From IMG/VR virus record IMGVR_UViG_3300012914_000005, positions 1 to 38,151 of that record: a DNA stretch of 38,151 bases, one strand, 5' to 3'. Shown here in pieces: positions 1 to 38,151 of this stretch. This stretch comes from a virus. Its lineage: Duplodnaviria; Caudoviricetes. The translations under genes were made by a program, and so were the position numbers. How positions within the stretch are numbered: position 1 is the stretch's first letter; each line of letters opens with the position of its first letter. The notes under the pieces were generated by a model that was given only the letters and a program-made list of their open reading frames with translations, was not told the DNA's origin and made no database searches.

Positions 1-73
1 GGCCTTAAAAACGCCGGCCGGAAAATCCATAACTATCATGATCATTTTGAGTTCTGAGTTATGGATTCTGAAC

Positions 74-102
74 TTGTGCATTGCTCTTGCAACTGTTACA
101 CT
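74..102 (+). promoter_or_regulatory. sigma-A-like promoter (leaderless) for the methyltransferase-like gene
   Basis: TTGTGC (74-79), 17 nt spacer, extended -10 TGn-TACACT (97-102); ATG at 109 lies 6 nt downstream with no SD. Confidence 0.55.
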
Positions 103-108
103 CAAGCT

Positions 109-771
109 ATGCCTCGCTTACTAGATCTCTTCGCACGTGCACAAGGAACAAGCGTTGGCTATGCACGTGCAGGGTATGAGGTCACAGCATCTGACATAGC
201 TACATACCCTAAGCATCCTGAGGTACACGCATGGGTTACTGCTGATGCGTTCGACATACTCAAGGATGTGGAGTACTGCCAACAGTTCGACATCATCGCT
301 CTGTCTCCCAACTGTGAGGGGTACTCCTCCCTGCAGTACCTACCTACCTCTACCCCTGTACCCCAACAGATACACCTCGTGCGCCCATTACTACAGCGTA
401 TAGGTAAGCCCTATGTCATAGAGAATGTGGCATTAGCGCGTTGGGCCATGATCAACCCCATACGTATGTGTGGTAGTGCATTCAACCTGGGGTCTATGTG
501 CAGAGACGGTAACTACAGACAGCTGAGACGACACCGATTGTTCGAATCGAACATCCCTCTGAACTACCCCTTCGGCTGCACCCATGCCCCCCTGACAGGT
601 GGGGTGTACGGCACAGGTGGGGGTGGCCCCCAGACCAGGGGATACCGATTCTGGCCGGAGGAAGCCCGTACAGCAATGGGCATTGATTGGATGGGTCGAG
701 AGGACATCTGTAAGGCCATTCCCCCGGTGTACACCGAAACCATCGGCCGATATCTGCTCAACCGAATTTAG
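109..771 (+). CDS. C5 cytosine DNA methyltransferase-like protein (short phage type)
   Basis: RLLDLF start (motif I, degenerate FARAQG), SPNC (motif IV), YVIENV (motif VI), RHRLFE and KAIPPVYT..IG, typical of short actinophage DNA methylases; ATG 109 preferred over 61. Confidence 0.75.
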   Translation: MPRLLDLFARAQGTSVGYARAGYEVTASDIATYPKHPEVHAWVTADAFDILKDVEYCQQFDIIALSPNCEGYSSLQYLPTSTPVPQQIHLVRPLLQRIGKPYVIENVALARWAMINPIRMCGSAFNLGSMCRDGNYRQLRRHRLFESNIPLNYPFGCTHAPLTGGVYGTGGGGPQTRGYRFWPEEARTAMGIDWMGREDICKAIPPVYTETIGRYLLNRI

Positions 772-780
772 GAGAAGATC

Positions 781-966
781 ATGGAACTGATGAGCCTCAA
801 GGATTTCGGCATTGCGGCCGGCCGCAATGCGACCACGATTCAGTCCTGGATCAGCCGGGGTCAGCACGAGATCCCGGAGCCTCTGGGCCGGTGCTCCGCT
901 GGGTCGATCTGGCGAGCCGAGGACATTCACCGGTGGGTCAGGGGTCACCCGGAATTGTGCCGCTAG
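781..966 (+). CDS. small AlpA/excisionase-like HTH DNA-binding protein
   Basis: 61 aa; AGGAG RBS; HTH-like LMSLKDFG..TIQSW followed by PEP...IW..EDI..W. Confidence 0.65.
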   Translation: MELMSLKDFGIAAGRNATTIQSWISRGQHEIPEPLGRCSAGSIWRAEDIHRWVRGHPELCR

Positions 967-1295
967 AAATCGTCGATCGAGACGTAGAGCCCCAACCGTA
1001 GCGGGCTGGGGCTCTTTCGTTCTTTGTCTCGGTTGCACTGGGCATGGCTGGCCTGCAGGTTGGACCGCACCTCGGCCAGCTCCGGGTGCGTCCTGGCCGG
1101 CCGGATGTGGTCGGCCTGGAACGCCATCGGGTCGCCCTTGCGCCGCCACGCCTCGATCTCCTGGCCGCACAGGGCGCAGATGGGTTCTTCCCGCTTGACG
1201 ATGGCGCAGAGCCGCCAGTAGGTCTGTGAGCGGGGCGTGAAGCGGCTCACCAGATCGGCCGGCCCCGGTCCAGCCGGTGACCGAGGACCAGCCAC
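963..1295 (-). CDS. HNH endonuclease (cos-cleavage/terminase accessory type)
   Basis: CALCG...ADHIRP...NLQASHAQCNRDK; near the genome end and co-oriented with terminase. Confidence 0.9.
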   Translation of the reverse strand: MAGPRSPAGPGPADLVSRFTPRSQTYWRLCAIVKREEPICALCGQEIEAWRRKGDPMAFQADHIRPARTHPELAEVRSNLQASHAQCNRDKERKSPSPLRLGLYVSIDDF

Positions 1296-1492
1296 TCAGG
1301 ATGCCGGGCGTACCCCTCGGCCATGGTGATCCCCCGCTTCCAGCACCGCATATGGACCATTCTGCAGTGCTTGCAGACCCGGGCCTGGTTCTGGCCTGAA
1401 ACCAGGGTGTTCTCCGGGGTGTACGGGTGGCCCCACGGGCAGTGGTCGGCCTGGACCGGTGCGAACTGCCCCGTTGCGTTCCGGTGCCTCAC
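1247..1492 (-). CDS. small Zn-binding protein (CPxGHPYTPENT...CxxC domain seen appended to actinophage HNH proteins)
   Basis: HCPWGHPYTPENT...RVCKHC; GTG 1492 overlaps the upstream stop (GTGA). Confidence 0.6.
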   Translation of the reverse strand: MRHRNATGQFAPVQADHCPWGHPYTPENTLVSGQNQARVCKHCRMVHMRCWKRGITMAEGYARHPEWLVLGHRLDRGRPIW

Positions 1493-1602
1493 GTCAGGAC
1501 CAGGCCCTCGTACCAGCCACAGGCGTTGGCGGTCAGGTTCAGCAGGGCCAGGCTGTAGGTGACCCGCCACATGCACTTCACGTAGGTACTGAAAGTGTCC
1601 AT
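1489..1602 (-). CDS. 37 aa hypothetical protein (MDTFSTYVKCMWRV...)
   Basis: GAAAGGA RBS before ATG 1602; GTGA coupling to the next gene; below the ORF-track cutoff. Confidence 0.55.
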   Translation of the reverse strand: MDTFSTYVKCMWRVTYSLALLNLTANACGWYEGLVLT

Positions 1603-1628
1603 GGTGCACGTCCTTTCGTCTACGGCGC

Positions 1629-1725
1629 GTCAGCAGGTCGGTCGGACCATCGCGCCGACCCATGCACTGTGCCCAGGAGGTGACCCGCCAGCCTTGAACG
1701 GCTGTATACCGGGTGACCTGCTGAC
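1629..1725 (-). ncRNA. structured RNA unit C (GUCAGCAGG-closed multibranch)
   Basis: 11 bp closing stem GTCAGCAGGTC/GACCTGCTGAC enclosing hairpins CAGCC-GTTCAA-GGCTG (on ACCCG/CGGGT) and GGTCGG-CGCGATGGT-CCGACC. Confidence 0.6.
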
Positions 1726-1732
1726 CGCCCGT

Positions 1733-1792
1733 ACGCTGCCCAGGGCTTGAACCTGGCCTCCCTTTCCGGGGCTCACCGACGAGCTACAGCGC
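1733..1792 (-). ncRNA. tRNA-like RNA with a vestigial anticodon arm
   Basis: acceptor GCGCTGT/GCAGCGT, D arm GCTC-GTCGGT-GAGC, mini arm CCC-GGAAA-GGG, T arm CCAGG-TTCAAGC-CCTGG; no encoded CCA. Confidence 0.75.
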
Positions 1793-1796
1793 TACC

Positions 1797-1852
1797 GTCA
1801 GCAGCTTTCCGGACCGGCTCCGGGGGCCTCGGTACCATCGGCCCCTGCTGAC
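1797..1852 (-). ncRNA. structured RNA unit B (three-way junction)
   Basis: GTCAGCAG/CTGCTGAC closing stem enclosing GGGCC/GGCCC and CCGGA/TCCGG hairpins. Confidence 0.6.
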
Positions 1853-1857
1853 TACGC

Positions 1858-1915
1858 ACAACGGCGGAGATTCGAACTCCCGAGGTGTCGAGCACCTGTG
1901 ACCAGCATCCGTTGC
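1858..1915 (-). ncRNA. degenerate tRNA-like RNA
   Basis: acceptor GCAACGG/CCGTTGT, unpaired TGG-containing D-like segment, AGGTG-CTCGA-CACCT hairpin, T arm GGAG-TTCGAAT-CTCC. Confidence 0.65.
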
Positions 1916-1943
1916 TCCACACCGGCTGCAGTCCAGTGCTTCG

Positions 1944-1996
1944 GTCAGGAGGAGTTTCTCCGGGCTGAGCCTCAGTCCGGGCTGGTTCCTGCTGAC
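1944..1996 (-). ncRNA. structured RNA unit A, starting at the predicted TSS
   Basis: begins GTCAGCAGG and ends TCCTGAC (imperfect closing stem); inner CTGA/TCAG and GGAG-AAA-CTCC hairpins. Confidence 0.45.
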
Positions 1997-2487
1997 ATGT
2001 CCATAGTGGCATCTCTGTCTAGAGCTGTCAACACCCGGGGCGCCGGCGGGTCAATCAGATACCGGGCCAGCCGGATGCCGACCTCAGGCCGGTCGCCGAT
2101 GTAGCCCAGGTAGCGGTTGCACGTGCTGCAGAGAATGCCCCGCACGGTCTCCCGCTTCGGGAAGCCCCGTCGCTCCAGCTCGTGATCATGATCCACCGCC
2201 CCCGCCTTGACCACCCCGACTCGGCGTAGGCAGATCGCGCACCTGCCTCGCTGTGTGGCCTTCAGAGCCTCCACTTCCTCGGTGAGCCACCCGTACAGCC
2301 GCTTCACCGTGCTGGCCCGGCCCTGGGTGCGCCGACGCCGTTTCCGGGCGTACCAGCACGCTCGGCAGAGACCGTCCAGGTGGGTCAACCGGTGCCCGTG
2401 GCCCTCGGTGGAGCACCCCCGGGGCCGGTCATCAGAACTCATAACTCGTAACTCATAAGTCATCCCATCACTTATAACTTGTGCCAT
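1972..2487 (-). CDS. recombination endonuclease VII family protein
   Basis: QRGRCAIC...VDHDH...VRGILCSTCNRYLG signature; the true start may be ATG 2442. Confidence 0.9.
   Translation of the reverse strand: MAQVISDGMTYELRVMSSDDRPRGCSTEGHGHRLTHLDGLCRACWYARKRRRRTQGRASTVKRLYGWLTEEVEALKATQRGRCAICLRRVGVVKAGAVDHDHELERRGFPKRETVRGILCSTCNRYLGYIGDRPEVGIRLARYLIDPPAPRVLTALDRDATMDMSAGTSPD
2003..2031 (-). promoter_or_regulatory. sigma-A-like promoter of the ncRNA array, with an operator-like box
   Basis: TTGACA (2031-2026), 17 nt, CACTAT (2008-2003); spacer holds TCTCTGTCTAGAG, also present at 15255-15267. Confidence 0.75.
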
Positions 2488-2700
2488 AACTTATACCGCC
2501 TACTCTCTGTGCCCAAGGTGACTCTCTGTACCTACTTATCAAAAATGGCTCGTTTCCCGGATGTTGATAAGTGATAAGTTGATAAGTGGACATACTGGTA
2601 CTTATCAACTACTTATCATTTATCACTTATCAGGAACACGAGGATTCTTGATAAGTAGTCCTGATACGTAGACTTGTGGGGCGGTCCAGTAACTTATGCC
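2440..2700. repeat. AT-rich iteron cluster, probable replication origin
   Basis: eight ACTTATC/GATAAGT heptamers in both orientations (2534, 2566, 2573, 2581, 2600, 2611, 2625, 2650) plus variants, at the 3' end of the primase-helicase gene. Confidence 0.75.
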
Positions 2701-4818
2701 GTCCACCTTGGAGGGCTCGATACCCATAGCCTTACGGGCCCGCTGCACCGTGGCGAACGAGTGCCCGGCCTCCTTCGCCACGTCGACCACCAGGGCCGCC
2801 GGCGACGTCCCGTGGTCGGCCAGGTAGTCCAACAACCACTGCCCGGCGGCGCCGGACTTGGTGGTCTTGCGCTTGGGCGCCTCGTCCGCCACGGAGTCGG
2901 TCACGTTGTTCTGAATCAACACCGGCTCCATCTCGATCTTGCTGGAGCGGATCGGCTTGCCCAGCTCGTGATCCGTCCCGGTGATCACCCCGACGATCCG
3001 GTACCGGATACTGGCCATCACCTTGGGCCCGAGGTTCGACTTCAGCTGACCGAACACGAACGACCGCCCGGTATCGCCGGCAGAGCCGAAGTCCTCCTCG
3101 TCCGGTTCCTCGTCCTCGGCCTCCTCCGCACACAACAGCACCGCCCGGGCCACCGCCGAGAAGGCCCGCGACCCCATCAGCCGGGTGAGGATGTCCGAGC
3201 CCGTGGACTTGTTCTGATGGATCAGCCCGATCACGGTCAGCTGCAGATCGGCGGCCAGCCGGCTCAGCGGCTCCAGCGCTTTGCGCACGTCCGAGTCCTT
3301 GTGGGTGTCCAGCGACCCGCCCACGGTGCTGAGCAGGGGGTCCAGCAGGATCAGCGCCACCTCGTAGCGCTCACACCCCTCTCGCAGTGCTGCGATGTCC
3401 TGGACCAGGCTCATTCCCCGCAACACCCCGTCCGCTTCGGCGATGTCGACCCGGGCCACCCGGTGCAAATCGGCCCCCGCCGCCAGCAGCCGGGGCTGAA
3501 TCGTCTGCTCCCAGGCATCCTCGGTCGCAGCGATCACCACCGACCGCGGGATGCCGAAGTAGTCGCCGGCCAGCGTCCCCCGGGTGATCTGGGCCGCCAG
3601 CCAGAACGCCAGCGTGGACTTGCCGACGCCCTCACGCCCGCCCAGCAGGACCAGACCGCCCAGAGGCACCCACTGGTGCCCGTCCTCCTCCCATAGCCAG
3701 CGAGAGGCTCGCTGGGCGAGGCTGGAAGCCCAGGTGAACCTCATGCCCGGCCCGGCCTGCACGGCCAGCGGGGCTACAGCGGGTTCTCCCGGCTCATCGG
3801 TGCCCGGGTCACCGAACGCATCCGGCTCCGGGGTGAAGTTCGTCAGCGGCGCCTCGTAGGTCCGCACCGCCACCGTGGCTGCCCGCTGACCATGGTCCTC
3901 GTTCTCGACCTGGCCGAGGGCCCAGAGGCTGATGCCGTCGAACTCCCGCACCGCCTCATCCTCGGACCGGACCGATCCTGACCCCAGATCCTCGCGCCCG
4001 ACCGCGTCCAGGAACAGCGCTCGCAGCGTCTCCTCCGCCCAGGCGAACGGATACACCCCCGCCAGAGCGTCCCGGTAGGCGAACGAGGCGACCTCGGTCA
4101 TAGCGACGTGCCGGGACTGCCCCTCGGTCATCAGCCGCTCCCAGCGGGTCAGCGGGCCCCGGCGGAACAGCTCCGGATCGATCGACCCGGTGACCGCTCC
4201 CCGCAGCTGCAGCAGTCGCCCGGCTGAGGCTGGGTCCAGCTCCGGGGCCGCGTCCCGGAGCTGTTCGGCCAGCACGCCCGGTAGCTCCGGCACCGGTCCG
4301 GCGCGCAACCACCGGTAGATCCCTCCGTTGCCATGGTGGACATGCTGGCTGGGTTCGACCACGATCACCCCGTTCCGGCCCCGGACCTCACCCCACCCCT
4401 TGCCCAGGCCACCGATCGAGTTACCGATGTCGCGCCCGGCCGGCTGGGTGAACAGGTAGTGGCCGCGGTAGACACCGGCGGTCCGCCAGGACTCGGGCCT
4501 GGTCAGCTGGACCGGACCGGTGTGCGCTCGCAGCACCTCGGCCAGCGGCCCCACCACCTTGGACGGGTGGTCGACGTCCAGCGCCACCGCCCCGGACCGG
4601 CCCATGTGCAGGAATACGGCAGCCTGGGGCCACCTAGCCCACCACGTGCGGATCTGCTCCGGGTCCCGGGACGTCTGGCGCTGCCACCCGGCACCGAGCA
4701 GTCCGCCGGGGTTCTTGGCCCGGTCAGCGTCGTAGGGCCCGACGTACCAGCCAGCCGCGGCGTAGAGCTCAGCGGCGTAGGCGACCGGGGCGCCGGTGGG
4801 AATCTGCGGAATGATCAT
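2623..4818 (-). CDS. bifunctional primase/polymerase (Prim-Pol) fused to an AAA_25/RepA-type helicase
   Basis: N-term GW.V.P, VALDVD, GHYLF, VRGRNGVIVVEPS; C-term Walker A GREGVGKS, Walker B LILLDP, IHQNK, GS; ATG 4818 overlaps the upstream stop. Confidence 0.9.
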   Translation of the reverse strand: MIIPQIPTGAPVAYAAELYAAAGWYVGPYDADRAKNPGGLLGAGWQRQTSRDPEQIRTWWARWPQAAVFLHMGRSGAVALDVDHPSKVVGPLAEVLRAHTGPVQLTRPESWRTAGVYRGHYLFTQPAGRDIGNSIGGLGKGWGEVRGRNGVIVVEPSQHVHHGNGGIYRWLRAGPVPELPGVLAEQLRDAAPELDPASAGRLLQLRGAVTGSIDPELFRRGPLTRWERLMTEGQSRHVAMTEVASFAYRDALAGVYPFAWAEETLRALFLDAVGREDLGSGSVRSEDEAVREFDGISLWALGQVENEDHGQRAATVAVRTYEAPLTNFTPEPDAFGDPGTDEPGEPAVAPLAVQAGPGMRFTWASSLAQRASRWLWEEDGHQWVPLGGLVLLGGREGVGKSTLAFWLAAQITRGTLAGDYFGIPRSVVIAATEDAWEQTIQPRLLAAGADLHRVARVDIAEADGVLRGMSLVQDIAALREGCERYEVALILLDPLLSTVGGSLDTHKDSDVRKALEPLSRLAADLQLTVIGLIHQNKSTGSDILTRLMGSRAFSAVARAVLLCAEEAEDEEPDEEDFGSAGDTGRSFVFGQLKSNLGPKVMASIRYRIVGVITGTDHELGKPIRSSKIEMEPVLIQNNVTDSVADEAPKRKTTKSGAAGQWLLDYLADHGTSPAALVVDVAKEAGHSFATVQRARKAMGIEPSKVDGISYWTAPQVYVSGLLIKNPRVPDK

Positions 4819-5345
4819 CGCAGCATCCACTCCGGAGCCGGGGTGGTCCCACCGACCAGCCGGTAGGCGCCCTGTCCGGCCAGTTCGGCGGGCGGAACCA
4901 GAACGTAGTGATCACCAGAGAGCAAAGTCCATTCTGCTCCGGCCATCGTCCCGGGCCCAGGGTGACCTTCCGGCAGGGTGAACCACCAATCCCCGATACC
5001 GTCCGGGCCCTGGACGCTCATCCCCGGCGCCGCCGGCATCGTCAGCACCGCCAGACCGGATCGTCCCAGGTGGAGGCCGATATTGGCCCCCTCGTGCTCC
5101 CAGTTCTTGACGATGGCGCTCACCCTGGAAGGGTTGTCGATCACGTGGTTGGCCCCGCACAGGTGGTCAGGGTCACGCTTGCGTTGGGTCGGGGTGAGGA
5201 TGCATCCGGGCGTAGCGGTGCCGGGCAGGCACAGCACCGGGGACCACCCGGCCCGGACGATCGCTCTGATGTGCTCGGTCAGGTGGCCGGCGATGTGGCT
5301 GGGAGCCCCGCCGAACACAGAAGCGAACTGGTCAACGCCGATCAT
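4815..5345 (-). CDS. degenerate stand-alone Prim-Pol-like domain protein
   Basis: GWSPV..., ANIGLHLGRSGLAVL, YVLVPP, GAYRL match the Prim-Pol scaffold, but the DxD is missing. Confidence 0.65.
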   Translation of the reverse strand: MIGVDQFASVFGGAPSHIAGHLTEHIRAIVRAGWSPVLCLPGTATPGCILTPTQRKRDPDHLCGANHVIDNPSRVSAIVKNWEHEGANIGLHLGRSGLAVLTMPAAPGMSVQGPDGIGDWWFTLPEGHPGPGTMAGAEWTLLSGDHYVLVPPAELAGQGAYRLVGGTTPAPEWMLR

Positions 5346-5572
5346 TCTTCATCCTCACAGTACGTGCACGATTCGTAGACGCTGCAGCCACACTCGCTCC
5401 GGGGTAGGTCGATCGGGCCGATGAACCCCACCGGCCTGGTCCATGACCATCTGCCGTCGTTGTGGGGTTTCTGCCAGCCATCCGGACCTGGCATGTCGTG
5501 GTTCGGGTGCGCTCTTACGGTGCAGACATGGCTGCTACCAGCGAATTCCGCTGTGGTGCCGCAGACCTTCAT
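5342..5572 (-). CDS. 76 aa Cys/His-rich hypothetical protein
   Basis: TAATG coupling with polymerase and ATGA coupling with the downstream gene. Confidence 0.6.
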   Translation of the reverse strand: MKVCGTTAEFAGSSHVCTVRAHPNHDMPGPDGWQKPHNDGRWSWTRPVGFIGPIDLPRSECGCSVYESCTYCEDEE

Positions 5573-7473
5573 TACGCTTTCCCCCAACGGTTTCCGAGGT
5601 GCTTGAGGTCGGTACGGATCACCGGAACACGCCCGGCCAGTTCGACCAGCCGAGGGTGCGGTGTTTCCATCAGTCGTTGCACGTCTCTCGAAACCTCTCT
5701 GTCGCAAATGATTTCGTCATGCATACCCCACTTGAGTTGCATCCCGTACCCGGCCCGGCGCGCCTGGACGATGGTCCAGTGCAGCTCAGCCGAGGCCGAT
5801 CCCGAGGTGTTGTAGTTCGGCCACTTGTGGGCCTGGACAGACCATTCGCCGTTGTAGGTGCCCGAGGGGATCGGCACAATCCGGCCGTCCATGCACCACG
5901 CCACCCGGTGCTCACGAGCGATCTGCTTGCCCTGCTTGAGGAACCCGGCGGTCCGGGGCATCGCACCGAACACCTGGGCCTGCAGATCCTTCGCCGCGGC
6001 ATACCCGTAGTGGGCCTCCACCACCTTGCCCCACCGCACCGACTCCGGCATCCAGGGGTCGAACGGCAGGCCCAGGTCGATGCTCAGTTTCTTGACGCCC
6101 TCACCATACAGCCCAGCCAGGACAACGACTTTCGCCATGTCCAACGGGATCTCCGCGTAGTCGGCGATGCCCTGGTAGATCTTGGTGCCGTGGTTCTCGT
6201 AGTCCAGCAGGGGCCGGCCGATGTCGCCGGCCAGGTTCATGATCACCCGAGGTTCCTGCTGCGACCAGTCGACCGAGGTGAACTCCCGGCCCGGGTCGGC
6301 GATCATGATCGCCCGGGCGTCACCGGGGAACTGGTGCACCGGCGGGTCCGCCATGGCGTCCCGGCCGTGCGCCGCCTTGTAGACCGTGGTGGTGGGGTGG
6401 ATGCGGCCGTTCACATCGGCCATGTCCCGGCACTTTTCGAGGTATCCCAGCATCTTCTCGTTCTCGGCCACCAGGGCCCAGACCCGGGCCAGCGGGTGAC
6501 TCAGGAGAGCGACGTCGTCCTGGGCGGTACCCAGCTTGCCGCCGGTCTCTTTCCCGGTCTTCTCGTTGATCTTGACCGGGGTCCGGCGGTGATCGGCGGG
6601 TACCTCCCCGATCGAGTCCAGGTAGCTCAACAGCCGGTTGCCGTTGCTGATCCCGTAGGACGTCAGGATGCCCCGGCCCCGCTGGGTGCGGTCCAGCACC
6701 TTGTTCTGGTACTGCTGCAGGTAGTCCGGGTCGTACAGCACGCCGTCCAGGGTGCGCTCCAGTGCCCAGCGGTTCGCCTCGTGGGCCTGGGCGACCAGAT
6801 CCTCCGCCCCGGCCCGGGACAGGCCGATACGGTCGCCGAACGGGTGGTTCAGCTGGCGCTCCACCGCGGCTTTGTGGACCAGCGGCCAGACCAGCGCGGT
6901 GGCGATCCCGTCCGATCCGGCACCCATCAGGTAGGCCGGAGAGTCGATGTCCAGGTGGAGGAACCCCTCGGTCTTGCTGGAGTACCCCATGGCCTTAAAC
7001 AGGTGCTGGATCGGCTTGGACTCGGTGCCGAGGTAGCGCTTGCAACAGGCGTCCAGGTCCCGCGGTGTGGTGTCTCCTGGTTCGGCCAGCCGGGCCAGCA
7101 GCAGGGTACAAACGATCTTATCGACGTGCTCGTGGACCAGCATCCGGTTCAGGTACAGGCTGAGCGCGTCGAACTCTGCCTTGTGCATGATCAGCGTGCT
7201 GGCGTAGTCCAGGGCTCGCCGGATCTCTGCAGCCTGGCCCGGGACCCGGGGGTTCAGCACCACGGCGGATCGATTGGTCGAGAGGATCACGCACTTGATC
7301 CGGCCCGGTCCGGCATCCTTGCCGATCCCGAACGTCTCGATGTCGACCACCAACGGACAGGGCCCGTTGCGGAAGATCTGGGCCAGCTCATCCACCCCGG
7401 CCTGGCCGGCCGTGACCGTGGTCCCGGGGAACCCGGGCAGGGGCAATGTTTCGGAAAAAGCAAAATCAGGCAT
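5572..7473 (-). CDS. polA: family A DNA polymerase with 3'-5' exonuclease domain
   Basis: ExoI VVDIET, ExoII HKAEFD, motif A DWSQQEPR, motif B AKVVVLAGLYG, motif C MHDEI. Confidence 0.93.
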   Translation of the reverse strand: MPDFAFSETLPLPGFPGTTVTAGQAGVDELAQIFRNGPCPLVVDIETFGIGKDAGPGRIKCVILSTNRSAVVLNPRVPGQAAEIRRALDYASTLIMHKAEFDALSLYLNRMLVHEHVDKIVCTLLLARLAEPGDTTPRDLDACCKRYLGTESKPIQHLFKAMGYSSKTEGFLHLDIDSPAYLMGAGSDGIATALVWPLVHKAAVERQLNHPFGDRIGLSRAGAEDLVAQAHEANRWALERTLDGVLYDPDYLQQYQNKVLDRTQRGRGILTSYGISNGNRLLSYLDSIGEVPADHRRTPVKINEKTGKETGGKLGTAQDDVALLSHPLARVWALVAENEKMLGYLEKCRDMADVNGRIHPTTTVYKAAHGRDAMADPPVHQFPGDARAIMIADPGREFTSVDWSQQEPRVIMNLAGDIGRPLLDYENHGTKIYQGIADYAEIPLDMAKVVVLAGLYGEGVKKLSIDLGLPFDPWMPESVRWGKVVEAHYGYAAAKDLQAQVFGAMPRTAGFLKQGKQIAREHRVAWCMDGRIVPIPSGTYNGEWSVQAHKWPNYNTSGSASAELHWTIVQARRAGYGMQLKWGMHDEIICDREVSRDVQRLMETPHPRLVELAGRVPVIRTDLKHLGNRWGKA

Positions 7474-7541
7474 CTGAGCTGTACACTTCCTTCGTCTCGC
7501 GGATGAGGCCCGGTTGGTGGAGTGTCGTCTCCCCGGTAAAG

Positions 7542-7578
7542 CACCGCCCCCGCTCTCAGGTCCGAAGCGGGGGCGGTG
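7542..7578 (-). terminator. GC-rich hairpin, probable terminator/attenuator
   Basis: 13 bp inverted repeat CACCGCCCCCGCT/AGCGGGGGCGGTG followed by CTTT on the minus strand. Confidence 0.6.
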
Positions 7579-7593
7579 TGGTGCTCAGGGATA

Positions 7594-8085
7594 CTACGTC
7601 CCGGCTCCGTCCGGCCGGTCCACGTAGGACCGATCTCGCGCCCCCTTGATCTTGGCGGGGTCGCGCACCCAGACCCCGCCGGCCAGCATGTGATCGCTCG
7701 CCAGCCACCTACACCGGCACAGGGCGCTCATGGGCACCCGGGCGAACCGGTGGGAGAGATCGCACTCCGGCACCGGCGGCTTGAGCGGGTGGTCACAGAT
7801 CTCGCAGTCCCCCGTAGCCCGATGTGCGTCTGCCGTGTGACCACACACGCACAGCGTGGTGGGGGACTGCACCCCGGCCGGGAGGTCGCACGCGGTGCGG
7901 GTCACCGGCGGCGCCGCAATCACATGGCCCCAATCCTTCACCGCGGCTGCCGTGGTCGCGTTCATCTTGGTCACGATCTCGGCTGCCCGGTCGTCGATCT
8001 CCTGGATCTTCTCCATGTGCACCGCCCGCCGGGCCTTGAGGTCGGCCAGCTCGTCCGCGGCTGATTCGTAGTCGTTCTCGGGCAT
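7594..8085 (-). CDS. hypothetical protein (coiled-coil N-terminus, Cys/His-rich C-terminus)
   Basis: AGGAG RBS before ATG 8085; CVCGH...H...CEIC. Confidence 0.7.
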   Translation of the reverse strand: MPENDYESAADELADLKARRAVHMEKIQEIDDRAAEIVTKMNATTAAAVKDWGHVIAAPPVTRTACDLPAGVQSPTTLCVCGHTADAHRATGDCEICDHPLKPPVPECDLSHRFARVPMSALCRCRWLASDHMLAGGVWVRDPAKIKGARDRSYVDRPDGAGT

Positions 8086-8099
8086 GTCGTCTCCTGAGG

Positions 8100-8834
8100 T
8101 CAGTGGTCGTGCGCGATGTTTCCGGGGTCGTTCTGTGGTCCGTCCGAATCGTCGTCGTCGCACCACTCGTCATCGTCATCACCCAGAGCGGTGTGCGCCG
8201 CGGCCAGCAGCCGGCGGTTCTCGTTGGTCTGGTCGATCCACGTCTGGATCACAGCTCCACTGACCAGGTAGTCGGCCCCCGGGTCGAACGGGTGTTCCGG
8301 CAGCAGCTCGCCACCGGCGCCCAGCCGGATTGTCGGGGCGTGCTCGGTCGGCTCGCCCAGCATCGGCTGGATCTCGTGCAGCAGATCCGTGATCAGTTCC
8401 GGGCTCACCGTGGCCATGGCCCGGTGCGTGAACAGCAGCTGTCGCAGACTCGGGCGCTCCCGGTCGGTACCCAGCCGAACCGCACACGCTGCGCACGGGG
8501 CCGAGGGGCGGCACTCGTCGGACGGGCCTCGGCTGTTGGTCACGATCTCCTCGATCATCGCTTGACCCTGCACCGCCGCGGGCACGGAGTAGTCGGACGG
8601 GCCCCTGGTTTCGTAACGGATCTCCACCACGCACCCCGGGTCGCCGACCGTGTGCGGGCCCTGGTGAGGTGAGCAATTGCAGCTCGGACCTTTCATGATC
8701 TCCACTTTCTGCTCGATCGTCGGTTTTTCTTCTGGCAACGACACGTCGTGACGAGATGCCACGTGCGCCCACCTCCCGTCCCCGGTCGGCACGGGGGTGC
8801 ATAGGCCGCAGCTCGGACCATCGTTCATCGTCAT
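8100..8834 (-). CDS. hypothetical protein with repeated GPS-(C/D) segments
   Basis: GGGAG RBS (ATG 8834 or 8828); operon context. Confidence 0.65.
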   Translation of the reverse strand: MTMNDGPSCGLCTPVPTGDGRWAHVASRHDVSLPEEKPTIEQKVEIMKGPSCNCSPHQGPHTVGDPGCVVEIRYETRGPSDYSVPAAVQGQAMIEEIVTNSRGPSDECRPSAPCAACAVRLGTDRERPSLRQLLFTHRAMATVSPELITDLLHEIQPMLGEPTEHAPTIRLGAGGELLPEHPFDPGADYLVSGAVIQTWIDQTNENRRLLAAAHTALGDDDDEWCDDDDSDGPQNDPGNIAHDH

Positions 8835-8838
8835 CTCC

Positions 8839-9075
8839 CTAAACCTTGTCGGGGCAGTGGATTTCCCCGCCATCACAGGCGGAGTCGTGCACGTGGTCGC
8901 CTCCCGGAGCCGGGACCATGCTGGTGATGACGGCCCGGTCGTAGCGGATCTCGGCCGGGCGGAGCCGGCCACCGACCTCCACCCGGCCGGGGGTGCCTGG
9001 CGGGAACGTTCGTTCCAGCGTGCGGACGCTGCAGCCCAGGGCCGCCGCCGCCTCGGTCTTGCTCATCGTTTCCAT
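8839..9075 (-). CDS. HTH DNA-binding protein (excisionase/Cro-like)
   Basis: MSKTEAAAALGCSVRTLER helix-turn-helix; first, leaderless gene of the leftward operon. Confidence 0.8.
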   Translation of the reverse strand: METMSKTEAAAALGCSVRTLERTFPPGTPGRVEVGGRLRPAEIRYDRAVITSMVPAPGGDHVHDSACDGGEIHCPDKV

Positions 9076-9081
9076 GAGGCC

Positions 9082-9124
9082 ATTCTGTCATCGACTTGAC
9101 GGCAGTGTCCACTCTGTCTAAAGT
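9082..9124. promoter_or_regulatory. overlapping divergent promoters
   Basis: plus: TTGACG (9096-9101)-17-TAAAGT (9119-9124); minus: TGGACA (9111-9106)-18-CAGAAT (9087-9082); CTCTGTCTA box at 9112-9120. Confidence 0.7.
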
Positions 9125-9165
9125 CAGTCGAGTCAGCACGGGACGACGACAACGGGAGGAACACC

Positions 9166-9615
9166 ATGGACTTGATCGAGGCAGCACAGCGGATCGCCGC
9201 GGTGAGTGCGGACCTGAACCGCAACAACGAGGCGCGTAGCCGGATCGCCGACCGGCTGGCACAGCTGCATCAGGAGGTCACGAGCATCGTGACCGATATC
9301 GAGGAGCTGAAGGAACCGCTTGAGGGCAAGACGGCCGAGATGGCCGAACTGGACGAGTACCTGGAAACGGCCCTGGCCGCGGACATGGAGCACCAGCTGG
9401 GCCGGGCCGACTCGATCTCCGGCTGCAAGGACGAGCTGGCCCAGGCCAACGAGCAGGTGATGTCGGCGCACTCCCAGGTGGAGGAGGCCGGCGGCCTGAC
9501 CAGCTCGTTGCACGAGGGCATCCAGGCCGCCGCCGAGCAGATGACCACGGCCGGGACGTCGATCACCGATGCCGAGGGGCACTGCGACAACGCCTTGTCC
9601 GCTCTCAATGGGTGA
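9166..9615 (+). CDS. acidic all-helical/coiled-coil hypothetical protein
   Basis: GGGAGG RBS, typical codon usage, heptad pattern. Confidence 0.75.
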   Translation: MDLIEAAQRIAAVSADLNRNNEARSRIADRLAQLHQEVTSIVTDIEELKEPLEGKTAEMAELDEYLETALAADMEHQLGRADSISGCKDELAQANEQVMSAHSQVEEAGGLTSSLHEGIQAAAEQMTTAGTSITDAEGHCDNALSALNG

Positions 9616-9952
9616 CGAGCCGGGAAAGTGGCGCGATGAGCCGATCGAGCCGGCCCGACCCACGGCCAAGCCGAGAGAGATCACATCCCAGGCCGAGGAC
9701 CACTGCCCGAACTGCTTCCGGTGGTCGACCTGGAACGGTCAGGAGTGCACGGCCCGGGACTGCGGAGCCATCAGCGGCGATGCCCCGCGCAGTCCGGTGT
9801 ACCCGGTCCAGCCCGGGCTGAGCAACAGCTACATCTCTGACCGCCGGGCAGCGATGAAACGCGACCGCCAGGAAGCAGTGGCGGCCAAGGTCGCCAGCAC
9901 CATCAGCGCGATCGTCGGACCCATCCTCAGGATTTTCAAGAGACGGAGGTAG
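9608..9952 (+). CDS. hypothetical zinc-ribbon protein
   Basis: CPNC...CTARDCG; ATG 9608 overlaps the upstream gene end. Confidence 0.6.
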   Translation: MGDEPGKWRDEPIEPARPTAKPREITSQAEDHCPNCFRWSTWNGQECTARDCGAISGDAPRSPVYPVQPGLSNSYISDRRAAMKRDRQEAVAAKVASTISAIVGPILRIFKRRR

Positions 9953-9955
9953 CAC

Positions 9956-11587
9956 GTGGCGCTGTCACCACGCCCGTACCAGGTCGACATCATGGCCGAG
10001 ATCGATCGGATGATCGCCAAGGGTGAGCGGCCGGGCGCGGTGGCAGCCACCGGCCTGGGCAAGACCGTGACGTTCTCGGCCTGGCTGGCGGCCCGGTCCG
10101 CCCAGGGCGGCCGGTCGCTCGTGCTGGTGCACCGCGACGAGCTGGCCAGCCAGGCCCGGGACACGATTCACCGGATGCAGCCTCAGCTCCGGCCGGGGAT
10201 CGTCATGGCCAACCAGAACGACTACGACAGGCCGGTGGTCGTCGCCTCGGTGCAGACTCTGGCCCGGGCCCCGTACCGCCGGCGCGACTCGATCCGGGAC
10301 GTCCGGCGGATCGTGGCGGACGAGTGCCACCGTGCCGCCGCTCCCACCTGGCGGAGCACCCTGAACCACTTCGGGGCGTTCGCCGGGGTGCCGACTGTCG
10401 GCTTCACCGCCACGATGAGCCGGGACGCCCGGGACAAGTACGGCCTGGGTGAGGTCTGGACCGATGTGGTCAAGCGGCCGGACGGCGGGGCCTACGACAC
10501 GCTGTGGGGGATCAGGAACGGGTTCCTTTGCGACGTCCGGGGGATCAGGGTCCAGGTACCCGACCTGGACCTGTCCGGGGTCCGGGTCAGGGGCGGTGAT
10601 CTCCAGCAGGAGGAGACCGCGGAACGGATGCTGGACGCCAACACCGGTGAGGCGATCGTCAAGGCGATCGCGGAGTTCGCCCCGGACGGGCGGGGGGTGG
10701 TGTTCGCCCCGAACGTCGAGACGTCGCTGGATTTCGCGGCGACGATGAACGCGGCCGGGATCAGGACCGGCACGATCCTTGGCACCACCCCGAAGCCGGA
10801 GCGAACCCGGCTGTTCAGCCAGTTCCGATCCGGCGAACTGCAGTGGCTGACGAACGCCATGGTCCTGACCGAGGGGTGGGACGCGCCCCACTGCGACACC
10901 CTGGTCATCGCCCGGCCGACCAAGTCACCGGGGCTGTACCAGCAGATGATCGGCCGGGGACTGCGGCTGTTCCCCGGCAAGACCGAATGTCTCGTGCTGG
11001 ACGTCTGCGGCGCCACCGCTGTGCACGGCCTGGCCAGCCTGGTCGATCTGTCCATGGACAAAAAGATCAAGCCCAAGGACAACCAGAGCTTGCTGGAAGC
11101 TGAAGATGAGTACGACGCTATCGAGGACGATCCGGGGCTGGAAGCCTGGCTGCCGGCCCCGCCGCCGGTGCACTCGGTGGTCGGTACCGAGGTCGACATG
11201 TTCGGCGAGTCGCACACGCTCTGGCTGCAGACAGCCCGGGGGACGTGGTTCATCCCGGCCGGCGACTCGCTGTTCTTCCTCTGGGAACAGCCGGACGGGG
11301 TGTTCACCCTGGGCCTGACCACGAAAGCATGGACCTCGGCTCAGCCGCTCTGGATTCAGAACGACCTGGACCTTGAGATCGGGATGGCCCTGGCTGAGCA
11401 GTATGCCGGGGAGTATGCCCCGGAGATCACCAGCAAGACCGCCGGCTGGCGCCAGCAGGGCCGGGCGACCCCGGGCCAGCGACGGGACCTGGAGCGGTAT
11501 GGGGTCCCGGCTCGCAAGACCATGACCAGCGCCCAGGCGTACGACGAGATCAACCGTGCAATAGCGACTTTCAGATTGGATCACTGA
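9956..11587 (+). CDS. superfamily 2 DExH helicase
   Basis: PRPYQ, ATGLGKT, DECH, GFTAT, LTEGWDAP, YQQMIGRGLR. Confidence 0.95.
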   Translation: MALSPRPYQVDIMAEIDRMIAKGERPGAVAATGLGKTVTFSAWLAARSAQGGRSLVLVHRDELASQARDTIHRMQPQLRPGIVMANQNDYDRPVVVASVQTLARAPYRRRDSIRDVRRIVADECHRAAAPTWRSTLNHFGAFAGVPTVGFTATMSRDARDKYGLGEVWTDVVKRPDGGAYDTLWGIRNGFLCDVRGIRVQVPDLDLSGVRVRGGDLQQEETAERMLDANTGEAIVKAIAEFAPDGRGVVFAPNVETSLDFAATMNAAGIRTGTILGTTPKPERTRLFSQFRSGELQWLTNAMVLTEGWDAPHCDTLVIARPTKSPGLYQQMIGRGLRLFPGKTECLVLDVCGATAVHGLASLVDLSMDKKIKPKDNQSLLEAEDEYDAIEDDPGLEAWLPAPPPVHSVVGTEVDMFGESHTLWLQTARGTWFIPAGDSLFFLWEQPDGVFTLGLTTKAWTSAQPLWIQNDLDLEIGMALAEQYAGEYAPEITSKTAGWRQQGRATPGQRRDLERYGVPARKTMTSAQAYDEINRAIATFRLDH

Positions 11588-12003
11588 TGACCGCACCCCC
11601 GAAACGGTGTGCGTACGGGGCGTGTACCGGCAAGGCAGAATTCCGGATCACGTTCCGTTCCGTCCACTTCCCGGAGCAAGACAGTATCGCCGACGTCTGC
11701 AGGGAGCACTCCCTGAACTGGCCCCGGGCCGCAGGTACGCCGCTACGGCGTGAGCCCCTGCCCCGGCCTGCCCCGGCCGGCGCCGGCCGGTGTGAAATCA
11801 GCCCGTGCGGGGGACTGGCTGAGTTCATCGTCAGTTTCACGAAAGAGATTGGAGGACTCGACTTTCCGGGATCAGCCAAGGTGTGTACCCGGCATGAGGC
11901 AGAATGGCCCAGCAGGAACTGGGGCACCAAGAAAGGTAGCGCCCGGTTCCGGACGAACCGGCCCGGCCGACCCCCGGCGCAGCGCCCGAAAGGCAACACG
12001 TGA
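11587..12003 (+). CDS. hypothetical protein with two tandem Zn-finger-like repeats
   Basis: C-x4-C...AEF.I/V.F...VC..H...WP occurs twice. Confidence 0.65.
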   Translation: MTAPPKRCAYGACTGKAEFRITFRSVHFPEQDSIADVCREHSLNWPRAAGTPLRREPLPRPAPAGAGRCEISPCGGLAEFIVSFTKEIGGLDFPGSAKVCTRHEAEWPSRNWGTKKGSARFRTNRPGRPPAQRPKGNT

Positions 12004-12155
12004 ACACCGCAAAACTTGTCATCGCACTGATTCTCACCCTGACCGCAGTAACCGCTGCTGCGCTCTACGGCGAGCAGTGGATGACGGAAAGCCAGCAAGG
12101 CGACACCATCCGGCAGTGCCAATACGTCGAAAGCGAGTGCCCTGATCATGGCTGA
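12000..12155 (+). CDS. 51 aa membrane/secreted protein (MNTAKLVIALILTLTAV...)
   Basis: GAAAGG RBS, GTGA overlap, hydrophobic N-terminus. Confidence 0.6.
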   Translation: MNTAKLVIALILTLTAVTAAALYGEQWMTESQQGDTIRQCQYVESECPDHG

Positions 12156-14118
12156 TGCGTTCGGAGATCCCGGCAAGGGAACCACCGCCCCGGAGCGGGC
12201 CCGGGGTGATGCCGAGGAACGGGCCGAGGTCCCCCGCGACCAGTGGGACCGGTACCGGCTGCCGCACCTGGACGGCACCAAGACTGCTGCTAATAAAGGG
12301 TTTACGCGGGTCAGCACGATCAAGTCGGGGCTGAGCAACCAGACCGGTATCAAGATCTGGACCGGCGAGAAGATCGTGGACGGCCTGGCCGGATCACCCG
12401 AGGCCATCACCGCCGCGATGAAGGCCCAGACGATCATCGACCCGATCGAGCGCAAGCGTGCTCTGCGGAAGATCGCCGACCAGGCGTTCGTGGCCGGCGG
12501 GGGCAAGGAACGGTCCGGGCGGGGGACGAATTTCCACGCTGTCACCGAGGAGCTGAACCGTGGTGATATCGACCTGGCCACCGCCGAGGCCCGGCTGTCC
12601 GAGGAGGACCGGCCCAGTCTGCGCCGGTACTACGAGGCGCTGGACGCCAACCACATCCAGATCCTGCCGCAGTTCCTGGAACGTCAGGTTCTGTGCCCGT
12701 ACAACGCGGCGGGTACGTTCGACAACATCGTCCGGTGGTGGAACCCCGACACCGAGGACTACGAGCTCATGGTCGGCGACCTCAAGACCGGCCGGTCGCT
12801 GGACCTGGCGTGGCTGGAGATCCTGATTCAGCTCTGGATGTACGCGAACGCCTACGCGCTCTGGAACACGGCCGATACCGTGGTCGACCAGGACGGCAAG
12901 GTGCTGGACATCACCGGCCACTACGAACCGATGCCGGCGGAACTGCGCAAGGACAAGGCGTGCATCATCCACGTCCCGCTCGACGGTACCGCCACGGTCT
13001 ACATCCTGGACCTGGGCGGGGTGCAGGAGTGGGTCGAAGCCGCGGTGGTGGGCAAGCGGGCGAACGCGGAGGCCAAGCACAAGGTCCGCCGGCTGGAAAC
13101 CTCGGCGGCACCCGCGTTCGTCGCTCCTGGAGGTCAGTACCTGGACACCCCGGGTACGGGATCGGCGCTCCCTCTGGCCACCCCGGAGGCCGAGGCTCTG
13201 GCGCTGGACCCCGCTCTGAAGTATCACCCCGGCATCACCGAACAGGTCCGGGCACCGATCCAGTACCCGACCCCGGACGCCCAGGCCCAGGCTGACCTTG
13301 CTCAGGCCCGGCTGGCCAAGCTCAACGAGCTGGCCATCGCGGACGGTCGCAACGATGAGACCGACGAGCCGCAGGTCTCTGACCACCCGTACACCCTGCT
13401 GGACGGCGTCGGCAAGCCCCTGGGGCCGATGGCGGACAAGTCCAAGAAAGAGCGTGGGTGCGGGGTCTGCGGGCGCAAGGGGCACAAGTCCCTGATCAAG
13501 GGCGAGCCGAACCCGGTATGCCTGGGCGACAACGATCCCGCGATCAAGGCGGTTGGGGACGCGGTGCGTGCTGCAGCCCCCGGCCCGGACGGGGTCGAAC
13601 TGGTCAAGCCGACCATGGCCGAGGTCGAGGCGTTCGTCGCGGAGCCGGAGACCAGCACGATCAGCCCCGAGGGTCCACCGCCCGGGCCGCCGGTCATCAC
13701 CCTGGACCACGCCGCTCCCGCTGCAGACGTCGCTCCGGAGCACGCCCGGTACGAGCCCGAGGTGCTGCCCTACTGCCACCTGGCACACGCTCACGACTTC
13801 ACGTCGACCTACCCCGGCCGGGAGGGCGAGTGGGTGTGCGCCAAGACCGGGAAGGTGACCCGGGAGGTCTGGGAGAAGCGGCAGACCGAGGCTCAGCCGA
13901 TCATCGATGTCCACCGCTACCTGCCGCCCCCGGCCCCGGCCTGGCCGGTCATAGCCGCCCCGGAGCTGACCCCGGCCCAGCGGGTAGCGGCGGACGTCGA
14001 GGCCAGCACCAATCACTCCCGGCTGGCCACGGTCCGGCAGCAGGCGATCGAGGCCGGGGCCTGGACCAGCGACCTTGAGGCCGCGGCCTGGAAGAAGTAC
14101 CAGGAGCTGACCGGGTGA
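12148..14118 (+). CDS. PD-(D/E)XK exonuclease (RecE/Cas4-like) with long C-terminal extension
   Basis: RVSTI, RGTNFH, AGTFD, VGDLKTG, QLWMYANA; extension carries CGVCGRKGH. Confidence 0.85.
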   Translation: MADAFGDPGKGTTAPERARGDAEERAEVPRDQWDRYRLPHLDGTKTAANKGFTRVSTIKSGLSNQTGIKIWTGEKIVDGLAGSPEAITAAMKAQTIIDPIERKRALRKIADQAFVAGGGKERSGRGTNFHAVTEELNRGDIDLATAEARLSEEDRPSLRRYYEALDANHIQILPQFLERQVLCPYNAAGTFDNIVRWWNPDTEDYELMVGDLKTGRSLDLAWLEILIQLWMYANAYALWNTADTVVDQDGKVLDITGHYEPMPAELRKDKACIIHVPLDGTATVYILDLGGVQEWVEAAVVGKRANAEAKHKVRRLETSAAPAFVAPGGQYLDTPGTGSALPLATPEAEALALDPALKYHPGITEQVRAPIQYPTPDAQAQADLAQARLAKLNELAIADGRNDETDEPQVSDHPYTLLDGVGKPLGPMADKSKKERGCGVCGRKGHKSLIKGEPNPVCLGDNDPAIKAVGDAVRAAAPGPDGVELVKPTMAEVEAFVAEPETSTISPEGPPPGPPVITLDHAAPAADVAPEHARYEPEVLPYCHLAHAHDFTSTYPGREGEWVCAKTGKVTREVWEKRQTEAQPIIDVHRYLPPPAPAWPVIAAPELTPAQRVAADVEASTNHSRLATVRQQAIEAGAWTSDLEAAAWKKYQELTG

Positions 14119-14207
14119 GGGAGCGGCTGGCGCTGGCCGCCCTGTTCCTGCTGTTCGCCGCTGTGACCGGCGGCACCGGCTGGGTGCTCGCTCCGTTCCT
14201 GTCCTGA
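14115..14207 (+). CDS. 30 aa membrane peptide (MRERLALAALFLLF...)
   Basis: GTGA overlap, AGGAG upstream, single hydrophobic helix. Confidence 0.5.
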   Translation: MRERLALAALFLLFAAVTGGTGWVLAPFLS

Positions 14208-14267
14208 AACTGTCCGACCCTCACCGTAGGGTCGGGACCACCGCACGAGACGACGAAAGGCACCATC

Positions 14268-15194
14268 GTGACTCAGAACCCCTACGCCCAGCAGCCTCAG
14301 CAGGGTCCGCCCCCGGGCTGGCCGCCGGGGCCCGCCCAGCAGCAGGCCGGGCCCCCGCCGGGCTGGAAACCTGCCCCGGCCTACGGCACCCCGCCGCCGG
14401 CCCAGCCGGCCAGCACCGGTGAGGACGCGTTTGGCGACCCCGGTGGGGACGACTCGTTCGACGGCGATGCCCCGGCGTTGCACCAGCTGGCCGGCCGGCT
14501 GATCCTCTGGCGTCCCCGCAAGAACTCCATCTCCCAGGGGACCCCGTACGGCAAGCCCACCGAGCTGGAGGACAAGATGCGGGTGGACATCATCGTCCTG
14601 GACGGTCCCCCGATCGCTGCGCATATCAACGGCGACACCCAGGCCCAGACCCCGTTCGCGACCGGCCCGAAGGTGGCCCCGTTCTACCTGGGCGGGGTCC
14701 AGGTCAACAAGGTGATCTTGAAAAAGCTCATGGACTACCACAACTCCCCCGACCCGAAGTCGACGTGCCTCGCCCGGTTCGTCAAGACGCCGCCGAAGGG
14801 CCAGGGCAAGCCGTACAACGACCTGGCGGTAGCCACCGACCAGGACAAGGCGACGGCCCGGGAACTGGCCGGCGGCCCGTCGCTGCAGCGGTGGGACGAG
14901 CTGAAGACAGCGGCCGACATCGCTGGCCCGGCCCGGCCCGACCAGTTCGGTGGACCGGCTCAGCAGGGTCCCCCGCCGGTGCAGTGGAACGTCCCGGCCC
15001 CGGCTCAGCAGTCGGCTCCGGCCGTCCCGGGACCGGGCGGGTACACCGAGCAGTGGAACGCCCCGCAGCAGCAGCCGGCCCCGGCCGGTCCTCCCCCGGG
15101 CTGGACTCCTCCGCCCGCCCAGCAGCCGGCTCCGGCCGGGCCGCCCCCGGCTTGGGCGCCGACCGAGCCCTGGGCCGGTCAGCCCCCGTACTGA
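14268..15194 (+). CDS. Pro/Gln-rich protein, possible ssDNA-binding/annealing protein
   Basis: GAAAGG RBS; globular core flanked by GPPPGW repeats, aromatic C-terminus (PPY); follows the exonuclease; function inferred from synteny. Confidence 0.55.
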   Translation: MTQNPYAQQPQQGPPPGWPPGPAQQQAGPPPGWKPAPAYGTPPPAQPASTGEDAFGDPGGDDSFDGDAPALHQLAGRLILWRPRKNSISQGTPYGKPTELEDKMRVDIIVLDGPPIAAHINGDTQAQTPFATGPKVAPFYLGGVQVNKVILKKLMDYHNSPDPKSTCLARFVKTPPKGQGKPYNDLAVATDQDKATARELAGGPSLQRWDELKTAADIAGPARPDQFGGPAQQGPPPVQWNVPAPAQQSAPAVPGPGGYTEQWNAPQQQPAPAGPPPGWTPPPAQQPAPAGPPPAWAPTEPWAGQPPY

Positions 15195-15206
15195 CCTGAC
15201 CTGATC

Positions 15207-15243
15207 ACGGCCCCGGCACACTTCCCCGTGCCGGGGCCGTTCT
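15207..15243 (+). terminator. intrinsic terminator
   Basis: ACGGCCCCGGCAC/GTGCCGGGGCCGT 13 bp stem followed by TCT. Confidence 0.7.
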
Positions 15244-15248
15244 ACGTG

Positions 15249-15277
15249 TTGACGTCTCTGTCTAGAGTGTCTATAGT
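15249..15277 (+). promoter_or_regulatory. strong sigma-A-like promoter, leaderless, with operator-like box
   Basis: TTGACG-17-TATAGT; ATG 15284 lies 6 nt downstream; TCTCTGTCTAGAG in the spacer. Confidence 0.85.
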
Positions 15278-15283
15278 CAAGGC

Positions 15284-15562
15284 ATGACCTCAGCCACTGC
15301 CGAACTTGCCTCGATCGCTGCCGACCTGGCCGCCCTGACCGCTCGCCAGGACGCGACCCCCGCCCCCGACGTGGACCAGGCGGTGCAGGACTTCCTCCTG
15401 ACCGACACCCAGCGGCTGATGGACAAGGTCCGGGACATGGTCCGGGCGGTCCCGATCCAGCACCGCCCGGACTTCGCCGCTGGCTACTTGGAAGGCCCGC
15501 AGACAGGCGGCCCGGACCCCGTGCTGGAGAGCATCCTGCAGGGCGTGACCAGCCCGTGCTGA
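15284..15562 (+). CDS. hypothetical protein
   Basis: leaderless first gene of the operon. Confidence 0.75.
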   Translation: MTSATAELASIAADLAALTARQDATPAPDVDQAVQDFLLTDTQRLMDKVRDMVRAVPIQHRPDFAAGYLEGPQTGGPDPVLESILQGVTSPC

Positions 15563-15765
15563 CTTACCTGCTGACGCTGGCGGAGCACCTCGGTTCCGCC
15601 GTACAGGCGCCGCTCGACCGGCTGGCCACCCGGCGCGCCCGGGCCCTGGCGCTGATGTTCGAGCAGACCGGGGAGGTCGGCCCGGACCCGGACGGGGAGT
15701 TCTGCCCCGGCTGGCCGGCCGGAGAGACATCCGCCACCTACATCTCAAGGGAGATCGCACGATGA
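15556..15765 (+). CDS. hypothetical protein
   Basis: overlaps both neighbours; typical codon usage. Confidence 0.6.
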   Translation: MLTYLLTLAEHLGSAVQAPLDRLATRRARALALMFEQTGEVGPDPDGEFCPGWPAGETSATYISREIAR

Positions 15766-16082
15766 GCAACGTCCGCAAGATCGCCGACCGCAACCGGACC
15801 GACCACATCCGGGCTGAGCGTAGCTGGCGAGAAGACGCCCCGTTCGACTGGGCCGCCGACACCGTGATCATCCTGCCGGTGGACCCGACCCCGACACCGG
15901 CCAGCCCGTTCTCCGCGATCGATGCCGGGGAGCCTCAGCGGCCGCCCCGGGTGAAGTACCAGCGCCCCCGCCCCGCGTGGGGTGCGGTCGGCGCGATCGC
16001 CGGTGTCAGCTGGCTGATCGGCGTGGTCTACTCGCCAGCTGTCAACGCGGTCGCCGCTGAGCTGGGCCGGTGGATGGGATGA
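15762..16082 (+). CDS. hypothetical membrane protein
   Basis: AGGGAG RBS, ATGA overlap, C-terminal hydrophobic helix. Confidence 0.7.
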   Translation: MSNVRKIADRNRTDHIRAERSWREDAPFDWAADTVIILPVDPTPTPASPFSAIDAGEPQRPPRVKYQRPRPAWGAVGAIAGVSWLIGVVYSPAVNAVAAELGRWMG

Positions 16083-16213
16083 GCCTTACCTCAGTGCCTC
16101 CGCTCCCGGCCTCAGCCCGGTCCTGCGACGGGTTCGTGCCCGACACTGAGGGCGACCCCTCGGACTGCGACCTCTGCGCGATGCCGGACTACTTCCACCC
16201 GGAGGTCCGATGA
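16079..16213 (+). CDS. 44 aa Cys/His microprotein (MSLTSVPP...CDLC...FHPEVR)
   Basis: ATGA overlaps at both ends. Confidence 0.6.
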   Translation: MSLTSVPPLPASARSCDGFVPDTEGDPSDCDLCAMPDYFHPEVR

Positions 16214-16380
16214 ATGAGTTCCAGGTCGTCGATGCTGACGGCATCGTCCACTTCCTGATCACCTGCATGATCTGCCACGGTCTGATTGAGCGGGGCAACC
16301 TGGACCGGCACCTGGACCACTGTTCCAAGCGGGCGGTCAGAAGCTGGGTCTACGCTACGCCCGAGGTGAGGCCGGTATGA
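16210..16380 (+). CDS. 56 aa C2HC zinc-finger microprotein
   Basis: GGAGG RBS; CMIC...LDRHLDHC; ATGA overlaps. Confidence 0.65.
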   Translation: MNEFQVVDADGIVHFLITCMICHGLIERGNLDRHLDHCSKRAVRSWVYATPEVRPV

Positions 16381-16508
16381 ACTGGCATATCGCAATGGTT
16401 TTCGCGCGACATGACGCACGGATTCTGCGCACCAAGCAGTACGTCTACGGTGTCCGGCTGAATGACGGTCGCTGGGTTTACGGGGTGTCCTGGGTGAAGC
16501 CGAGATGA
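16377..16508 (+). CDS. 43 aa hypothetical protein (MNWHIAMVFARH...)
   Basis: GAGG RBS; ATGA overlaps. Confidence 0.6.
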   Translation: MNWHIAMVFARHDARILRTKQYVYGVRLNDGRWVYGVSWVKPR

Positions 16509-16624
16509 ACGCGGCCAACTGGTTCGTCGCGCTGGTCCTGACCGGCGGCGGAGTGATCTTCCTGGACGCCAAGGTCAGGGCGGCCCGGCACTGGTACCGC
16601 TGCAGAGGAGGGCACCGGAAATGA
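16505..16624 (+). CDS. 39 aa membrane microprotein (MNAANWFVALVL...)
   Basis: ATGA overlaps; TM helix with basic tail. Confidence 0.6.
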   Translation: MNAANWFVALVLTGGGVIFLDAKVRAARHWYRCRGGHRK

Positions 16625-16722
16625 TCTTGTTAGTCATCGTTGTTGGTGGGCTGGCCGGTGGTCTACTCGCCATGGCCGGCTGGGCGCTGGTCGGCTGGAT
16701 CTTGGATCGGTGGTTCCTGTGA
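16621..16722 (+). CDS. 33 aa membrane microprotein (MILLVIVVGG...)
   Basis: AGGAGG RBS; ATGA/GTGA overlaps; hydrophobic. Confidence 0.6.
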   Translation: MILLVIVVGGLAGGLLAMAGWALVGWILDRWFL

Positions 16723-16883
16723 AGGAGCTGTTACTGCTTGTCTGGGAAGGCTTCTGGGTGATCGGCCAGGGGTTCGGCATGACCGGCGTGGTCCTGACCC
16801 GGTTCGCCGACACGCTCTGGATCGGGCTGGCCACCCTGGTCGCGGTCTGGATCTTCTGCACAGGATTGGCGGTGTCGCTGTGA
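16719..16883 (+). CDS. 54 aa membrane microprotein (MKELLLLVWEGF...)
   Basis: GTGA overlaps; two hydrophobic segments. Confidence 0.6.
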   Translation: MKELLLLVWEGFWVIGQGFGMTGVVLTRFADTLWIGLATLVAVWIFCTGLAVSL

Positions 16884-17086
16884 GCAGGGCACTGCGCCGG
16901 GACTGGTCGTGGCTGGCCACCTGGACCTGGGCGGCCCCGATGGTGCTCTCCCAGGCCGGCAAGCGAACCAGCCCCGGCCGGCGGGGCACCCGGCGCCTGA
17001 TCCGGCGCCAGCACGATTACGCCCTGGACCCCGATCCCAGCACGATCGGCGGCTGCATCCGCCGGGGGTTCCTGGAAGGTGCCTGA
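16880..17086 (+). CDS. 68 aa basic hypothetical protein (MSRALRRDWSW...)
   Basis: GTGA overlap; ends just before the terminator. Confidence 0.6.
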   Translation: MSRALRRDWSWLATWTWAAPMVLSQAGKRTSPGRRGTRRLIRRQHDYALDPDPSTIGGCIRRGFLEGA

Positions 17087-17092
17087 AACCAA

Positions 17093-17125
17093 GCAGCCCC
17101 GCCCGATTCTCCCGGGCGGGGCTGC
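17093..17125. terminator. hairpin between convergent operons (bidirectional terminator)
   Basis: GCAGCCCCGCCC/GGGCGGGGCTGC 12 bp stem. Confidence 0.7.
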
Positions 17126-17136
17126 AGTCGTTCGGG

Positions 17137-17367
17137 TCAGTGCGTTTCGTCCGCGACCAGGCTGGGCGAGTCGGGCTGCCCGATCGTGGAGCTGGCCAGG
17201 CTGGTCAGGACGCTCACCACGGCGGCCCCGGCGGCCACACCGGCGGCGCGCTGCCAGTCCACGGCGAACGCGTCGACCAGGTCAGCTCCGAGGAACGTGA
17301 CGAGCACCTGGGCGGTGGTCTTCACCGCCCGCTCGGCGGTTGACTTCCAGAACAGTGCACGGTCCAT
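17137..17367 (-). CDS. holin, r1t family
   Basis: FWKSTAERAVKTTAQ...VDW...SVLTSLAS signature; AGGAG RBS. Confidence 0.9.
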   Translation of the reverse strand: MDRALFWKSTAERAVKTTAQVLVTFLGADLVDAFAVDWQRAAGVAAGAAVVSVLTSLASSTIGQPDSPSLVADETH

Positions 17368-17411
17368 CGTGGTCTCCTGAGATCGGTGCTTTCCGGGTCC
17401 GGTCAAGTATC

Positions 17412-17735
17412 TCACCGGCATGCCTCGAACGCCGCTCCGCGCAGCAGCTTCTCCGCCTCGGCGGCTTGCCGCCGGCCGGCCGGGGTGGTCCGGGGCGGAT
17501 CGGTGCTGGCCAGGATGCCCACCGCGGGGCAGATCACGGCGTTCTGTGCCTGGATCGCAGTGATCGCGCTGGTCACCAGCAGACTGATCGCGATCACTGA
17601 GAGCAGACCGGCCACGATCGCCGCGATCCCGATTCGGATCATCCGACTCTGCCGCCGGCCCAGGTCGTCCAACTGCTCGCCGATTCCTGCCAGGGTGTTG
17701 TCGACATCGCGCAACGCCTGGGTGTGGTCAATCAT
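17412..17735 (-). CDS. membrane protein in lysis cassette
   Basis: single TM helix; position. Confidence 0.7.
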   Translation of the reverse strand: MIDHTQALRDVDNTLAGIGEQLDDLGRRQSRMIRIGIAAIVAGLLSVIAISLLVTSAITAIQAQNAVICPAVGILASTDPPRTTPAGRRQAAEAEKLLRGAAFEACR

Positions 17736-17841
17736 GGGATGAGTCTTTCACCTCGGCGGTGCGCGCCCGGACCTGTTCGGTCACGGTAGAGAGTCGTTCT
17801 AGAGCGGTGTTCAGCTCATCGAGGACGTCGACCGTCGTCAC
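17728..17841 (-). CDS. 37 aa helical hypothetical protein (MTTVDVLDELNTALERL...)
   Basis: GGAAAG before GTG 17841; amphipathic helix; fills the gap in the cassette. Confidence 0.45.
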   Translation of the reverse strand: MTTVDVLDELNTALERLSTVTEQVRARTAEVKDSSHD

Positions 17842-18109
17842 GGAGTCTTTCCGTCCTGGCCGCGGTCGCGATGAGGAATTCGCGCTGGGTCGCCGTCGCC
17901 TCTCCGATCGCGGGGATGACATCGGCCATGACCTTGTCTGCCAGCTCATTGCGGGCAGTTCGCTCGACATCAGCACGCTTCTCAGCTCTCCACCATCCGT
18001 AGCCACACACGATGGCGACCAGGAATGCCCCGCCTTGATCGATCGCCCACCGTAAGATCTCCTGCTCGCTGCCACCGGCACTGGCCGTGGTGGCCAGTGC
18101 CGCCAGCAT
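17816..18109 (-). CDS. membrane protein in lysis cassette
   Basis: TM segment followed by coiled coil, directly after the endolysin. Confidence 0.7.
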   Translation of the reverse strand: MLAALATTASAGGSEQEILRWAIDQGGAFLVAIVCGYGWWRAEKRADVERTARNELADKVMADVIPAIGEATATQREFLIATAARTERLRDDGRRPR

Positions 18110-18112
18110 GGC

Positions 18113-18934
18113 CTACTCCGGCTCCGTCTGCAGCAGTGCCAGGACCTGATCCAGCTTGGTGTTCAGCTCGCCGATACCGGCGGTGGCCTTGCCGACCTCC
18201 TCCCCGATGACGGCGCCCTGGTTGAGCTGTTCACCGATCTTGGCCAGGATCGCGCCCCGGGCCGAGACCAGGGCCGTCAGCACGGTGTCCCGGGCCCCGG
18301 CGATCTCGTCCCGGGCGATCCGGACCCCGGGCGACCACTGCAGGATCTCCGCGACCGTGGTGGTCTTCTTGTCCAGCCGCTTGGCCGCCTTCTCGGTGTA
18401 CGTGACGACGCTGTTCAGGTCCATCTGCTTCTCCTTCTCCGGGGCCGGCTTGGCGGCATCCCTGATCTTGGCCGCGATCCGGGCGACTGCATCCCGGTCG
18501 TCGTCCACCTCGATATGCATTCCGTCCACGGTGCCGGTGTAGAACTCTCCGCACCGGAGCACGCCCTCGTAGTACTTCAGCCGGGCCGCCATCTTGGTGC
18601 GCTCAGTCTGGGTGTGCGTGCCCTTGACGCCCCGGGGGTGGCGGGTGGCGTTCAGGTCCACCGCGGTGGCGCTCCCGTGGTTGCTGTAGCCCGAGGTCTG
18701 GCCCCGGACCGGCCGGACGGCGTAGGACCAATCATCGTAGCCGGGTGTCTCCCGGACCGGCAGCGTGATCTTCTCGATGGTGTTGTGGTACCAGGTCACC
18801 CAGTCGGCCAGCACCGTGGCGACGTCCGCAGTGGCCGCCCAGAACCCGACCCCGGCCACCGTGAACCGGACGAATTTCTTCGTGTCGTCGTACACCGGCC
18901 AGCCGTTCTGACTGACGCCAATCTTTTTCGTCAT
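18113..18934 (-). CDS. endolysin, M15-family zinc peptidase
   Basis: SQNGWP, DDWSYAVR, SNHGSATAVDLN, DGMHIE; AGGAG RBS. Confidence 0.9.
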   Translation of the reverse strand: MTKKIGVSQNGWPVYDDTKKFVRFTVAGVGFWAATADVATVLADWVTWYHNTIEKITLPVRETPGYDDWSYAVRPVRGQTSGYSNHGSATAVDLNATRHPRGVKGTHTQTERTKMAARLKYYEGVLRCGEFYTGTVDGMHIEVDDDRDAVARIAAKIRDAAKPAPEKEKQMDLNSVVTYTEKAAKRLDKKTTTVAEILQWSPGVRIARDEIAGARDTVLTALVSARGAILAKIGEQLNQGAVIGEEVGKATAGIGELNTKLDQVLALLQTEPE

Positions 18935-18962
18935 GAGTTCGCCATCTCCTGTGTGAAAAGCG

Positions 18963-19250
18963 CTAGAACGTAACCGTTTCTCGGTCAGTGTAGGCGTTGC
19001 CCGCGTAGTACTTCTTGAGGGTGACAGTGGACCCCGTCGGCTTGTTGGACTCCACAATTGCCGCTAGCGCCTGGGCGTACTCCTCGAAAGCGGCCAGCTG
19101 AGCGGCATTCGGCAGGAGATCCTGGTCGTTCCACGATCGGTGTAGAGCAAGGGCATCCAGACCACTGACCGTGCCGCCCTGCTCTCCTGTCACGTGGATT
19201 TCGTACTCTACGACAGTGACGTTAGCCAGGGGTGTGCTGGGAAAATTCAT
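18963..19250 (-). CDS. hypothetical protein (tail-tip associated)
   Basis: TAAGGAG RBS before ATG 19250; lower GC. Confidence 0.7.
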   Translation of the reverse strand: MNFPSTPLANVTVVEYEIHVTGEQGGTVSGLDALALHRSWNDQDLLPNAAQLAAFEEYAQALAAIVESNKPTGSTVTLKKYYAGNAYTDRETVTF

Positions 19251-19260
19251 GCGAAACTCC

Positions 19261-19815
19261 TTATGCAGTAGCGATCCACCGGGCAAAACAACGGGTACCC
19301 AGTGAGGTACCCGACAGAGCTGACGCACCTCCGGAACGCTGAGCAATGAACGCTTCAAGGTAGTCCCCCGCGCTCATGAACCGCGTGAACCGGAAGTACA
19401 CGTTCGGCGACCCGTCACCCAGCATGTACGGCTGGGTACGGATGGACGATCCACCTGATGCCGAACCCGCTGAGTTCAGACGCACATTCAAGCTCAGCCC
19501 GGTATAAGTGCCGTTGGCCAGAGTAAACAGGTAATCAATCTCGTAAAGACCGGCGGTGGGAAACTTGATCCTTGAGGGGTTGACGACAGGGTCATGCATG
19601 CTGTCCGTGTCATACGTCTCAGAATCGAAATCGACCAGGTAGTAGACCAGAGTCGGGGCGGCGGGGCTGTTAGGTATGGACGCGCTTCCGGCCCAGGCGT
19701 GCACCCGGGGGTAGTCCGTCAACAGAAAATTGAACACGTCCCGGACACCGGCATCGAAATTCACGGCCGAGAGAATGTCCCCGGCGGACGGGTCAAGCGG
19801 AACCGGTACGGCCAT
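19261..19815 (-). CDS. minor tail / receptor-binding protein
   Basis: MAVPVP...AGDILSA..F...VRD N-terminus typical of actinophage minor tails; beta-sandwich-like C-terminus; lower GC. Confidence 0.75.
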   Translation of the reverse strand: MAVPVPLDPSAGDILSAVNFDAGVRDVFNFLLTDYPRVHAWAGSASIPNSPAAPTLVYYLVDFDSETYDTDSMHDPVVNPSRIKFPTAGLYEIDYLFTLANGTYTGLSLNVRLNSAGSASGGSSIRTQPYMLGDGSPNVYFRFTRFMSAGDYLEAFIAQRSGGASALSGTSLGTRCFARWIATA

Positions 19816-19817
19816 GG

Positions 19818-22691
19818 TCAGACTCCGAATCTCAAGGGGGTCCAGACTTCCAGCGGCTCCCCGGCGACATGTGCTCTGGCTACTGTAGGCGCTACGCCCC
19901 GGGCGGACACGGTCAGTGTCTGCGGGCTGGTCGCCCCGCCGGCCGCACTGACCGTGATCCGCTCCCCGTTCCAGTTCAGGTCCAAGGGGTAGATCCCGGT
20001 GGAGCGGATCGGGACCCCGGTCAGGATCACCGTGCCGGTCCCCGTGGTGCCTACGCACGTGCCGCCGGTCACCGTGGCCAGGCCGGCGCCGATCGCGAAC
20101 CGTCCGATCGTCGCGGAGTCGAACCGGCCCGGGGTGTAGTCGGCAGCAGGATCGGTGTCGAACTGGAACCGGTAGCTGGCGTCCTCGGCCACGTAGATCT
20201 CGGTCCAGCCGGTAGCGAACACGTCCAGGTAGGTGATGCCCAGGTAACTGGCCGGCAAGTTGGTGATCCGCATCCGGTCGTGCGGCATCAGCGCCATGAT
20301 CGCCGCGGTGAGATCGTTGGCCGAGGTGGTGAGGTCGATGCCGAACGCGCTCAGTCGGCTGGACGATGCATTCATCTGCAGGGAGGCCAGCGAGCGCGCG
20401 TGGGACTCGGTCCCGGCTGCCGTGTCCAGGCTGGCTCCGTCCAGCTGCAGGTTCGTCTGGGCCTCCCTGACGGTGTCGATCACGTCGTAGCTACCCGAGG
20501 GGGTGTTGACCGTGACCCGGGTCGGGCGCTCGTCCTTGACCGGCGCCCAGCCCCCGTCCGGCGCCGACAGATCCGCCTCGGCATCCAGCGTGACCACGGG
20601 GTTGAGCTGAAACATTTCGATACCGGTGCGAAACCTCCGGACGCCGTCCGGCTGGGTGTAGATCGCCCCGCCGGTGGTCCGGGAGTGCTCGTTCCAGCGG
20701 CTGAGCAGGTCCCGGGTCGCGTTGGTGTACATCATCGGGGTGCCGTCGTTGGCGGTGGACGGAATCGCCCCCACCAGGATGTCCAGGGCCTGAGTCGTGA
20801 TGCCCAGCCTGGTCGACATCGCGTCGGCGCGCTGCAGCACCGCGGGGTTGCCCTGGTCGACGAAACTGAACGCCGTCCCGTACTGCAGCAGCAGACTGGA
20901 AACCGTGCCCTGGAACGTGTTGGTCTGCTTGCCCAGCTTGGACGGCGCCATCCGGCCCCCGATAGACAGGTGGGTCGCGACCCGGGGATCGTACGGCCAG
21001 ACCGAGGACCCGAAAGACGTTCCCTCGGTGATGTTCTCGCCCTTGTTGTGGGTCCGGATCGCGGACGTCGTAGCCGAGGGGAACCAGATCAGCCAGAAGT
21101 GCCAGCCGTCCTCCCGGGGCGCCTGGGTGTTGTAGAACGACCGGGCCACCCCGTTGGCGTCACTCAGCTGCCACTGCACCTTGCCGCTGACCAGCTTGGG
21201 CCCCCACACCCAGAGCAGGTCGCCGGCCGCGTCCCAGGCGGTGATGCAGTCGTCGCCGACCACGGAGCCGGCTGGATCGTTGGTGAGTCGGAACCAGCCC
21301 TGGATCGACGTCAGCTGGCCGAGGTTGCGCGCCAGCTTGTAGGTGATCACCGGGGCCGGGGCCGCGTCGTCCCCACGGGTGAAGTCGATCTGCCCGTCCG
21401 TCAGGTGGCCGCCGTCCGGACCGCTCAGCGTGGCGCTGCCCGGTAGCTTGTTCTTGGGCTGGACCAGCTGGGCCGCCCGGTCCGGCAACGGCCGGCTGGA
21501 AACGATCCGCAGACTGGTCGCGTCGGTGCCGTCGTCCAGCGCCAGGTACTCCCGGCCGGCGCCGTTCGTGGTAGCGAACTCCCCGAACACGGACAGCACG
21601 GTCCGGCGCGCGTACCGGCTCAGCACACAGCTGGCCGTGATGTCGACCATGGCGGTGGCCGGTGGCATCTCTCCGGCGGTGGGTGTCCAGGTGTCGATCC
21701 AGCCCTGGAACCGGACCGCCGACCCACCGCCGGGCCAGTACGCCGTGACCCGGATGCGCCGGTCGACGTCGACGTGCGGGTAGTAGGCCCCGGCGGGGTT
21801 CTCCGGGACGAACGGGCTGAACCCGACGTGAGCCGTGGTGGCCCCGCCCAGCACGCCGATCTCGGCTGCCTGGACCGGGTCGTTCTGCAGCTGCAGCTGC
21901 AGCTCCACGGTCGCCCCGCCGAAGCCGGGCCGGACCCGGGGGTGCGTGATGACCGAGGCTTCCACCCGGCTGGAGACATCCCGGTAGACCCCGGAGCCGG
22001 GCACGAATTCGATCTCGGTCTTCTGGGTGACCCGGTCGACCACGGGGATCGGCGGGCCGGCGACCGGTGTGGTCGAGATCAGGGCCGCGTACCCGTTGGT
22101 GCTGGAGTGGGTGTGGGTGATCGTCACCGACCGGGTCGACGTGGCGCCGGCGATGAGGCTGGACACCACGGCCGAGGTCACCGTGCTGGTCTCCTCCGAG
22201 AACAGCCTCTGGGTGACCGTCTCGCCCCCGGTGCTGACCGTGGACGTGACCACGGTGCCGGTGGCGGTGGAGCGCTCCAGCCCGATCGCGACCACGGTGT
22301 TGCCCGAGGTGACCGACGCCGTGCCCGAGGTCGTGGTGAACGCCGTCCCGGGCCGGACCCCGGCGGCCAGGCTCCCGACGTCGTAGGTGTGCTCATCCTG
22401 GTAGACGTGCCAGGCGTTCGCCAGACCGTTGACCGTGGCCGAACTGGTGATGACGTCCCCGGCCGTGACCCCGGTGACCGACCAGATCGTCACGCGCAGG
22501 TTGGTCGCGGCCCGGTCGTCAATGAGGGTGAAGCTGGCACCGACCTTGGCCGGTACCGGGTCCCAGTCGGTGCCGTCGCCCCGGGCGTAGATGATCAGGC
22601 CGGTCCAGGTCGGGCCGACGCCGACCGGGACGGTCAGGGCCGGGCCGGCCGGGGTGGTGCCGGACGCCGCGGCGCCGGTGATCCAGGTCAT
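19818..22691 (-). CDS. large minor tail protein
   Basis: directly after tape measure (ATGA overlap); Thr/Gly-rich beta structure; RFQGWIDTW hub-like segment. Confidence 0.85.
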   Translation of the reverse strand: MTWITGAAASGTTPAGPALTVPVGVGPTWTGLIIYARGDGTDWDPVPAKVGASFTLIDDRAATNLRVTIWSVTGVTAGDVITSSATVNGLANAWHVYQDEHTYDVGSLAAGVRPGTAFTTTSGTASVTSGNTVVAIGLERSTATGTVVTSTVSTGGETVTQRLFSEETSTVTSAVVSSLIAGATSTRSVTITHTHSSTNGYAALISTTPVAGPPIPVVDRVTQKTEIEFVPGSGVYRDVSSRVEASVITHPRVRPGFGGATVELQLQLQNDPVQAAEIGVLGGATTAHVGFSPFVPENPAGAYYPHVDVDRRIRVTAYWPGGGSAVRFQGWIDTWTPTAGEMPPATAMVDITASCVLSRYARRTVLSVFGEFATTNGAGREYLALDDGTDATSLRIVSSRPLPDRAAQLVQPKNKLPGSATLSGPDGGHLTDGQIDFTRGDDAAPAPVITYKLARNLGQLTSIQGWFRLTNDPAGSVVGDDCITAWDAAGDLLWVWGPKLVSGKVQWQLSDANGVARSFYNTQAPREDGWHFWLIWFPSATTSAIRTHNKGENITEGTSFGSSVWPYDPRVATHLSIGGRMAPSKLGKQTNTFQGTVSSLLLQYGTAFSFVDQGNPAVLQRADAMSTRLGITTQALDILVGAIPSTANDGTPMMYTNATRDLLSRWNEHSRTTGGAIYTQPDGVRRFRTGIEMFQLNPVVTLDAEADLSAPDGGWAPVKDERPTRVTVNTPSGSYDVIDTVREAQTNLQLDGASLDTAAGTESHARSLASLQMNASSSRLSAFGIDLTTSANDLTAAIMALMPHDRMRITNLPASYLGITYLDVFATGWTEIYVAEDASYRFQFDTDPAADYTPGRFDSATIGRFAIGAGLATVTGGTCVGTTGTGTVILTGVPIRSTGIYPLDLNWNGERITVSAAGGATSPQTLTVSARGVAPTVARAHVAGEPLEVWTPLRFGV

Positions 22692-24754
22692 TTCGCGTGG
22701 GTCCATCTCTGGGTGGGTGCGGCGGCCCGGGCCAGGTCCCCGACCCGGTCACTGATGGCTGCGTTCCGGCCGGCCCGGGTCGCAGCGTTTCGGGCCATGT
22801 CGGCCACCTTGCGACTGGCCGCACTTCCTCCGCCTCCACCCCCACCGCCGGAGCCAGCCGGCGCCGAGGCCAGGGCGTCCAGGATCAGGGCCCGGAGTTC
22901 TTTCTTGGAGGCCAGCACGTTGCCGTGCACGTGGATCTCGTAGGTGTTGCCACCCCCGGTCTGGCCCAGCCGCTGTGTGAGCCCCGCGGGCAGGATCATC
23001 CGGTTCGTGGCCGGCATCGAGATCTCCGGCCCGTGCTCGCCGACCATGTAGGCCCCGCCAGCGACCTGAGGACCGCCGACCGCGTTCGCACCACGGCCGA
23101 TCCCGCCACCGGCGCCCCGCCGGGCGGTGTTCTCGTCCCGGCGCAGTTCGGACCGGTAGCTGGTGATGTACTCCTTCCGGACCAGGATCTCAATTTCCTT
23201 GCCCTTGAGCCTGTTGATATCCGCTCTCAGTGAGTTGACCTTGTTCCGCATCCCCTGGACAGCGGCGGCGGCTTTGCGGAATGGGGCTCCAGCCTTGCCG
23301 GGCAATTTACCCATCACCTCAAACATTGTCTGAAACCCTTTCAGCCAATGGTCAACCAGCGTGGCCACCGTGTTGGCGACCGCCTTGAACACGGTCCTGG
23401 TCACGGCTCGGAATGTCTCTGACTTTTTGTAGGCCAGGACGAGACCAGCAGCGACCAGGGCGATCGCAGCAATAATCAGACCTACCGGGCCCAGAGCGGC
23501 CAGCCACGCGAACCTCAGTGCTTTCAGTGCCCCGTTCAGCACGAACGTGGCCGCCGCCGCTGCTTTCTCCGCCGCCGCGGTGCCCCGGATCGACATGGCC
23601 AGGATGCCGGCCTGGCTGGCCCCTGCCAGCGCGGTGCCGCCGAACTCCCCGACCCCGGTGATAGCCAGGCCCAGTGCCCCGTCCGAGCTGGCCATGGACT
23701 GAGTCCACTGCTCGAACCCTCGTTTCAACGTCTCGATCTTGCCCGCGGCGTTGTCCCCCACCGTGTCGGCCATGCGCTGAGTCGCGCCGTCCACGTTCTC
23801 GATCTCACCCTTGGTGTCCTGCAAGGCTGGCAGGACGGTCCGAATCGTGTCTTCCCAGGTGGTGCCGAACAGCGCGGTACCGGCCTCGTTCTGCTTGAGC
23901 GGGTCCTTGATACCCAGCAGTCCCTCGATGACCTGGTCGGTCGCTTCCCGGGCCGAGTCTCCACCCTTGCCGAACGCCTCGGCCATTCCCTTGGCGTCCA
24001 GGCCGATGTCCTTGAACGCCTGGTTGGTCGTCTCGGAGCCGTCCAGGACCCGGAGACCGAATTCCTTGAAACCGTCTGCCAGCACGTCGGTATCACGGGC
24101 ACCAGCCTTGAGACCGGCACTCAGCAGGTTGAGCGCGTCCTTGCCGTCGATGCCCAGCTTGGAGAACTGCGGGGAGTACTCCTGGAAGGTCTCCAGCAGG
24201 TCGTCCGCCTTGTTGACCCCGCCCTGCATACCGGCGGTCAGGATGTCGAACGCCTCATCAGCGTTCTTTGCCAAGCCATTTTTCATCATCGCGCCGACCG
24301 CCTCGGTGCTCAAGGCCAGGTCGACGTCCATGGTGGAGCTGAGAGCAAGCGCCTTCTCGGTGATGCCAGCCAGCTGGTCCTCAGACATCTTGGAGACATC
24401 ACCGATATTGGTCCCCACGGAGCGGATGGCGGCGTTCACCTCGTCCATGTTCTCGCCCCAGTTGTTGCCGTAGACCTCGGCAGCAGCAGCCCCCGCCTTG
24501 CCGGCATCCTGGGTGGTCAGACCGAGCTGGGCCGCCAGCTTGTCGTTGCCGACCTCCAGGTTGGCGTTCGCGGCGAACCCAGCAGCCAGCAGACCGGCCC
24601 CGGCTGCCCCGGCGGCGCCCAGCGCCATACCGATCTTGGCCGCGGTAGAGCGGGCGGTGCCCTCGGTCGACTCGATGTCCGACTCGAAATCGTCCATCCC
24701 GGACCCGTCGTACCGGGTACCGAGCACCCATGAAAGGCTAGGCATTCTTGGCAC
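22688..24754 (-). CDS. tape measure protein
   Basis: DDLLETFQEYSPQFSKLG, DGFKEF, ALFGTTWED (phage-related minor tail domain), hydrophobic segment, VGEHGPE; ATG 24745 is an alternative start. Confidence 0.92.
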   Translation of the reverse strand: MPRMPSLSWVLGTRYDGSGMDDFESDIESTEGTARSTAAKIGMALGAAGAAGAGLLAAGFAANANLEVGNDKLAAQLGLTTQDAGKAGAAAAEVYGNNWGENMDEVNAAIRSVGTNIGDVSKMSEDQLAGITEKALALSSTMDVDLALSTEAVGAMMKNGLAKNADEAFDILTAGMQGGVNKADDLLETFQEYSPQFSKLGIDGKDALNLLSAGLKAGARDTDVLADGFKEFGLRVLDGSETTNQAFKDIGLDAKGMAEAFGKGGDSAREATDQVIEGLLGIKDPLKQNEAGTALFGTTWEDTIRTVLPALQDTKGEIENVDGATQRMADTVGDNAAGKIETLKRGFEQWTQSMASSDGALGLAITGVGEFGGTALAGASQAGILAMSIRGTAAAEKAAAAATFVLNGALKALRFAWLAALGPVGLIIAAIALVAAGLVLAYKKSETFRAVTRTVFKAVANTVATLVDHWLKGFQTMFEVMGKLPGKAGAPFRKAAAAVQGMRNKVNSLRADINRLKGKEIEILVRKEYITSYRSELRRDENTARRGAGGGIGRGANAVGGPQVAGGAYMVGEHGPEISMPATNRMILPAGLTQRLGQTGGGNTYEIHVHGNVLASKKELRALILDALASAPAGSGGGGGGGGSAASRKVADMARNAATRAGRNAAISDRVGDLARAAAPTQRWTHAK

Positions 24755-24960
24755 TTTCCTTTCGTAGGTGGTCGATCCCGGCTCTCAGGACCCGGTAGTC
24801 CTCGTACTCCAGAGCACGGATCTCGGCCGGGGTGTAGTGGTACGTGGTGGCGAAATCTATGAGGTAGCTACGGATTTCGTCATCGAGGTATCTGGTGCCG
24901 TCTACTGGTCGATCGCGGGGGACGAGTCGGGCGCTTCCGTCTGGGTTGCGCCGATGGGAG
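24738..24960 (-). CDS. tail assembly chaperone second ORF (gpT-like), probably reached by -1 frameshift; 5' boundary approximate
   Basis: start-less frame ...YLIDFATTYHYTPAEIRALEYEDY...KNA* between the chaperone and tape measure. Confidence 0.7.
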
Positions 24961-25258
24961 GGTCCGGCACCATCTCCACCTCGGGCTCCGGCTCGTCCTC
25001 CCCGAACTCCTCGACGTCGTCCATGTCCATCAGAAGAGCGTCGTCCCAGGCGAACAGGGGCCGGATCTCGTGGGCCAGCTGGTAGCGGCGGATCGAGGCC
25101 CAGTAGGTGACCGCGATCGCATAGGCGAACTCCCAGTCCGGGTGCCGCTTGCCCAGCTCCCGCTCCATGATGGCGAGCTCGCCGAGGTTCGGCTTGACCA
25201 GCCGGAACCTGATACCGGGGAACAGGCGTTCCACGGTGAAAGTCGTTGTCCTGGGCAT
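24902..25258 (-). CDS. tail assembly chaperone (gpG-like)
   Basis: 118 aa with acidic C-terminus, upstream of tape measure. Confidence 0.75.
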   Translation of the reverse strand: MPRTTTFTVERLFPGIRFRLVKPNLGELAIMERELGKRHPDWEFAYAIAVTYWASIRRYQLAHEIRPLFAWDDALLMDMDDVEEFGEDEPEPEVEMVPDPPIGATQTEAPDSSPAIDQ

Positions 25259-25273
25259 GATTTTGTGTCGTCT

Positions 25274-25807
25274 CTACTCTAGGGAGTCCATCGCGCGGCG
25301 GGCTGCCGCGTCGATCTCTTGCATGATGCGGGGTCCGCGCCGCTTCATTACGTCATCGAACCAGTGCCCCGGCCCGAATTGCTGGCTCACCCAGGCGTTG
25401 CGGTTGCCCGCGACCGGGTGCCGGAACGTCTTGCCGGAGTTGGTGAGCTTGAGCAGTGTCTGCTGGTCCGCCGGCAGATACTTCCCGTCAACCCTGATCC
25501 GCACACCGGTCCGAAAGCCGGAGTAGGTGATCTTACGCGTGATCCCCCGGCTGATGTTCTTGCGCAGTCCGGTGTGCTTGGGCAACCGGCCGGAGGCCGT
25601 GGTGTTGTGCGCCGACCTCCGGCTGCCCCCGCCGCCGGCAGTACCCTTGGCGTCCAGGCTCAGGATCGCCGCTTTCAGCTCCCGCTCAGCATCGGCGGTG
25701 GCCGACTTGATCGCCCGGTTCAGCTCTTTTCGGACCTCTTTCGGGGCGCGACGTAGACGCCCGGCGAGCTCGTTGAACCCCGGGCCGGGCGTCACGTCGA
25801 CGTCCAT
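25274..25807 (-). CDS. HK97 gp10-like tail/neck component
   Basis: basic; TGLRKNI, FRHPVAGNRNAWVSQ, WF motifs. Confidence 0.75.
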   Translation of the reverse strand: MDVDVTPGPGFNELAGRLRRAPKEVRKELNRAIKSATADAERELKAAILSLDAKGTAGGGGSRRSAHNTTASGRLPKHTGLRKNISRGITRKITYSGFRTGVRIRVDGKYLPADQQTLLKLTNSGKTFRHPVAGNRNAWVSQQFGPGHWFDDVMKRRGPRIMQEIDAAARRAMDSLE

Positions 25808-26818
25808 CTACAACGCCGTGTCGGCGGTGCGGTAGACCAGGTAGAACAATTCGTTCACGCCGTTGTAGGTCACGTCACCGGTCACGGAGATCACGCTGGT
25901 GTCCGTGGTCACCGGAGCCAGGATCGGCGCCGACAGGTACAGCTGAGGGATAGCCAGCTGCAGAGCCGAGTTACCCGCCCCGACCACTTCACCGGTCGTG
26001 TGGTTGATCACCACCGGCAGGCTGGTACCGGCCAGGTACGCCGTCCGCAGCGCGGTGTCGTTGTACTCGGCATCCCCGGCGAACACCGGGGAGAGCATCC
26101 CCACGGTCGGCTGATTGCGGCTGCCCAGCACCCATCGGCCGGTGTCGGCCGACTGGTCGACGGTCAATTTCCAGTTCCGGAAATTGCCGAAAGGCGTTGC
26201 GGCCGTAGCCAGCGTGGTGGCAGTCGGGGCAGTGAAGGCCCCGCCGACGAACGCTGAGCCCTGGCTGGCATCGAACAGAAACGCGCCGGCCGTGAAACTG
26301 GCCGTAGCCAGCGCGGTGGCGGTGGTGAACGCCCGGGCATCGAACGTCACGCTGATGGTCAGAATGCCGTCTTCTGGGCACTCAATCTCGAAAGAGACCG
26401 CGGTGCAACCGGAATAGGTCTCCGCGTCGACCACGCCGTCGTTGCGCACCTTGCCGACCTGGATGGTGTACGACTTGAGCACGGTTCCGGCGATGCCGGT
26501 TGCGTGATTCTGCTGGAACAGTGCTCCGGCGACCACGGTGCTGGTCGAGAGACCGTGGGCCGCTTCCAGCAGCACCCCGCCCTGCCGGCTGGCCAGCTCG
26601 GTCTTGATCGTGATGACGCCCTGGCCGATCGGCAGCACCCGGCGGTCGCCCCGCCACCCACGCTTAGTGCTGACGAACACGCTCTGACCCTGGCGCTGGC
26701 GGGTGTTCCAGTCGGCCGAGGTGCCGTCCAGGAACGGGTAGAACCTGGTCACCGTGACCGGGGTGTTGTAGACGGTCTCAGCGGCCATGCCGACCTGGTT
26801 GTCGGTGAGGTTAGCCAT
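25808..26818 (-). CDS. major tail (tube) protein
   Basis: QVGMAAETVYNTPVTVTRF, SYTIQVG, YSGC; size and position. Confidence 0.85.
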   Translation of the reverse strand: MANLTDNQVGMAAETVYNTPVTVTRFYPFLDGTSADWNTRQRQGQSVFVSTKRGWRGDRRVLPIGQGVITIKTELASRQGGVLLEAAHGLSTSTVVAGALFQQNHATGIAGTVLKSYTIQVGKVRNDGVVDAETYSGCTAVSFEIECPEDGILTISVTFDARAFTTATALATASFTAGAFLFDASQGSAFVGGAFTAPTATTLATAATPFGNFRNWKLTVDQSADTGRWVLGSRNQPTVGMLSPVFAGDAEYNDTALRTAYLAGTSLPVVINHTTGEVVGAGNSALQLAIPQLYLSAPILAPVTTDTSVISVTGDVTYNGVNELFYLVYRTADTAL

Positions 26819-27138
26819 TACTTGTCACCACCTTTCGGGCTCGTCTTGGTCTCGACCTTTTCCCAGAGTTCGCCCTGGGCCAGCAGACCGTGGCCGAGGT
26901 CGTGCACGGACCGTGTCTGCCCGTCCTCGGCCAGCCTGGTCTCCATGAACGCCAGGTCGTCGCCGTCCTTCGGTGCGCGCCAGTGCGGCCCGGCTCCGGC
27001 GATCTCGTCCGGGACGTCGATGACCTGGCCGGCGAGTACGTACTCGTCCAGCCCGGCGGTGTGCAGCACAGGGACCACGCGCGCGTGACGTTCGTCGCTG
27101 CCCGGACTCGGGTCCGGATCAATCAGTCGTACTCTCAT
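26818..27138 (-). CDS. hypothetical virion-region protein
   Basis: GLLAQGELWE motif common before actinophage tail tube genes; TAATG coupling. Confidence 0.7.
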   Translation of the reverse strand: MRVRLIDPDPSPGSDERHARVVPVLHTAGLDEYVLAGQVIDVPDEIAGAGPHWRAPKDGDDLAFMETRLAEDGQTRSVHDLGHGLLAQGELWEKVETKTSPKGGDK

Positions 27139-27139
27139 A

Positions 27140-27664
27140 TCAGACCCTTGTCCTGACGGTGACGGTAAATTCCCACTCAGCGGTGTATCCGCTTTCCAGG
27201 TACTGCAGCAGGGTCCCAGCGGTAACCCATGCCCGGACGATGACACCCCCGATGGTAGCCGAGGCGTCGATACCCAGGCTTGGGTCCGACCTGCAGATAC
27301 TCGCCACAGCGTCGATCACCGCCAGCGCCCGGTCCCGTGCTTCCTTGGCGGACTCGGCCGAGTCCATCACCGCCCGGCAGTTGATCGACAGAACCTCATC
27401 CCGGGGGCGGACAGCGGAAGCGCTGGGCCCGGCACTCAGCTGGGTATCGGCGGCGGGTTCCTGGGCTTCGGGGTCCGGTCCTCCGAACCCGATAATCAGG
27501 TGGGCACTGCGGCCGTAGTCCTCCCCCGATCGGAATTGGGGCCCGTCCCAGACAGTGATCAGGGACTCGCTGGCACTCTGGTCGTCCGGCGCCCGGAACG
27601 TGTCCGGCAGCGCCAGCGAGCGGGCGATCAAGGCATCGATCACCTGGGCGATGCGTGTCTGCAT
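27140..27664 (-). CDS. tail terminator/completion protein
   Basis: VWDGP, ARDRALAVIDAVASICRSDPSLG, FTVTVRTRV; position. Confidence 0.7.
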   Translation of the reverse strand: MQTRIAQVIDALIARSLALPDTFRAPDDQSASESLITVWDGPQFRSGEDYGRSAHLIIGFGGPDPEAQEPAADTQLSAGPSASAVRPRDEVLSINCRAVMDSAESAKEARDRALAVIDAVASICRSDPSLGIDASATIGGVIVRAWVTAGTLLQYLESGYTAEWEFTVTVRTRV

Positions 27665-27798
27665 CAGAGCGCTCCGGGGATGACGAATTCGAGGATGTTC
27701 CAGGACCACCGGGCCACGGTGATCACCAGGGTCAGGCCGACGAACATGGCCACCACCCCCGCCACCCAGGCGGCGGTCCAGTGGAGCACGGTGCTCAC
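27664..27798 (-). CDS. 44 aa membrane microprotein (MSTVLHWTAAWVAGVV...)
   Basis: GTGA and TGATG couplings; hydrophobic. Confidence 0.6.
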   Translation of the reverse strand: MSTVLHWTAAWVAGVVAMFVGLTLVITVARWSWNILEFVIPGAL

Positions 27799-28601
27799 AG
27801 GCCCGGCCCTGCTGCGCCCCGCCACGCCACAACGACGCGGTTCGGAATCAGGTAGCCCGGGCCCTGGGAAAAGTCGGGCTCGTCCTGGCGGGGGATGCCG
27901 GAACCGCCCCGCCGGCTGGCCATCAGGTGCCGAACCATCTCGATGCAGCCCTCCCGGACCCCGGCCGGGACCGGGCCGGTGATGCCGGCGACGTAGCTGA
28001 CCTTGACCCGCCCCCGCCGGCCGGTGCTGTAGACGCCGAACACCCGGCCGGTCTTGAGGTTGACGTCGTAGTCACTGATCACGACTGGGGTGCCGTCGAC
28101 CGACATCGCGGTGATCTCGATGATGGGATTGCGGGAGAGCTGGAAGCTGGCCCCGCCGTCCTGGATCTCGTCCGTGACCACGGTCCGGCGCCAGGTCTTG
28201 CACGTGCCCTCGGGTCCTTCACAGATGTCGGACGCCTGCAGGATTGCAGCCATCAAGTCGTCATCGGTGTCGGTCCGGCGGATCTTGAGCGCCTGCCGGA
28301 CCTCATCCAGCGAGACGATCCCGACCGCCGGATACTCCACCTGGTAACTCTCGCTGGATGCACCGGCATTGGCGCCGGTAACGATCCAGGTCACGACGTA
28401 CACCCCGGGCTCCAGCGTGAGCCAGGTCGCCCGGTAGAGGCCCAGGGACGGGTGAGCGATCGGCAGGTTTCCCAGGCCGGTGGACGCCACCACGGCGCCG
28501 TTCAGCCGCAGTTCGACCGTGACCGTGCCGCCATCGGCCAGGGCCCCGGTTGAGTCGTAGATCTGCGTCCCCAGCTGAAGGACGTCACCGACTTCTGTCA
28601 T
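27795..28601 (-). CDS. head-to-tail adaptor with N-terminal Ig-like domain
   Basis: IVSLDEVRQALK...DDDL, VSYVAG...VPAGVREGC gp6/gp15-like pattern. Confidence 0.8.
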   Translation of the reverse strand: MTEVGDVLQLGTQIYDSTGALADGGTVTVELRLNGAVVASTGLGNLPIAHPSLGLYRATWLTLEPGVYVVTWIVTGANAGASSESYQVEYPAVGIVSLDEVRQALKIRRTDTDDDLMAAILQASDICEGPEGTCKTWRRTVVTDEIQDGGASFQLSRNPIIEITAMSVDGTPVVISDYDVNLKTGRVFGVYSTGRRGRVKVSYVAGITGPVPAGVREGCIEMVRHLMASRRGGSGIPRQDEPDFSQGPGYLIPNRVVVAWRGAAGPGL

Positions 28602-28611
28602 GGTGCTGATC

Positions 28612-29301
28612 CTAGCTCTGGACGATCACGGACAGGGACGTGGGGAACGCGCCGACCTGGGTGAACAGCGCCCCGCCGATGTTCTGGTAGCAGACCAGCT
28701 CGTAGTAGTCGCCAGCCACGGGCATGTCGGTGGCCACCTCCGAGAACCCCATGTGCGCGCCGATCGCCCCGCGGACGTCCTCGAGGAGCAGAGTCGCACC
28801 GTTCTTCCGGATGCTGACCGACCGCACGCCGGACGCGTTGCTGACGAAATCCACCGCCACGGTCAGCACGACCACCGTTCCCCCGGCTTCCGGTGGGACC
28901 GTGATCCGGGTCGGGGTGGCGATGTCCCACCAATCTCCCCGGTATTCGAACGAGCTGGCGGTGAACTGGATCGGGGTGGACACCCCGTTGGGCAGGCTCT
29001 GGCCGGTGGTCCGGACCACCTTGGCCCCCTGGACGCCCGGGCGGGCGGTGGCCGCCACGAAAATCGGATCAGCGACCAGCTGGTCCAGGGAGGCGATGAT
29101 CTGTCCACCGGTGCCGATCACGAGATCTACCTCCAAGAGCTGAGTCCAGTCGAACGGGACGGGGCCGGCGAGCAGGGCGCTCAGCGGGGCTGGGCCCTGC
29201 TCCTCGAGGAACAGGGCGGGGCGGGGGCCGCCGTTCTGGTCACCGTAGCTGGTCGCCGCTGCGACGGCGGGGGCGGCTGGGTAGGTCCAGCCCAAGATCA
29301 C
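28612..29301 (-). CDS. accessory virion protein with beta-sandwich C-terminus
   Basis: C-terminus resembles 19261-19815 (PTRITVP / AGDYYEL..YQ..GG). Confidence 0.65.
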   Translation of the reverse strand: MILGWTYPAAPAVAAATSYGDQNGGPRPALFLEEQGPAPLSALLAGPVPFDWTQLLEVDLVIGTGGQIIASLDQLVADPIFVAATARPGVQGAKVVRTTGQSLPNGVSTPIQFTASSFEYRGDWWDIATPTRITVPPEAGGTVVVLTVAVDFVSNASGVRSVSIRKNGATLLLEDVRGAIGAHMGFSEVATDMPVAGDYYELVCYQNIGGALFTQVGAFPTSLSVIVQS

Positions 29302-30962
29302 GTGATCACCACGTCGCGGAAGCTGACCGCGGTGGACGAGCTGGCCGCGGTCACGTGCAGATACCCACCGCGGTAGGTCGTGTCCGAGGTCGTGACTGCC
29401 GTGCTGGCCACGTCGGTGCGCTGCAGCGTGACCGTGGTCGGGCTGACCGTGATCGTGAACGTGAGCCAGGCCCCTGCCACCGCTGCCGTGGTCGCCTGGG
29501 TGACGCCCAGCTGGACGCCGGCCCCGTTGCCGGCGTTGTGCAGGAACAGCTGCAGCTGTCCGTTGGCACGGAACACGGCGTGGTACCCGCCGGTGTTCGA
29601 GGTCGACTGGTGGGTGTAGCGGACGTCGTCGGCGTGGCCGAAGATGAAGTCGCCGTGCGTGGTCAGGTCCCCGGGCAGGGTGGTCCAGCGCATCGCGTAG
29701 GTGATCTGGTAGCTACCGGCCGCGCCGGCCACCGGCGACAGGGAGCCCAGCAGCAGGGAGCTGGTGATCGCCGGGGGCAGCACCACGGCCCGGTTGGCAG
29801 GGTCCCAGGTGGTGACCTGGCTGGCCGATCCGTCGATGTCGCCTGGCCACCGGACACCGGCGCCGAACTGGCTGGCGGTGGCCAGGGCCGTGCTGGCCGA
29901 GACGTAGGTGACGCCGCTGCACATCATCCCCTTGACACCGAGGTTGGTGAACCGGGCCAGCTCGTGCCGGCGGTGGACCTCGTAGACGATGACTGGCAGC
30001 CCCCTGCTGACCACGTAGGTGATCTCGGCGTCGGACATCGTGCTGACCACGCCGAGGATGTCTGCTTGCGCCGCGGTCGCGTCGACGATCGCAGTGGACT
30101 CGCCGCCGGAGAAGTAGGCCCAGGTCTTGTACCCGGCTGCCTTGACCGTGGCGGCATGGGCCGGGATTCCGCCGGCCGGCTCACGGAAGAACTTGTAAAC
30201 GAACTGATCCTTGTTGCCCGAAAGTGCCCAGAGCGCAAGCATTTTCTGCATGTTCGACGTCGAGCCGTTCTTGTTCTCGACGATCGTGCACACCTGTCCG
30301 GCCAGGTCGGCGCACACCTCGGAGTAGAGCGGTACGGGCTGGTTCGCCCAGCCGACGCCCAGCGTGGCGGCGCCGGAATCGACGATGTCCGAGGCTGAGA
30401 TCTCGGCCCAAGTGTGGGTATTCGTCGCGCCGGTGAGGGTCGAGGTCCGGTCCATCGTGAGATCGTGGAAGCAGACCAGGTGTCCGTCCAGGGTGCTCTG
30501 CACCGACACCTCGACCACGTCCACCTGTGGTTTGGCCGCCGCCTGCCGGTAGGCGGCCCAGGTGTGCTCCGGGTAGGTGTCTCCCTCTCCCCGGTGGGCC
30601 AGGTAGTAGACCGAGCCCCGGGCCAGCACCGCGTCCATGGTCGGCGCGCTGCCGGTCCGTTCTTCCAGCACCCGCTTGGTGATGGTCGCGGCCAGCAGGT
30701 CCCCGGCGGTGATCGTCCGGGCGGTGGTCGACTCGCTGGCCCGGACCAGGGTGAGCACGTCCCCGGCCCGGGCCATCACCCGGACGATCTCAGCATTGAC
30801 CGGGTCCGGGATTGCCCCGGCCGGCCAGACGGTCGCCTGGAACGGCGCCGCCGGCATCCGGGCCCCGTGCCCGGCGGTCAGGGTGAGGGTGGTGCCGGAG
30901 CTGGCAGGGGCCGGGCCGGTGGCCACGGTGCCGATTGCCAGGTTCGCGAGTGCGTCTGCCAT
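29298..30962 (-). CDS. virion-associated glycerophosphodiester phosphodiesterase (GDPD) domain protein
   Basis: AHRG...YPEHT, VEVSVQSTLDGHLVCFHDLTMDRTS, IVENK; extra N- and C-terminal beta domains. Confidence 0.85.
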   Translation of the reverse strand: MADALANLAIGTVATGPAPASSGTTLTLTAGHGARMPAAPFQATVWPAGAIPDPVNAEIVRVMARAGDVLTLVRASESTTARTITAGDLLAATITKRVLEERTGSAPTMDAVLARGSVYYLAHRGEGDTYPEHTWAAYRQAAAKPQVDVVEVSVQSTLDGHLVCFHDLTMDRTSTLTGATNTHTWAEISASDIVDSGAATLGVGWANQPVPLYSEVCADLAGQVCTIVENKNGSTSNMQKMLALWALSGNKDQFVYKFFREPAGGIPAHAATVKAAGYKTWAYFSGGESTAIVDATAAQADILGVVSTMSDAEITYVVSRGLPVIVYEVHRRHELARFTNLGVKGMMCSGVTYVSASTALATASQFGAGVRWPGDIDGSASQVTTWDPANRAVVLPPAITSSLLLGSLSPVAGAAGSYQITYAMRWTTLPGDLTTHGDFIFGHADDVRYTHQSTSNTGGYHAVFRANGQLQLFLHNAGNGAGVQLGVTQATTAAVAGAWLTFTITVSPTTVTLQRTDVASTAVTTSDTTYRGGYLHVTAASSSTAVSFRDVVIT

Positions 30963-30966
30963 GGGG

Positions 30967-31275
30967 TCAGGATAGAGGCCCCACCGCGATCACGTGCAGC
31001 TCAGCTCCCGCGGCGATCGAGAGAAGGGAGCCGTTGTTCGTGGTCACGGTGCACCCGGTCTGGGTCCGGGTCCCCGGCTTCAGCACCGCCGTCAGGTTGC
31101 CCAGGACCACCCCGCCGCCTCCGATCCCGCACGTCACGGTGTAGCCCCCGTCCGCGAACGGCAAGGCCCAGGTGACCACGTGGTCGGCCGACCCCACGGA
31201 GAGCAGGGGCAGCGACTTCTGGAAGGTCTGGGTTTCGTTGCCGGTGGTCGCGGGCGGCCAGAGGTGCAGCGGCAT
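30967..31275 (-). CDS. small accessory virion protein
   Basis: TGATG coupling; VTWALPFADGGYTV resembles H-lectin/gp53-like domains. Confidence 0.6.
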   Translation of the reverse strand: MPLHLWPPATTGNETQTFQKSLPLLSVGSADHVVTWALPFADGGYTVTCGIGGGGVVLGNLTAVLKPGTRTQTGCTVTTNNGSLLSIAAGAELHVIAVGPLS

Positions 31276-31586
31276 CAGTGGGCCACCGTGACCATGACCG
31301 TACCGGTGCCGGCCGACAGGACCCCGGAAACCGGCCCGACGTACGGCAGCACCCGGGGCAGCTCGTACAGCCCCTTGGGCGGCACCTGGACGGTGTACGC
31401 CGTGGTGCTGGCCGTCTCGGCCCAGGCCACGAACAGCACGCCGGTGGTGGCATTGAAGATCTGGCACTGGGCCCGGGAGTAGTCGGCCGGGCACAGCACG
31501 GCTGAGACGGTCGATACCGGGACCGGGACGACGGCTGCATCGTCGGTGACCGTGGTCGGGTACCCGCTGTTGTTGACTTGTTTCAT
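31275..31586 (-). CDS. small beta-rich hypothetical protein
   Basis: ATG 31586; R...IFN...LFV...YTVQVPP..LYELP...Y.GPVSG. Confidence 0.65.
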   Translation of the reverse strand: MKQVNNSGYPTTVTDDAAVVPVPVSTVSAVLCPADYSRAQCQIFNATTGVLFVAWAETASTTAYTVQVPPKGLYELPRVLPYVGPVSGVLSAGTGTVMVTVAH

Positions 31587-31652
31587 GATTCGGATTATCC
31601 GGGCCAGTATGCAGACCTGGATACCGCTGGAGACTGACACTTTTCGGTGTAA

Positions 31653-31693
31653 ACAGCAGCACCGCCCCGGTAACGTCGGGGCGGTGCTGCTGT
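31653..31693 (-). terminator. intrinsic terminator after capsid-region genes
   Basis: ACAGCAGCACCGCCCCG/CGGGGCGGTGCTGCTGT long stem ending in TTT on the minus strand. Confidence 0.75.
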
Positions 31694-31716
31694 GGTCTGG
31701 CGAACCAGAGTGGATC

Positions 31717-32037
31717 TTAGCCGTTCTGGCGACCGCCGGACACGTTCCGGTTCCGGGGCGCGTTGTCCCGGGCGTGCTGGTCCGACTTGGCCTGGTCCTG
31801 CCGCTTCTGGGCAGCCACGGTCGGCGCGTCGGGGTTGGTCTTGCGCTCCACTGCTTCCATGTCGTCGTCCTGCTTCCGGAGCCAGTCGGCCAGCTCCTGA
31901 TTCGCGGCCCTGCCGTTCTCGTCCAGGCCCCCGAAAACCTCCGGGGAGGTGAGCCGGTCGGCCATGTGGGCGAAGCTCTCACCCGTGCTGTTCTGCAGCA
32001 GGATGTAGTTCTCTTTGATGTCACCGGTGATTGCCAT
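31717..32037 (-). CDS. hypothetical protein
   Basis: GGAG RBS; typical codon usage. Confidence 0.75.
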   Translation of the reverse strand: MAITGDIKENYILLQNSTGESFAHMADRLTSPEVFGGLDENGRAANQELADWLRKQDDDMEAVERKTNPDAPTVAAQKRQDQAKSDQHARDNAPRNRNVSGGRQNG

Positions 32038-32071
32038 GGTGCTCCGTTCGATCGGGTGGGTGTCGTCCGGC

Positions 32072-32146
32072 TCAGGCTACCAAGCCGGTGCCGAACAAGA
32101 TGATCGTCATCAGCAGAGCGCTGATGACGATGTGGCCGACGCTCAC
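32072..32146 (-). CDS. 24 aa hydrophobic peptide (MSVGHIVISALLMTIILFGTGLVA)
   Basis: GTGA coupling; a single TM helix. Confidence 0.4.
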   Translation of the reverse strand: MSVGHIVISALLMTIILFGTGLVA

Positions 32147-32292
32147 GACTGCTCGGTGCCCAGTTCGCGCCGGACGACGGACCGTTCCGTGGCGGAGTCG
32201 CCGGTGAGCTCGGATTCCTTCTCGTCGGACTCGGCCAGGGCCAGCTCACGGTCGGTGTAGGCAGGCTCGTCGGGGTGCTGAATTTTGTCCAT
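32143..32292 (-). CDS. 49 aa acidic hypothetical protein (MDKIQHPDEPAY...)
   Basis: -10-like TACCGT 6 nt before ATG (leaderless); typical codon usage. Confidence 0.55.
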   Translation of the reverse strand: MDKIQHPDEPAYTDRELALAESDEKESELTGDSATERSVVRRELGTEQS

Positions 32293-32351
32293 GCCGCCAC
32301 GGTAAACCGGCCGGGCGCAGCGTGCACACCCGACCGGCCTGGTAGTTCAGA

Positions 32352-33845
32352 TCAGAATGCCGGGGCAACCTGACCGTTGACCGTGGTGTCCAGCCCACCG
32401 ATCTTGCCGGTGGCGCCGGGGTACCGGCCCGCGGTGAACGCCGCGTACGAGTAGACGACCAGCTTGGTGGTCAGGGACCCGCCGGTGGTCTGCTCGAACT
32501 TCAGCTCGGTCGGCGCGCCGGTGCCCTCCTCCCACAGGTGGTACTCCGTGAGGTCAGAGACCAGCACGATGTCCTCACCGCCGGTGGCCGCACCCACCGC
32601 GGTCGGGATGTTCAGGTCGGTCAGCACCGGCAGGCCGGAGCTGTGGATACCGACGAACTGGTAGCCGTTGACGCCCAGGTCGGAGGTGTCGGCCGAGATC
32701 TGGCCGACCTGGGTGATGTTCCCCATGGCGTTGAAATTCGCGATGGTGTTGGCCGTGACGATCGGGCGCCCGGTCGTGTCGACCTGGCCGAGCAACCAGC
32801 CCCACCGACGCGGGTGCATCACGATGCACTTGCCCCAGATGCCGGCGCCGGCCGAGGTGACCGCCGTGATCTGACCGGCCAGCTTGAGGTTGAACAGGGT
32901 CGGGGTGATCGCCGCACCGTAGGCGGTGGCCGCGTTGATCCCGGCGGTGTTCAGGATGCCCATCATCTGCCCGGCGGTGCCGGAGCCGTTGATCTCCTGG
33001 TTGTCCACGTTGGCCGCGTGCGCCCGGGCCAGGTCGCCGTAGACGAACGCGTCGACCTGCTCACCGCGCTCCAGCGCCTGCCGAGCCACGTCCTGCTGGC
33101 CGGCGATGGTCACCACGGGCACGGTCAGGTCGGTCACGACCATGTCCGTGTTGCTAACCGCCGTGTTCTGGGTGGCCTGGATCGCGGTCGTGGTCCCCGT
33201 GGTCGCCCGCGGGATGATCAGCGACATGCCCCGGGCGGGTAGCTGGTGGCGATTGGACGCGTTCGCCAGCGGCCGGCCGAAGCGCAGCAGGGGCGCCGCC
33301 ATGTCGGTCAGGTACTGCGGGACCACGAGGCCGGCGAACGAGCCGGTGCTGGTCGCCCGCTCGTACTGGTCGGACTGGTCGACCCGGACCTCGTCGGCGT
33401 GGCGCTCCAGCCGACGCTTGGCCGAGTCGTCGAATTTCACGGTGGCCCGGTAGGCGTCCTGGAAGAACGACAACTTGTCGCGCTGGTTGGTCAGCTCGGA
33501 GTAGGTCCGGGCCTCCCGGGAGATCACGCCGTCGCCGGCCGGGACCGACCGGGTGCCGGCGACCGGGGCGACCGGAGCCGCGCCCGCGTTCGGGGCAATG
33601 CGGTTCATCAGTGCGGTGGCCCCGGCCTCCCGCTTGATCTCGTCGCTGAGCTCGGTCTCCCGGGCTTCCAGCGCTGAGATCTCGGAATCGATGGCGTCAC
33701 GGGCGGCGGTCGCGGCGGTGATCTGCTCCGCGGTGGCCGAGGTGTTGCCACGGATCTCGGTGAGAGCGGCCTGGGCGCCGGCACGGGCTTCCAGCTGGGT
33801 ACGCATCTGGGAGCGAATCTGCTCCCGGAGCTGTTCGAGCGTCAT
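32352..33845 (-). CDS. major capsid protein (HK97 fold with N-terminal scaffold/delta domain)
   Basis: coiled-coil N-terminus, GLVVPQYL, NGSGTAGQMMGILN, VMHPRRW, DTTGRP. Confidence 0.92.
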   Translation of the reverse strand: MTLEQLREQIRSQMRTQLEARAGAQAALTEIRGNTSATAEQITAATAARDAIDSEISALEARETELSDEIKREAGATALMNRIAPNAGAAPVAPVAGTRSVPAGDGVISREARTYSELTNQRDKLSFFQDAYRATVKFDDSAKRRLERHADEVRVDQSDQYERATSTGSFAGLVVPQYLTDMAAPLLRFGRPLANASNRHQLPARGMSLIIPRATTGTTTAIQATQNTAVSNTDMVVTDLTVPVVTIAGQQDVARQALERGEQVDAFVYGDLARAHAANVDNQEINGSGTAGQMMGILNTAGINAATAYGAAITPTLFNLKLAGQITAVTSAGAGIWGKCIVMHPRRWGWLLGQVDTTGRPIVTANTIANFNAMGNITQVGQISADTSDLGVNGYQFVGIHSSGLPVLTDLNIPTAVGAATGGEDIVLVSDLTEYHLWEEGTGAPTELKFEQTTGGSLTTKLVVYSYAAFTAGRYPGATGKIGGLDTTVNGQVAPAF

Positions 33846-33850
33846 GGTCT

Positions 33851-33905
33851 GTCCTCTGGTCTGGTAGTGCGATCATGGAAGTGATCGGCTCACAGACCAG
33901 AGGAC
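33851..33905 (-). promoter_or_regulatory. hairpin sequestering the capsid gene RBS
   Basis: 13 bp GTCCTCTGGTCTG/CAGACCAGAGGAC stem whose 3' arm contains GAGGA just upstream of ATG 33845. Confidence 0.55.
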
Positions 33906-34048
33906 CCCAAGCAGAGCGCAGGATCAGCAGCGCGCGTGCACGTTCGGGTGCAGGGTACCTCAGGGTGCGGAGTTGAAACGAGCCCCGGACGGTTCCGGCT
34001 CCGTCTCGGCCTCCGCCCGCCGCCGGGCCAGGGCGATCTCAAACCAGG

Positions 34049-34807
34049 TCATGCGCTCAGCCGCCGCTGCAGGTCGTCGAACCGCTTGTCGTCGATCGCA
34101 CTCAGTGCGGCGGCCCGGGTCGCCGCGGCCACGTCCACCGGCGCCGCCCGTAGGCCCGCACCCACGGTCATCGGGTTGGCGCCGTAGCCGACGATCGCCA
34201 CGTCGCCCCGGTGGATGTTCACCTTGCGGATGGTGAAGGTGCTGAAGTCCTCGGACCAGCGGCCCTCGTCGATGGTGAAGCGGAAGCTCATCTCGTCGAT
34301 GAGCTTCAGCTCCATCTTGGTGACGATGTACTGCGTGTCAAAATCCTGCAGCTGCAGGGACGGGGCCACGGACCGCAGTCCGGTGTGCTCCCCGTCCGTC
34401 ACCTCGGTCAGCTCCAGCGGGGAGAACGGGTTGGTAGGGGTGGACAGCACGGCGATCCGCTTGCTGCTGACGTGGTCCAGGACCAGCGGCACGTGCAGAT
34501 CGGACTGCGCCAGCGTCTGCTCAAAAGCCCCCACCGCAACGATCTCATCGTAGGGCCCGAGAAAGTCGTACATCTCGTACGGCTTGCCGGTGACCGAGGC
34601 CATGCCCTCGAACCTCACGGCGTCCGGCGTCTTGCTGCCGGACGCCGCCCGCTCGACACCGCACGCCGATCGGACCGGGGGAATCCAGAGCCGGGGTGCG
34701 CCGCTGGACTCCGGCGCGCTGCGCTCACGGGGGCGGTCGGCCAGCTCACGATACTTGAGGGCGCGCGCCGCTGCAGCGTCCGCCCGGTTCAGCTGGGAAT
34801 CAGCCAC
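34049..34807 (-). CDS. HK97-type prohead protease
   Basis: FEGMASV, EIVAVGAFEQTL, LDH, EMSFRF, DVAIVGYGANP. Confidence 0.9.
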   Translation of the reverse strand: MADSQLNRADAAAARALKYRELADRPRERSAPESSGAPRLWIPPVRSACGVERAASGSKTPDAVRFEGMASVTGKPYEMYDFLGPYDEIVAVGAFEQTLAQSDLHVPLVLDHVSSKRIAVLSTPTNPFSPLELTEVTDGEHTGLRSVAPSLQLQDFDTQYIVTKMELKLIDEMSFRFTIDEGRWSEDFSTFTIRKVNIHRGDVAIVGYGANPMTVGAGLRAAPVDVAAATRAAALSAIDDKRFDDLQRRLSA

Positions 34808-36018
34808 GGTGTGCCCGCTTTCTGTACCGGCCCGGCCGGGGTGGCCGGTGCCTTGCTCATCTGGGAAAAGGTACCGAGGTCCGCCAGGTCTTCCGGGGTG
34901 AACGGCCCGAGGTTATCCAGCGCTCGCAGTTCGGTCTTGGTGCGCAGCTGGCCGGTGTTCAGCAGGGCCATCAGCTGAGCCTTGCTCATCGGGTCCATGC
35001 GCAGCAGGGAGTCCGTGTTCATCCGGAGTTTCCACGGCTTCGGGAGCGCGTTCTCGGACCAGTAGTTCTGTAGCCGGACCACGGAGGGGCCCAGCTCGGT
35101 GACCAGGAACTGCAGGTTCGCGCTCAAAGCATTGGCGTAGGTGATGTTTCCAGTGCTGACCTCGACGTCAATCAGCCCCGCCGGCACCCCGACATACCGC
35201 GCCACGTCCTTTTCGGAGTTCGTTTTCTGGTCCAGGAACCCGGCGGTGGCAATCGTCGTCGCGGCCGGGGTCCACTCCCACTCAGCACCGTGCACGAAAA
35301 TGTCTCCGCCAAGGGTGGATTCCTTGAATCCTTCCTTGGCGGCGGTACGCACATCGTTGCTCAGCTTGTCTGACTGTACGTTCTTCAGAGTGCCCCGGGG
35401 CAGTGCGCCGTTGCCGAACCAGTCCAGGGCGAACTCCTGGGCGCTGGCGTAGATCCCCATCGAGTATGCGGCGTACGCCAGCGGTGCCAGGCCGAGGCCG
35501 AAACCCGCCATGGTGTACTGCTTTTCATGCCAGATATCCCGGGGCTGGTAGTACTCGTTCCCGATCTTCCACTGCTCGACCCGACCGCCGGACATCTGCG
35601 CCTTGCACTGCTCCATCAGCTGCAGCTCGATCACCGCCGGTAGGCCCAGGGCGTTGCGCTCACGGATGATGCCCACCGCGTTGCCGTACCGGTCCAGGTC
35701 GATCTGCCGGCTGTAAAGGAACTCCGTGATGTCGACCCCGGGGGACGGGCTGGAGAACAGCCGGCCCGGGCTGGGCACCGGGACCAGCACGCCATCACGC
35801 TCCCGGACGACGTCGATCGGGAACGTGGACATCAGGTTGGCGCGCAGCCTCAGCCCCGCCCACCACACGCTGTTCTTGAACGCGCCCTCAGCGGTCACGA
35901 CCGGCAGGACCGCCTGGTTCCGCCGGCTCCGATCGCCGATCATGGAATCAAGATTGGGCTCCCGGTCGTGCTGGCCGAGCAGGATGCGGGCCGCATCACC
36001 GAACCTGCCCATTGCCAC
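34789..36018 (-). CDS. portal protein (HK97 family)
   Basis: LDRYGNA, GLAPL, WFGNGALPRGTL, VARYVGVP, ITYAN, ELRALDNLGP. Confidence 0.93.
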   Translation of the reverse strand: MAMGRFGDAARILLGQHDREPNLDSMIGDRSRRNQAVLPVVTAEGAFKNSVWWAGLRLRANLMSTFPIDVVRERDGVLVPVPSPGRLFSSPSPGVDITEFLYSRQIDLDRYGNAVGIIRERNALGLPAVIELQLMEQCKAQMSGGRVEQWKIGNEYYQPRDIWHEKQYTMAGFGLGLAPLAYAAYSMGIYASAQEFALDWFGNGALPRGTLKNVQSDKLSNDVRTAAKEGFKESTLGGDIFVHGAEWEWTPAATTIATAGFLDQKTNSEKDVARYVGVPAGLIDVEVSTGNITYANALSANLQFLVTELGPSVVRLQNYWSENALPKPWKLRMNTDSLLRMDPMSKAQLMALLNTGQLRTKTELRALDNLGPFTPEDLADLGTFSQMSKAPATPAGPVQKAGTPWLIPS

Positions 36019-36021
36019 CGC

Positions 36022-38067
36022 CTACCATGCGTCGTCACCGTAGATCTCCTGATCACCGAATCTTAGCTGTGCCCAGTGTGCCAGTGTGCAGGCGACCAAG
36101 GGAGAGATGTCGGTCTTGGTCTCCTCGGCTGATTTCTTCCGGGTCCAGGCCCACGAGTCCAGCAGCGGCCTGGTCTCGGCCCCGGTGACCGCCAGCTCCA
36201 GAGCCGGATCACTGAGGTGTGCCAGGGCCCCCTGGTCGACCGCGTCATAGAACATGCCGCACGCCCCGGCCATCTCCTGAGTCGTGGTCACGTGGTGGCG
36301 GATGTAGTTGTTCTCCAGCTCCGGGATCAGGGAGCGTGCCGGACCGGCAGCGTCCAGCACCACAGCGGCGACCTCCTGCTTTTCTTTCAGCTCCAGCAGC
36401 CGCTCGATCACCCACTCCGTGCCCGGGCGGTAGTCCAGGACCCGGACCATCGGCACACCGGTGGAGCCCAGGGAGCCCATGGCGATCGTGGCATGGCGGC
36501 GGTCGGCCGAGACGTCGACCGCCAACACCGGCCGGGTGACCCGCTTGACGTCCGGCTGGTGACAGGCTTCCCACTTGCCGGCCCGGAACACCGGCTCGGA
36601 CCGGCGGTCCACCCAGATGTTCAGGAAGGCTCGCAGCCAGGTGGTGAGCTTGCCCTCCTGGACCAGCGTCTGATACTCCCCGCGCAGTGCTTCGACCGTC
36701 TGGGTGTGGCCCAGCGCGGGCATGACCCGCCGCCACATCTCCTCATCCCCGGGGTCGAACCCGGGCGCCTTGTCGTCGGCCGAGAATTCGATGTAGGCAA
36801 TCCCGTACCCGGAGTCGGTCTCAGCCGCGGCCCGGCCGACGTCGACCTTGCCCCGGTACCAGGTCGACGTGGCGTCCCCCGCGGTGGAGGGGAACCACAG
36901 CTGGGCCATGGGCCGGGTGATCGTGGCCGGTCGCCACGCTCCCTCCACCGCGTCATCGGTCTGGGCGAAACCCTCATCCAGAACGCCGAAGTCCAGCACC
37001 TCACCATGGCTGGAATCGCTCTTGGTCGGCACCGGCTGGAACGTCGAGTCGCTGGCAGTGAAGGTGATATTCGTAGCGCCAGAGCCGACTTTCGTGGTGA
37101 ACCGGTCGGACATCACCTCGGAGTGGCGCAGGTCGGCGATGTACTCTTTCTTGAATTTCTTGTCCGCGGCAAGTTGCGTCTGGGCCGCATACAGCATGTT
37201 CTGCCGGCCACCGAAAGGCTTGCCGGCCTCGGCCCGACCGACCACCACCGACAGGATGATCGTGGTCTTACCGGACTGACGGGGCACGGTGGCCACCACC
37301 TGCCGGTAGCAGAGCTTGCCAGTCTCGTCGACCTCCCCCGCCAGGTCTGCGGCGTACCGCTGCCAGGGCATGAACGGGCGGCCCAGGGCCTCGGCCACCC
37401 GGGCCCAGTACGGACCCCAGGTCCTGCGCTCCAGCCGGCGCGGCGTGGCCCAGCGCGGGGTGCAGACTCCGAAGTCCACCGCCGGGCTCAGCTCCGGGCG
37501 CACGGCTCCGAAGATCCCTGCCTCGACCTGCGGCTCCGCGATGTCGGCCGCGGCTTTCTCCGCCGGGGTGGCCGGCGCCAGCAGCTCAGCCCTGATCTGC
37601 TGCAGCGCCTTGAGGCCGGACAGCTTGTCCTTGAGCTTGGAGGCCGGTACCTGGTCCACCGCCCGGGCCGTGTCCAGGGCGATCTCGACCAGCAGTCCGG
37701 TGCGGCTGCCGAGCTCAGCGCGTAGGGCCTGTTCCAGGGGGCCGGGGGCTGCCGCCGTGTCCACCTCTGCCGTGGTGACAGCCCGGGCAGGGACGGCCGT
37801 GGAGACACTGCCAGGCGGCACCGGGGGTCGGGCCAGCTCAGCCGACCGGTCCGGTGCCGAGTCAGAGAATAGCTGGTCCGGGGGCTGGACGTCACGGTCG
37901 GCCGGCGGCGGGTCCTCGGCTGGCTTGGTCTTGGCCCCGGCTTTGCAGATCGGGCAGCGCTCCGGCAGGGGTCCCCGTTGGCCCGGCTTGGTCATGTGCG
38001 GATCACCGCACGATCCGCACACGTAGGCGCGCGGCATCGGGGGCTTGGGGACGTAGGGGCGAGGCAC
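36022..38067 (-). CDS. terL: terminase large subunit with TerS-like N-terminal extension
   Basis: MPWQ, VPRQSGKTT, VLDE, STAG, LAVDVS, DISPLVAC; ~190 aa N-terminal extension. Confidence 0.93.
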   Translation of the reverse strand: MPRPYVPKPPMPRAYVCGSCGDPHMTKPGQRGPLPERCPICKAGAKTKPAEDPPPADRDVQPPDQLFSDSAPDRSAELARPPVPPGSVSTAVPARAVTTAEVDTAAAPGPLEQALRAELGSRTGLLVEIALDTARAVDQVPASKLKDKLSGLKALQQIRAELLAPATPAEKAAADIAEPQVEAGIFGAVRPELSPAVDFGVCTPRWATPRRLERRTWGPYWARVAEALGRPFMPWQRYAADLAGEVDETGKLCYRQVVATVPRQSGKTTIILSVVVGRAEAGKPFGGRQNMLYAAQTQLAADKKFKKEYIADLRHSEVMSDRFTTKVGSGATNITFTASDSTFQPVPTKSDSSHGEVLDFGVLDEGFAQTDDAVEGAWRPATITRPMAQLWFPSTAGDATSTWYRGKVDVGRAAAETDSGYGIAYIEFSADDKAPGFDPGDEEMWRRVMPALGHTQTVEALRGEYQTLVQEGKLTTWLRAFLNIWVDRRSEPVFRAGKWEACHQPDVKRVTRPVLAVDVSADRRHATIAMGSLGSTGVPMVRVLDYRPGTEWVIERLLELKEKQEVAAVVLDAAGPARSLIPELENNYIRHHVTTTQEMAGACGMFYDAVDQGALAHLSDPALELAVTGAETRPLLDSWAWTRKKSAEETKTDISPLVACTLAHWAQLRFGDQEIYGDDAW

Positions 38068-38073
38068 GGTGCC

Positions 38074-38082
38074 AGTCTGTCA
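38074..38082 (-). promoter_or_regulatory. extended -10 element for a leaderless terminase transcript
   Basis: TGA-CAGACT 6 nt before GTG 38067; same geometry as TGA-CAGAAT before 9075. Confidence 0.45.
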
Positions 38083-38151
38083 CAGGGGATGAACAACCCC
38101 ATCACTGCAGGTCAGAGCCCTAGAGCGCCATTCGGCGGGAAAAAAGTTGAC

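Follow-up and report, generated by a model that had tools for sequence, protein, structure and literature searches.

The window analysed here, the whole stretch of 38,151 bp, is an entire virus record, which CheckV estimates to be 44% complete, and it encodes a terminase, portal, protease, capsid, tail tube, tape measure and endolysin, together with a helicase, an exonuclease, a family A polymerase and a Prim-Pol/AAA protein. In GenBank the best relatives are mycobacteriophages, with identities of about 35%, and on this account the virus is likely an uncultured, actinophage-like siphovirus with a probably actinobacterial host. On its minus strand, an array of predicted non-coding RNAs lies between an endonuclease VII gene (1972..2487; PF02945, phrog_307, the best PHROG match spanning amino acids 25-153 of 171) and small ORFs leading to an HNH endonuclease gene (963..1295; PF01844, phrog_338). 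The 3' tail of the endonuclease VII ORF overlaps the predicted array promoter and the first 25 nt of unit A, and the next ORF called after the array, also on the minus strand, encodes 37 amino acids (1489..1602). A sequence resembling a ribosome-binding site, GAAAGGA (1611..1617, minus strand), is found directly behind unit C, and the terminator scan called no terminator-like site between unit C and the 37-aa ORF. Using blastn against 50,697 GenBank phage records we obtained no match to the array, and a primase-based locus search in IMG/VR recovered no homologue of it. The closest primase relatives, at 81%, 56% and 54%, belong to other collections; the window's own record (L393) was left out of the comparisons.

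In the direction of transcription the array consists of unit A (1944..1996), a small hairpin (1919..1939), a first tRNA-like element (t1, 1857..1915), unit B (1797..1852), a second tRNA-like element (t2, 1732..1792) and unit C (1629..1725), all on the minus strand, and every element was found in the order and at the positions given in a preliminary description of this DNA. The linkers from t1 onward are indeed of 4-7 nt, measuring 4, 4 and 6 nt without the discriminators and 5, 4 and 7 nt when the discriminator is counted. The promoter proposed there, TTGACA-17-CACTAT, stands only in part: both hexamers and the 17-nt spacer are present on the minus strand, the -35 hexamer (2026..2031) being one of four exact TTGACA in the window, but the -10 hexamer CACTAT (2003..2008) agrees with TATAAT at 3 of 6 positions, which is under the threshold of the consensus promoter scanner, and no promoter was reported at the array. 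If active, this promoter would place +1 near 1998-1996. Its spacer contains a 12-bp operator-like motif (CTCT-AGAC-AGAG; 2013..2024, minus strand), of which a motif search found a second exact copy behind a TTGACT at the junction of converging gene blocks (15256..15267, minus strand) and a third copy, differing at one position, in the interval that separates the divergent ORF starts 9075 and 9166 (9112..9123, minus strand). None of 100 shuffles reached the two exact copies counted in the window, and we infer that the motif may be an operator which the array promoter shares with two further likely regulatory sites in this genome.

The two tRNA-like elements, delimited from folding and sequence, were rightly described as tRNA mimics that lack an anticodon. 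Both have a 7-bp acceptor and a T-loop hairpin, and neither has the 5-bp anticodon stem with 7-nt loop of a canonical tRNA. The first (1915-1858 plus discriminator G1857) has no proper D arm, a 5-bp arm with a 5-nt loop, and a T arm made of a 4-bp stem and a TTCGAAT loop; the second (1792-1733 plus discriminator A1732) has a D arm, a 3-bp arm with a 5-nt loop replacing the anticodon arm, and a T arm with a 5-bp stem and a TTCAAGC loop, and CCA is encoded in neither. ARAGORN called 0 tRNA genes in the window, and the canonical tRNA family of Rfam (RF00005) gave no match to t1 or t2 at E <= 5. When each was folded alone, the lowest-energy structure comprised the acceptor, the short arm or arms and the T arm, with weak z scores of -0.5 for t1, which folds no better than shuffles, and -1.55 for t2. 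In the full transcript the acceptor pairs of t2 have probabilities of 0.62-0.98.

Units A, B and C open with the identical 9-mer GTCAGCAGG, as previously noted, a repetition that exceeds chance, any 9-mer present three times having arisen in only 25 of 5000 shuffles of the 401-nt region; in the window GTCAGCAG has 8 matches against 1.67 expected, 5 of them inside the array. The closing (C)CTGAC attributed to all three units is confirmed for B and C, which end on a perfect CTGCTGAC, but A closes with a C.C mismatch. B and C further share CGATGGT(A)CCGA, again as described, and the alignment of the two interiors outscores 1964 out of 2000 shuffles, which is modest support for a relationship. Folded in isolation, B (56 nt, with a perfect 8-bp closing stem and a three-way junction; z -3.4) and C (97 nt, with an 11-bp closing stem extendable to 1733/1621; z -4.05) are well structured, and A (53 nt, the mismatch lying in its closing stem; z -2.0) less so. 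The stem pairs of C keep probabilities of 0.92-1.0 in the full transcript. The small hairpin reported between A and t1 does exist, with 7 bp and a 7-nt loop, but its z score of -1.1 is not significant.

The same type of unit, with a common closing stem and a variable interior behind tRNA-type elements, recurs in four other phage lineages, in agreement with the family that had been suspected. A GUCRGCRG/CYGCYGAC stem was found at a short, fixed distance behind a T-loop at eight IMG/VR loci belonging to these lineages. In a degenerate scan of IMG/VR, for a T-loop followed by GTCNGCNG...CNGCNGAC with stem positions 4 and 7 left free on both strands, we collected 70 loci, 17 of which had an intact T stem. 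Both free positions were Watson-Crick paired in 8 of these 17 loci, a number that includes four loci already known when the 45-75 gap range was set and that becomes 4 of about 12 when counted by lineage, against 5 of the 53 loci without a T stem, among which 2 showed G.U at the free positions. All eight paired loci with a T stem carry a purine at positions 4 and 7, the 12 pyrimidine-containing combinations being absent, and the stem reads GTCAGCAG at four of them, GTCAGCGG at three and GTCGGCGG at one; the four loci new from the degenerate scan are L533, L582 and L565 (all GTCAGCGG) and L532 (GTCGGCGG). The spacing between the T-loop motif and the stem was 16-19 nt in 9 of 9 listed instances (seven external loci together with B and C), with 12-24 nt allowed, and under canonical geometry this corresponds to 4-7 nt behind the discriminator.

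As to the covariation among homologous loci for which a search had been recommended, compensatory changes occur at two stem pairs among the loci of other phages, and the interiors are unrelated between lineages, so that the family is defined, on the sequences compared, by its stem and position and not by its interior. In alignment A2, where L566 stands against its clear homologues L533, L565 and L582, pair 7 of the stem has gone from A-U to G-C. Alignment A3 was chosen for pairing and gaps out the mismatch of unit A, so its covariation statistics are circular and do not count as independent evidence. L533, L582 and L565 are homologues of the unit of L452 with a conserved four-way fold, and in all three the unit lies between two tRNAs called by ARAGORN, as B is bracketed here, so that it would be cut out in the normal course of tRNA maturation. 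Upstream of the unit lies a canonical tRNA at L531, L533 and L582 and a non-canonical element at L532 (99 nt), L566 (113 nt) and L595 (144 nt), from which decoding appears to be dispensable; this range, from canonical tRNAs to elements with a shrunken or swollen anticodon arm, fits a role as a cut mark. Exact-pattern scans had yielded L246/L257, where a tRNA-Asn is followed by a 65-nt unit, L452, where a Streptomyces-type phage has the unit behind a 113-nt tRNA-like RNA, and L460, from another phage, with the unit behind a 144-nt tRNA-like RNA. In L467, which is closely related to L452, an unrelated hairpin occupies this slot, and the unit is therefore dispensable or exchangeable. Self-complementary hexamers, which evoke kissing loops, were also noticed in the loops of 5 of 10 units and are not kept in L565.

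Searches that relaxed the link to tRNAs were much less informative. The stem without the tRNA condition is not enriched in IMG/VR (46 matches against roughly 37 expected), and a scan for the closed stem alone gave mostly coding chance matches among the 120 listed of about 590, as did scans for two spaced 9-mers and for a 9-bp closed stem. The tRNA-linked matches were L246/L257 only in a scan with 95 matches, L351 (the same phage as L246), L370, L372/L380, L376 and L382 among 54 metagenome matches, and L405 among 46 GTDB matches; the bacterial tRNA-linked hairpins look like ordinary post-tRNA hairpins and were left out of the family count. As a rough control, pattern searches of 401 + 401 sampled actinobacterial genomes (some in both samples) matched in 33 and 26 of them, and 1 of 55 checked loci was located behind a tRNA (L652). 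Among 38 sources, a model built on the L533 group (R1) recovered nothing beyond the loci it was trained on, A, B and C being missed, and in 151 genomes it gave just two chance matches. When the L452 and L582 units were compared with GenBank phages by blastn, nothing real came back, and no partner gene common to the loci with listed ORFs was seen. Rfam gave two unrelated chance matches on positions 1-6000 (E <= 5) and nothing on the units at the loci of six relatives, which upholds the view that this is not a described family, and the literature searched, mostly main texts of open-access papers, contained no description of a GUCRGCRG stem family. We conclude from these comparisons of sequence that the array is a real feature and that its stem family is uncatalogued.

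Limited information on variation comes from run X2, in which one contig of a related phage, at a depth of 2.1, spans 1735-1885 with 4 changes in 151 nt; other X2 pieces, over flanking genes, are 2-11% different, and run X3 has no sequence over the array. The change at 1786 converts U7.G66 of the t2 acceptor to C-G, that at 1801 converts a G-C of the unit B stem to G.U, that at 1837 converts a U.G in the first arm of B to C-G, and that at 1839 is in an internal loop. Three of the four thus fall in predicted stems and all three are pairing-neutral, in a small sample from a single low-depth contig where changes may be errors and where about half of random transitions in stems would keep pairing; the change of G-C to G.U fits an RNA. 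A coding role for a 79-aa ORF that overlaps the array region was considered and rejected, since this ORF has no credible Pfam match and 3 of the 4 X2 changes are non-synonymous in it.

The arrangement suggests a compact operon of small RNAs: two tRNA look-alikes, which would serve as cut marks, are interspersed with three units that have a GUCAGCAG closing stem in common. RNase P reads the acceptor/T-arm half of a tRNA, and RNase Z prefers precursors without CCA. A phage-regulated promoter would fire at about 1996, RNase P would make the 5' cuts, before 1915 and 1792, and RNase Z or RNase E the 3' cuts, behind 1857 and 1732, so that a unit between two tRNA-type elements would be excised with tails of 4-7 nt. 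The expected products are A with its linker, of about 82 nt, and B with 4-nt tails, of 64 nt; C would become either the 5' end of the downstream mRNA or a trimmed RNA. In this scheme the stem would keep RNase J and 3' exonucleases away from the ends so created. Actinobacteria have the enzymes needed: in Streptomyces coelicolor 53 of 65 tRNAs have no encoded CCA, such tRNAs are cut a few nt behind their end, and the species has tRNase Z, RNase E and RNase J (PMC4681348), and in Mycobacterium smegmatis RNase P cuts YrlA, which shares one precursor with YrlB, at a 7-bp acceptor mimic (PMC4201824). We give the release of stem-closed small RNAs from the array by host RNase P and RNase Z/E a probability of about 0.5. 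The fixed sequence of the stem suggests recognition by a protein, and it may have been kept because a host or phage protein reads the stem. Even granting the promoter, the cutting and the protection by the stem, an action in trans of the RNAs once freed, most plausibly as ligands of a host RNA-binding protein or nuclease or as decoys for it, is a guess with the odds leaning against it. A broader speculation, which we consider improbable, is that actinophages and some other phages have a modular small-RNA platform: the GUCRGCRG stem would be a sequence-specific handle that docks interchangeable payloads on one host protein or nuclease, tRNAs or mimics would serve solely to free these payloads, and the triplicated handle of this phage, with its tRNAs reduced to cut marks, would make a natural multiplexed anti-host cassette. 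The exact closed GUCRGCRG stem was absent from two rRNA operon stretches, three RNase P RNAs, three tmRNAs and three SRP RNAs.

Two other readings are real rivals of this release model. The units could act in cis only, as processing spacers or 5'-end stabilisers whose stem, once the RNA is cut behind a tRNA-type element, blocks 5'-3' decay by RNase J of the downstream message (the 37-aa ORF and the HNH genes). An RBS-like site and a start codon come no more than about 45 nt behind each of C, L531, L532 and L595, no terminator-like site is called behind C, the interiors are unconserved and the slot is exchangeable, as L467 illustrates, and RNase J exists in actinobacteria (PMC4681348). However, what comes next after B, L533, L582 and L565 is a further tRNA-type element, and RNase P would in any case set the 5' end of that element; the L533 group keeps its four-way interior, and a plain barrier needs no fixed sequence whereas 6 of 8 stem positions are constant (partly by design of the pattern). 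We regard an exclusively cis role as rather unlikely. The second rival follows from the fold of the uncut transcript, for which ViennaRNA gives a lowest-energy structure of -178.6 kcal/mol over 385 nt against -156.4 for the modular one. In that preferred structure the 5' strand of A pairs with the 3' strand of B, and in the ensemble C and t2 survive while the A stem, the B stem and the t1 acceptor (probability ~0) are lost. A, t1 and B would then be a single RNA of 200 nt closed by these two strands, t2 would be the only cut mark, and t1 would be either a T-loop module inside this RNA or a switch concealing an RNase P site. Both the lowest-energy and the centroid fold contain this RNA, A and B being joined by an 8-bp closing helix and a further 12 pairs, and the mismatch in the closing stem of A itself speaks for it; its z score of -2.0, by contrast, is weaker than the -3.4 of B alone. 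It also leaves unexplained why B has its own GTCAGCAGG at the family spacing, 4 nt behind a 7-bp acceptor and discriminator, and 1915-1790 folded alone gives t1 and B, B being kept and t1 lost when the segment is extended to 1915-1726. Nearest-neighbour models, moreover, omit the tertiary contacts of tRNAs and the order of co-transcriptional folding. We hold the single long RNA to be unlikely, and the ambiguous fold of A-t1-B is nevertheless, in these models, the main doubt about the left half of the array.

The remaining explanations carry less weight. That the function lies in the mimics themselves, which would be decoys of tRNA-targeting nucleases or toxins, with A, B and C as insulating spacers, is improbable, since t1 and t2 are unlike each other and have no anticodon loop, where tRNA-targeting nucleases usually cut, and since it is the unit stem that is conserved across phages, the element before it varying freely. 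In its favour, the X2 change at the t2 acceptor strengthens that helix, phage tRNAs can neutralise tRNA-cutting defences (PMC11464382), and the tRNA-like module of MHV68 has activity alone (PMC4337559). Mimicry by the units of a stable host RNA, a Y RNA as ligand of Ro60 or 5S rRNA, appears very improbable. Y RNAs do have terminal stems and are co-transcribed with tRNAs or tRNA-like RNAs (PMC4201824), and C contains GGTCCGA at 1648. This copy is in the 3' part of C, however, and near the 5' ends of the units neither GNCGAAN0-1G nor GGUCCGA is present, the former occurring only outside the units, at the RBS; a Ro60/Rsr (TROVE) gene was found within about 4 kb in 0 of 5 phage records, two of them at least 90% complete, in a search that covered phage records. 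Identity of the units with Y RNAs was accordingly rejected, these two features being missing along with a permuted tRNA domain or RF02553 match; weak RF02553 scores in L533, L565 and L582 fall on the adjacent tRNA pairs and not on the units. For 5S rRNA, B shares an 11-mer with three of four actinobacterial sequences (0-1 of 300 shuffles), and helix I of one of the four (L660) reads GTCGGTGG/CCACCGAC, one position outside GUCRGCRG, but X2 alters two bases of the 11-mer, RF00001 has no match in the phage at E <= 10 and in 40 comparisons the similarity of the remaining interiors to 5S was near chance; a 5S fragment mimic was also rejected, for want of an RF00001 match and of consistent similarity in the interiors. 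Least credible of all is that we are dealing with DNA-level inverted repeats, miniature mobile or REP-like, that came to lie behind tRNA-like sequences by chance. Hairpins closed by GTCAGCAG do occur in bacterial contigs, some of them behind tRNA genes (L370, L372, L376, L382), but the G.U-neutral changes, the branched interiors, the strand-fixed placement behind T arms and the promoter in front point to RNA.

Several known systems resemble the array in part. RNA C and RNA D of phage T4 are small stable RNAs of the T4 tRNA region with no known role (PMC3014915, PMC9697503), and likewise are products of non-coding RNA genes in a phage tRNA region, as are the units of L533, L582 and L565 between their tRNA genes; the array differs in that its flanking tRNAs are anticodon-less mimics, that its three cargo units have one closing stem and that its host is probably of the actinophage type. 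The Y RNAs (YrlA/YrlB, Yrn1/Yrn2; RF02553) also comprise several RNAs with terminal stems in one precursor with tRNA or tRNA-like modules (PMC4201824), whereas the tRNA mimics of the array are separate, unpermuted modules and the array has no RF02553 match. Irregular tRNA polycistrons and allo-tRNAs form non-canonical arrays in soil bacteria and phages, some of them probably non-translational, but they keep the cloverleaf and the anticodon arm, and no cargo with a shared stem is seen in the parts of that report drawn on here (PMC5389517). In the TMERs of MHV68, a tRNA-like module that is not aminoacylated is a processing signal beside a cargo RNA (PMC4337559). A CCA-less tRNA-like module directly abuts a cargo RNA in our array as well as in TMERs and mascRNA, but those are eukaryotic, with miRNA or lncRNA as cargo, whereas the array has a bacterial-type promoter, alternating modules and stem-closed cargo. 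The tRNA-like modules of mascRNA and menRNA are likewise processing signals beside a cargo RNA, and engineered tRNA-guide arrays use tRNAs as punctuation in the same way.

In an actinophage, some of the most heavily transcribed loci are non-coding regions (PMC10986025). With one predicted promoter, two putative cut marks and three units whose ends are predicted to the base, the array is a compact test case, and the natural compensatory variants of its stem could be used for mutation or as bait. Should a dedicated protein bind the stem, the array would represent a new phage RNA family together with a new host target. If the stem is only a processing barrier, this would still be a bacterial virus that punctuates its transcript with anticodon-less tRNA mimics.

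Self-complementary hexamers occur in the predicted loops of five of the ten units, the stem-closed RNA elements of this family. In the window they are located at 1836-1831 in unit B and at 1709-1704 in unit C, and in other phages in the units of L533, L582 and L566, three loci with a GUCRGCRG-type closing stem behind a tRNA or tRNA-like RNA; the hexamer is not conserved in L565, a further locus of this kind. These hexamers may allow the formation of kissing-loop dimers.

The Streptomyces-type phage tRNA clusters of L465-L474, L533 and L565 are located between integrase and HNH, and their tRNAs are separated by several more recurring, unannotated structured elements, for which no Rfam match was found in the scanned loci. 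At L452:3083-3195 (- strand), at L470:647-763 and, unannotated, in Arthrobacter phage EvePickles (L464:1501-1594) there is a conserved RNA, tRNA-like and roughly 110 nt long, whose anticodon domain is enlarged and branched; its sites are Streptomyces-type tRNA clusters and, in a named phage, the gap between two capsid genes. The 82-kb actinophage-like genome L246 has single tRNAs dispersed among small genes (L246:639-5671), each with an RBS and start codon close behind, and also encodes a 92-nt tRNA-like RNA whose anticodon arm is elongated.

Six small virus contigs (L486, L494, L500, L502, L504 and L522; 4-5 kb, 35-39% G+C) share an intergenic element with the closing stem GTCAGCAGGA/TCCTGCTGAC, near which no tRNA was called in any of them, and which is probably unrelated. 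A 72-nt hairpin closed by GTCAGCAGGA, also without a tRNA, lies at 1201-1272 of L487 (= L061), flanked on one side by a promoter-like stretch and on the other by an RBS with start codon.

Elsewhere in the window, the contig end (61-966) carries on its + strand a 61-aa ORF and the gene of a DNA methyltransferase (phrog_363), both oriented opposite to the flanking genes in a region of lower G+C (0.545), possibly an insertion. A 12-bp operator-like motif is present at the array promoter (2013-2024), at a divergent region (9112-9123) and at a convergent junction (15256-15267), where it is flanked by a TTGAC arm and a GTCAA arm that may represent opposed promoters. Directly behind the primase gene, an AT-rich patch (2440-2660) with direct and inverted TTATCA/TGATAA repeats is a candidate replication origin.
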